Source: an uncultured Thermococci archaeon (GTDB lineage: Archaea; Methanobacteriota_B; Thermococci; Thermococcales; CAYNOZ01). Taken from it: a stretch of DNA of 40,883 nucleotides. The stretch spans positions 1-40,883 of the forward strand of contig CAYNOZ010000004.1 of NCBI GenBank assembly GCA_964398955.1, read 5' to 3'. Position 1 is the stretch's first letter, and each line of letters opens with the position of its first letter. The notes beneath the pieces are model-generated. The model did not search any database and was not told the origin of the DNA. It saw nothing but the letters and a program-made list of their open reading frames with translations. Of this stretch, positions 1 through 40,883 are shown one piece after another. A program made the translations under genes and the position numbers.

Positions 1-240
1 CCTACCTAAATCAAAGATTGAGGAAGGGGACTTCTCACCAAATAAGTTAAATTTTGTTCGTCTTGATGTCTCGGTATGTTTCTTGGTGTAACTCCATTTT
101 GTTGTAATTATTATCACCGTTCTCACTCCATACATCTTCTACAACTCTATTACAATTTTTTTTTAAACTGTGTAAATGTCTCTAGCAATTTATTCTTATC
201 GTCACTACTCATATCCAGTTAAATTCACTGTTTTCTTGAG
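1..240 (-). mobile_element. Degenerate, internally deleted IS200/IS605-family (tnpB) remnant running off the window edge
   Basis: Allowing two frameshifts (one in the T9 run at 156-164), the minus strand reads LKKTVNL..LDMSSDDKNKLLETFTQFKKNCNRVVEDVWSENGDNNYNKMELHQETYRDIK, which resembles archaeal TnpB N-termini. It is followed directly by GAAGTCCCCTTCC...GGTAGG (34->1), resembling an IS605 right-end hairpin. Confidence 0.55.
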
Positions 241-392
241 TTAATCCGACATATTCACATATATGTTTCTAAAGTATGTAAACATTAAGAATAATAACAT
301 ACACCAATTCTTCCCAAAAGTAATAACATTAGAGGGATCCAGTGATAACCTATGATCTTTAAGTTCCTATTCATTAATGTAGTGGGGATAAA

Positions 393-1124
393 TTGAGCTT
401 AAAGGCATTAGGATTTTCAGGTTATAAGAATAGCGGTAAAACTAGTATCATTATTGAAACCGCTCGAATCTTAAAGAATAGTAATTACAGGGTTGGAATA
501 ATTAAGAATTTACATGGGTACTCTATAGATAAAGAAGATTCTGATACTTGGAAGCATAGAAAGGTTGCTGACTTTGTAGGATCAATCGGTGAAGAAGGGG
601 CAGTTCTTTTCAATAAGCCTGATTCATTAGAAGAATTAATTAAGATTATGCCAAAGGTTGATATTCTACTTATTGAAGGGTTTAAAAACGAGAAAACTTT
701 CCCAAAAATAATACTTCCTCGGTCCAGCTCAGAGATTCAGGAATTATCCGATGGACTTGAATTGGGGGTGTATGTTGAAGATTCTGACTATGATCTAGAA
801 GAAGAGGGAACTAAAAAAATTAGTAATCCAGAAGAGATAGCTGACCTAGTAGAAGATAAGGGATTTAAATTACCGAACGTTAATTGTGGTGACTGTGGAT
901 TTAACTGTTATGAGTTAGCCAAAGAAATAGAGAACGGTAATAAATCAGTGTATGAATGTGTTCAATTAGAAAAAGAAGTTAAAATTTACATAAATAATAA
1001 GGAATTAGATCTAAAAGGATGGGTACAAGGAATAGTTAAGAACACCATAATTGGAATGCTATCTTCACTCAAAGGATTTGAAAACGGAAAAATAGAAATA
1101 GAGATAGAAAACAGTGAAGAATGA
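393..1124 (+). CDS. mobB: Molybdopterin-guanine dinucleotide biosynthesis protein B with C-terminal Fe-S motif
   Basis: P-loop GYKNSGKT, D..DT.KH and LIEGFK motifs; C-terminal CGDCGFNC...C cluster; TTG start. Confidence 0.85.
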   Translation: MSLKALGFSGYKNSGKTSIIIETARILKNSNYRVGIIKNLHGYSIDKEDSDTWKHRKVADFVGSIGEEGAVLFNKPDSLEELIKIMPKVDILLIEGFKNEKTFPKIILPRSSSEIQELSDGLELGVYVEDSDYDLEEEGTKKISNPEEIADLVEDKGFKLPNVNCGDCGFNCYELAKEIENGNKSVYECVQLEKEVKIYINNKELDLKGWVQGIVKNTIIGMLSSLKGFENGKIEIEIENSEE

Positions 1125-1948
1125 TAATCATGAATAAAATAGCCTTAAAAATTGCCTATGACGGGGAAAAATTCCATGGATCACAGACACAGCCCAAGGT
1201 ACACACAGTTGAAGATGAAATAAAAAAAGGCCTTGACAAAATAAAAACCTCATATAAAAATATTAAAGCCGCATCAAGAACTGATAAAGGAGTAAGTGCA
1301 ATAGGAAACGTTATAAGCCTAAAAACAGAATTCAATCCAGAAAAAATTCAAAGAGCATTAAATTCACAAACTAAAAACACATGGATAATAGGAACAAAAA
1401 AAGTTCCAAAACAATTCAACCCACGAAAACAAGCAAAAACAAAACATTACAGATACTACCTACCTAATCCAAAAGAAAAATACTGTATAAAAAAAGTTAA
1501 AGAAGCATCAAACATATTCGAAGGACAACAAAACTTCAAAAACTTCAGCAAATCTAAAAAAAATAACTATAATACCACCCGTGAAATAAAGAAAATTAAA
1601 GTAAAAGAAAAAGAAATAGGAGGCCATAAACTAATAGTATTAGATTTCTACGGAAAATCATTCCTATGGCAAATGATTAGAAGAATAGTCACAGGAATTA
1701 GAAAATACTCCAAAGACAGATTAACACGTCAAGATCTAATAAAAAGACTAAAAGTTAAGAAAAATAAGGGCATAGAACCATCATCCCCACAAAATTTAAT
1801 ACTAATAAAAATCAAATTCGAAAAACTAAAATTTAAACATAAAAAAGCACCTAATAAAATAATTAAAGAAAAATTGCAAAAAAAGTTATTTAAAAACCTT
1901 ATAAGACTACAACAAGCGGAAGATATCGTTAATGAACTTCCAGAATAA
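1121..1948 (+). CDS. truA: tRNA pseudouridine(38-40) synthase
   Basis: IAYDGEKFHGSQ, ASRTDKGVSA, YRYYL and FLWQMIRRIV motifs; ATGA overlap with mobB. Confidence 0.92.
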   Translation: MIIMNKIALKIAYDGEKFHGSQTQPKVHTVEDEIKKGLDKIKTSYKNIKAASRTDKGVSAIGNVISLKTEFNPEKIQRALNSQTKNTWIIGTKKVPKQFNPRKQAKTKHYRYYLPNPKEKYCIKKVKEASNIFEGQQNFKNFSKSKKNNYNTTREIKKIKVKEKEIGGHKLIVLDFYGKSFLWQMIRRIVTGIRKYSKDRLTRQDLIKRLKVKKNKGIEPSSPQNLILIKIKFEKLKFKHKKAPNKIIKEKLQKKLFKNLIRLQQAEDIVNELPE

Positions 1949-2384
1949 TTTTCAATTCCCTTTCAGAATCCTTTAAACTCTGAATAAACCCTCGGGGAAA
2001 ATCAGCAGAAGAATAATCTGCATTAATCATCAAAGTTCTAGAACAAGTATAACTACTTGTTCTCCCCACTAAATCAGTTCCATGATCATAAGATAGTTCA
2101 GAATCACCCTCACCTTCTACAACCAAAAACGGTCCCTCATCTGATCCATTAACCAGAAAAAATTTAGCCACCACCTTAGCATCATCTTCCGAAGCTTTTT
2201 CCTTAAATTTTTGACTTAAATCAATAGCTCCTTTATCAGAATTAGTGCAGATAATACAATCAGCAGATTCGCCAATCTCTTCATCTTTAGTTATCTCAAA
2301 AGTGGATTCATGTTCAGCTGAAACATTTTTATGTCCAAAACATCTAATTTTTTCTCTAGCTTTAGGTTCATCTTTTTTAACCAT
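1929..2384 (-). CDS. DUF371 domain protein
   Basis: GHKNVSAEHESTFEITKD...ADCII and RTSSYTCSRTLMINAD motifs. ATG 2384 has a GAGGCGG SD; the ORF track starts it at 2402. Confidence 0.8.
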   Translation of the reverse strand: MVKKDEPKAREKIRCFGHKNVSAEHESTFEITKDEEIGESADCIICTNSDKGAIDLSQKFKEKASEDDAKVVAKFFLVNGSDEGPFLVVEGEGDSELSYDHGTDLVGRTSSYTCSRTLMINADYSSADFPRGFIQSLKDSERELKIILEVH

Positions 2385-2649
2385 AATTACCGCCTCAAAC
2401 AATAAATTAGGCTTCTTACTCTACTAGAACATATAAACTGATTTATATAATCTAATACAATAACTTAGAGTTTGATATATTAAAATATAATCGAATTTAT
2501 AATCGAGTTTTTATAATTATACCACATGATTTTTTTGGAGTTCTTTGAATCTTTATATTCTTAATTTTAAGAATCGTTGTTAATTTTAGATGTTGGTATT
2601 AGAGTAATAAAGATATTTAAGAGTTGAAAATTTGGATAATGTTTACTAT

Positions 2650-2988
2650 TTATATTTTGGATTTTATTGTGTTTTTGAAGTTTTGGAAGTTTGGTACTCC
2701 TATTGATTCTACTTCGTCGTTTACTAGGACTGTTGGTGTTCCCATTATTTTATGTTTTTTGGCTTTTTCTTTTCCTTTTTTGGTGGTTATGCTTACTTCT
2801 TCTGATTTTACTTTTTCGTGTTTTTTGGCGAGGTCTTCTGCCATTTGAACTGCTTTTGGGCAGTGTGGGCATCCTGGTGATGTTATTACTTCTATGTGTA
2901 CTTTTTCGGTTTTTGAGGTTGATTTTCCTTGTAAATTGTTTTTTATTTCTTTCATTTTCTTTTCCTTTATTTCATCGATATCTTTCAT
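2650..2988 (-). CDS. Thioredoxin/glutaredoxin-like protein (archaeal MJ0307-like)
   Basis: SPGCPHCP active site, cis-Pro GTPT and IGVP; GGTGAG SD. Confidence 0.85.
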   Translation of the reverse strand: MKDIDEIKEKKMKEIKNNLQGKSTSKTEKVHIEVITSPGCPHCPKAVQMAEDLAKKHEKVKSEEVSITTKKGKEKAKKHKIMGTPTVLVNDEVESIGVPNFQNFKNTIKSKI

Positions 2989-3108
2989 TTTCTCACCATC
3001 GGATAAACTGAGACCAATATTTTTAAACCTTTCGTTTCAATGTATATCTAAGAAAAAAATCCACAAAAAGATTTAAAATAAAAATTTTAAAGACAAAAGA
3101 GTTTTTCA

Positions 3109-3786
3109 TTAACTTCCGACTGGTTCAGCTAAAAACTTTATATCAAATGCAAATTTATCTCCTTGATATTCGTTCTTAGTATCGCTTAAAAGATGATAGC
3201 CCTGTCTAATTTCCATTCTATGACCAGGTCTTAACTCTCCAAGATCTATCCATCCCCCGTTAATTTTACCAACCGTCATTGAATCCCCTTGAACAAATTC
3301 AATACCAGATCTAATTAATTCATTTGAACCATCATATACATTGTAATTCAGGCTATAATCAGTAACATTATGTAAATCATCTACGGGTCCACCAATTTCC
3401 TCTTCCGCAACTTGCTCAGGTTCATTATAAATTCCAGTTCCCCAATCAGTAACATTCACCATCTTATAGACCCTAGCTGTTTCAGTTCCATTATTATGCA
3501 CGGATATTTCAATATATCCTGTCCCATATCCAGGTAACATATAGCTTAGTGAAGTTGTTCCATTCCAAACAATCATATCCCCTACAGTTATGTTAACTGT
3601 TCCGGTATCAACCGAATTTGAATCTGCTAATGCATAAGTGTAGATCTTAAGATTTTCTTCATCAATAGATAACTCTGCCCCAACCCATTCATCATTAGAA
3701 AAGTAGTAAAAGGAACTAAAACCAACCAATAGTAATACCAATATCGCTACTACAGTTCTCTTCAAATTCAAACTTTTAAATCTCAT
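3109..3786 (-). CDS. TasA/CalY-like exported subunit with N-terminal hydrophobic anchor (paralogue D)
   Basis: Clear paralogue of 7641-8354: shares VYKMVNVTDWG, EPE, DDLHNVTDYSL, LGEL.PG...Q.YH and NEYQGD.F.FD..F.A. Signal region ends in YYFSND. Confidence 0.7.
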   Translation of the reverse strand: MRFKSLNLKRTVVAILVLLLVGFSSFYYFSNDEWVGAELSIDEENLKIYTYALADSNSVDTGTVNITVGDMIVWNGTTSLSYMLPGYGTGYIEISVHNNGTETARVYKMVNVTDWGTGIYNEPEQVAEEEIGGPVDDLHNVTDYSLNYNVYDGSNELIRSGIEFVQGDSMTVGKINGGWIDLGELRPGHRMEIRQGYHLLSDTKNEYQGDKFAFDIKFLAEPVGS

Positions 3787-3825
3787 TCTAAATCCTCCAA
3801 TTTAATTAATTTCTTCATTTCTTTT

Positions 3826-5388
3826 TTACTCATTATTTGAAGTTAGGATAACGTTATTGCTTCCAAAGTACCCGATATTTTCTTTAGTAATCCCAATTAT
3901 TTTTCCTAAATTCTTTCCATCTTCAAAACCAGTCCCTTCTATTGGGAATCGTAGTATCGCATCATTAATTCCATCCTTATTTATATCTTCAAAGAAAATG
4001 TCAGAACTAATTGTAAGAACTCCTCCATCATCATTTAAAACTCCTGGAGTACCTAGTTTAACTCTGTCAATATCTATTTTACTTGAATTAAAATTCGAAG
4101 ATCCGTATATTCCTACTTCAACTTCGCCATCAAGATATAAATCCTCATCAAATGGGTTAATAATACAATCTATTTTTACAGAATCTTTAACATCTGCAGA
4201 ACTTAAATCTAAATTTCTTTCTTCACTACTTGATAGATTAGGTTTATTGCTACTTTCATCATCACCAGGTTCGTTACCATTACTATTGATAGGATTATTA
4301 CTGTCTTGAGAACTATTTATCCTTATAGTGCCATTAGAATTCTCTATATCATAGAAATAGTTTTCCTCAAATTCAACGGATTCATTATATGGATTGTTGA
4401 TTTGTCTAGCCATGAAAATTATCTTCAAATCTAGTATCGCATCTTGAAATTCATTCATCTCTGATATATTCAAATGATAATCTTGTGAAACATCCATCCA
4501 CTCTCCACTATCTAGTACCCCTAAATCCATCCAAGTACCTTTCACGTCAGAAACTGTTACGTTTTGATTGTATATGACATTCTCATCGTTATTAATTTCG
4601 GTTATTAAGCTGTAATCAATATTATTTCCTAATTCATCTCCTTGAATTATCTCTCCACTAGTTACATAGAAAGTATGATTATAAGTCCCATTCCCATTAT
4701 CTGTTACATTATCAAATCTAACTGTAAAACCTATCGAATCAGTTAACTCAGTACCAATACTATTAAACGTTGAATTAGCTATTTTTGTAGCTGCCTTTGT
4801 AAAAACAGTCACATTCTCACATTTATCATCTAAAATTATAGTAAAGGAATCTTTTTCTACAAAACCATCTTCTCCTAACCCATCTCCATTTGCTTCAAAT
4901 TTAACAGAGGATAAGTTTTTGAAATGCATATTGGTTGGAGGCAATTTACCGGCTGGAACTTCAACATTATAACTTGCTTGATATGATCCGTCCCCCCAAA
5001 TTTCTCTATCCACTTGATATAAATCACCGTCTTCAGGATTTATAACGGCTAAATCATTATTACAAGTAAAATCGAATACAATATAGCTTAATGCGTGAGG
5101 TACTTTCTGTATTATGGACCCATTAAGATTAATTTTCTTATATATTCTAGATGGATTCGTTCCTTCATTAAATATGCTAACATTAGCCCAACCCACCTCT
5201 TCTGATGAAATATCAATTTCAAAGTATTTATTCCAAGGATTCTGATCGTTAATACTTATATCTATTGTACCCGCCTCTACATTAGCACTAGAATACTCTG
5301 AATCATTATAAATTGCTGTTGTACCTAATCCGAAAACCATTGAAATTAATCCTATCACCATAATACTTATTAATAATTTTTTTCTCAT
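3826..5388 (-). CDS. SipW-dependent TasA/CalY-like protein with inserted domain and C-terminal DxNxDG-containing domain (paralogue C)
   Basis: SipW-class signal LGTTA/IYNDSE..AGTIDISI. The TasA-like core is split by a ~150-aa insert, followed by an Asn/Ser-rich linker and a C-terminal EDINKDGINDAILRF motif. Confidence 0.75.
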   Translation of the reverse strand: MRKKLLISIMVIGLISMVFGLGTTAIYNDSEYSSANVEAGTIDISINDQNPWNKYFEIDISSEEVGWANVSIFNEGTNPSRIYKKINLNGSIIQKVPHALSYIVFDFTCNNDLAVINPEDGDLYQVDREIWGDGSYQASYNVEVPAGKLPPTNMHFKNLSSVKFEANGDGLGEDGFVEKDSFTIILDDKCENVTVFTKAATKIANSTFNSIGTELTDSIGFTVRFDNVTDNGNGTYNHTFYVTSGEIIQGDELGNNIDYSLITEINNDENVIYNQNVTVSDVKGTWMDLGVLDSGEWMDVSQDYHLNISEMNEFQDAILDLKIIFMARQINNPYNESVEFEENYFYDIENSNGTIRINSSQDSNNPINSNGNEPGDDESSNKPNLSSSEERNLDLSSADVKDSVKIDCIINPFDEDLYLDGEVEVGIYGSSNFNSSKIDIDRVKLGTPGVLNDDGGVLTISSDIFFEDINKDGINDAILRFPIEGTGFEDGKNLGKIIGITKENIGYFGSNNVILTSNNE

Positions 5389-5451
5389 TCCTCACACCCC
5401 ATTTCATCCTTTCAAGAAATATAAAGTAAAATATAAGTTCAATTTTAATTA

Positions 5452-5973
5452 TTAAGATTTTACTTCTTTTTTCTCCTTATTACTTCTTTTAATTACTTTA
5501 TTTATTTCCATAACCACTAAAATTATTGAAGGAATAATTACTAAACCAATAAAACCATAGAAAGTACCAGCATACAGAATGATATGTCCCAACATAGGGA
5601 TTCTGAACATCATCTCCCCCATCAATTCCTCCTCAAACACTGGACTTAAATCCGGACCTTCTGTAGCATCACCCTTAGTAATAAGCGATATTACGTTCCC
5701 ATTACTCATTCTTCTTTCAATAACTCTATGAGTGATCTTCATACTACCTCTATCATATGTAACAATATCTCCAACCTCTACATCATCTATATCAACTTCC
5801 TTCACTATTATTACATCGCCAGGTTTGATATTAGGCTCCATACTACTACCCTTAACGATATAAGAATTATTACCACCAATTAACGGAGGAAAACCATAAA
5901 CTACAAATGGCATAACAAATAAGATAACAACTGCGATAGATAACAATTTTAACTTCGATATGTTAAAGTTCAT
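5452..5973 (-). CDS. sipW: Signal peptidase I, SipW/Sec11 (S26B) type
   Basis: GSSMEP (catalytic Ser), GDIVTY, ITHRVI (catalytic His), TKGD and RIPMLG; N- and C-terminal TM helices; sits among SipW-class substrates. Confidence 0.88.
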   Translation of the reverse strand: MNFNISKLKLLSIAVVILFVMPFVVYGFPPLIGGNNSYIVKGSSMEPNIKPGDVIIVKEVDIDDVEVGDIVTYDRGSMKITHRVIERRMSNGNVISLITKGDATEGPDLSPVFEEELMGEMMFRIPMLGHIILYAGTFYGFIGLVIIPSIILVVMEINKVIKRSNKEKKEVKS

Positions 5974-6061
5974 TTTTTCTCACATCTTTAATTCAATTAA
6001 TTCAACATTAAAAAAAGAAAAAAGGAAATATGAATATCTATTTTCAATTTAAATACTTATT

Positions 6062-7501
6062 CTATTGTTGCTCTTCATCTGGTTCTATTACTGAGTCTGG
6101 ATCTGGGCATATTACTCCAACAGCCATGTCACCATATCCAACAGTATGTGGAGTCATTCCAAAGTATGGTTCATATGCAACTGCATCTCCGGTGTCTCTA
6201 TCGACTACATATATGTTACCTGAAGTTTCGAATCCGTTGGTGGATCCTACTAATGCTCCAGTACCTGCCTCTCTAATAGCTATTCCTGTGAAGTAGTCTG
6301 GTGCCGGTGATGGTTCGGTTGCTAAAGTTGCAGTCATTGTATCTAAGTCTATGTTGTAGAAAGCGTCATCAGCGTTTGTGTACAGTATTAGGTCTCCGTA
6401 GGCGTCAAATATTAAGTCAGCTCCTTGAACATCAAGAGTTCCACCTTCAACTATACTTACAGTTCCTAAAACGCTTCCAGATGGAGAATTTGGATCAATT
6501 GTTACTATTTCATCGGTATCGTCACTTGCTCCGTATATAAGACCGTCTTCTGGGTTTACTGCTCCTAGAACTATTTGTTTTTCTGCTACAGGAGTTCCTG
6601 AGTAATCTACTCCGTTGTCAAATGTTTCTGTTACTAGATCGTAGGTTCCTAATTGGTCCGTGTTTTTGTCCCATAGGTATAGTTCTTTTCCATCGTTTGA
6701 TGATGATAGTGAGTCTACGTTATCCCAAGCTCCTGAATCTACTTCAAACATTTTGTTTAAGTATGCTCTTTGTTCTGAGTCGTCGAGAACTACTTCAAAT
6801 ATTGTGGTTCCATCTTCTGCTCCTTCTCCACCTGGTCCGCTGTCACTTAGGTATATTGTTTCTACTCCGCTGCAGTCTCCACATTCTTCTGGGTCGTTGA
6901 CTTGTTGTGCGTAGAAGTGCATGTCAAATGTCATGTTGTCTCCTTGCGCCCAGTTAGTTGTTTCATTAAACATATGGTATCTCTGAGTTACTACAGCATA
7001 TCCGCCATCCCCTGGTATTACTCCTAATTTGTACTCTTCTTCGTCAACACCAAGTAGTAAATGTCCCATAAGAATATCTTTTTGTTCTACTAATGTTTCA
7101 TTTGCGTCATATATTTCAACGTGATTCCAGTATTCAATTGCTGCACTAATTTTGTTTATTTCATTTTCTGGATCTTCTGCTAGTTCTGATTCTGGGTGGA
7201 GTCCTCCTCCGTACCCTGTGATGTTAATCATTTTACATACAATAGCATCGTTTGTTCCAACGTTCTTGATTGTTACATTTGTCCATTGTTGATACATTTC
7301 AGATGGTTTCATATCCTCTAATGTGAATGAACTCATCCAAGGATTTTCATTATCGATTGCTATGTCTATTGTTCCTGCTTGTAGTGTGTTGTCTTCTGCT
7401 GACTCTACATCACTGAAAAAAGCTAATGTTCCGTACCCTGCCATTGCTGAAATCAGTCCTATTATCATTAGACTTGCTAAGAATCCTTTGTTATAATTCA
7501 T
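6062..7501 (-). CDS. SipW-dependent TasA/CalY-like protein with C-terminal beta-propeller-like domain (paralogue B, putative adhesin)
   Basis: YGTLA/FFSDVESAEDNTLQAGTIDI signal and N-terminal strand; TasA-like core; CGDC linker; repeated blade-like segments (SSNDGKELYLWD, VNPEDGLIYG, FDAYGDLIL). ATG 7501 follows a GAGGTGA SD. Confidence 0.75.
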   Translation of the reverse strand: MNYNKGFLASLMIIGLISAMAGYGTLAFFSDVESAEDNTLQAGTIDIAIDNENPWMSSFTLEDMKPSEMYQQWTNVTIKNVGTNDAIVCKMINITGYGGGLHPESELAEDPENEINKISAAIEYWNHVEIYDANETLVEQKDILMGHLLLGVDEEEYKLGVIPGDGGYAVVTQRYHMFNETTNWAQGDNMTFDMHFYAQQVNDPEECGDCSGVETIYLSDSGPGGEGAEDGTTIFEVVLDDSEQRAYLNKMFEVDSGAWDNVDSLSSSNDGKELYLWDKNTDQLGTYDLVTETFDNGVDYSGTPVAEKQIVLGAVNPEDGLIYGASDDTDEIVTIDPNSPSGSVLGTVSIVEGGTLDVQGADLIFDAYGDLILYTNADDAFYNIDLDTMTATLATEPSPAPDYFTGIAIREAGTGALVGSTNGFETSGNIYVVDRDTGDAVAYEPYFGMTPHTVGYGDMAVGVICPDPDSVIEPDEEQQ

Positions 7502-7571
7502 TTTCTTTTCACCTCTTATATTATTAAACACTAATATCTCCTAAGATCCTGTTAAACAGAAAAGGAGGCAT

Positions 7572-7601
7572 AAAAAAGGAATATTAATTTATTAATACTC
7601 C
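7572..7601 (-). terminator. Hairpin plus U-tract terminator/attenuator after the first fibre-subunit gene
   Basis: Minus strand GGAGTATTAA-TAAA-TTAATATTCC followed by TTTTTT; 10-bp stem with one G.U pair. Confidence 0.6.
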
Positions 7602-7640
7602 TATAATACTATAAAAACATTGTTAATTCTATTATATTCT

Positions 7641-8354
7641 CTAATTTTGTACTTCTTGTTCTAAGACAGGTTCAAATTCGGTTATGGTTGAGTCATCGTT
7701 TAGTTGTAGTGCCATAAACATTACATCAAAGCTGAATTCGTCTCCTTGGTATTCGTTTCCTGCTTCGGCGATTATGTGGTAGTCTTGGTTAATGACCATG
7801 ACTGCTCCTGGTGCTAGTTCTCCAAAGAACATCCAAGTATTTGCGATGTCACTAACTAAGGTTCCATCTTCTTGTTCATGTACTATCCAACTGTCAGAAA
7901 CATTGCCTGCTTCGAATTCTGATTCGTTTGCGTATATTTTTACTTCTAAGCTGTAGTCAGTTACGTTATGTATATCGTCTATTCTTCCTTCCATTTCTGC
8001 TTCCCATTCTGGTTCTGATGAATACATTTCTTCAGTCTCTGGGTCCGTGAATCTTTCTAGTCCTGGTCCCCAGTCTACAACGTCTACCATTTTGAATATT
8101 TTTGCTGGGTTTGTTCCAACGTTTCTGATTGTTACGTTAATGTATTCTGTTCTTTCACATGGTTTCATGTCTAAGAATTCGTAGGTTGCGTTCCATGGGT
8201 TTTCCCCGTCTACGGATATGTCTATTGTTCCTGCTTGAAGTGTGTTGTCTTCTGCTGATTCTATGTCACTGAAGTATGCGTAGGTTCCTCCTCCTACTAC
8301 TAGTCCTATTAATCCGATTATTAATAGGCTTGATAAAATTTGCTTGGTTATCAT
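7641..8354 (-). CDS. SipW-dependent TasA/CalY (camelysin-like) family protein, putative major fibre subunit (paralogue A)
   Basis: Canonical SipW-cognate signal GGGTYA/YFSD followed by NTLQAGTIDISV and N.GTNP; GGAGGT SD; several N-x-T/S sequons. Confidence 0.82.
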   Translation of the reverse strand: MITKQILSSLLIIGLIGLVVGGGTYAYFSDIESAEDNTLQAGTIDISVDGENPWNATYEFLDMKPCERTEYINVTIRNVGTNPAKIFKMVDVVDWGPGLERFTDPETEEMYSSEPEWEAEMEGRIDDIHNVTDYSLEVKIYANESEFEAGNVSDSWIVHEQEDGTLVSDIANTWMFFGELAPGAVMVINQDYHIIAEAGNEYQGDEFSFDVMFMALQLNDDSTITEFEPVLEQEVQN

Positions 8355-8815
8355 TTCTTTTAACCTCCTTATAGTTAAGAATCATATATTAGAATATAAA
8401 TACCGACTACACTATACATATTATTAGTTTAGAGTAGTTAAAATATTTTTATAACAGATTTTAGAACATATGATTTTCACATATGAGTACAAGATATGTA
8501 AATTACATATATAAAAGTCAGAGTATTAACCATATAAAAAAAATAAGTTTTTAATGTAATAAAAATAGCTACAAAATACCCTATTAAAAGTTAACTAGTG
8601 TTAAAATATGTATTATAAACAATAAACCGATGAAAAAAACGTTATAATAAATAAACTTTCAAAGCATAATATAACTACAACTCTAAAATTGAATTAGGAC
8701 ATATGCAATTATATTAAAGCATAAAATATGTTTGAAACACTTTTAGAGTTTATAGTAAACATCTAATAAGGTATTTAAACTTAAAATTAGATAATATTCA
8801 GATAGGTAGATTTTA

Positions 8816-9025
8816 ATGAAGGAAATAGAAAAAACACTTCGATCATTAAAAGATAAAAAATGGCATAATTTGAATAACATAAAAGAGTCTTCAAATTTGT
8901 CTCAAGATAAAATAAATTTAATTATAAAATTTCTAGAAAAACAGAAATTTGCTAAGTTAAATTCTAAAAAAGATCAAATTAAAATCACAACTCTAGGAAT
9001 GGATTATATAAATTTGCCGACTTAA
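8816..9025 (+). CDS. Small winged-helix DNA-binding protein
   Basis: 69 aa; helix-turn-helix then wing (IIKFLEKQKFAKL...IKITTLGMDY); divergent from the fibre operon. Confidence 0.6.
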   Translation: MKEIEKTLRSLKDKKWHNLNNIKESSNLSQDKINLIIKFLEKQKFAKLNSKKDQIKITTLGMDYINLPT

Positions 9026-9052
9026 TATTATATAATTTAACTTGAATTATTT

Positions 9053-9307
9053 TTATTCAGCTCTTCCTGTTATTGATTCTACTTTTTCTAGTTCTTCCAA
9101 TAACTCTCTGCCTTTTTCTGTTATTTTGTATTCATTTCCTGGGTTTCCACATTTTTCTATGTACCCATTTTCTCTAAGAAATTTAAAGTATTTTTTAAAT
9201 GTTCTCCAGTCGAGAAATGCCATTTGCATTATCTTTGTTTTTCGGCTTCGGTTTTTGTTCTCAAGTCCTTTCAAAATATCTAAGAAAATTTCCCATCGAC
9301 CTCTCAT
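9053..9307 (-). CDS. Winged helix-turn-helix transcriptional regulator (HTH_45-like archaeal family)
   Basis: R.R.EI..DIL, KTKIM...LDW.TF.KY...L...GYI and YKITEKGRELL pattern. Confidence 0.8.
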   Translation of the reverse strand: MRGRWEIFLDILKGLENKNRSRKTKIMQMAFLDWRTFKKYFKFLRENGYIEKCGNPGNEYKITEKGRELLEELEKVESITGRAE

Positions 9308-9646
9308 ATCTAAACCCCTTAACTAAATCTTATTAATTCCTTTATATAAATGAACTTAATAAAAGTTGATTTATATTTGTTCATCATTATTTTTTAAAAT
9401 ATATTAATCTTATCTATTTAATATTAATATTCTGATATATTTATAACTTACGTAAATCTTTTAGCTATTAACAATCTATTTAGAGGAAGATATAAGTAAT
9501 AGTTTCGTAAATTGTCAAAACATTGCTAAAAAGATAAGCTAACAAATCCAAGAAACTTATCTTTTTATCATCTATCTCATCTCATTAAATAAGATTTAAT
9601 TTACTGCAAACATTAGTTTTAAATACCATTATTCTTTTCTCTTTAT

Positions 9647-10363
9647 ATGTCATTAGATTTATTTGATATTTTAGGTGAAGCTTTTGAGAAAGTTATTAGT
9701 AGAACTGGATTGATTTTTATTGGTTTACTACTGGTTTTAAATTTCTTGAGTAGGATTCCAGCTGAAGGTTTTGCAAATTTAATGGTTAATAATAATTTTA
9801 ACAGTATTTCTTCTATTTTTAACTTAATTTTAGCTCCTACTTTTTTATTTATAAGTTTTCTAATATTTGTTGGTACTATTATTATTAGTATTGCAGCTGT
9901 TAGAAATTTTGTAAGTGATGAAGATAAGAGAATCCGTAAAGAGTTCTTCACTAGAAATATGTTTTTTGCTAGTGTTAATTCATTTATTGGAGCTATTTTT
10001 TACGGAATTATAATTGGTGTTGGTTTTATATTGTTTATTATTCCAGGTATTTTCCTTTTGGTTAGTTTGTTCGCTTGGGAAATTTTCGTCGTGGTGGAAG
10101 ATCAGAATTTTCTTGAAGCTGGTAAGAGTAGTTGGAATTTGACTGAAGGTAATAGGCTTCCTCTTGCGGGTTTGTTATTATTGGTTACGATGATTGGTAT
10201 TATTGTAAATATTCCTGTTCAGTTATTTGACAGAGGTATTTCTGTTTTGATCGTGGAACCTATTACTGGGAGTATTTTGACTGTGTTTGTTTTTGCTGTT
10301 TCTGCTGTGGCTTATAATCGTCTTTCAGATTTAGAGGATAAAGAAGAAGTGTTGGATGGCTAA
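9647..10363 (+). CDS. Multi-pass membrane protein of unknown function
   Basis: About 6 TM segments; GFILFIIPGIFL...VVEDQNFLEAGKSSWNLTEGN motif typical of an uncharacterised membrane family. Confidence 0.75.
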   Translation: MSLDLFDILGEAFEKVISRTGLIFIGLLLVLNFLSRIPAEGFANLMVNNNFNSISSIFNLILAPTFLFISFLIFVGTIIISIAAVRNFVSDEDKRIRKEFFTRNMFFASVNSFIGAIFYGIIIGVGFILFIIPGIFLLVSLFAWEIFVVVEDQNFLEAGKSSWNLTEGNRLPLAGLLLLVTMIGIIVNIPVQLFDRGISVLIVEPITGSILTVFVFAVSAVAYNRLSDLEDKEEVLDG

Positions 10364-10366
10364 TTT

Positions 10367-11638
10367 CTAGAATGGGTCTTTGAAGTTTTCTCCTGGGTAT
10401 TTTGCTATCTCTCCTAATTGTTCTTCTATTCTTAGTAATCTGTTATATTTGACATTTCTGTCTGTTCTTGCTGGTGCTCCTGTTTTTATTTGTCCTGAGT
10501 TTAGTCCTACTGATAGGTCGGCTATTGTTGTGTCTTCTGTTTCTCCTGATCTGTGGGATACCACTACGCTGTATCCTGATCTGAAAGCTTTTTGTGCTGC
10601 ATCTATTGCTTCGCTTATTGTTCCTATTTGATTTACTTTTAGCAGCAATGAGTTTGCTGCGTTCATTTCTATTCCTTTTTCTAGTCTTTCAACATTTGTT
10701 ACGAATAGGTCGTCTCCCACTATCTGTATGTCTAATTCTTCTGTTATTTGTTTGAATCCGTCGAATTCTTCTTCGTGGAATGGGTCCTCTATTGATATTA
10801 GGTTGTATTTATCCACTAATTCCTTGTAGAGTTCTATTAGTTCTTCTTTTTCATATTCTTTTTCGCCGATTGGGTAGGTTTCATGTCTTTCGTTGTATAT
10901 TTCGCTTGCTGCTGCGTCTATTGCAAAGTTCATATCTTCTTCGTATCCTAGTTCTTCTATTGATTCTAGTAGCATTTCAAATGGTTCTTGTACTTCCTTC
11001 ATTGGGGGAGCGTATCCGCCTTCATCTCCTACGTTTATCGCTCCTTTTCCGTACTCGTTTGCTAATGATTTTTTTAGTTCATGGTACACTTCTGCTACCA
11101 TTCTTATTCCTTCAGAGAATGATTCAGCACCAGTTGGCATTACCATGAATTCTTGAAATTCTAAATCGTTTCCAGCGTGTTCTCCTCCATTAATCACATT
11201 CGCCATTGGTACTGGTAGGACGTAGGAGTTTGAGGATATGTAACTGTATAGTGGTATTCCTAGTAGGTCTGCAGCTGCTTTGCTAGCAGCCATTGAAACT
11301 CCAAGTATTGAATTTGCTCCTAATTCTAATTTATTTTTGGTGCCGTCCAGGTCTAGCATTAAATTATCTATTTTTCTTTGATCTGTTATGTCATACCCTA
11401 TTAATTCTGGAGCTATTTTTTGATTTACTATTTCCACTGCTTTTTTCACTCCTTTTCCATTGTATCTGTCTTCTTCATCTCGTAGTTCGATGGCTTCATT
11501 TTCTCCAGTAGAAGCTCCACTAGGTACAGTTGCTCTACCATAACCATTATCAGTCCAAATTTCTACTTCAACAGTGGGATTTCCTCTGGAATCAAGTACT
11601 TCCCTACCTTTAACATCAATAATTTGATACCGATTCAT
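10367..11638 (-). CDS. eno: Enolase (phosphopyruvate hydratase)
   Basis: DSRGNPTVEVE, VPSGASTG, GDEGG, VGDDLFVTN, SHRSGETED and QIKTG motifs. Confidence 0.98.
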   Translation of the reverse strand: MNRYQIIDVKGREVLDSRGNPTVEVEIWTDNGYGRATVPSGASTGENEAIELRDEEDRYNGKGVKKAVEIVNQKIAPELIGYDITDQRKIDNLMLDLDGTKNKLELGANSILGVSMAASKAAADLLGIPLYSYISSNSYVLPVPMANVINGGEHAGNDLEFQEFMVMPTGAESFSEGIRMVAEVYHELKKSLANEYGKGAINVGDEGGYAPPMKEVQEPFEMLLESIEELGYEEDMNFAIDAAASEIYNERHETYPIGEKEYEKEELIELYKELVDKYNLISIEDPFHEEEFDGFKQITEELDIQIVGDDLFVTNVERLEKGIEMNAANSLLLKVNQIGTISEAIDAAQKAFRSGYSVVVSHRSGETEDTTIADLSVGLNSGQIKTGAPARTDRNVKYNRLLRIEEQLGEIAKYPGENFKDPF

Positions 11639-11940
11639 ATTCACACATTACCAATTATGGTTTTCATGGTTTTTAATTTTTATCAATAAAAATTAAGGAT
11701 AATAGCACATAAAATAATTAATAATAACTTTATAATGCTTTATTATTAAAATAAAATAATAAAAACTCATAATTAATAAAATTCTTTAAAAATTTTCATT
11801 AACTCGGATTAATTATAATTACATGCAAATTCCTTAGAACTCTTAACAATACGAATTTAAAATATATTAAATTTGAAATATATTAAGTTTTAAAGTTTAG
11901 AATTATAAATTTTTAAGAAAAGAGTTATGTAATATTATTT

Positions 11941-13041
11941 TTATTTATTTTGTTCAATTTTGTTGATTCCTCTTCCGTCGAGCTGGTAGTATTCTTCTTC
12001 GGCGCATGGTATGCATAGGATTTTTCCGTTTTGTTTAACTGATTTTGGTGCCATAATTTGTTCTCCGCATTCCTCACAAGTTTTGTCTTCATATATTGGT
12101 GCATAATCCGGTGAATTGATTTCTACTTCTTTAATTTCGAATATTTGTTCTATTGGTACTTTGATTAAGTCAAATGCTTCTTGGCTCCATCTTTTGTTTA
12201 AGGTTTTTTCTTCTTCTTCTTTGGTTCCTTCTCTTTTCTCTATGACTTTTTCGAAGAGTTTCTGTGTTTCTTGTTCTCTTTTTTCTTGTACTTTTTCTTC
12301 TTTTAGTTTTAATCTTATCCCTTTTCCGTTTCTTTTGGTTATGGTTACTGCTGTTTTTCCATAATCTTTGTAGATTAACGCGTTGTTGCCGAATGTACAT
12401 CCTGTTGAGTACTGTATTCCATCGCTGAAGCAGCTATTTGTTTCTACTATTGCTAATAAATCTTCCATGCCTTTAGAATTAGTTTGGAGCTCTCTTATAG
12501 CGTATGAACCAGCCTTAACTCCTAAACTTAAGTAGGGACAGAAATGACCATGTAATTCCCCTGATTTGAATAATAATTTCTCTAAGTTTCTTTTCTTAAT
12601 TAATTGGTTTATCTCTTTCCTAGGATTTTCTTTCAAATCATGTTTCTTTATATGATCAATTTCATCCATTGGAGCAGCATAAGGTTTAATATCAAGTACA
12701 GGAGTACCATCTACCGCATCAAGTCCATAAACTTTTAATTCGTTATCATTTCTCTCTAATAATTTAACAGTTGTGAGACCAATTGAATTAGGTCTTCTAG
12801 GGCTTCTAGAAGCAAAAACTCCTCTGACTCTTCCATGACGACGTTTTCCTTTCAGGTCATAACCTTCCATCTTATCTAAGTAAAAAAGGATCTGTAAATA
12901 GTCATTATCCTCTACACCATTGAGTCCTTCGCTGAACTCTGGACTAACGATTATAGTGCTCTCATGTTCCTTCATCTCATCTGGACCAACAGGTTCCTTA
13001 TACCTACTTTTAACTTCTCCAATTGAATTAAAATCAACCAT
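11941..13041 (-). CDS. TrmO/TsaA-like SAM-binding domain fused to FmdE-like domain with C-terminal Zn finger
   Basis: N-terminal GVFASRSPRRPNSIGL and DAVDGTPVLDIKPY; C-terminal HGHFCP, ETNSCFSDGIQYSTGCTFGN and CEECGE...CIPC. Confidence 0.85.
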   Translation of the reverse strand: MVDFNSIGEVKSRYKEPVGPDEMKEHESTIIVSPEFSEGLNGVEDNDYLQILFYLDKMEGYDLKGKRRHGRVRGVFASRSPRRPNSIGLTTVKLLERNDNELKVYGLDAVDGTPVLDIKPYAAPMDEIDHIKKHDLKENPRKEINQLIKKRNLEKLLFKSGELHGHFCPYLSLGVKAGSYAIRELQTNSKGMEDLLAIVETNSCFSDGIQYSTGCTFGNNALIYKDYGKTAVTITKRNGKGIRLKLKEEKVQEKREQETQKLFEKVIEKREGTKEEEEKTLNKRWSQEAFDLIKVPIEQIFEIKEVEINSPDYAPIYEDKTCEECGEQIMAPKSVKQNGKILCIPCAEEEYYQLDGRGINKIEQNK

Positions 13042-13110
13042 TTTATCATACCTTATTAGATATATCAGTGATAATATTTATGAAAATGATTAGCCATTAA
13101 AGACTAGATT

Positions 13111-13881
13111 CTAACCGGATATTGGTTCTTCTGGGACTACGAGAGATCTTCCCATATGATTGCTTACGCTTACTTTAACTCCGTAGACTGTTTCAATATT
13201 TTCTCTTGATAGGATTTCGGGTCCTCCAAAATCATAGACTTCGCCGTTATTTAGCATTAGTATTTTGTCACAATATCTTCCTGCTAGATTTAAGTCGTGT
13301 ATAGCGAGTACTGCGGATCTTCCATTCTTTACTTGTTCTTCTATTATTTTAAGTACCTCTAGTTGGTGTTTTAGGTCTAGGTCGCTTGTGGGTTCGTCTA
13401 GAAGTAGTATATCCGGATCTTGCGCTAAAGATCTTGCTACCATTACTTTTTGTTTTTGTCCTCCACTTAGTTGCTTTACATCTCTCATAGATAGTTCTTG
13501 TAGTCCTAGGAGTTTAATTATGTTTGAAACTTTTTTTAAATCTTCTGATGTGGGTTTCCAGTTAATATATGGTTTTCTTCCTAGTAGGACAGTGTCAAAT
13601 ACAGTAGATGGAAATTCTTTACTCTCATTCTGAGGTACATAACCTACGATTTTAGCCACATCCTCTCTACTTAGTTCTTCTATCGGTTTACCATTTAATT
13701 TAATGTTTCCAGTACTTGGTTCTAATATTCCATTAATATTTTTCAGTAGAGTGCTTTTACCACTTCCATTAGGTCCTACTATTCCTAATATTTCATTATC
13801 ATTCAGGGTAAAGTTAATATCTTTTAAGACTTCATCTTCCTCACTATAACTGAAATTTAATTCATTTACTTTTATACTCAC
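13111..13881 (-). CDS. Metal-chelate (Fe-siderophore/cobalamin/Ni class) ABC transporter ATP-binding subunit
   Basis: GPNGSGKST, LSGGQKQ, LLLDEPT and HDLNLA motifs. Confidence 0.92.
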   Translation of the reverse strand: MSIKVNELNFSYSEEDEVLKDINFTLNDNEILGIVGPNGSGKSTLLKNINGILEPSTGNIKLNGKPIEELSREDVAKIVGYVPQNESKEFPSTVFDTVLLGRKPYINWKPTSEDLKKVSNIIKLLGLQELSMRDVKQLSGGQKQKVMVARSLAQDPDILLLDEPTSDLDLKHQLEVLKIIEEQVKNGRSAVLAIHDLNLAGRYCDKILMLNNGEVYDFGGPEILSRENIETVYGVKVSVSNHMGRSLVVPEEPISG

Positions 13882-14981
13882 CAGTATTCCCTCCCTTTTA
13901 TTACAAGATATATGAAGAGTGGCGCTCCTAGGAAAGAAGTTAGTATTCCGACTGGAAGAACCATTGGAGCAATCACTGTTCTGGCAACAGTATCAGATGC
14001 TAACAGTAATACTGATCCTATAATGAAAGATGAAGGAATTAAAAACCTTTCATTCCCACCTATCAATCTTCGAATCATGTGAGGCACAACTAATCCTACA
14101 AAACCTATTATCCCTACGAATGATACAATAAGTGCTGTCACAAAACACGAGAAAACCATTCCATAGAGCCTTAATTTCTCAACATCAACCCCTAAACTCT
14201 TTGCTGTTTCATCTCCAGAGTCTAAAACCTCATAATCCCAGCTCTTATAAATAAAATAAATTGTAGAAGCAATCACTGCAACTACCATAATACCTAGATC
14301 TCTCCAAGTGGCCCGACCTACATCCCCGAAGGTCCAAAAAACAATAGAAGCTAATTCTGTTTCACTTGCAAAATACTGCATCGCCGTGTAACCTGCAGTA
14401 AATAACGAACCTAAAGCAACTCCAGTTAAAATCATAGTAGCAGGAGAAGCCTTCTTATACCTAGATAACAGCACTATAACAAATGTAGAAACCAATGACC
14501 AAGCAAAAGCGGATATAGTAACTAAGTAAGGATTATTCAAAATAACAGCATCAGATGCACTACTCTGAGTAGTACCTGCTCCAAGAACTATAACAGCAAA
14601 TGCAGCACCAAACGCAGCAGCATGTGAAATCCCTAAAGTAAAAGGAGAACCTAAAGGATTTCTTAAAATACTTTGCATAGCTGCTCCAGCAACCGCTAAA
14701 CCCGCACCAGCAACAATTGCTGAAAGAACCCTAGGAAGTCTAATATTCCAAATAATCGTGCTAAAAGTACTTGACTCAGAATTTCCTAAAAGAACCATTA
14801 CCGATTCAAAAAAAGGAATATTCGCAGCACCAATAGTTAACGAAAAAAGCGCTAACAAAACTAAAACCACGACTGCACCAATAATAAAAACAAGTCTCTT
14901 ATCAGCATATTTTTTATATTCCTTCAAAGACTCATTTTCTGTTCCCTGCTCTTCAACACTAACCATTAATTTACCTTCCAA
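13878..14981 (-). CDS. FecCD/BtuC-family ABC permease
   Basis: IRLPRV, RNPLGSPFTLG, GDETAKSLGV, GIIGFVGLVVPH and LPVGILTSFLGAP motifs. Confidence 0.92.
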   Translation of the reverse strand: MEGKLMVSVEEQGTENESLKEYKKYADKRLVFIIGAVVVLVLLALFSLTIGAANIPFFESVMVLLGNSESSTFSTIIWNIRLPRVLSAIVAGAGLAVAGAAMQSILRNPLGSPFTLGISHAAAFGAAFAVIVLGAGTTQSSASDAVILNNPYLVTISAFAWSLVSTFVIVLLSRYKKASPATMILTGVALGSLFTAGYTAMQYFASETELASIVFWTFGDVGRATWRDLGIMVVAVIASTIYFIYKSWDYEVLDSGDETAKSLGVDVEKLRLYGMVFSCFVTALIVSFVGIIGFVGLVVPHMIRRLIGGNERFLIPSSFIIGSVLLLASDTVARTVIAPMVLPVGILTSFLGAPLFIYLVIKGREYW

Positions 14982-15003
14982 ATATTAAATTAAATTCATT
15001 AAT

Positions 15004-16140
15004 CTATTCAGAGATTCCTATTTCTCTAAATCCGCCAAAATCTTTTCTAAACTCACTATAAACAGATTCCCCCACCAATTCTCTGTAAATCTCATCTGAC
15101 TTTACCACAGGTTCTACATCACTAAACCTTTCCGGGTATAGAACATTACCAATAAAATATGAGTTAGCTAATACATTAGCAAAGTTGTGACTATAGTAGC
15201 TCTGTGGTAAGATCCCGTAAATATTTCCCTCCTCAACTGCATCCAAACCCTTAAACTTCGGATCTTTTAAATCCTTCATAACTAGAGAATAACTACCCTC
15301 ATCAACAAAAATGAAATCAGGGTCCCATTCAATAATTTTCTCTTTACTCACCATTACATGCTCCATTCCTAAGCCACTTGCAGGATTTCTAGCATTCAAA
15401 AATTGGAAAGGACCAAATTTAGGCTCAGTTCCTGAAATTCCATGAGACCCTTTATAATTTACACCGCCAACATAAGCAGTAGGTCTTTCACTAGATTTTA
15501 GGTTCTGAGTTCGATTTTCCAAATCACTTATAGTATCCTTAATAAAATTTATTACTTCGTCAGATCTTTTTTCCTTGCCTAGTATCTCTCCTAATAACTG
15601 CAAACCATCGTAGACTTCATCCCTGTGCGCTCCTAAATCTCCATACCTTAAAGCTATCACTGGGACCCCGGTCTTTTCCTGTAAATCGTTAGCTTCCCCA
15701 GCAGTACAATCACTCCAAATGATTACATCCGGGTTCTGAGATGCAATTAATTCTGGGTCACCACCATGCATAGGTCCAATAGAAGGTAGATTCGATAGAT
15801 CTGGGTGAGCATAAATATAAGGCCTTCCCTTTAAATGTTTTTCATCCTTCTCAATTTCCTCTACTCCAACCACTCTATCAGTACTATTAATATAATCAAT
15901 TAATCTTAGAGTTCCAGCCCCTAATGCCACAATCTTTTCGGGCCTCTTTTGAACTTCTACTTCCCTACCTACCATGTCCTCAACAACTAAAGAACCCTTA
16001 CTTTCAACCTGATTAACACAACCAGAACCTAATAAAGAAACAAACAACACAAAAATTACTGAAACAATTATTAATGAATCTAATGAACCTTCAAATCCTT
16101 TAAACCGATTCAACTCTTTTTCACCGTTCTGCTCATCCAT
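15004..16140 (-). CDS. Metal-chelate ABC transporter substrate-binding lipoprotein
   Basis: Lipobox-like LGSGC; EDMVGREV, EKIVA, VVGVE, E.I....PD and WDPDFIF (periplasmic binding protein class III). Confidence 0.88.
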   Translation of the reverse strand: MDEQNGEKELNRFKGFEGSLDSLIIVSVIFVLFVSLLGSGCVNQVESKGSLVVEDMVGREVEVQKRPEKIVALGAGTLRLIDYINSTDRVVGVEEIEKDEKHLKGRPYIYAHPDLSNLPSIGPMHGGDPELIASQNPDVIIWSDCTAGEANDLQEKTGVPVIALRYGDLGAHRDEVYDGLQLLGEILGKEKRSDEVINFIKDTISDLENRTQNLKSSERPTAYVGGVNYKGSHGISGTEPKFGPFQFLNARNPASGLGMEHVMVSKEKIIEWDPDFIFVDEGSYSLVMKDLKDPKFKGLDAVEEGNIYGILPQSYYSHNFANVLANSYFIGNVLYPERFSDVEPVVKSDEIYRELVGESVYSEFRKDFGGFREIGISE

Positions 16141-16159
16141 GAAAAACACCCTAAATATA

Positions 16160-16186
16160 GTAACACGAAATCTGTATTCTTGCTAC
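16160..16186. promoter_or_regulatory. Candidate NikR-like operator just downstream of the ABC operon TATA box
   Basis: GTAACAC-N13-TTGCTAC imperfect inverted repeat (27 bp), abutting minus-strand TTTAATAA at 16187-16194. Confidence 0.4.
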
Positions 16187-16296
16187 TTATTAAATTTTAT
16201 GGAAAAATAACACGAACAAAAATAAACATAAACAAACAAAAAATACCAACAAAAACTTAATTCATAAAAAAGTAAAAACTCAAAGGAGGATACAAA

Positions 16297-16569
16297 ATGA
16301 ACCAAAAAGAAATAACCACCAAATTAAAAAAATCCCTAAAAAACAGACCATGGGAATACGAAATACGTAAAACCAGCAAAACCATAAACTTAACATCCAA
16401 CTCAAAAAACGATCTAGAAGCATCAAACCACATATACCTAAAAATAAGCCACATCAAAAGCATAAAAGACAAAGGAGGAAAAAACATAGACCCCTTATTC
16501 ATTAAAACATCCCACGGAGAATTTCAAATCTACAAAAACGGAATCAAGTACAAACCACCAAAAAAATAA
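16297..16569 (+). CDS. Hypothetical basic protein
   Basis: 90-aa ORF with GGAGG SD 7 nt upstream; no recognised motif. Confidence 0.55.
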   Translation: MNQKEITTKLKKSLKNRPWEYEIRKTSKTINLTSNSKNDLEASNHIYLKISHIKSIKDKGGKNIDPLFIKTSHGEFQIYKNGIKYKPPKK

Positions 16570-16781
16570 AACACCCCCCATACCTCACAACCAGAAACAG
16601 TACCCTAAATATCCAATCTTAACCAACTGATCCCAAATTTTATTGACAATGATATCATAAGTTTTTGTCAGTATTTCTATTTATTCTTCTTTAAATTCTT
16701 TTAATGGATAAATAATCCAGAAATTTAACTTTATAAACCATAAAATATAAATTAACTACCGAACAACATAAAAAAAGAGGT

Positions 16782-16985
16782 ATGACTAAAATGGTATGGG
16801 GATTATCCAAACTCGAAGATAAAGAAATTGAAAAAATCCAACAATTAGAAAAAAAACTAGAAATAGAGCTACTAGCCTTCTCAGACTACGACCTCAAAAT
16901 CGCAGATCTAAATAAACAAGAAATAAACAAAATAAAAAAACTAGAAAAAGAACTCAACGTATCACTATTAGCAATAAACGAATAA
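16782..16985 (+). CDS. Small hypothetical protein made of two tandem ~30-aa repeats
   Basis: LSKLEDKEIEKIQQLEKKLEIELLAF versus IADLNKQEINKIKKLEKELNVSLLAI; GAGGT SD. Confidence 0.7.
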   Translation: MTKMVWGLSKLEDKEIEKIQQLEKKLEIELLAFSDYDLKIADLNKQEINKIKKLEKELNVSLLAINE

Positions 16986-17021
16986 ATAAAAACTCCATTT
17001 CTAATCTTCAAATTAAACAGA

Positions 17022-17428
17022 TTTAATGACCTCTCCTTAAAGGAAGGAGATTCCATGCGGGCCTTATCCAAAGGGAGTTTGCCAAGCATCAGGCTTCTCT
17101 CATCGACCTGATCAACATAGAACTTAACTCCAGGAGAAGACCGGATTAGACAAGAAGACCTATACTAACCAATTGGTTCCCTTATTCTTATTTTCCCTGG
17201 CAGCTCCACATCCCCACTACACTCTACTGAATTCGAGCTTACCTAACCTTGAATGTCGAGTCTGAGGCTTTATCCAATGCCTCAAAAGGCATGGGATCGC
17301 TTTTTGATCAACACCAGACTCCCAACCAACTACCAGTTAATTTCACTAAGTATTGGGGCTATTTAGTGTTACGGTTTGGTGTATCCTATCTCTAAAGGAC
17401 GAGGTCTTAACCAACCACGAAAAGATAA
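17022..17428 (-). mobile_element. ORF-less structured element with IS200/IS605-type ends (non-autonomous, PATE-like or ncRNA-carrying), copy A
   Basis: The reverse complement of 17161-17428 aligns blockwise with 40596-40883. Terminal hairpins are CCTCGTCCTTTAGAGATAGG (left) and GAATCTCCTTCCTTTAAGGAGA (right), with several internal stems. Confidence 0.7.
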
Positions 17429-17529
17429 AGATCATCAAAATTAAAATTTTCCTAACTAAACTGAGCAACTTCTAATTTTGGCATCCCTAATTCTTTAAAC
17501 TATAACCACGATATAACAAGGGTAAAAAG

Positions 17530-18414
17530 ATGTTACAGGATCTTGAAAAAACAGAAAAAGTAAAAATTTACACCTTATTAGAGGATTATGCCGGTTATAG
17601 TACTTTATTCAAATCTCAGCACGGAATTTCTTTTTTAATTGAATCAAAAGTGGATAATAAAACTACAAGGGTACTTTTTGATACAGGCACTTCTGCAGAG
17701 CCAGTTCTATATAATTTGGATCTTTTAAATATAGATCCTAGCTCAATTGATATGATAGTACTTTCTCATAATCATTATGATCATACTGGAGGTTTAAAGA
17801 AATTCGTTGAAAAAATTGATGGTCAAGTTCCAATATTCGCCCATCCTAATATTTTCAGGAAAAGTTTTGCTGTTGACCCAATGTTTAGATATGCCGGAAT
17901 TCCTCCTCTTAGAGGTGGTATGAAAGAAGATATTGAAGAGATTGGTGGGATTTGGATGCTTTCTGAGGATCCGATTAAACTAATGCCTGGTATCTTCACT
18001 CTCGGGGAGATTAATTCTCAAGTTGAGTTTGAAAAGGAAGCTAATATTGATCTCTACAAAATTGAAGATGGTAAAGTTTCAAAGGACGAGATAGAAGATG
18101 AAATTGGATTAGGAATCTTAACAGATGACGGTTTAAGTATCGTTGGAGGATGTTCTCATCCTGGAATTGTTAGCATGATAGAACAAGGCCAAAATTTGAT
18201 TAACACTCAAGAAATAAATAAAATAATCGGAGGTTTTCACTTAAAAGATGCTGAAGACGTTAGAATAGAGCAAACAGTTAAGAATTTAAAAGATAAAAAA
18301 GCAAACAAGATTATTACTGGACACTGCACAGGTTTAAAAGCTGAATCGAAATTCTTAGAAATCTTCAATGATAAATTTGAGAAATTAAACTCAGGCAAAA
18401 TCATTGAAATTTAA
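17530..18414 (+). CDS. MBL-fold metallo-hydrolase (MJ0301/dihydropteroate-synthase-like family)
   Basis: HGISFLIE, LFDTG, SHNHYDHTGG, GCSHPG, GGFHL and GHCTG motifs. Confidence 0.88.
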   Translation: MLQDLEKTEKVKIYTLLEDYAGYSTLFKSQHGISFLIESKVDNKTTRVLFDTGTSAEPVLYNLDLLNIDPSSIDMIVLSHNHYDHTGGLKKFVEKIDGQVPIFAHPNIFRKSFAVDPMFRYAGIPPLRGGMKEDIEEIGGIWMLSEDPIKLMPGIFTLGEINSQVEFEKEANIDLYKIEDGKVSKDEIEDEIGLGILTDDGLSIVGGCSHPGIVSMIEQGQNLINTQEINKIIGGFHLKDAEDVRIEQTVKNLKDKKANKIITGHCTGLKAESKFLEIFNDKFEKLNSGKIIEI

Positions 18415-18432
18415 AAACCTAAGTTGCAAAGA

Positions 18433-18915
18433 TCATTTAATTTGAGCTAAAATGCTCCAATATCTATCCTTTCTTTTTCCTTGAATTATTTTATATCCTT
18501 GTTCTTTTAGTTTTAACATAACTTCATCTAAGTTAAAGTATTCTTCATTGAGTCCGTTGTTCACTCCTTCTTTCCAATCTACTATAATTATATGGCCTTT
18601 ATTGTTAAGAACTTTTTTTGAATTTTTTAAGAATAAATTAGGTTTATTTAAATGGTGTAATGTTTTTATAGTGTAAATAATATCGAAAATTTGATCTAAC
18701 TGGTTTATTTCCTCTCCTTTCAATTCGTAACATTCTTGTCTTTCTTCTTTCATATTCAAAATTGGATATGGATCAATTCCAACTATTTTAGCTCCGTAAT
18801 TGTGTTTTAAGCTTTCGATTAGTTCCCCATTACCGCATCCAACATCCAATACCTTATGATTTCTCTTGTAAATTTTTTCGAAAAGTTCAATAAAAGAATT
18901 GTCCATTTCATCCAT
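18433..18915 (-). CDS. Class I SAM-dependent methyltransferase
   Basis: VLDVGCGNG motif I, FDII, LHH and G.IIIVDW. Confidence 0.85.
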   Translation of the reverse strand: MDEMDNSFIELFEKIYKRNHKVLDVGCGNGELIESLKHNYGAKIVGIDPYPILNMKEERQECYELKGEEINQLDQIFDIIYTIKTLHHLNKPNLFLKNSKKVLNNKGHIIIVDWKEGVNNGLNEEYFNLDEVMLKLKEQGYKIIQGKRKDRYWSILAQIK

Positions 18916-19020
18916 TTTTTTACCTTCAATTTTTTTGGTGATTATTTGATTTATTTAAACTAATAATTAGATTTATAAAATAATAATTAAAGATGGAAAG
19001 ATTTTTTTAAGTTACTTAGT

Positions 19021-20379
19021 TCATAAAGAACCATTTACGGACATTTCTATGATCTTTTTTATTTCTGATTTGAATTCTAGCGGTATGTCTTCTATTAGTG
19101 GGCTTACGAATCCTTTTACTATTAGTTGAGTTGCTTCTTCTTCGGTTAATCCTCTACTTTGTAGGTAAAATAGTTCTTTTTCTCTAATATTTCCTATTCC
19201 TGCTTCGTGGCTTAGATCTGTATTGCTTACTTCTGATGCTAGTCCTGGATAGGTTTCCATGCTTGCATTTGGGCTGGTTGTTAATGCATCGCATCCGATG
19301 TGTCCTTCTGTTTCTTCTTCAAGTGCGTTTATAACACCTTCCGATACAACAGATGCTTCGTCCATTATTACGGCTTTACTTTCGTTTATTCCGCTAGAAC
19401 CTTTTCCTTCAAGGTTGATTTCTCCACCTACGCTGACATGTGAATCTTCTTTTCCTAAAATTATTGTATTCATTTCTACTGTTCCCTCTTTATCTACCCA
19501 ATATTTAGGATTGGATATATTAGATTTTCCAGGTCCTAATCCAACAGTAGTGTTTTTAAATGATGCTTCCTTCCCAACTTTTGCTCTGGTCTTTGGTCTA
19601 GTATGTACGTATTGTGGCCAGTTCTGTAGTACAGTTAATTTAACTTCAGCATTATCTTTTATGAAGGCTTCAGTCATGTCTAGGTGTAGTGAGTGTTTCG
19701 CTAAAACTGGTGAAGTACAGCCTTCCATTAGATGGACTTTACTGTTTGGTTCTGCCATGATCATTATATGTGGGGCCTGTGCTAGAGAGCTTTCCTGGAT
19801 TAGGTAGAAAAGTTGAAGTGGAACGTCAACTTCTAGGCCTTCTTCTAAATGTAGGAATATTCCTCCATCCCATACTGCCGTATGGTACGCGGCTAATTTA
19901 TTTTCGGTTGGATCAAATAGTTCCATGAAGTTTTCTTTGACTTGTGGAAACTCTTTTACTGCTTCTTCCATTGGTGCAATGGTTAATCCTTTTTCTTCCC
20001 ATTTGTCCATGAAGTCGGATTGTACTACTCCTGTGTCGGTTTCTGATGTTAGTCCTGCTATAAATTTTTGTTCTTCTTCATTGATTCCTAGTTCATCTAG
20101 GAGTTTTTTCATATCTGATGGTAGATCCTCTAAGCTGTCTATTGATTCTACTGGAACTTCGTTTTGTCTTCCTGTGAAGTCGGTTAAGTTATTTAATATC
20201 GGGTCTTGATTTGGTGCTTTTTTAAATGCTTCCAGTCCTTCGTATCTCTTTTCAGTTACCCATGATGGTTCATCATTCTTTTTGGCTATTTCTTCGATTC
20301 TTTTTTCTATTATTGAAGTTGCTTCTTCTAAATTGATGTGATTTTTATTGGTTTCTTTGACCATGGTTCTCTCATTCAT
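19021..20379 (-). CDS. sufB: Fe-S cluster assembly scaffold SufB-like (archaeal SmsB)
   Basis: EGCT, T.LQNW, H..CDAL, HEA.IG and LFYLQSRGL..EEA..LIV.GF motifs; overlaps the sufC stop. Start at 20379 or 20364. Confidence 0.9.
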   Translation of the reverse strand: MNERTMVKETNKNHINLEEATSIIEKRIEEIAKKNDEPSWVTEKRYEGLEAFKKAPNQDPILNNLTDFTGRQNEVPVESIDSLEDLPSDMKKLLDELGINEEEQKFIAGLTSETDTGVVQSDFMDKWEEKGLTIAPMEEAVKEFPQVKENFMELFDPTENKLAAYHTAVWDGGIFLHLEEGLEVDVPLQLFYLIQESSLAQAPHIMIMAEPNSKVHLMEGCTSPVLAKHSLHLDMTEAFIKDNAEVKLTVLQNWPQYVHTRPKTRAKVGKEASFKNTTVGLGPGKSNISNPKYWVDKEGTVEMNTIILGKEDSHVSVGGEINLEGKGSSGINESKAVIMDEASVVSEGVINALEEETEGHIGCDALTTSPNASMETYPGLASEVSNTDLSHEAGIGNIREKELFYLQSRGLTEEEATQLIVKGFVSPLIEDIPLEFKSEIKKIIEMSVNGSL

Positions 20380-21118
20380 CACAACCACACTCTTCAAATA
20401 CTTTTTCAAATCCTTTATTCTCTATTTTTTTGATAAGATCGCTTTCTCCTTCCATTACAAACTGTCCATTTTTAATTATGTGAACCTTTAAGGATTCAGG
20501 ATCTAGGTGTTTGAAAATTTTGCCGTAATGTGTTATTAAAATAGTTGCAGTGCCATTATTATGGAATTCTTTGATTTTCTTTGAAATCAGGTTGAGGGAG
20601 TCCACATCAACACCGCTATCTGGTTCGTCTAGGATTAATAGATCAGGATTTAGAAGAGAGGCTTGTAGTAGTTCAGATCTTTTCTTCTCTCCTCCGGAGA
20701 ATCCCATGTTTAAATATCTTTGAATATCGGGTTTTTCGAAGGAAAATTCTTGAGATTCTTTTACTATTTTTTTGTGCGCTTCTAGTTGGTTAAGATCTTC
20801 TTTTTTTTGTAAAATTCTTTTAAGAAATTCGTTAATTGTTACTCCTTGTACTTCTTCGGAGTATTGGAATGCCATGAAGATGCCTTTTCTTGCTCTTTCA
20901 TCTACTGGAAGGTCTGCTATGTTTTGACCCTTATAGATTATTTCGCCATTTTCTAGGTTGTATTTTGGGTGTCCCATGATGGAATAACCTAGTGTTGATT
21001 TACCGCTACCGTTTGGCCCCATTATAACGTGTATTTTGTTGTTATCTACCTTAAGATTTACTTTGTTTAGAATTTTTTCTTGGTTGATGGTTGTTGTTAG
21101 GTTATTTAATTTTAACAT
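20372..21118 (-). CDS. sufC: Fe-S cluster assembly ATPase SufC (SmsC)
   Basis: MGPNGSGKSTL, GHPKY, GFSGGEKKRSE, LDEPDSGVDVD and ITHY; C-terminal CGC. Confidence 0.93.
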   Translation of the reverse strand: MLKLNNLTTTINQEKILNKVNLKVDNNKIHVIMGPNGSGKSTLGYSIMGHPKYNLENGEIIYKGQNIADLPVDERARKGIFMAFQYSEEVQGVTINEFLKRILQKKEDLNQLEAHKKIVKESQEFSFEKPDIQRYLNMGFSGGEKKRSELLQASLLNPDLLILDEPDSGVDVDSLNLISKKIKEFHNNGTATILITHYGKIFKHLDPESLKVHIIKNGQFVMEGESDLIKKIENKGFEKVFEECGCDE

Positions 21119-21261
21119 AATATCACTTTGAAACCTTAGGTTTAGTAATTGGAGAATACTTTTAAGTATTTTTGATCACAAATGTCCAATTAACGGTCAT
21201 ATTAGCGAAAAGAATAACCACAAGAAAAACTCATCAAGAATAAAAAAGAAAGTAATAAAAT

Positions 21262-21624
21262 TTATTCAGAATTGACTAGTTCGTCTATCCTCTTTTGAAC
21301 TTCATCTAATTCTCTTTTAAGATCCTGTGCATACTGTTTAAGATTATCAACTTCTTCCTCTTTAGTTAATCCACGATCCACATTTGCTGTAGTTCTATCA
21401 TTTACGGGCGCCCCTTCGACTCTCGTTCTAGGCCGCGGTATACCACGAGGATTTACATCCGTTTGTAATCCAAATCTTCTTCCACCACCTCTTCCTCTGC
21501 CTCTTCCTCTACCACGGGGCGCACCTTTCGTGAAACCGGGACTGTTGAATCCTGTGCAGAATCCTAAGGCTCTTCCTGTTTTAGGTCCTCTACCTTCCGG
21601 ACCTGTTTGATCTCCATATGGCAT
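21262..21624 (-). CDS. DUF5320-family protein
   Basis: MP.GD.TGP.G.GP.TGR.LG.C, GR repeats and C-terminal coiled coil. Confidence 0.82.
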   Translation of the reverse strand: MPYGDQTGPEGRGPKTGRALGFCTGFNSPGFTKGAPRGRGRGRGRGGGRRFGLQTDVNPRGIPRPRTRVEGAPVNDRTTANVDRGLTKEEEVDNLKQYAQDLKRELDEVQKRIDELVNSE

Positions 21625-21633
21625 GTTATCACA

Positions 21634-21730
21634 TTTATCTCATATGTGCACTTACTTAAATACTTTTTCCCCATATGTGAAATAATTGTTTTGAAGAAAA
21701 CCCTTAAATATTATGAATATATATTCAAAA
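21634..21730. promoter_or_regulatory. Divergent promoter region with palindromic operator-like sites
   Basis: TTATGAATATATATTCAAAA (21711-21730, 9/10 symmetric) directly after TATA CTTAAATA; weaker CATATG-centred sites at 21641 and 21672 flank the opposite-strand TATA. Confidence 0.5.
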
Positions 21731-21788
21731 CCTGAAGGTGCGAACCTCCACGGCATTATCCGCAAAAACCAGGAAAAAGGTAGATATA

Positions 21789-22223
21789 ATGACCAGACCC
21801 AAACAATACAGAAAAGTATGCTGTAAACCAGAATACAACTACTTCAAACCAATAGGAGTAAAAAAAAAGAATTTAAAAGAGATAAATCTAACTGTAGACG
21901 AATACGAAGCCTTAAGACTCAAAGACAAAGAAAAACTATCACAAAAAGAAGCAGCAAAAAGAATGGACATTTCACAACCAACATTCTACAGAATGATAAA
22001 AAAAGCAAGAGAAAAAATTTCAGAAGCACTAATAAACGGTAAAGCCATTAAAATCGAAGGTGGAAGATACAAAATGCCACAAAGAGAAACGAAAGGAATT
22101 AAAAATCCACCATCAGAATGTAAATGTCCAGAATGCGGATATTCGGAAAAAAAAGAAAGGGGAGTCCCTTGCTCCGATATAAAATGTTCAGAATGTGGAT
22201 CAAGAATGATTAGAGGTGAATAA
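21789..22223 (+). CDS. DUF134 HTH protein with C-terminal Zn-ribbon
   Basis: RP...R, YFKP.G, L..DEYEALRL.D...LSQ.EAA..M.ISQPTF, ARE.I..AL..GKAI.IEGG; C-terminal CKCPECG...C....CSECG. Confidence 0.88.
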   Translation: MTRPKQYRKVCCKPEYNYFKPIGVKKKNLKEINLTVDEYEALRLKDKEKLSQKEAAKRMDISQPTFYRMIKKAREKISEALINGKAIKIEGGRYKMPQRETKGIKNPPSECKCPECGYSEKKERGVPCSDIKCSECGSRMIRGE

Positions 22224-22225
22224 AA

Positions 22226-22603
22226 ATGAAAATCGCAATAAGTTCAGAAGGAAAAGAATTAGATAGCAATTGTAGTTCCATGTTTGGTAGATGTTCTTAC
22301 TTTATAATCGCAGAAACCAATGGAGAAAATATAAAGAAAATAAAAACTATAGAAAACACTGGAGTAAACCAAAGAAGTGGTGCAGGTATAAATGCAGCAA
22401 AATTAATTGGAAATGAAAATGTTAATTCGTTAATCACAGCAGCAGTTGGTCCAAAAGCGTTTGATGCTTTAAAAGAATGGAATATAGACATTTATAAGTC
22501 AAAGAAAAATGTGAACAAGGAAAATATTGAGGAACTACTAAAAGGAAACCTCGAAATAATAGAAGGCCCTAATTCTACTCCAAAAAGAAAAGGAAGAAGG
22601 TAA
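22226..22603 (+). CDS. NifB/NifX-family (dinitrogenase FeMo-cofactor-binding domain) protein
   Basis: MKIAI, FGRC.YF, GAG..AA and GPKAF..L motifs. Confidence 0.85.
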   Translation: MKIAISSEGKELDSNCSSMFGRCSYFIIAETNGENIKKIKTIENTGVNQRSGAGINAAKLIGNENVNSLITAAVGPKAFDALKEWNIDIYKSKKNVNKENIEELLKGNLEIIEGPNSTPKRKGRR

Positions 22604-22624
22604 TAAAGTTAATAGGTGATTTCC

Positions 22625-23008
22625 ATGAAAGTAGCTATACCTACATTAGGAAAATCTGGATTAGAAGAAAAAGTAAGCTCTCACTTTGGAAGAGCTCCAA
22701 CTTTTACCGTTGTAGATACAGAAGAAAATAACGTTGAAATCATATCAAATAAAAGTGAACATATGGGAGGTTCTGGAAAACCCCCTGAACAAATGGCTAA
22801 ACAAAATATAGAAGTTATGATTTGTGGTAGTTTAGGTTCTAAAGCAGTGAAAATATTCGAAAGATATGGAATCGAAGTTTACTGTGGAGCTGGAGAGGGA
22901 ACTGTCAAAGAAAGCATGGAAAAATGGGAAAATGGTGAACTTCAAAAGGCTACAGAGGCAAACGCCTGTCACGAACATAGCGACCACGAACATGAACATA
23001 GACATTAA
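22625..23008 (+). CDS. NifB/NifX-family protein with His-rich tail
   Basis: MKVAIP, HFGRAP.F and ICG.LG.KA; ends CHEHSDHEHEHRH; GGTGAT SD. Confidence 0.85.
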   Translation: MKVAIPTLGKSGLEEKVSSHFGRAPTFTVVDTEENNVEIISNKSEHMGGSGKPPEQMAKQNIEVMICGSLGSKAVKIFERYGIEVYCGAGEGTVKESMEKWENGELQKATEANACHEHSDHEHEHRH

Positions 23009-23018
23009 TGGTGATCAA

Positions 23019-23843
23019 GTGAAAATAGCAGTAGCTAGTGGTAAAGGCGGGACTGGCAAAACAACAGTTTCTTTAAACATGGCTATTTCATTAGATGCTC
23101 AACTATTGGATTGTGATGTTGAAGAGCCAGATTGTCATCTTTTTCTTGATTCTGAATTAGAGAAAGTTGAAGAAGTAAAGATGCTTAACCCTAAAATTAA
23201 CAAAGATAAATGTAATAATAGTGGAAATTGTGAGGACTTATGCAGATTTAATGCTATTATCGTCACCCCTAATGGTCCTAAACTTTTTCCGGAATTATGT
23301 CATTCTTGTGGATTATGTAGTCTAGGATGTCCTGAAAATGCTATAGAAGAAGTAGAAAGATCTATCGGGAAAGTTGAAAAATCAAGAGGAGACCTAAATT
23401 TTTATCATGGGGAATTAACAACTGGGGAAGGATTAGCTCCTCCAATAATTGAATCTGTGAAAGATCATTCATCTGAAGGAATTGTTATTATTGACGCTCC
23501 TCCAGGTAATGCTTGTCCGGCAGTTGCAGCACTTGAAGGTACTGATTTCGCAATTCTAGTAACCGAACCTACACCTTTCGGATTAAATGATTTGAAATAC
23601 TCTGTTAGAATGTTAGATCAAATGGAAATTCCATACGGTGTTGTGATAAATAAAGCTGGTTTAGGAGATAATAGGGTATATGAATACTGTGATGATAAGA
23701 ACATACCTATCCTTATGGAAATCCCCAATAAAAGAAAAATTGCTAATTTATATTCGAATGGAACGCCTTTCGTTTCTGAAATGCCAAAATGGAATGAAAA
23801 ATTCATTGATCTTTATGATAAAATCGAGGAGATGGTCAAATGA
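23019..23843 (+). CDS. MinD/CobQ-like P-loop ATPase with inserted 2x[4Fe-4S] ferredoxin domain
   Basis: SGKGGTGKTT, DCDVEEP, C..SG.C...C and CHSCGLC...CP, DAPPG..CP, VTEPTPFG..DL. GTG start at 23019 after GGTGAT. Confidence 0.88.
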   Translation: MKIAVASGKGGTGKTTVSLNMAISLDAQLLDCDVEEPDCHLFLDSELEKVEEVKMLNPKINKDKCNNSGNCEDLCRFNAIIVTPNGPKLFPELCHSCGLCSLGCPENAIEEVERSIGKVEKSRGDLNFYHGELTTGEGLAPPIIESVKDHSSEGIVIIDAPPGNACPAVAALEGTDFAILVTEPTPFGLNDLKYSVRMLDQMEIPYGVVINKAGLGDNRVYEYCDDKNIPILMEIPNKRKIANLYSNGTPFVSEMPKWNEKFIDLYDKIEEMVK

Positions 23844-24694
23844 AAGAACTAACCATTATAAGTGGAAAAGGAGGAACAGGTAAAACTACTATAACTGGAG
23901 CTTTTGCTTCACTTGCTAATAATGCAATTTTAGCAGATTGCGATATCGATGCTCCAGATTTACAGCTGATTCTCGATCCTGAAATTCAAAATGAACAGAG
24001 TTACGTAGGAACTGCTACGGCCAGGAAAATAAAAGATTGCTCACTTTGTGGTAAATGTGTTGAAGCATGTAGATTTAACGCAATAGACGAAGACATTAGT
24101 ATTAACAAGTTAAAATGTGAAGGTTGTGGAGTATGCGAATATATTTGTCCGGAAAACGCAATTAAAATGATTGAAAATACAACAGGTTCAATTTACACTT
24201 CTTCTACAAGATACGGGAAAATGGTTCACGCCGAGTTAGAAGTTGGAGAAGAAGCTTCAGGAAAAATGGTTACCAAAGTTAGAAACGAAGCAAAAGAAGT
24301 AGCCAGTGATGAAGATCTTTTAATTGTTGACGGATCCCCAGGAGTTGGTTGTCCCGTAATCTCATCTATCAGAGGATCTGATCAAATCTTAGCCGTTTCC
24401 GAACCAACAGTATCTGGAGTACATGACCTTAAAAGAGTTCTTGAAGTAGCACAACATTTCAATGTTGATTCCGGCGTTTGTATTAACAAATACGATATTA
24501 ATAAAGCCAAAACTAAGGAAATAGAAAATTTATGTAAAGATATGAACATCCCAGTTATAGGAAAGTTCCCCTACGACGATATCGCCACCGAAGCAATGAT
24601 AGACAAAAAAACAGTAATAGAATATCAAAATTCAGAACTATCTAAATCAATAAGGAATGCTTGGAAAAAAATTAACTCTCTTCTAAATGATTAA
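23840..24694 (+). CDS. Second MinD-like P-loop ATPase with inserted ferredoxin domain
   Basis: SGKGGTGKT, CSLCGKC...C, CEGCGVC...CP, GEEASGKMV and DGSPGVGCPV; ATGA overlap. Confidence 0.88.
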   Translation: MKELTIISGKGGTGKTTITGAFASLANNAILADCDIDAPDLQLILDPEIQNEQSYVGTATARKIKDCSLCGKCVEACRFNAIDEDISINKLKCEGCGVCEYICPENAIKMIENTTGSIYTSSTRYGKMVHAELEVGEEASGKMVTKVRNEAKEVASDEDLLIVDGSPGVGCPVISSIRGSDQILAVSEPTVSGVHDLKRVLEVAQHFNVDSGVCINKYDINKAKTKEIENLCKDMNIPVIGKFPYDDIATEAMIDKKTVIEYQNSELSKSIRNAWKKINSLLND

Positions 24695-24704
24695 AGGTGA
24701 TTAT

Positions 24705-25436
24705 ATGTTAATTGATGAATTATTAGATTACTCTAAAGAAAATCTAAAGAATCAAAGAGTCAAAGATGTAAGAATAGGTCTGAGTTACACTGGAGTTCTA
24801 CTGGAAAATGGAAATATGGGAATCTCTTACACATTCAGAAATGAAGCAATAGATTGCTGCGAAGTCGTAGAAGATGCCGGAAGCCTACAAGAAAAATCTG
24901 CATTCGAACTAGCAAAATTAGCATTAGAACCACGAGCAATCGATGCTGGAGTAGGCGTGGCTACAATAAATGCCGCAATAAATCAAGACATTAAAGAATC
25001 AGGAGACATTCTAAACCATCTAAATCTACAAGACAACGACAGTATAGGTATGATAGGTAACTTCAAACCAGTAGTTAACAATATAGACAAAAATTTAGAA
25101 ATAAAAGTTTTCGAAAAAAACCCACAAGAAGAAGAAATATACCCAGACTGGGCAGCAGAACAACTACTACCAAAACAAGATGTCGTAATAATCTCAGGAA
25201 CCACTCTAGTTAACAAAACAATAGACCATCTTATAGAAATATCAAAAAATGCAAGAGAAATAGTAATATTAGGACCTACAACAACCATGGCCCCAGAAAT
25301 CTTTAAAAAGAGAGGGGTCACAGTATTAGGAGGAACAATTGTTAAAAAACCAGAAAAAGCATTTAAAATAATTAGCCAAGGTGGAGGAACCAGAACCCTA
25401 CACAAAGCCTCAAAAAAAGTTAATCTATTACTGTAA
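24705..25436 (+). CDS. DUF364 (Rossmann-like, putative metal-chelation) protein
   Basis: V.IG..YTGV, G.ATINA, IG.F.P, D.V.I.GTT..N.T, GPT and I.QGG motifs. Confidence 0.85.
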   Translation: MLIDELLDYSKENLKNQRVKDVRIGLSYTGVLLENGNMGISYTFRNEAIDCCEVVEDAGSLQEKSAFELAKLALEPRAIDAGVGVATINAAINQDIKESGDILNHLNLQDNDSIGMIGNFKPVVNNIDKNLEIKVFEKNPQEEEIYPDWAAEQLLPKQDVVIISGTTLVNKTIDHLIEISKNAREIVILGPTTTMAPEIFKKRGVTVLGGTIVKKPEKAFKIISQGGGTRTLHKASKKVNLLL

Positions 25437-25570
25437 GAAAAATCTCCTCAAAAACAAAGATTCGTAGAAGTAAACCTAAACAGGTAAATCGAGCAAAAAG
25501 GTGGAATTGCCTTTGCACATTGAAAAAATTTAAATACCACTTAACAAAAATTGCTTTTCAGGTGGTACAA

Positions 25571-25696
25571 GTGAAAGTTTGGAAATGTGAATTATGCGAT
25601 GAGGAATTTGAGTCAGAAGAAGAAGCTAGAGAACATGCCAATACAGAACATAATAGACCGGCCAGAGAGATAATCTCCATAGATAGGAGAATTTAG
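25571..25696 (+). CDS. Small C2H2 zinc-finger protein (41 aa, not in ORF track)
   Basis: MKVWKCELCDEEFESEEEAREHANTEHNRPAREIISIDRRI has C-x2-C-x12-H-x4-H; GTG start after GGTGG SD; TTTAAATA at ~25529. Confidence 0.72.
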   Translation: MKVWKCELCDEEFESEEEAREHANTEHNRPAREIISIDRRI

Positions 25697-25995
25697 AGCT
25701 CTATTCTGTTTAAATTTTGATCAATTTTCTTTAAAATTTAATTAAGTCTTTATTATGTTCTTAATTATTTACCTTAGCATTTCTTACATTTATCAAATAA
25801 TTAAGATTATATAGTTTGATAATCCGATTTTTTAGAGTAAATTTTAAGTTTTATTTGATTTTTTATAGGATTTATATTATTTTTTAATTTCTGAAATATT
25901 TTTAGTACAGTTTTGCCTAATCTTTGTTTCTGAAATATTTTTTAAATTAATTATAAAGATTTAAATATTTTTAATACCTATATTAATTGATTTAT

Positions 25996-27234
25996 ATGGA
26001 CGACAACTACGATTTAGTTATTAGAAATTCTAAGATCCGATCAAGGGATAAATTGGTTAATATTGGCGTTTTGGAAGACGAAATTGTTAAGATTTCTAAA
26101 GATCAGATTACTGGATCGGTTGAATTAGATGCTGAAGGAAATTTGGTTACTGAAACTTTTGTAAATCCTCATCTGCACATGGATAAGGTTTTTACGCTTC
26201 AAAAACTTGGAGAAGAGTCGATAAAATTATATCAAGATGAAGAAAGTGGAATGGGTGGGGCTATGAATGCTATTAAATTCGCATCAAAAGTCAAAGAAGA
26301 TTATGACGAAAGTTGGATTTATAAAAACGCAGAAAGAGCCTTGAAACTTGGTATAAAGAATGGAGTCTTACATCATAGAGCTTTTGTGGATATAGATAAT
26401 ATCGCAAAGCTTGAAGGTATGAAAGCTTTATTAAAACTTAGAGATAAATACGAGGAAATAGCTAGTTTAAAAGTTGTAGCTTTTCCACAAGAAGGAGTAA
26501 TCAAAGAACCTGGGACTGAAGATTTAATTGAAGAATCTGTAAAAATGGGAGCTGATGTCGTAGGTGGTATACCCTGGGTTGAGGATACGGATATAGAATC
26601 TCAGAAACATATTGATAAAATGTTTAGAATCGCTACGGAATATGATAAGGATGTAGCAATGCTAACAGACGATGCAGGAGACCCTTCGATCAGAACCACT
26701 GAAATGTTAGGGATTAAGACTTTAAAAGAAGGTTGGGAAGGTAGAGTTACCGCCTGTCATGCTCGTGCAATGGCAAAATATCCGGAACTATATTTTAACA
26801 GATTGACTGAGCTACTTAAGCGTGCTAAAATTAGTATTGTTTCAGATCCTCAAACAGGGCCTATCCATGCTCGAGTTGAAGATCTTTTAAAAAGTGGAGT
26901 TAATGTGGCATTAGGACAAGATGATATAGCTGATGCATATTATCCTTATGGCCGTAATAGTATGTTAGAAGTGGCATTCTTATCATCACACCTGCTTTGG
27001 GATACGACAAGAAAGGATATGGAAATTTTATACGATATGATAACAAAAAACGGAGCAAAAAGTCTTAGTTTATCTGATTATGGACTAAAAAAAGGATGTA
27101 AAGCAGATTTAGTAATTTTAAATGATAAAAATGTTTACAATGCTTTAAGAAATCAAGAAACACCAAGAAAAGTTATAAGTAACGGAAAAATAGTCGCAGA
27201 AACGGATAGTAACACCAAATTCCACTTAAATTAA
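25996..27234 (+). CDS. Amidohydrolase, cytosine/creatinine deaminase-like
   Basis: NPHLHMDK metal motif, VAFPQEG, GADVVGGIP, VTACHA, GVNVALGQDD and ADLV. Confidence 0.85.
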   Translation: MDDNYDLVIRNSKIRSRDKLVNIGVLEDEIVKISKDQITGSVELDAEGNLVTETFVNPHLHMDKVFTLQKLGEESIKLYQDEESGMGGAMNAIKFASKVKEDYDESWIYKNAERALKLGIKNGVLHHRAFVDIDNIAKLEGMKALLKLRDKYEEIASLKVVAFPQEGVIKEPGTEDLIEESVKMGADVVGGIPWVEDTDIESQKHIDKMFRIATEYDKDVAMLTDDAGDPSIRTTEMLGIKTLKEGWEGRVTACHARAMAKYPELYFNRLTELLKRAKISIVSDPQTGPIHARVEDLLKSGVNVALGQDDIADAYYPYGRNSMLEVAFLSSHLLWDTTRKDMEILYDMITKNGAKSLSLSDYGLKKGCKADLVILNDKNVYNALRNQETPRKVISNGKIVAETDSNTKFHLN

Positions 27235-27415
27235 ACCAACCCTACCGAAAACCTAAATTCAAATAATATCTCAATAACTGCCTAGGACCTCTCCAAAAGA
27301 GAGGCTCCTTAACCTATATCAAATTATATTTATTTTTCGATCGCATAAGTGAAAATTTTCCGATAAAAATTATATCTAACCATAAATTTTAAATACCCCC
27401 AAGTAGATTAAGTTT

Positions 27416-27541
27416 ATGGATAGTATGAAATGGGACTCACTAAACATAATATACGAAGAAGTAATGGAGAAAGGTAAAGTGGTTAGTCCCAAAGCTATGC
27501 TACTTTTAATTATCCCTTTAGTACTTATTATAATTAAATAA
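27416..27541 (+). CDS. Putative 41-aa small membrane peptide (not in ORF track)
   Basis: MDSMKWDSLNIIYEEVMEKGKVVSPKAMLLLIIPLVLIIIK; TTTAAATA about 20-28 nt upstream of the ATG, consistent with a leaderless transcript. Confidence 0.35.
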   Translation: MDSMKWDSLNIIYEEVMEKGKVVSPKAMLLLIIPLVLIIIK

Positions 27542-27646
27542 CCTTCCAAAGGAGTTGCCTGCCAAGTGGCTCCTGAGGACTGTTCTTTTGGCCGATTTAA
27601 ATTAGTTTTAATTGAGATCAAAATTCATTAAAATTTCATAGGAGGT

Positions 27647-27781
27647 ATGATCATGACAAAATCACATACAAAAAGTAAAACTTCAAATTCCTTCAGAACC
27701 AAAACAACCGCGAAAAAGAAACCTAAGACATCTAGTTTTGAAAGATTTGAAACATATTCAATGATGCATGTCGGACCTTAA
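27647..27781 (+). CDS. Putative 42-44-aa basic Lys/Thr/Ser-rich peptide (not in ORF track)
   Basis: GGAGGT SD 6 nt before ATG 27653; (MI)MTKSHTKSKTSNSFRTKTTAKKKPKTSSFERFETYSMMHVGP; followed by a hairpin and T-tract. Confidence 0.5.
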   Translation: MIMTKSHTKSKTSNSFRTKTTAKKKPKTSSFERFETYSMMHVGP

Positions 27782-27796
27782 TTGGTCCTTTTCTTT
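27773..27796 (+). terminator. Hairpin plus T-tract terminator overlapping the small-ORF stop
   Basis: GGACC-TTAATT-GGTCC followed by TTTTCTTT. Confidence 0.45.
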
Positions 27797-27836
27797 ATTA
27801 ATATATTATATAATTAATATATTCTATATTTTTCAA

Positions 27837-28000
27837 GTGAACTACCCTTACCATGCCTACGCTTCCGCTTCGGTGTGGAAGGAGTCTCCTGCTTCAACCA
27901 CAGAACTTGCAGACACATTATAAAGGTCTGTAAAGGTTCCAGTATTCATAGGCGTAACTTCGGCCTGTCCCATGCCTAAACCTTTCTTAAGGATATTAAT
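27837..28000 (-). mobile_element. Isolated tnpB 3' end and IS605/IS1341 right end (omega/reRNA-type region)
   Basis: Minus strand translates INILKKGLGMGQAEVTPMNTGTFTDLYNVSASSVVEAG, a typical archaeal TnpB C-terminus, and ends GGTAAGGGTAGTTCAC with the canonical TCAC right end. Confidence 0.75.
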
Positions 28001-28019
28001 GGGTTTTTTATTTTTTACC

Positions 28020-29075
28020 TTATTTCATTCCAATTTCTTCTAATACTTTTTCTGTTGATGCTTCTACTTCAACTGGTTTTTGGATCGTTTCTATTGCCAT
28101 ATCAGGATCTTTTAGTCCATGCCCAGTTAATACAGCGGCTATTTTTGTTCCTTCTTCTATTACTCCTTTTTCCACCATCTTCTTTACTCCAGCTACGGAG
28201 GCTGCTGAGGCAGGTTCACAGAAAATTCCTTCTTTAGATGCTATTTCTTGATAGGCTTTGAGTATTTGGTCATCAGTCACATGGTTTATAAGGCCCTCTG
28301 ACTCTTTTTCTGCTTTAACAGCTTTTTCCCAGCTTGCTGGATTTCCTATCTTTATGGCTGTTGCTTTTGTTTTTGGATTTTCTATAACTTTATCTTTTGA
28401 AATTGCGGCTGATCCTTCTGCTTCAAATCCCATCATTTTGGGTAGGCTGTCTATTTTCCCTGCTTCGTAGTATTCTTTGAAACCTTTCCAATAAGCTGTT
28501 ATATTGCCTGCATTACCTACTGGAATTGCTAGAACATCTGGTGCTTCGTTTAATTGATCACATATTTCAAATGCTCCGCTTTTTTGGCCTTCTATTCTAT
28601 ATGGGTTCAGAGAATTCACTAATTTTATTGGATAATTATCTGTTATCTCTTTAACGATTTCTAAAGCCTGATCGAAGTTACCTTTTATTGAAACTACCTT
28701 TGCATTATGGATTAAGGCTTGGGACATTTTGCCTAGGGCTATATTTCCTTTCGGAACCAATACTACTGATTTTAAATCACTTTGAGCTCCATATGCTGCT
28801 GCGGCAGCTGAAGTATTTCCTGTTGAAGCACACATTATCGCTTTTGATCCTTCTTCTACAGCATTAGTTACTGCCATAGTCATTCCTCTATCCTTAAATG
28901 AACCAGTGGGATTTGCACCATCATACTTCAGGTATAATTCCACACCTAATTCTTCACTAATTTTTTTTGCATGTATTAAAGGAGTATTTCCTTCTCTTAA
29001 AGTAACAGGTTCAGTATCTTCCTTTACAGGCATAAATTCTTTATATTTCTCCACAACTCCAGGCCAATTTTCCAT
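28020..29075 (-). CDS. thrC: Threonine synthase
   Basis: [16 protein letters not shown] (PLP Lys), [23 protein letters not shown] and TGHGLKDP. Confidence 0.96.
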
Positions 29076-29086
29076 ATTTTCACCAA

Positions 29087-30022
29087 TTAATCAATTAATC
29101 TTAATCCTTCATTATCAACTGAAGTTACCACATATTTACTATTTATATCATTATTTAAAAAAGCATCTTCCATGGCTCTTCCTATATTTTCCCCATTTTC
29201 TAATGTGAAAGCTAAAATAGAGGGACCAGAACCGCTTAAGGCTACTCCAAGAGCATTTTCTTTGTTTGCACTTTCTAATACATTATTAAATCCAGGAATA
29301 AGTTTTGATCTATAATTTTGGTGAATTCTATCTTGCATTGCAGTTGATAGTAGTTTCCAATCTTCATCATAAAAGCTAGCCACTAATAATCCAGTTCTGC
29401 TCAGGTTAAAAACTGCATCTTTTTGACTTACATTTTCTGGTAAGACTTTACGCAAGTTTTTTGTATTTAGTTGGAATTCGGGTATTATTACCACTATTTT
29501 AAGTTCTTGATTTACTTCTACTTTTTTAAATATTGTTTCTTTATCCGTCATTACTCCTATATTAAGACCACCATTGAAGGATGATCCTACATTATCTGGA
29601 TGTGTTTCCATTTCTATAGCCATCTTTAGAAGTTCTTTTTCTGAATACGGATCTCCTAGATATTTGTTCGCCGCAAAGAAGCCTGCTAATATTGCTGTGG
29701 CACTGCTTCCTAATCCTCTTGATATGGGAACCCTTATAGTTTCTTCGATTTTAAATCCCTCGAATGGTTTTTCATTTTTCTTGAACAAGTATTTCATTGA
29801 TTGGTATAATAAATTTCTCTCTTTAGGAATTTTAATGTCTTTTTCGGCTGTTTTATTTTTGATATGGATTTCTACGTTTCTCTTGTCCTTAATTTTTTTA
29901 AATTTAAATTTATTGTAAATTTTGAGAGCCAGACCTAAACTATCAAATCCAGGTCCTAAATTTGCTGAAGTTGCTGGAGCTTTTATTGTAAAATCCTGTT
30001 TTTCATCCATTTCAATATTCAC
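29087..30022 (-). CDS. thrB: Homoserine kinase
   Basis: [31 protein letters not shown] and LSGSGPS. Confidence 0.95.
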
Positions 30023-31062
30023 CTGTAGTCTTTTAATCTCAGAAGATCATTTAATACGGCTTGTCCTGTTTCTTTTTTACCGGCTCCAGGCCCTATAACT
30101 GATACTTCTCCTAAATGATCTGTATTCACAGAAATTGCATTTGTAGCATCCATAACTTGGGCTAATGAATCATTTAAACTTAATTTAACTGGTTTTACAC
30201 TAGTTTTAATTTCTTTCCCTTTTTTATTAACTTTCCCTATTAACTTAATTCTTTTATTATTCTTTTCAGCGTTCTTAACATCTTCTAAGCTAATATTTCT
30301 TATTCCTTCTCTCAGAACTTCACTCGGATCAATACTTTGATCAAAAATCACATTTGATAATATGGAAACCTTGGCAGCAGCATCCCAACCATCAATATCT
30401 GCAGAAGGATCAGATTCAGCGTAACCTAACTTCTGAGCCTCTTCTAAGGCTTTATCAAAAGATTTAGATTCTTTTTCCATCTTAGAAAGTATATAATTTG
30501 TTGTACCGTTTAAAATCCCTCTAACGCTCTTTATATTAGATCCTGCTAAATCTTTTTTTATGAAATTGATAGCAGGTGTTCCAGCCAGTACAGTTCCTTC
30601 GAACATTAATTTTACTTGATTTTTTTGAGATAATTTGTAAAGATTTTGATATTCTAAAGAAATTGGCCCCTTATTTGTTGTAATAACATCCTTACCTTTA
30701 TTTAAGGCTTTTTTAATGTTCGATAATCCTGGTTCTCCATCCTCTAAATTCGTTGGTGTAGTTTCTACAAGAACATCACTATTAGATTCGAAAACAAGTT
30801 CATAAGAATCTTTATCAAACTTTGATTCATCATAAGATTTTAAAGGATTTTTAAGGTCCTCAGATTTCAATCTTAGTATTTTTTCAATTTCTAAACCATC
30901 TTGATCATATAAGGTTCCTTTTGTATCCGATACAGAAACAACTTTGACATTTAGATCATATTTGTCAGTAATTTCATGTTTTCTACTTGATAATATATCT
31001 AAAAACCCTGATCCAACTGTTCCCAGTCCAATCAACGATAAATTGTAATTCTTCTTAACCAA
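30019..31062 (-). CDS. hom: Homoserine dehydrogenase
   Basis: GLGTVG, TTNKGP, FEGTV..GTP, GILNGTTNYIL, GYAE.DP..D..G.DAA.K and GPGAG. Confidence 0.95.
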   Translation of the reverse strand: MVKKNYNLSLIGLGTVGSGFLDILSSRKHEITDKYDLNVKVVSVSDTKGTLYDQDGLEIEKILRLKSEDLKNPLKSYDESKFDKDSYELVFESNSDVLVETTPTNLEDGEPGLSNIKKALNKGKDVITTNKGPISLEYQNLYKLSQKNQVKLMFEGTVLAGTPAINFIKKDLAGSNIKSVRGILNGTTNYILSKMEKESKSFDKALEEAQKLGYAESDPSADIDGWDAAAKVSILSNVIFDQSIDPSEVLREGIRNISLEDVKNAEKNNKRIKLIGKVNKKGKEIKTSVKPVKLSLNDSLAQVMDATNAISVNTDHLGEVSVIGPGAGKKETGQAVLNDLLRLKDYR

Positions 31063-31095
31063 TTTTATACCTCCAATAAAATAAAAAATGAAAAA

Positions 31096-32136
31096 TTATT
31101 GCTTAATCAATTCTTTCTTGTATAATAATTCTGCGTTAAGTACACTTGCTCCTGCTGCTCCTCTTATTGTATTGTGGCCAAGAACTAAAAATTTGAAGTC
31201 CATTATAGGATCCTCTCTAATCCTTCCTACTACTGTTGCCATTGAATTCTCTTTATTTCGATCAAGCCTAGGTTGAGGTCTATCAGGTTCCTCCATAACC
31301 ACTATAGGATCTGAAGGGGCGGTTGGTAGGTTTAATTCTTGAGGTAATCCTTTGAATTCACTCATAGTATTCTTTAGTTCTTTTAATCCTACTTCTTCTT
31401 CTAGGCTAACTGAAACATTTTCTAGGTGACTATCCACTACGTTAACCCTATTACAGCTTGCACTAACTTTAATGTCTTCTTCATCAATTTTTCGATTATT
31501 TACATCACCAAATAGTTTTAATGGTTCTTCCTTGAGTTTTTCTTCCTCTCCACCAATGTAAGGCAGTATATTATCAGTTATATCGAGCGATGCTACTCCA
31601 GGATATCCTGATCCTGATACAGCTTGCATTGTAACAACATTTATCCCTTCAACCGTATATCTTTCATGTAAAGGTTTTAAAGCTATAGCTAATTGAATAG
31701 TAGAACAATTTGGATTCGTTACTATATATCCGTCTGTATCCCTATTATCTCTTTGAATATCTATCAGATCTAAATGTTCTGGATTAACTTCTGGGATAAC
31801 TAATGGTACATCTTCATCCATTCTATGGTAACTGGCATTACTAGCTACCACAAATCCTCTTTCTGCAAGATCCCCTTCAATTTTTTTTGCAGCACCAGAT
31901 GGCAGCGCAGAGAATACTAAATCACAATCTAAATCCTGATCATACGTTTTAACTTCCATATTTGCAAATTTTTCTGGAATTGGCTTTACTAGATGGTTGA
32001 CAGCATTAGAATATTTCTTTCCTTCGGATCTTGAACTAGCTACAAGTTCAGTTAACTCGAAAAATGGATGTTCTTCTAATAAATGTACAAATCTTTGTCC
32101 TACAATTCCAGTAGCTCCAATAACTCCTACTTTCAA
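31096..32136 (-). CDS. asd: Aspartate-semialdehyde dehydrogenase (archaeal/fungal type)
   Basis: GATG.VGQRF, PEVNP.HL, NPNCST (catalytic Cys), QAVSGSG, RPQPRLD and HNTIRGAAG. Confidence 0.96.
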   Translation of the reverse strand: MKVGVIGATGIVGQRFVHLLEEHPFFELTELVASSRSEGKKYSNAVNHLVKPIPEKFANMEVKTYDQDLDCDLVFSALPSGAAKKIEGDLAERGFVVASNASYHRMDEDVPLVIPEVNPEHLDLIDIQRDNRDTDGYIVTNPNCSTIQLAIALKPLHERYTVEGINVVTMQAVSGSGYPGVASLDITDNILPYIGGEEEKLKEEPLKLFGDVNNRKIDEEDIKVSASCNRVNVVDSHLENVSVSLEEEVGLKELKNTMSEFKGLPQELNLPTAPSDPIVVMEEPDRPQPRLDRNKENSMATVVGRIREDPIMDFKFLVLGHNTIRGAAGASVLNAELLYKKELIKQ

Positions 32137-33428
32137 AATAATCCCTCCAATAATTTTTTTGCTTCTTTAATAGTTCTTTTTTCTTCGAAAAGAAGTTTTA
32201 AAGTATTTTCTCTATAATTAACTTTAATAGGGCCTATTCCTGACTCGCTTAAAGTTTTTAAAACCCTAGATTTTAATTGGGTATTTTCAATCCCCTCTGA
32301 AGATCTGACCTCTAAAAGTTTAAGATTTTTAATCGTACTAACTGCTGTAAGATTGTCTTTTCTTTTTACTAAATCATGAAGCTTACTTACCAATTTATCC
32401 TGATTTTCTTGATTACTAAGATAAGAAATTGAGTTACCATTCATCGAAAACTGATAAAATTCAATTTCAAGATCTTCTAAATCCTGAATTAGCTCTTTAC
32501 TTTTTATTTTACTACCTATAATAGATATTAATGTTTTCTCACTGTTATCTATAACTATATTACACTCTTCCCTTTCCCCCTCTACAATCTCAGTTCCATC
32601 ATCTAAAATATCATTATTATCATAGTTCACTACTCTAATCTTCAAATTTGAAGATTTATACTTCAATGCAGAAGGACAAAGTACATCTCCACCATTCTTA
32701 CCTAGTTCTAAAGCTTCCTTTACCGTAATCTTTGATACTTCCTTGGGAGAATCAATAATCTTGGGATCTCCTGAAAGAACTCCTGGAACATCTTTCAATA
32801 AGATCACTTCTGAAACCCCTAAACCTCTACCTAATAAAATAGCAGAAGTATCTGAAGCTCCTCTACCCATAGTTGTGATCTTTCCATCTTCTGTAATCCC
32901 TACAAAACCTGGGACAATAGGAATTTTATCTTCCTGAATCAATGGTAATAACCGATTTTTAATCCTTTCCTCTGTCTTATCTAATAAAACCTCTGCATTT
33001 CCATGATTATCATCAGTTACTATTGGAAAGCTTGGTTCATCTAAAGAAATTGGCTCCGATTCGATACCAATATTCTCTAGCTTTGAATGAATAATTTTAG
33101 CACTTAATTGTTCTCCCTGTGAAACTATACTATCAGTTAGCTCTAAATTTCGAGGTTTAGAATCAGCGACTTTTAAAAGAGAGTCAGTTAATCCTTTGAG
33201 CGCAGAGACAACAAGAACAGGAACAATACCTTTTCTTCTCAATTCAGTTATTTTATCTAAAATAGTATCTATAGACCTACTATCAACTAAGCAGGATCCT
33301 CCAACTTTCAATACGACTACATTCTGATGGACCTTGTCTTCTAAAGTACTTGCCAGGACCTCTCGGTCCAAATCGACCACCTTTGACCGGTCCATCTTTC
33401 TCTTTGATTTGTTCTGTAATAAAATCAC
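32133..33428 (-). CDS. lysC: Aspartate kinase with divergent ACT-like domains
   Basis: K.GGS, VVSA..G.TD.L, GE.LS, PGF.G, TTMGRGASD.SA and DVPGV...DP; first gene of the thr operon. Confidence 0.85.
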   Translation of the reverse strand: MILLQNKSKRKMDRSKVVDLDREVLASTLEDKVHQNVVVLKVGGSCLVDSRSIDTILDKITELRRKGIVPVLVVSALKGLTDSLLKVADSKPRNLELTDSIVSQGEQLSAKIIHSKLENIGIESEPISLDEPSFPIVTDDNHGNAEVLLDKTEERIKNRLLPLIQEDKIPIVPGFVGITEDGKITTMGRGASDTSAILLGRGLGVSEVILLKDVPGVLSGDPKIIDSPKEVSKITVKEALELGKNGGDVLCPSALKYKSSNLKIRVVNYDNNDILDDGTEIVEGEREECNIVIDNSEKTLISIIGSKIKSKELIQDLEDLEIEFYQFSMNGNSISYLSNQENQDKLVSKLHDLVKRKDNLTAVSTIKNLKLLEVRSSEGIENTQLKSRVLKTLSESGIGPIKVNYRENTLKLLFEEKRTIKEAKKLLEGLF

Positions 33429-33621
33429 CTAACGTTATAACTTCAAGAAGCAAACGGGGTATATAAAACTTTTGGAAACATTACCTAATTATGGGAAAAA
33501 CATCATCAGCTGATCAATATAACAAAAATTGTATAGGTTAAGCAGGTTAGGTTTAATTTATTAGAAAGAAAGAGGTTTAAAAATTTAAATAGAGAAAAGA
33601 AGAATTAAATTTGGTATTTTA

Positions 33622-33714
33622 TTAGCCTCCCATCAAAGAAAATAGGAAGATCATTGTTAGGTATAATCCAGCTACTAATATGCCTAGGAGGGCCATTCTA
33701 TCTATTGTTTTCAT
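33622..33714 (-). CDS. Putative 30-aa single-TM peptide translationally coupled to the NhaC-family gene (not in ORF track)
   Basis: MKTIDRMALLGILVAGLYLTMIFLFSLMGG; ATG overlaps the transporter TGA (ATGA at 33711-33714). Confidence 0.55.
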   Translation of the reverse strand: MKTIDRMALLGILVAGLYLTMIFLFSLMGG

Positions 33715-35396
33715 TCTTGTTGCCCCCTGTTGGATCCAACTATACGTGCGGCTGCTCCTGGTTCAGCGTATTCTTCAGGGTCAACCTCGCCTTCTTCTAT
33801 TTCTTTTCTTGTTGGCATTACTTCTGGTAAGTTCTTTCTATTAGCATCCCACTTGTTTAGTCCAAATACAGCGACGAACATTACTATTATAGCAAATGGC
33901 AGTATTATGAATGACTGTCTAATTCCTACTGCATATAAACCTAAAGCTATTACGTTTACTCCAGCTGCTGTTAAAGCAAATGGTATTTGCGAGTTCACGT
34001 GATCTATATGGTCTGCTCCGGCGAATATTGAACTCATTACTGTGGTGTCTGATATTGGCGAGCAGTGGTCTCCGAAAATGGCTCCACCGAATACGGCTCC
34101 AACTAATACTGGTAATATGCTTGCTCCAACCATTTCATATCCTAGAGGTATTGCTAATGGCGTTACAATTGCCATAGTACCCCAAGAAGTTCCGGTTGTG
34201 AAAGCTATTAACATTGCTGCTAGGAATATTACAATTGGCAAGAGTCCACCAGGTAAGCCACTACTTACCATAACATCAACAACAAATTGTGCAGTTCCTA
34301 CTGCTTCAGCTGCTGTTCCAATAGTCCATGCTAAGGTCAAAATAGTTAAAGCATTTACCATTGTTTTAAATCCATTTACGACAGTACTTTGAGCTCCTTC
34401 TAGATCCATTGAACCATTGTGAAGAGATAGTATCGCTCCTGCAAATGTGAATGCTAATGCTCCATATAGAAGTGATAAAGCAACATCAGTTTGCTGGAAG
34501 GCTTTTGCAATTCCTACATCTGGTTTTGGTCCTCCTCCTAACCAGTACATAGCTATAATTCCTACGGCTAACAATATAAATATCGGCAGGTAGAAGTTTA
34601 TTAACCTAGGATTTTCTTTGTTTGGTTCTCCTAAATCGGTTTCCATGCTAGAAAGTGGATTTGCTCCGTCACGACTTGTTTTCCCGTATTTTCTGGATCT
34701 CCATTCTGCATTTAGCATTGGTCCATAGAATCTTTGTGTTATAGATATTAGACCGACCATTAAGAATGCTACTAGACAGTATATGTTCCATGGTATACTT
34801 CTAAGGAATATTTGGTAGTGAGTTAATCCTAGACCTGCAGCGGTTACTCCTAGAGCTCCGAAACCTTGAGCGATCATTGACACTTGGTATCCTATCCAAC
34901 CTGATACCGGTCCGAATGTGGTTACTGGTGCTGTTGTTGAGTCAAGTACATATGAGTGCATCTCTCTTGAACAAGATCTATCTTTTGAAAGATCTCTTGT
35001 TGCATTTCCATCTATAATTGTGCTTGGATACGAGTCAAAGAATATGAGAACTCCTATTATCCATGTTAAAATCTGTGAATCTCTTGCTGTTTCTATTTTA
35101 CCGTCTGCCCATTTTTCTAATGCGTAAGCACCGCCTGATTTGTAGATAAATGCTGCACCTGCTCCCATTAAGAATATTACTAAGTAGTACTTTGCGTCCC
35201 ACGGACTAGTTATCGTGCCTATAGTCCAATCTACTGTAGTAGTGGTAGCAACTATCGGGTTCCAATTTGCGATTATCAAACCTCCGACCCATACACCAGC
35301 AAAGAGAGAAATTATAACTTGCTTAGTGTACATAGCCAGAAATATAGCTACAACAGGAGGAGCTATTGATAAAACTCCAAACGATTCTGCTGGCAT
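33711..35396 (-). CDS. NhaC-family (Na+/H+ antiporter-like, ion transporter superfamily) membrane transporter
   Basis: S..PP..AI.LA..TK, DST.AP....PVSGW, F.TGTSWGT, GA.FGDHCSPISDTT..SS and H..HV..Q.P. Confidence 0.9.
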   Translation of the reverse strand: MPAESFGVLSIAPPVVAIFLAMYTKQVIISLFAGVWVGGLIIANWNPIVATTTTVDWTIGTITSPWDAKYYLVIFLMGAGAAFIYKSGGAYALEKWADGKIETARDSQILTWIIGVLIFFDSYPSTIIDGNATRDLSKDRSCSREMHSYVLDSTTAPVTTFGPVSGWIGYQVSMIAQGFGALGVTAAGLGLTHYQIFLRSIPWNIYCLVAFLMVGLISITQRFYGPMLNAEWRSRKYGKTSRDGANPLSSMETDLGEPNKENPRLINFYLPIFILLAVGIIAMYWLGGGPKPDVGIAKAFQQTDVALSLLYGALAFTFAGAILSLHNGSMDLEGAQSTVVNGFKTMVNALTILTLAWTIGTAAEAVGTAQFVVDVMVSSGLPGGLLPIVIFLAAMLIAFTTGTSWGTMAIVTPLAIPLGYEMVGASILPVLVGAVFGGAIFGDHCSPISDTTVMSSIFAGADHIDHVNSQIPFALTAAGVNVIALGLYAVGIRQSFIILPFAIIVMFVAVFGLNKWDANRKNLPEVMPTRKEIEEGEVDPEEYAEPGAAARIVGSNRGQQE

Positions 35397-35671
35397 TATT
35401 TCCCCATAATTAAAGAAGGTAACTTATTTTTAAAGTTTTCGTTTTTAAAAAATTCCCGAGAACAAAAAAAATGTAATATTGTCAAAATATCTCGTAATAT
35501 AGAGTTTTAAAGAGTCTTTTTAATTAGATTATCAAAATATTAATAAGATAATGACATCAGTACCTGTAAATTCGACAAAATTAATACCAATTTTCAAAAA
35601 ATTTCTTCATTACAAATTAGTCAAAAAACTAAACAACTAAACCAAAACACTGACACTTCCAAGTAATAAAA

Positions 35672-36259
35672 TCAAAAACCATTCTTAATTTGCTTCAAAC
35701 TGTTCTTCACATTATTTGAAACTTCATCATATAATGATTTACCATTAGAATCCATCGTTACTAAAAGAGGGCCGAATTCTTCAACATTAAAAACCCAAAC
35801 TGCCTCTGGTATCCCTAATTCTTCTAAGTAATACACTTCATCAACGCTTTCTACCGAATTAGCCATTAAAGATCCTGTTCCTCCCGTAAATTGAGTATAG
35901 ATAGAATTATTTTTCTTTAAAGCTTCAAGAGTCTTATTTCCCATACCACCCTTCCCAATGAAAATCTTAGTACCAAATTCATTTATAAATTTAGGTTCTA
36001 ACTCATCCAAACGCATACTCGTAGTTGGGCCTGCACTAACTACCTCCCAACCATGGTTCTTCCTCATAACAGGACCACAATGAAAACACGGAAGTCCTTT
36101 AAAATTTATCTCAGGTACATCATCCGTGTCAATTTCAAATAAAAGCTTCTTATGAGCTTCATCCCTCGCTGTAAAAATCTTACCCGATATTTTTATGGTA
36201 TTACCTACTTTTAAAGACTTCACTTCTTCGGATTTTATAGGAGTATTAAGTATTTTCAA
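35672..36259 (-). CDS. Fe-S fumarate hydratase/tartrate dehydratase beta subunit
   Basis: L.VG....SG.I.TARD.AH, HCGP, GPTTS.R, IGKGG, LG.PEA and FGPL.V.MD. Confidence 0.9.
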   Translation of the reverse strand: MKILNTPIKSEEVKSLKVGNTIKISGKIFTARDEAHKKLLFEIDTDDVPEINFKGLPCFHCGPVMRKNHGWEVVSAGPTTSMRLDELEPKFINEFGTKIFIGKGGMGNKTLEALKKNNSIYTQFTGGTGSLMANSVESVDEVYYLEELGIPEAVWVFNVEEFGPLLVTMDSNGKSLYDEVSNNVKNSLKQIKNGF

Positions 36260-37134
36260 TTTTCAATCACCACCTTCCCATCTGGTTCTATAGCTATTGA
36301 ACCTCTTCTATTACACCAACACTGAACAATTATTCCAAGTGGTAATGATGCAGGGTGTCTATTAGCATATTCTAATTTTATATCAAGAACTGTGGTTTTC
36401 CCTCCTACACCCATTGGTCCTACACCTAATTCATTCGCTTTTTCTTTAATTTCTTTTTCTATTTTTTCTATTCTAGTTTCTTTATGATGTTTCCCTATAG
36501 GTCTCAGAAGGGATTTTTTAGCTAAATTCATTGCTATATCTGCTCCTCCACCTAATCCTATCCCAATTACTGTTGGTGGACAAGGTTTTCCTCCCATAGA
36601 TGCTATTTTGTCTAATACCGATTTTTTCACATCTTCTATGGTTTTACTTGGATTTAACATTTTTAATTGACTCATATTTTCTGATCCACCACCTTTGGGT
36701 AGAAAGTTTATCTGAATGTTTTCTGAATTTGTTATTTCCCAATGTACGTAAGGAATGTTTTTTCCAGTGTTATCTCCACTATTTTCATTTGTTATCGGAT
36801 CTACTGAATTGGGTCTTAAAGGAACTTTTTTTGTTGCTTTTTGAACTGCTTTTTGAATGATAGGCTTAATTTCTCCAATTTTTTGTAAGTTAGGAAAGTT
36901 TGATCCAATTTCAACAAAGAATGTTGGTGTTCCAGTATCTTGACATATTGGTACCTTTTTACTTCTGCTTATATTTATAGATTTGATCATATTGTTTATT
37001 TGAACTTCAGATCCTCCTTCTTCTTTGTATTTAGATTCCTTTAATGCATTTAATGTGTTTTCAGGGAGTGTTGTAACCGTTTTTTCTATAGATTTTACTA
37101 ACTGAGTTTCTAAATCTTCTGTTTCCCATGACAT
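36256..37134 (-). CDS. Fe-S fumarate hydratase/tartrate dehydratase alpha subunit
   Basis: PICQDTG, PLRPN, N.G.NTG, PKGGGSEN, GKPCPP, G.GPMG.GG, HPASLP and CW. Confidence 0.9.
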   Translation of the reverse strand: MSWETEDLETQLVKSIEKTVTTLPENTLNALKESKYKEEGGSEVQINNMIKSINISRSKKVPICQDTGTPTFFVEIGSNFPNLQKIGEIKPIIQKAVQKATKKVPLRPNSVDPITNENSGDNTGKNIPYVHWEITNSENIQINFLPKGGGSENMSQLKMLNPSKTIEDVKKSVLDKIASMGGKPCPPTVIGIGLGGGADIAMNLAKKSLLRPIGKHHKETRIEKIEKEIKEKANELGVGPMGVGGKTTVLDIKLEYANRHPASLPLGIIVQCWCNRRGSIAIEPDGKVVIEN

Positions 37135-37135
37135 T

Positions 37136-38464
37136 TTAATCTTCCTCTGGAGACTTTATTACTCCATTTTCTATTAGTATTTCGTTCTGAGTTCTTGATC
37201 TTTTTAATTTGTATCTAGCTCTTTCTTCAATTTCTTTTTTTGTTATATTTTTTCTTGCTAATCCCTGATCTTTTGCTTTTTCACCTACGGCCACTGCTTC
37301 TTTTACATAAGTTTCTAAATCACTCATTTTTGGTATTATAAAATTTTCATTTAACCCAATTTCTTCCGCTCTTTCTGCTATAGCTTTAGCAGCGGAAATA
37401 CACATTTCATCAGAAATTTTTCTGGCCCCAACTTCTAAGGCACCCCTAAACACTCCTGGAAATCCTAATGAATTATTTATTTGATTTGGGTAATCGCTTC
37501 TACCGGTTCCAACTATTTTAGCTCCTGCTTCTTTAGCTTTAACCGGATTTATTTCCGGAATGGGATTAGCTTCTGCAAATACAATGGGATCATCGGCCAT
37601 TTTCTTAACATCTTTCTCACTAATTACACCAGGTCCAGGAGTTGAAGCAGCTATACAAACGTCTGCCTCTTCCATGGCATTCGAAATATCTCCACTTTCA
37701 TTTCCGGGATTAGTCTTCGAGGCCCACTGATACTTGTAACTACTTGGATCTAAATCTTTTCTTTCTGTATTCAAAATACCTTTGCTATCTACCATTACTA
37801 TTTTTTCAGGTTTAACTCCTGATTTAATAGCATATTTTGTTATATTAATTCCTGCAGCTCCAGTACCTACAATTACTAATTTTATATTATCTATATTTTT
37901 TTCGACAACCCTTAAACCACCTATTAAACCAGCTATTGTAACAAGAGCAGTACCTTGTTGATCATCATGCCAAACAGGAATATCAAGTTCCTTTCGAAGC
38001 CTCTCAAGAATTCTGAAACATTTTGGACTCTCAATATCCTCTAAATTAACACCACCTAATGAAGGGGAAAGATTCTTTACCGTGCTAATAATCTCCTGCT
38101 CATCCCTCACATCTAAACTTAAAGGAAAAGCATCAACAGCACCTAGAAACTTAAATAACAAAGATTTACCCTCCATCACCGGTAAACTAGCTTCTGGACC
38201 TATATCACCAAGCCCTAAAACTCTAGAACCATCAGATACCACGGCTATTGTATTACCTCTATTTGAATAATCAAATGACTTAATACTATCTTTATGAATC
38301 TCCTTACAAGGCTCAGCAACTCCAGGAGTATACCAGATATTAATATCATCCAAATCCCTCACAGGACATTTAGGAACAACTTCAATCTTGCCTCTATAAT
38401 ACGAATGTAAATCCAATGAAATCTCTTTCAAATCTTCCTCATCTTTAACTTCCTTATCCATCAT
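37136..38464 (-). CDS. NAD(P)-dependent malic enzyme
   Basis: YTPGVA, DGSRVLGLG.IG, PVMEGK, NLEDI..P.CF, HDDQQGT, GAAG, ANP.PEI, TGRSDYPNQINN and FPG.FRGAL. Confidence 0.94.
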   Translation of the reverse strand: MMDKEVKDEEDLKEISLDLHSYYRGKIEVVPKCPVRDLDDINIWYTPGVAEPCKEIHKDSIKSFDYSNRGNTIAVVSDGSRVLGLGDIGPEASLPVMEGKSLLFKFLGAVDAFPLSLDVRDEQEIISTVKNLSPSLGGVNLEDIESPKCFRILERLRKELDIPVWHDDQQGTALVTIAGLIGGLRVVEKNIDNIKLVIVGTGAAGINITKYAIKSGVKPEKIVMVDSKGILNTERKDLDPSSYKYQWASKTNPGNESGDISNAMEEADVCIAASTPGPGVISEKDVKKMADDPIVFAEANPIPEINPVKAKEAGAKIVGTGRSDYPNQINNSLGFPGVFRGALEVGARKISDEMCISAAKAIAERAEEIGLNENFIIPKMSDLETYVKEAVAVGEKAKDQGLARKNITKKEIEERARYKLKRSRTQNEILIENGVIKSPEED

Positions 38465-38490
38465 ATAACCCCTATAAAAATAAAAATAGA

Positions 38491-38563
38491 TGCGCCTGCC
38501 GGGATTCGAACCCGGGCAATAAGCTTGGGAAGCTTATGTCCTACCAAACTAGACCACAGACGC
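38491..38563 (-). tRNA. tRNA-Gly (CCC)
   Basis: GCGTCTG/CAGGCGC acceptor stem, TAAGC-TTCCCAA-GCTTA anticodon arm, CCGGG-TTCGAAT-CCCGG T arm; discriminator A; no encoded CCA; no intron. Confidence 0.96.
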
Positions 38564-39044
38564 CACAAATCAACCTTATAAACCTCTGTCTTAAAATTCG
38601 AAACCTCCAATCATCCAAAAATTATTATTCACTTCAAATTCAATTCTTGAAGTTTTTTTACTAAATTTAAAGTAACAATAGGTCCACCACTACTTCAATA
38701 TTTAATCTATTTTGGATTAAAGGCGATAAAACCCTTGGCTTATCATATGAGTCATTTCTTTAAACCCAAAAGGTTCGTATTTATTATAATGATTTTTTGT
38801 CTGTCAGATCCTAAATATTTATCGTTTACTACATTTCTTGATACTCTCTTTAGACCATTAGAGGAGTTAAAACTTATAATTGTTTTGATATTTTTAGCAA
38901 CTATTTAGAATGTTTTTGTATCCTTAACCGATAATTAATTTGATCTTTGTTTATTCAATCCAAAAACTAGCTTTTTAGTGTTATTAGTTTTGATATGGGT
39001 AGAAAACTTTTAAAGGGTTGATTTAATTAGTTATATCGATCAGA

Positions 39045-40238
39045 ATGATAATCTCATGGCTAGGTTTTTTCATTGCAATTGCTATATTACTACTGGGATC
39101 GAAGAAGAATCTTGGTTTAGCTCTTATAACTGCCGGTATAGTGCTAGGTTTATTTACATTGAGCTTAGAAAGTACTCTAAATCAAGCTTTAATAACTCTT
39201 CAAGACCCTTCAGTTATCACATTAACTGTAGCACTTACTATGATACCTATAATTGGAGGAGTGCTTCAAGAGAGTGGTGAATTAGATCATATTGTTGAAA
39301 ATTTAAGAATTGGTAAAAAGCCTTTTTTGGGATTATCACCAGCTTTGTTAGGGTTATTACCTATTCCAGGAGGTGCACTATTTTCTGCCCCTCTAATAGA
39401 TAAGGCTGGAGAAGATCTGGCAGGACATATTAAAGCTGGAATTAATATTTGGTTTAGACATGTACTTTTCTTTATATATCCTTTAGCTCCAGCATTAATT
39501 GTACCAGCAAAAATTGCAAATTTATCTGTTTACACAATAATAAAATTTCAACTCCCATTTTTCATTATCACAATAGCTTTAGGATATATATTCTTATTAA
39601 GAAAGGCTGATGGAGAGATGGATTATTCTAGTAAATTTTCTTTAAAAAATCTTATGCCCCCTTTAGCAGTAGTATTATTAGCTCCAATATTAGACTTTAC
39701 TCTTCAAACCATCTTCAAATTTGAAGTAACTGAAATATCAACTTTAATAGCTATCTTCAGTAGTTTAACATTAGCCATTTACATAATTGATTCAAGAAAA
39801 AAAATTCTAAAACTATCAATAAAAGAAATGGAACCCTGGAACTTCACAATTCTTATGCTAGGAATATTCTTCTTCATAAACGTATTCGAATCTTCGGGAA
39901 TCGGTAACTTAATAGCTAATCTATCATTATCAAAACTTACCCTAAGCGTAGGAGTAGGATTTATATTAGGACTAGCAACAGGCAGAATCAACTTACCTGC
40001 ATCAATCATAATCCCTATATTCATAACCAGCTTCGCATACGAACAATTACCACCAGTTATCTTCTCCCTAATATATGTATCAGTGTTCATGGGATATGTA
40101 ATCACACCAGTACACCCTTGTGTAGGAATCTCACTAGAATACTTCAAAAGCGACATGACAAATTACCTTAAATTAATGACCGCCCCCATAATAGTCTCCT
40201 TACTAATAGCAGTTGCCATATACTTCATAAACTTCTAA
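39045..40238 (+). CDS. DUF401-family membrane protein
   Basis: PALLGLLP.PGGA.FSAP, N.WFRH....YPL.P and G....P.H.C......YF; many TM helices. Confidence 0.85.
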   Translation: MIISWLGFFIAIAILLLGSKKNLGLALITAGIVLGLFTLSLESTLNQALITLQDPSVITLTVALTMIPIIGGVLQESGELDHIVENLRIGKKPFLGLSPALLGLLPIPGGALFSAPLIDKAGEDLAGHIKAGINIWFRHVLFFIYPLAPALIVPAKIANLSVYTIIKFQLPFFIITIALGYIFLLRKADGEMDYSSKFSLKNLMPPLAVVLLAPILDFTLQTIFKFEVTEISTLIAIFSSLTLAIYIIDSRKKILKLSIKEMEPWNFTILMLGIFFFINVFESSGIGNLIANLSLSKLTLSVGVGFILGLATGRINLPASIIIPIFITSFAYEQLPPVIFSLIYVSVFMGYVITPVHPCVGISLEYFKSDMTNYLKLMTAPIIVSLLIAVAIYFINF

Positions 40239-40595
40239 AAAAGGTTTTAACTTTTCTCATCACTTTTAATTTTAAAAAAACCTTACAAACCTACTAATAA
40301 CCTTAAAGCAATATAATTTAAGACATCTACCTCTATAGAAGAGTTAGTGGAGAAACCTCCAAAACTTGTCATGAGAGTGGGCTCAATAAACTTAAGATTT
40401 CGTATTTCTCACAGATCTTACTTTCTGAAGTCAAATTTTGGTAAATTAGATGAAACAATTCACAATAACCAGTTTGATTAATAAGGAAGGATTTTATTAA
40501 CTTTAAACTTTAAAAAAAAGATAAACGCTTTATTATAACAATAGCACAGATTCTAACCAAGTTAACTTCGTATTCATGCAAACTAAAGATGAGAA

Positions 40596-40883
40596 TTATC
40601 TTTTCGTGGTTGGGTAAGACTCCTCTCTTTAGGAAGAGGATACACCCAACTGTAACTTTAAATAATCTTAATACTAAATAAAGATAACTGGCAGTTGGTT
40701 GGGAGTCTGCCTCAACAAAAAGCCATCCCATGCCTTTTGAGGCAATGAATGAAGCCTCAGACCAACACCCAAGGTTAGGTAAAATCGAATGCAGCAGGTA
40801 AGCTCAAAACCGTTTTCGGTGTAGAGTATAGTGGTAGTGTGGAGCTACCAGGGAGAATAAGGGAACCAATACGAGTTAATATA
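40596..40883 (+). mobile_element. ORF-less structured IS200/IS605-type element, copy B (truncated by window end)
   Basis: Shares blocks TTATCTTTTCGTGGTTGG, AGGATACACC, AGTTGGTTGGGAGTCTG, ATCCCATGCCTTTTGAGGCA, AAGCCTCAGAC, CAAGGTTAGGTAA, GTGGAGCT.CCAGGGA and AGAATAAGGGAACCAAT with the reverse complement of 17161-17428. Confidence 0.7.

Follow-up and report, generated by a model that had tools for sequence, protein, structure and literature searches.

Does the assembly principle of the Bacillus TasA fibre also operate in archaea at saturating salt? A compact cluster of five genes, located in an archaeal stretch of DNA of 40,883 nucleotides (called the window), is a tractable test case for this question. 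It also bears on how domain-bearing paralogues enter a fibre, and on an altered-N-terminus paralogue replacing TapA as anchor or nucleator. According to the original prediction, the cluster encodes a SipW-type signal peptidase and four TasA-like subunits, A to D, that build a fibre. We find it probable that the cluster is a SipW-dependent TasA-type extracellular fibre system, operating by donor-strand exchange, in an organism that belongs to the Methanonatronarchaeia or is closely related to them. The product is most likely a fibre of the cell surface or of a biofilm, of a kind known from Bacillus and predicted for archaea.

Layout of the cluster and paralogy of its subunits

The open reading frames confirmed five co-oriented genes on the minus strand (3109-8354) in the predicted order A, B, sipW, C, D, separated from their neighbours by 39-109 nt and with the peptidase gene between B and C. 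Together with the upstream surroundings the features are:

9053-9307, minus strand: 84-aa winged-helix protein
8355-9052, no strand assigned: candidate promoter/regulatory region upstream of A, about 700 nt, AT-rich and non-coding
7641-8354, minus strand: A, plain TasA-family subunit and candidate major fibre subunit, 237 aa
6062-7501 (GTG alternative 7531), minus strand: B, TasA-family subunit with a C-terminal propeller-like module of about 265 aa, 479/489 aa
5452-5973, minus strand: sipW-like archaeal/ER-type signal peptidase I, 173 aa
3826-5388, minus strand: C, TasA-family subunit with its core split by an insert, 520 aa
3109-3786, minus strand: D, divergent TasA paralogue with a non-cognate N-terminus, 225 aa

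A strong SD-like GGAGG is found upstream of A. The GC fraction between positions 8001 and 10000 is 0.26, and the region upstream of A holds a 69-aa plus-strand ORF (8816-9025) with HTH-like Pfam matches at sub-threshold level only. The winged-helix protein matched PF14947 (HTH_45; E = 2.9e-22, 78.9 bits, cutoff 25.5). The gene has the orientation of the cluster and precedes A; the protein may be a regulator, and its membership of the system is uncertain; the available part of a recent preprint (bioRxiv 10.64898/2026.01.04.697558) reports transcription factors in related archaeal TasA-superfamily loci.

By BLASTP comparison of the translations, the paralogy of A-D is well above chance. A is 42% identical to B (E = 8e-43) and 39% identical to D (E = 2e-41), which places D in the family despite its missing Pfam match, and A aligns with C in two blocks (E = 2e-19 and 6e-11) with the insert of C in between. 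A family HMM from alignment A2, which contains A-D, was run against every ORF of 60 aa or more in the six frames of the window and matched A-D only. Since these four are in the model, the sole informative outcome is that no fifth TasA-like copy was found among those ORFs.

The core motifs that had been attributed to all four subunits are real as conserved columns and approximate as strings. Among the columns without variation in A-D are N78, G80 and T81, which form the 'N.GT' motif, as well as G183, Q190, Y192, H193, N200, Q203, F213 and A215. On the other hand, the G-to-Q spacing in 'LG.L..G...Q.YH' is six residues and not three, the LG.L block (W..LG.L.PG) is present in A, C and D but not in B, and C has QDA where QGD was expected.

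Family, fold and proposed assembly

The assignment to the TasA/Peptidase_M73 family and to a SipW-type peptidase holds. PF12389 (TasA/camelysin, Peptidase_M73; cutoff 22.5) matched A (E = 2.1e-10, 41.2 bits), B (28.6 bits) and C (26.2 bits), and TIGR04088 (the SipW-cognate signal; cutoff 19) matched A (E = 1.4e-11, 44.1 bits) and B (31.4 bits), with C borderline at 18.0 bits, one bit short. The PF12389 matches span just the N-terminal ~50-70 residues, i.e. the signal peptide and the first strands, and occur in 119 of 120 homologues of A among the matches listed.

The peptidase matched TIGR02228 (archaeal signal peptidase I; E = 3.6e-27, 95.2 bits, cutoff 51.85), has hydrophobic segments at its N- and C-terminal ends, and aligned with the human SEC11C catalytic subunit (7p2q_A, E = 1.1e-5) over the GSSMEP, THRV and TKGD segments (Ser, His, Asp). 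Against the Bacillus SipW equivalog NF046067 it reached 85.2 bits, with the cutoff at 190. The enzyme is SipW-like by context and, as judged from its sequence by NCBI's criterion, no orthologue; it could be the organism's general Sec11-type enzyme merely located here.

The AF2 model of A has a mean pLDDT of 82.7, with 143 of the 237 residues at 90 or above. Residues 14-39, a stretch that spans the last part of the signal peptide and the presumed donor strand, are unstructured with pLDDT below 50, and the candidate N-terminal donor strand runs approximately from Y27 to L39. The best solved structure for this model in Foldseek was the TasA fibre 8aur_A (E = 7.9e-6, prob 1.00, TM 0.45/0.46), a moderate fold match with an rmsd of 10 Å and 16% identity in the structural alignment. 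The next matches were donor-strand filaments, namely the Sulfolobus 0406 thread, the type 1 pilus rod, ABP 7ueg and CanA. The model of D matched monomeric TasA, 5of1_A (prob 1.00, TM 0.45/0.50) as well as 5of2, with generic beta-sandwiches reaching similar scores. The TasA-like fold of A and D is thereby upheld.

The Foldseek comparison proposed for TasA and the Pyrobaculum bundling pilin came out in favour of the former. TasA was best for A, whereas 7ueg_A came seventh (E = 6e-3, TM 0.28/0.34, 10% identity) and is more distant than Bacillus TasA. When PDB sequences were searched with the family profile, both matches at E<=1 were TasA entries. Close kinship to AbpA (7UEG) was therefore rejected. 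The alignment of the profile with TasA covers the C-terminal NxYQG block and the segment with F39, whose role in the TasA donor-strand interface is described in the available part of PMC9674648. In a set of 49 sequences, F28, D30 and E32, which follow the cleavage site, reach a conservation of 90% or more.

In the proposed assembly, Sec would export A, B and C by way of SipW-cognate signal peptides, with support from the family model for A and B and borderline support for C. The operon's own signal peptidase I would cut just before the conserved [YF]FSD, in A approximately between A26 and Y27, a position predicted from homology with TasA, the mature form of which starts at residue 28. The freed N-terminus would then serve as a donor beta-strand that fills the groove left open in the jelly-roll of the following subunit, and subunits linked head to tail in this way would form a non-covalent fibre like that of Bacillus TasA. 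A, the subunit without an extra domain, would form the bulk of this fibre. Because B and C keep the signal, the donor strand and the core, they could join or cap the same fibre, on which B would display its propeller-like domain and C its Ig-like insert and its sequon-rich C-domain with a Ca-loop. D would either remain attached through its N-terminal helix as the subunit nearest the cell, or donate the first strand as a TapA-like nucleator, which is the most speculative step. We thus infer polymerisation through donor-strand exchange and co-polymerisation of all four proteins, with A as major subunit, B and C as adhesins and D as anchor or initiator.

The divergent subunit D and the extra modules of B and C

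The signal of D had been called non-canonical, and indeed neither PF12389 nor TIGR04088 gave a match at E<=0.1. In the N-terminus, the YFS motif is degenerate and the donor-strand region is interrupted by an insert of 20 residues. The AF2 model places a helix at 8-29 and a hairpin at 36-51, the latter with low confidence (pLDDT below 50 over 32-59). Among 136 hits in 1.84 billion representatives, the orthologue P0122 was the sole match that covered the insert. D-type proteins form a separate, tree-supported clade. At the canonical -1 position D has Tyr and P0122 has Asp, residues that signal peptidase I disfavours there.

We interpret D as a lineage-restricted paralogue with an interrupted donor strand that may have an anchor or nucleator role, and consider it a candidate membrane-tethered base subunit or nucleator. 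It is rather unlikely, in our view, that D is simply a minor subunit cleaved in the usual way, or a paralogue in decay, and that its odd N-terminus has no special role. Both proteins have small residues (G-F-S in D, G-Y-G in P0122) two to three positions before the canonical site, where a signal peptidase could cut, and judging from these residues D may be cleaved after all; the low confidence of the insert hairpin and the occurrence of the D-type in two known lineages only also fit such a role. Against it count the unfavourable -1 residues, the intact core with all the invariant residues of the family, and the conservation of both insert and altered motif between orthologues that share 56% identity overall.

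For the anchor or nucleator role, a possible analogy is TapA, since the altered N-terminus allows such an analogy, with the difference that D is a TasA paralogue and not a TapA homologue. An unlikely but more far-reaching version is that D-type proteins are uncleaved TasA paralogues, held in the membrane by a signal-anchor helix, whose donor strand, interrupted and folded into a hairpin, either primes polymerisation or terminates it. The product would be a cell-anchored pilus with D as anchor, A as shaft and B and C as modular tip or side subunits that bear binding domains. If true, this would be a donor-strand pilus free of chaperone and usher and complete with a built-in membrane anchor, i.e. 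a self-contained archaeal counterpart of chaperone-usher and sortase pili made from one protein family and a signal peptidase.

B may start at GTG 7531 (489 aa) or ATG 7501 (479 aa), both with an SD-like motif upstream. The 479-aa form is present in a public protein collection as P0124 (100% identity and coverage), and the full-length orthologues P0125 and P0126 (the former from another relative, the latter from Ca. Methanohalarchaeum) are 82% and 65% identical, respectively. The propeller-like domain predicted for B is backed by leads of that type, all sub-threshold: the C-terminal ~265 residues gave E = 4.6e-4 and 20.5 bits with DUF6923 (cutoff 27), and DUF4394/DUF6923 clusters, likewise of propeller type, scored 0.87 in the Atlas. 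As for the insert and the DxNxDG-type C-domain predicted for C, the former is evident from the split A-C BLASTP blocks and the latter from a single DxNxDG loop visible in the sequence. The insert, of about 150 aa, has a sub-threshold match to Filamin (E = 2.4e-4, 22.3 bits, cutoff 26.9), and the C-terminal region of about 185 aa, which also has 16 N-x-S/T sequons, matched zero Pfam families at E<=10. No above-threshold family assignment was found for the extra modules of either protein, and the label 'adhesin' for B and C is therefore a guess.

An alternative is that the four proteins share an export route and not a fibre. In that case only A, if any, would form TasA-like fibres, and B, C and D would be independent surface or secreted proteins, e.g. 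for binding, that use the jelly-roll as a stalk and follow the SipW route. The missing W..LG.L.PG block in B, the separate and long-branched B-type clade (support 100/100) and the splitting of the core of C by a large insert are compatible with this. So is the occurrence of TIGR04088-type signals on non-TasA proteins: a Kelch protein from an archaeal locus described below (L001) has a similar N-terminal segment, left unmatched by TIGR04088 at E<=0.01. Nevertheless we judge a merely shared export route to be improbable. The donor-strand segment is retained almost unchanged in B and C, A and B being identical over a stretch of 11 residues past the signal peptide, and a conserved donor strand is hard to explain without a partner groove; in addition, the genes are tightly clustered and co-oriented. 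A common fibre thus remains the preferred reading.

The zinc-protease motif HExxH, the criterion for a metalloprotease, is absent from all four translations. A reading of A-D as secreted metalloproteases of the camelysin type is suggested by the Pfam name Peptidase_M73 and by the NCBI name 'M73 family secreted endopeptidase' on Methanohalarchaeum homologues. It is highly improbable, also in view of the closest solved structure for A, a TasA fibre subunit, and of the treatment of TasA as a structural fibre protein in the available parts of the literature (PMC9674648, PMC10151520).

Distribution and comparison with known systems

The best named homologues came from two Methanonatronarchaeia, Methanonatronarchaeum sp. 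AMET-Sl and Ca. Methanohalarchaeum thermophilum, which bears out the halophilic anaerobic euryarchaeal origin proposed earlier. Three paralogues were found in Methanonatronarchaeum sp. AMET-Sl, one plain, one insert-bearing and one C-terminally extended. In other genomes the orthologues may also lie side by side, to judge from the equal lengths of their contigs. Members of the Methanonatronarchaeia are methanogens and extreme halophiles.

That such an architecture was uncharacterised agrees with the 2026 preprint (bioRxiv 10.64898/2026.01.04.697558), the available part of which states that no archaeal TasA homologue is characterised. Likewise, our literature search, based on partial texts, found no experimental characterisation (filament, cleavage site or interaction) of archaeal PF12389 homologues. 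The novelty was overstated, however, as PF12389 homologues in Methanonatronarchaeales are already catalogued (PMC9245690, in the part available) and related TasA-superfamily loci of archaea have been described in which a signal peptidase I accompanies minor subunits and tip proteins. The cluster reveals no new kind of system; its value is that of a clean and unusually complete example.

With Bacillus subtilis tapA-sipW-tasA (TasA fibre, PDB 8AUR) the cluster shares a dedicated ER/archaeal-type signal peptidase I among its substrates, TIGR04088 signals on these substrates, the PF12389 jelly-roll core, the conserved post-cleavage segment and the C-terminal NxYQG block. Unlike B. subtilis, with one TasA and an unrelated Ig-fold TapA, it has four TasA paralogues, two of them with large extra modules, in an archaeal host where a peptidoglycan wall is absent; the peptidase stays under the SipW equivalog cutoff, and the structural-alignment identity to TasA is the 16% given above. 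Bacillus cereus sipW-calY1-calY2 likewise combines multiple TasA paralogues and the peptidase in one operon, and the suggestion that one camelysin paralogue assumes a TapA-like role there parallels our reading of D, whereas propeller or Ig-like modules or an interrupted donor strand are not reported in the available part of that paper (PMC10151520).

The bundling pili of Pyrobaculum calidifontis (AbpA/AbpB, 7UEG) are also of the archaeal TasA superfamily. The ABP filament forms via donor-strand insertion. The larger paralogue AbpB is proposed to be initiator and adhesin, and the authors found no dedicated peptidase in the ABP operon, which differs from the present cluster (both from the available part of PMC9245690). 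The proteins described here belong to the PF12389 group near bacterial TasA, with 7ueg much more distant. The archaeal AbpX/Tafi loci resemble the cluster in that a fibre subunit is encoded together with minor subunits that are paralogues, putative tip proteins and a signal peptidase I, in some cases also with transcription factors. As far as the available parts of the sources go (bioRxiv 10.64898/2026.01.04.697558; PMC12337348), they represent other TasA-superfamily subfamilies, the AbpX-associated peptidase has ten TM helices whereas the one described here has hydrophobic ends only, and Tafi uses Tat export.

A similar set of adjoining genes occurs at L001 in the Methanomassiliicoccaceae, which belong to an unrelated archaeal order. 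These genes encode a TasA-like protein of 188 aa, a SipW of 178 aa, a Kelch propeller protein and a 697-aa TasA-like protein with a hydrophobic segment at its end. The TasA-like protein of this locus is only 26% identical to A. Unlike in our cluster, where the propeller-like module is fused in B and the putative anchor is N-terminal (in D), the Kelch propeller of L001 is encoded by a separate gene and the putative anchor is C-terminal.

Cluster layout, signal peptides and signal peptidase

The four TasA/camelysin-like genes (A-D) and the sipW-like signal peptidase gene form the co-oriented cluster that was originally predicted, with five minus-strand open reading frames (ORFs) between 3109 and 8354 in the order A, B, sipW, C, D, and gaps of 39-109 nt within the cluster. 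Housekeeping genes flank the cluster on both sides.

Features of the cluster and its surroundings, listed from the upstream side.
Farther upstream than the winged-helix gene: a membrane protein, then enolase
9053-9307, minus: HTH_45 winged-helix gene, 84 aa (E 2.9e-22), co-oriented, beyond the spacer upstream of A
8355-9052: AT-rich spacer of ~700 nt, 5' of A (GC 0.26 in the interval 8001-10000)
7641-8354, minus: A, TasA-like ORF, 237 aa
6062-7531, minus: B, TasA-like ORF, 489 aa from a GTG start
5452-5973, minus: signal peptidase gene, ORF, 173 aa
3826-5388, minus: C, TasA-like ORF, 520 aa
3109-3786, minus: D, TasA-like ORF, 225 aa
3' of D: thioredoxin-fold gene, DUF371, pseudouridine synthase, MobB

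The true start of B is probably the ATG at 7501, giving a protein of 479 aa. An SD-like GAGGTG lies upstream of this codon as well, the resulting N-terminus parallels those of A and C, and the 479-aa form is present exactly in a public collection (P0124).

Judged by sequence, the four TasA-like proteins are unmistakable paralogues: A is 42% identical to B (E 8e-43) and 39% identical to D (E 2e-41), and aligns with C in two blocks (E 2e-19 and 6e-11) with the insert of C between them. The expected assignment to the TasA/Peptidase_M73 family was borne out for A, B and C, which score 41.2, 28.6 and 26.2 bits on PF12389 (Peptidase_M73, TasA/camelysin; gathering score 22.5), with matches limited to the N-terminal ~50-70 residues. 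SipW-cognate signal peptides had also been anticipated, and on the corresponding NCBIfam model (TIGR04088, cutoff 19) A and B pass with 44.1 and 31.4 bits, whereas C is borderline, slightly under the cutoff at 18.0, and D has no match to the model. At the level of family models, membership is thus established, as are the SipW-type signals of A and B. The core motifs described as common to all four proteins do exist, but their spacing is approximate and they are not universal, B being without the LG.L block and C having QDA for QGD. When the family HMM was run against all six-frame ORFs no fifth TasA-like copy was found in the 40.9-kb window; the scores of A-D themselves on this HMM are circular, since it was built including all four.

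All four proteins are very acidic (pI 4.05-4.44), which fits exported proteins of a halophile. F28, D30 and E32, which follow the predicted cut, show conservation of 90% or more across the set of 49 sequences, a pattern that would fit either peptidase recognition or strand function.

An archaeal-type signal peptidase gene adjoins the TasA-like genes. Its 173-aa product scores 95.2 bits on TIGR02228, the equivalog for archaeal signal peptidase I, above the cutoff of 51.85, and 85.2 bits on the equivalog for Bacillus SipW, short of that model's 190. Among solved structures it matched the human SEC11C catalytic subunit (7p2q_A, E 1.1e-5) over the GSSMEP, THRV and TKGD segments, which we take to carry the Ser, His and Asp catalytic residues.

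The AT-rich spacer upstream of A holds a 69-aa ORF (8816-9025, plus) with HTH-like matches that are only sub-threshold (E 0.05-0.09); its product and the 84-aa winged-helix protein may regulate the cluster. A, B and D are each followed, after the stop codon, by a run of 6-8 T (7560-7600, 6005-6030 and 3040-3100, minus-strand sense). These runs could be archaeal termination signals, and the one after A could raise the A transcript relative to the downstream genes. A promoter scan, whose bacterial model is unsuited to archaeal promoters, returned fewer promoter-like sites than in shuffles, and a terminator scan, likewise with a bacterial model, gave one terminator-like site irrelevant to the cluster. 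Elsewhere in the window, a single 366-aa chain (11941-13041, minus) carries a TrmO N-terminal domain together with an FmdE domain and a DksA/TraR-type zinc finger, an unusual fusion with no relation to the cluster.

Predicted fold and proposed fibre assembly

The model of A, built from a 49-row alignment, reaches a mean pLDDT of 82.7, and its beta-rich core is confident, with 143 of the 237 residues scoring at least 90. Residues 14-39 fall below 50; they comprise the last part of the signal peptide and the stretch that corresponds to the donor strand of TasA. A Foldseek comparison with TasA and the Pyrobaculum pilin had been proposed as a check of the fibre reading. Against the PDB, the TasA fibre subunit 8aur_A came first (E 7.9e-6, prob 1.00, TM 0.45/0.46, identity 16%) and was the sole match at E<=0.001. 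The following matches were other donor-strand-complemented filament subunits, namely the Sulfolobus 0406 thread, the type 1 pilus rod, CS20 pili, the Pyrobaculum bundling pilin 7ueg_A (E 6e-3) and CanA. With sequence A alone, a search of PDB sequences gave a single chance-level match (E 0.099). With the family profile, the only two matches at E<=1 were both TasA (8aur_A, E 3.4e-4; 5of1_A, E 1.5e-3), in an alignment that takes in the conserved AGTIDI-type segment and the NxYQG block. The TasA-like fold is established at the level of the predicted models, which cover A and D.

The accounts of TasA in PMC9674648 and PMC10151520 place the start of the mature protein at residue 28 and the donor strand at 28-38, name F29, I32 and F39 as interface residues, and describe the first strand as supplied by TapA. 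By analogy with TasA, the peptidase would cut A-C directly before the YFSD segment, and the freed N-terminal strand would enter the groove of the next subunit, giving a fibre. In a complex prediction with three copies of mature A (residues 27-237, family alignment A2) the scores were 0.56, 0.56 and 0.29 versus 0.00, 0.40 and 0.00 for the controls, and the margin over the best control is too small to weigh on binding either way.

The division of labour within such a fibre is more speculative. A would be the natural bulk subunit, since it is the sole paralogue without additions, is encoded by the first gene and has the strongest SD-like motif. B and C could be built into the fibre or cap it while presenting their modules, because they keep both the strand and the core. 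D may stay membrane-tethered, or may serve as nucleator.

Additional modules of B and C, and the divergent paralogue D

The propeller-like domain ascribed to B is where the leads point, but all of them are sub-threshold: the last ~265 residues score 20.5 bits on the propeller-type Pfam family DUF6923 (threshold 27), and the C-terminal part reaches 0.87 to DUF4394/DUF6923 clusters in the Atlas, under the 0.9 mark. Among PDB sequences the same region had one match only, at E 0.91. The ~150-residue insert of C gave a Filamin/Ig-like match that is also sub-threshold (22.3 bits, threshold 26.9). For the last 185 residues of C there was no Pfam match at E<=10 and none among PDB sequences, and in the Atlas the C-terminal part of C reached 0.90, solely to clusters without names. 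C carries 16 N-x-S/T sequons, and A, B and D carry 5 each.

B (6062-7501, minus) contains four cysteines, with a C-x-x-C at the junction of the TasA core and the propeller-like part (about 216-222) and another Cys near the C-terminus (465-470; 489-aa numbering). The C-x-x-C and the C-terminal Cys are retained in the full-length B orthologues P0125 and P0126. Such cysteines are unusual in a protein that a strict anaerobe exports, and they could form a metal site or a disulfide.

D keeps the cognate motif in degenerate form, and its stretch corresponding to the candidate donor strand of A is interrupted by an insert of 20 residues. The residue before the predicted cut is Ala in A, Tyr in D and Asp in the D orthologue P0122; since both D and P0122 have small residues 2-3 positions upstream of that site, D may still be cleaved. 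In the D model (mean pLDDT 73.3) residues 8-29 form a helix and residues 36-51 a hairpin of low confidence, and the core is as in A. Its highest-TM matches are monomeric TasA (5of1_A, 0.45/0.50; 5of2, 0.44/0.51; both prob 1.00), and generic beta-sandwiches score similarly. Also on that list are Bt Cry toxin domains and the Clostridium perfringens enterotoxin C-terminal domain (prob 0.9-1.0). With TM values of about 0.25-0.30, these matches are taken for generic beta-sandwich resemblance and not for an indication that D is a toxin.

A word-based search with D found 3 relatives, and HMMER run exhaustively over 1.84 billion representatives gave 136 matches at E<=0.001. P0122 (57% identical) alone among the 136 aligns over the N-terminal insert, the others beginning at about residue 53 of D, and the D-type is therefore a lineage-restricted derivative. 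Two candidates were discarded, P0216 as a D-type protein because of its canonical signal and different insert, and P0223 as a spurious match arising from a 1024-aa repeat translation. In the tree, the D-type is sister to the A-type clade (support 91/88), and D pairs with P0122 (support 100/100). The D-type N-terminus is the sole lineage-specific peculiarity of the cluster.

Relatives and comparison with known systems

Of 650 candidates scored against A, 224 qualify as relatives at E<=0.001, and among the matches listed PF12389 is carried by 119 of 120. The best named relatives among those listed both come from Methanonatronarchaeia: Methanonatronarchaeum sp. AMET-Sl, with TasA family proteins at 56% identity, and Ca. 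Methanohalarchaeum thermophilum, with a protein named 'M73 family secreted endopeptidase' at 52%. The orthologues of B are full-length with the propeller-like part included (P0125, 82%; P0126, from Ca. Methanohalarchaeum, 65%). An exact-sequence look-up found no named cluster members.

AMET-Sl has three TasA paralogues: a plain form of 247 aa, a 392-aa form interrupted by an insert and a 337-aa form extended at the C-terminus. The tree places them within the A-type clade as duplicates specific to that lineage (98/94), so domain-bearing versions have evolved more than once. The first 32 residues are identical in all three AMET-Sl homologues P0003, P0006 and P0009, and 54 are identical in two, which points to a signal and donor-strand segment that was recently duplicated or gene-converted while the parts after it diverged.

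A single 18,470-nt contig is recorded for orthologues of A, B and D alike, and a 5,528-nt contig for close homologues of the peptidase, C and D alike. The co-location inferred from equal largest-contig sizes among orthologues (18,470, 5,528, 1,555,502 and 1,691,710) suggests that the cluster is conserved in relatives.

The closest known system is the Bacillus tapA-sipW-tasA or sipW-calY operon. More remotely related is the Pyrobaculum bundling pilus, whose operon is described as having no dedicated peptidase (PMC9245690). The same source catalogued archaeal PF12389 homologues in 2022, Methanonatronarchaeales explicitly included. A 2026 preprint (10.64898/2026.01.04.697558) places archaeal TasA-like proteins of Methanobacteriota beside bacterial TasA and reports, for related loci in archaea, a signal peptidase I along with minor subunits and tip proteins. 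It also states that no such protein of Methanobacteriota has been characterised, in agreement with the original prediction on this point. Literature searches found no work joining Methanonatronarchaeia with TasA, and a broad search on Methanonatronarchaeum pili or S-layer found nothing specific. The kind of cluster is thus already known, and the window adds a new and rather complete example.

A scan of genome contigs with A alone, a single-sequence query that reaches close relatives only, confirmed 1 of 36 pattern matches, a distant Methanomassiliicoccaceae locus (L001) at 26% identity:

7998-12609, plus: L001, four adjacent genes on a Methanomassiliicoccaceae MAG contig

They encode a TasA-like protein (188 aa, PF12389 69.4 bits), a SipW (178 aa, TIGR02228 109.4 bits), a Kelch propeller protein (456 aa) with an N-terminus resembling the cognate signal, and a 697-aa TasA-like/CARDB protein in which a long charged tail comes after a hydrophobic segment. 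L001 is an independent variation on this theme in archaea; its putative anchor is C-terminal, whereas the candidate anchor in the window is N-terminal.

Follow-up and report, generated by a model that had tools for sequence, protein, structure and literature searches.

IS200/IS605 insertion sequences (IS) move as top-strand single-stranded DNA, and in Geobacillus stearothermophilus ORF-less members of this group, the PATEs, often encode omega RNAs that need TnpB in trans, as set out in the parts of that report dealing with these elements (Meers et al., PMC10055086). For the omega RNA of ISDra2, the passages on its layout describe a UUUA loop at -20 to -17, which joins the crRNA-like and tracrRNA-like parts, and pairing of positions -5 to -3 with -103 to -105 (Nakagawa et al., PMC10097598). 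Moreover, an IStron-derived PATE of Clostridioides difficile is outlined in a preprint as an ORF-less element whose ends are of IS605 type and whose interior is a structured RNA (bioRxiv 10.1101/2023.11.20.567912).

The window analysed here, a stretch of 40,883 nucleotides, is contig C4 of G000, an assembly of 1.48 Mb in 114 contigs that is 91% complete. It carries two copies, A and B, of an ORF-less repeat family that we named F1 and read in the sense of copy B. A preliminary description of this DNA had proposed a non-autonomous element with IS200/IS605 ends, whose interior might be an undescribed large ncRNA, such as an omega- or HEARO-like scaffold acting in trans, rather than a decayed tnpB. 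Judged from sequence comparison and predicted folding, F1 is probably a PATE-like non-autonomous element that carries a stand-alone TnpB-type omega RNA, enlarged to about twice the size of the guide-RNA part of its parent, and for which the use of TnpA and TnpB in trans is predicted. Since ORF-less IS200/IS605 elements with omega RNAs are in print, going by the sections on PATEs (PMC10055086), the kind of element is already known, and the word undescribed applies to the F1 family, which matches nothing in Rfam, but not to the kind. What is new is the family as such and its occurrence in archaeal hosts, together with its size, two added modules and a re-tuned tail.

Like the PATEs portrayed in those sections, F1 has no protein gene, shares its ends with TnpB-encoding ISs of the same genome, and presumably depends on TnpA, together with TnpB in trans; what sets it apart, going by the features described there, are its archaeal hosts, the two extra modules absent from the parent's omega region and a tail/anti-tail that changed together relative to this parent, along with an RNA of ~320-390 nt (Meers et al., PMC10055086). 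As in the ISDra2 omega RNA, the predicted F1 RNA reaches to the right end of the element, carries a UUUA-type loop and pairs its guide-adjacent bases upstream. Unlike that RNA, in the features given for it, the F1 RNA lies clear of any tnpB reading frame and has its pairing partner ~240 instead of ~100 nt away, nested around extra helices, and there is no detectable sequence similarity between the two (Nakagawa et al., PMC10097598). F1 also differs from the IStron-derived PATE, as the latter is outlined, in having no group I intron signature in Rfam and in possessing an internal promoter-like box, rather than structure starting from the left end (bioRxiv 10.1101/2023.11.20.567912).

HEARO, or IscB omega RNA, is likewise a large structured RNA within an element of the IS200/IS605 superfamily; it differs from F1 in having its guide 5' and in the absence of any Rfam match for F1. 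The HEARO/IscB reading was rejected on the lack of an Rfam match and on finding no IscB RRXRR domain (PF14239) in G000, the latter in a search that also gave none in its 14 control genomes. The HEARO-like alternative of the preliminary description gives way to a TnpB-type RNA with the guide side 3'. The Rfam check that had been proposed gave no match for copy A at E ≤ 10, nor for six loci, including the parent TnpB IS discussed below, at E ≤ 1, and a group I intron or IStron was discarded on the same results. At gathering scores only a tRNA was found in the whole window, and at E ≤ 10 the region 16900-17550 yielded only a chance match to ROSE_2, outside the element.

Copies and distribution of F1

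Copy A occupies positions 17021-17428 with its element sense on the minus strand, in the intergenic space between the ORFs 16782-16985 and 17530-18414. Copy B (40596-40883, plus strand), also intergenic, lies 3' of the ORF 39045-40238 and holds TTATC (40596-40600), the left end, a TATA-like box and ~200 nt of the RNA, where the contig end truncates it. The two copies show ~80% identity over alignable stretches and have opposite orientations; this diverged intergenic pair had been noted beforehand, and its positions were recovered within 1 nt.

The BLASTN search suggested for copy number, run with a 451-nt query, returned 21 matches within G000 (E ≤ 0.001), far more than chance would give, with long copies at nine places (C4 twice, C12, C17, C18, C23, C29, C68, and C103). 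Many of them sit at contig ends, as expected for a repeat that breaks the assembly. With the DNA query, F1 was present in two of the 41 nearest genomes (G000 and G001) and in two of 133 genomes of the window's phylum, both belonging to genus g1. In genome contigs, a degenerate pattern built on the conserved 3' part further matched Candidatus Methanohalarchaeum thermophilum HMET1 (G041) and archaeon SCG-AAA382B04 (G042). The F1 DNA search gave at least 52 matches in G041, a lower bound with 40 of 304 candidates scored, 27 in G042 and nine in G001. HMET1 alone holds more than 40 near-full copies, all of ~330-440 nt and 74-91% identical to the query.

These hosts are far apart: the housekeeping-type protein of the window ORF 19021-20409 shares 61% identity with genomes of the window's order and only 29% with HMET1, and therefore F1 is common to distant lineages. 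The presence of F1 in two of 133 phylum genomes, of one genus, together with two Methanonatronarchaeia-type genomes, points to horizontal spread among distantly related brine archaea.

A syntenic region of G001 (contig C19) is without F1, but has diverged too far for an exact empty site to be delimited, and none was recovered. Our literature search found no paper on the F1 family or on IS elements of Methanohalarchaeum. A pattern scan of metagenome contigs gave a single match, discarded as a chance one, within a GC-rich coding region. In a brine run (X1) labelled as metatranscriptomic and probably consisting of DNA, a 176-nt contig from a related copy aligned to 17094-17245, with six differences, a 7-nt deletion and adapter at its end; over 16000-18500 the flanking genes were uncovered and a 129-nt contig fell on 16501-16579.

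Element ends and insertion junctions

All complete copies are built alike: TTATC is followed by a spacer of 19 nt and an imperfect hairpin, and the interior then leads to another, similar hairpin and a tail of 9 nt. In copy A, read on the minus strand, TTATC (17424-17428) belongs to the flank, outside the element, and is the presumed TnpA target and TnpB TAM. Among 37 copies with enough upstream sequence, this left junction reads TTATC in 34 and TTATA in two, and the left end is absent in one. Flanks diverge upstream of TTATC, and right flanks are unrelated and free of a TTATC repeat; the junctions thus indicate insertion 3' of a short conserved target, without target duplication. The spacer (17405-17423, minus strand) ends in TAAG-A at the hairpin foot, which contains a guide-like tetranucleotide. 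In IS608-type geometry, 19 nt separate the target tetranucleotide from the left hairpin on its 3' side, and the right hairpin is followed after ~10 nt by the cleavage site.

The hairpins are subterminal, imperfect, alike and on the same strand, and terminal inverted repeats are absent. The left hairpin of copy A (17385-17404, minus strand) has three mismatches, and that of the C23 copy has another sequence and still pairs. Other copies likewise vary in hairpin sequence and keep the pairing, as the preliminary description had said of the left hairpin in its two. The right hairpin (17030-17049, minus strand) carries a UUUAA loop ~17-21 nt from the end, and F1 right hairpins throughout G000 carry a UUUA(A) loop spanning about -21 to -17. 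The tail of copy A (17021-17029, minus strand) is degenerate, with TCATTAAAT, found in copy A only among 39 copies, in place of TCACTTCAC, in which 34 of the 39 end; the TTAA earlier read as a feature of the right end is a peculiarity of copy A. Beyond it, positions 17001-17020 (minus strand) form the right flank, which would serve as guide for an RNA continuing past the right end, going by the layout of TnpB omega RNAs.

TnpB-encoding ISs of G000 on C34, C13, C7, and C67 have the same end design as F1, with different tails (TAGTTGAC, TAGTTTAC, and CAGTTCAC). By their sequence, the F1 ends are IS200/IS605-like and common to TnpB-encoding ISs of the same genomes, which agrees with the earlier assignment to non-autonomous IS200/IS605 elements. 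Copy A is probably a relic, given the three mismatches of its left hairpin and a tail that misfits its anti-tail.

Kinship with TnpB loci and predicted RNA

No conserved ORF was found in 39 copies, whose longest stop-to-stop frames range from 40 to 127 codons. A decayed tnpB interior was rejected at the protein level, since the three G000 TnpB proteins gave a best tblastn E of 1.4 against F1 elements and three F1 open frames had no Pfam match at E ≤ 10. At the nucleotide level, the search for tnpB loci with the same ends led to HMET1, where the IS at G041:C2:143000-145500 encodes an intact TnpB of 445 aa, with OrfB_IS605 (E 5e-26) and TNB (E 2e-10) domains, and has a left end near-identical to that of F1, including TTATC (blastn E 2e-13 to 4e-17). 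The 3' end of this parent also matches the F1 middle, with E down to 1e-16 for HMET1 copies. In copy A the shared core spans 17162-17244 (minus strand) and is homologous to the tnpB 3' end, the omega-RNA region, of G001:C77 (L098; blastn E 2.4e-12), with weaker matches to HMET1 TnpB loci (E 5e-8 to 3e-4). In the parent, the core overlaps the last ~45 codons of tnpB, and the 3' end of tnpB is where omega RNA is usually located. The proposal that the interior was something other than decayed tnpB is accordingly refined: these ~80 nt are a tnpB 3'/omega part, but the rest of the interior has no detectable tnpB origin. On sequence grounds, an omega-type scaffold acting in trans, one of the options raised earlier, may be regarded as the best reading.

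We inspected 44 TnpB 3' flanks from G000-related genomes, HMET1 and SCG, leaving out ~45 further HMET1 matches that were mostly fragmentary. An F1-like core was present in seven of them, at six HMET1 loci (one intact) and at G001:C77. The omega regions of G041:C2 and G001:C77 have in common with F1 the left end, TTATC, a core of ~80-150 nt, the right-hairpin design and a tail in ...TTCAC; in contrast to F1, this parent encodes the 445-aa TnpB, ends in the tail TAGTTCAC with the anti-tail GUGGAC, and has neither a 5' domain nor a Pa/Pb module. Relative to the parent, therefore, F1 has lost tnpB, has added both modules, and carries the tail TCACTTCAC instead of TAGTTCAC. The tail TCACTTCAC occurred in none of the 44 flanks, and hence no TnpB gene was seen with exactly the F1 RNA.

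By blastn, the two modules had no match in the TnpB loci examined and were found in F1 and F2 copies only. The extra 5' domain (17245-17339, minus strand) has no counterpart in the TnpB-linked omega region, with blastn matches confined to F1 copies; its length is ~95 nt in copy A, compared with ~115 nt in those copies where it was measured, and a possible pseudoknot, S2/S3, was noted within it. The inserted Pa/Pb module (17050-17123, minus strand, ~75 nt), which pair counts describe as a long-range stem around a hairpin, also occurs in family F2, whereas the TnpB-linked omega region lacks it.

Regarding the strand, the left-to-right strand folds more stably than its complement in eight of eight copies (-90.6 vs. 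-73.0 kcal/mol in copy A; -123.2 vs. -106.0 kcal/mol for the consensus), and many predicted F1 pairs are G-U. Stretches of at least five T, a termination signal in archaea, are present on the element strand of a single copy out of 39, compared with 38 of 39 for the opposite strand. Furthermore, the A/T-rich TATA-like box ACTAAATAG (17359-17367, minus strand), a presumed archaeal promoter, lies ~20-25 nt upstream of where conservation resumes, stands at a constant distance in G000, G001, HMET1, and SCG copies, and coincides in position with the tnpB promoter region of the parent IS. From fold stability, G-U pairs, T-run bias and this fixed box, we infer an internal archaeal promoter driving an RNA of ~320-390 nt that would run through the right end. 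The stem CACTA/TAGTG of copy A, set beforehand against CTTTA/TAAAG of copy B, overlies the TATA-like box; it recurs in G000 as ATAGT/ACTAT and GAGT/ACTC, but was not seen in HMET1 copies.

Strand asymmetry also bears on the possibility that selection acts on DNA, with the excised top strand folding so as to aid TnpA excision and integration, or to protect the single-stranded circle, and with no functional RNA. IS200/IS605 elements do move as top-strand single-stranded DNA according to the account cited above (PMC10055086), and this strand has the sense of the predicted RNA, so that the asymmetry fits RNA and DNA alike. The end hairpins are certainly DNA signals. Nevertheless, the interior core is homologous to the RNA scaffold region of TnpB systems, the TATA-like box keeps a fixed distance, and the avoidance of T runs on one strand suggests transcription. 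No requirement for interior DNA structure is known in IS608-type transposition, which counts against the DNA-level explanation, and we regard it as very unlikely.

The scaffold of the predicted omega-type RNA (17021-17339, minus strand; ~320 nt) ends at the right end and was derived from alignment A1 (MAFFT, 39 RNA-sized cores, 513 columns), RNAalifold and pair counts. RNAalifold predicted 55 pairs, in which 97.7% of cells pair, compared with 91.3% in shuffles (none of 500 as high) and 30-48% when partners were slid. Seventeen of the 55 pairs have changes on both sides, amounting to 135 cells against 47.2 in shuffles (0/500). These shuffle and slide controls overstate the support, as the tested structure was itself predicted from A1, whose copies share common descent. 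We drew no evidence from a column-pair covariation scan of our own, in which subfamily markers predominated. Among individual helices, Pb (columns 384-391/405-411) has both-side changes in five of seven pairs and up to four pair types, with three to four standard types at several positions and almost no broken cells, and Pa (372-381/454-461) alternates between CCAUG/CAUGG and CCCUG/CAGGG. In addition, the hairpin of the 5' domain at columns 164-169/175-180, whose 3' arm copy A has lost, shows both-side changes in four of six pairs; columns 297-299/315-317 read AGC/GCU in 26 copies and AAC/GUU in 12; and Pc (325-327/341-343) is among the best-supported helices. As modelled from A1, the F1 interior is under structural constraint, and the structural selection proposed for it beforehand is in line with the pairing kept above the level of shuffles.

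Two stems of the preliminary description fared less well. GTCTG/CAGAC pairs in most copies, but has no both-side change, does no better than shuffles, and is rivalled by an alternative partner favoured by two variant copies. In 30-31 of 39 copies, two positions of the stem between GGTAAGCTC and GAGCTRCC do not pair, and where CUC became CCC the compensation lies in GAGU, changed to GGGU, not in GGAGC.

The same alignment allows a decay explanation to be weighed, according to which F1 copies are functionless deletion derivatives of a TnpB IS and their covariation reflects shared subfamily descent. In its favour, the copies do share descent, many of the covariations at single columns mark subfamilies, decay is evident in copy A, and the only TnpA of G000 is broken. 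Neutral decay, however, would not give the three to four pair types and few broken cells of Pb, and 34 of 39 tails, like 34 of 37 left junctions, still have exact boundaries. Moreover, more than 40 HMET1 copies with identities up to 91% suggest recent amplification and elements that were at least transposition-competent. Overall, decay without function appears an unlikely account of the family.

The guide-proximal contact expected of an omega RNA is found in F1 as a pairing of the last six bases, CUUCAC, with an invariant GUGGAG ~240 nt upstream. This anti-tail, the partner of the last six right-end bases in intact copies by pair counts, lies at 17204-17209 (minus strand) in copy A, where part of the pairing is lost. 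Pairing in this helix (columns 263-269/508-513) reaches 98.6% across the alignment, and all single-sided changes in it are compatible with wobble pairs. TnpB-linked copies combine GUGGAC with GUUCAC in six of seven cases, i.e., a C-G to G-C compensatory change relative to F1/F2, and F2 has GUGAAG with CUUCAC in three of four copies read. The intact HMET1 TnpB copy shows one anti-tail mismatch, and TnpB ISs ending in TAGTTGAC contain GGTCAACT ~110 nt upstream.

Candidate partners in trans and possible roles of F1

If F1 is a stand-alone omega RNA of TnpB type, it would descend from a TnpB-encoding IS that lost tnpB, kept its left end, promoter position, omega core and right end, and gained two modules. 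A Y1 TnpA supplied from elsewhere would recognise both subterminal top-strand hairpins (the minus strand, for copy A), make its left cut after TTATC and its right cut after ...TCAC, and reinsert the single strand behind another TTATC. The TATA-like box would drive an RNA of ~320-390 nt, through the right end and into the flank. A TnpB of the parent family may then bind the F1 RNA in trans, with the flank as guide and TTATC as TAM, so that the emptied donor site would be cut by TnpB and recombination would restore the element. Transcription, read-through, TnpB binding and homing are what we infer for F1 from this layout.

The F1 RNA may alternatively be a structured ncRNA whose main role is not TnpB guiding, e.g., a TnpB decoy, an antisense or regulatory RNA that extends into adjacent genes, or an RNA whose two extra modules have catalytic or other activity, with the omega core as an inherited remnant. 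About half of the RNA, the two modules, is absent from the TnpB-linked omega region and still shows compensatory pairing, and the F1 tail is on no TnpB gene among the 44 flanks. In addition, F1 persists in G000, where no cognate TnpB was found in an assembly of 91% completeness and 114 contigs that repeats break (best tblastn match, 27% identity), and HMET1 holds more than 40 F1 copies vs. six of the cognate TnpB, one of them intact. Against such a role, the most conserved parts are the omega core, the anti-tail/tail pairing, which covaries with the tail, and the right hairpin, and conservation of core and tail would be expected were TnpB loading still of importance. Each copy has different flanks, which leaves no common antisense target, and neither an Rfam ribozyme nor any other family was matched. 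A main role other than guiding thus seems improbable.

Another possibility, to which we likewise give little weight, is that F1 is a 'hyper-parasitic' guide-RNA gene, rid of both proteins of the parental transposon and with two extra domains and a re-tuned tail/anti-tail, which competes for, or is independent of, the parental TnpB. This would explain both the disproportion of copies in HMET1 and the persistence of F1 without parental TnpB. In that case, the extra domains would represent a new activity, such as the recruitment of a different nuclease, self-processing or RNA stabilisation.

The guide RNAs of CRISPR-Cas12 descend from omega RNAs, and very small genome editors are being engineered from TnpB systems. 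With F1 as a PATE-like omega RNA, a few genomes would offer a natural series. At one end would stand a TnpB gene overlapped by its compact omega RNA, and at the other an ORF-less derivative whose RNA is released from coding constraint, with a promoter position of its own, two newly grown structured modules and amplification to dozens of copies. This series makes it testable what an omega RNA gains once uncoupled from its protein gene, whether elements consisting of a guide RNA only parasitise TnpB and TnpA in trans, and how tracr-like modularity may arise.

The candidate partners in trans vary among the hosts. In G000 there are a single Y1 gene match, with two stops, and three unrelated TnpBs, all intact, and F1 looks largely fossil in this genome. 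G001, of the same genus as the window, has two partial Y1 matches and a cognate TnpB at 74% identity. G042 contains 13 TNB-domain matches and four intact Y1 genes, and HMET1 contains 24 Y1 matches, among them several intact genes such as G041:C1:452514-452867, as well as 89 TNB-domain matches.

Distribution of F1 among brine archaea

The ORF-less IS200/IS605-type repeat F1 is common to the genome of the window (G000), a genome of the same genus (G001), Ca. Methanohalarchaeum thermophilum HMET1 (G041) and archaeon SCG-AAA382B04 (G042), and was absent from the other 131 genomes searched in the phylum of the window. The hosts are distant, a housekeeping-type protein of G000/G001 being only 24-29% identical to that of G041/G042. 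This distribution suggests that F1 has spread horizontally among brine archaea.

In HMET1, elements were also found head to tail, in the right flank of locus L087 (G041 contig C1:1174129-1175143) and at C1:414326-415832, where a further left end with its own TTATC junction starts 5-9 nt past an F1 tail, and where a TnpB insertion sequence is directly abutted by an F1 right end. In the TnpB locus of G001 that carries an F1-like omega core (L098, contig C77), a run of 10 N breaks the end of the TnpB gene ~100 nt before this core; the junction between gene and core is unreadable in that genome.

Other dispersed repeats

A second ORF-less family, F2, was identified in G000 at C103:447-860, C77:1804-2159, C47:7291-7639, C97:1291-1621 and C20:23561-23817, besides fragments, and in HMET1 (locus L094). 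Its interior is distinct from that of F1; both families have in common the Pa/Pb module (~75 nt, a long-range stem around a hairpin, placed before the right hairpin in F1), the upstream anti-tail segment that pairs with the tail, and the tail itself, TCACTTCAC. The third ORF-less family, F3 (~400 nt, tail GATGTCAC), is present in at least 10 copies in the 1.48-Mb G000 assembly, including C64:1-415, C80:4490-4892, C53:2907-3310, C93:222-629, C33:15360-15756 and C20:12293-12684; in both its ends and its omega-like part it corresponds to an HMET1 insertion sequence (G041 C1:451014-454367) encoding an intact tnpA and a tnpB.

Solo elements of ~50 nt, composed of a left-end spacer, one hairpin and a right-end tail, were further detected in G000 at C9:~4954-5006, C17:~4931-4983, C54:~7761-7813, C15:~5198-5250, C24:~6068-6118, C5:~23951, C32:~10189, C34:~7046 and C58:~7142-7194, the last bearing, unlike the others, the tail of the TnpB insertion sequences. 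They look as if recombination between the two similar end hairpins had deleted the interior. Another dispersed repeat of G000, GC-rich, starting with GGGGCTTCCAGAGCAAC and ending with GATCTCACT, seems unrelated to F1-F3; it occurs at C17:~24357, C20:~4409, C25:~4894, C26:~61, C75:~306 and C93:1100-1190, lying on C93 between a decayed tnpA and tnpB.

Small stem and other features of the window

A small stem overlies a TATA-like box in both F1 copies of the window (CACTA/TAGTG at 17345-17369 in copy A; CTTTA/TAAAG at 40656-40683 in copy B). This stem, which the preliminary description held to be kept despite sequence change, is found in versions of other sequence in the copies on C23, C18 and C17 but is absent from the HMET1 copies. 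It may be a promoter feature, act as a signal in the DNA or reflect chance.

In a brine sequencing run labelled metatranscriptomic, but judged probably DNA, a 129-nt contig flanked by adapter at either end falls on 16501-16579 (depth 106), over the 3' end of a small ORF (16297-16569), with the adjoining genes uncovered. A search of the whole window against Rfam at gathering score matched only a tRNA gene on the minus strand (38491-38563; 67.3 bits).
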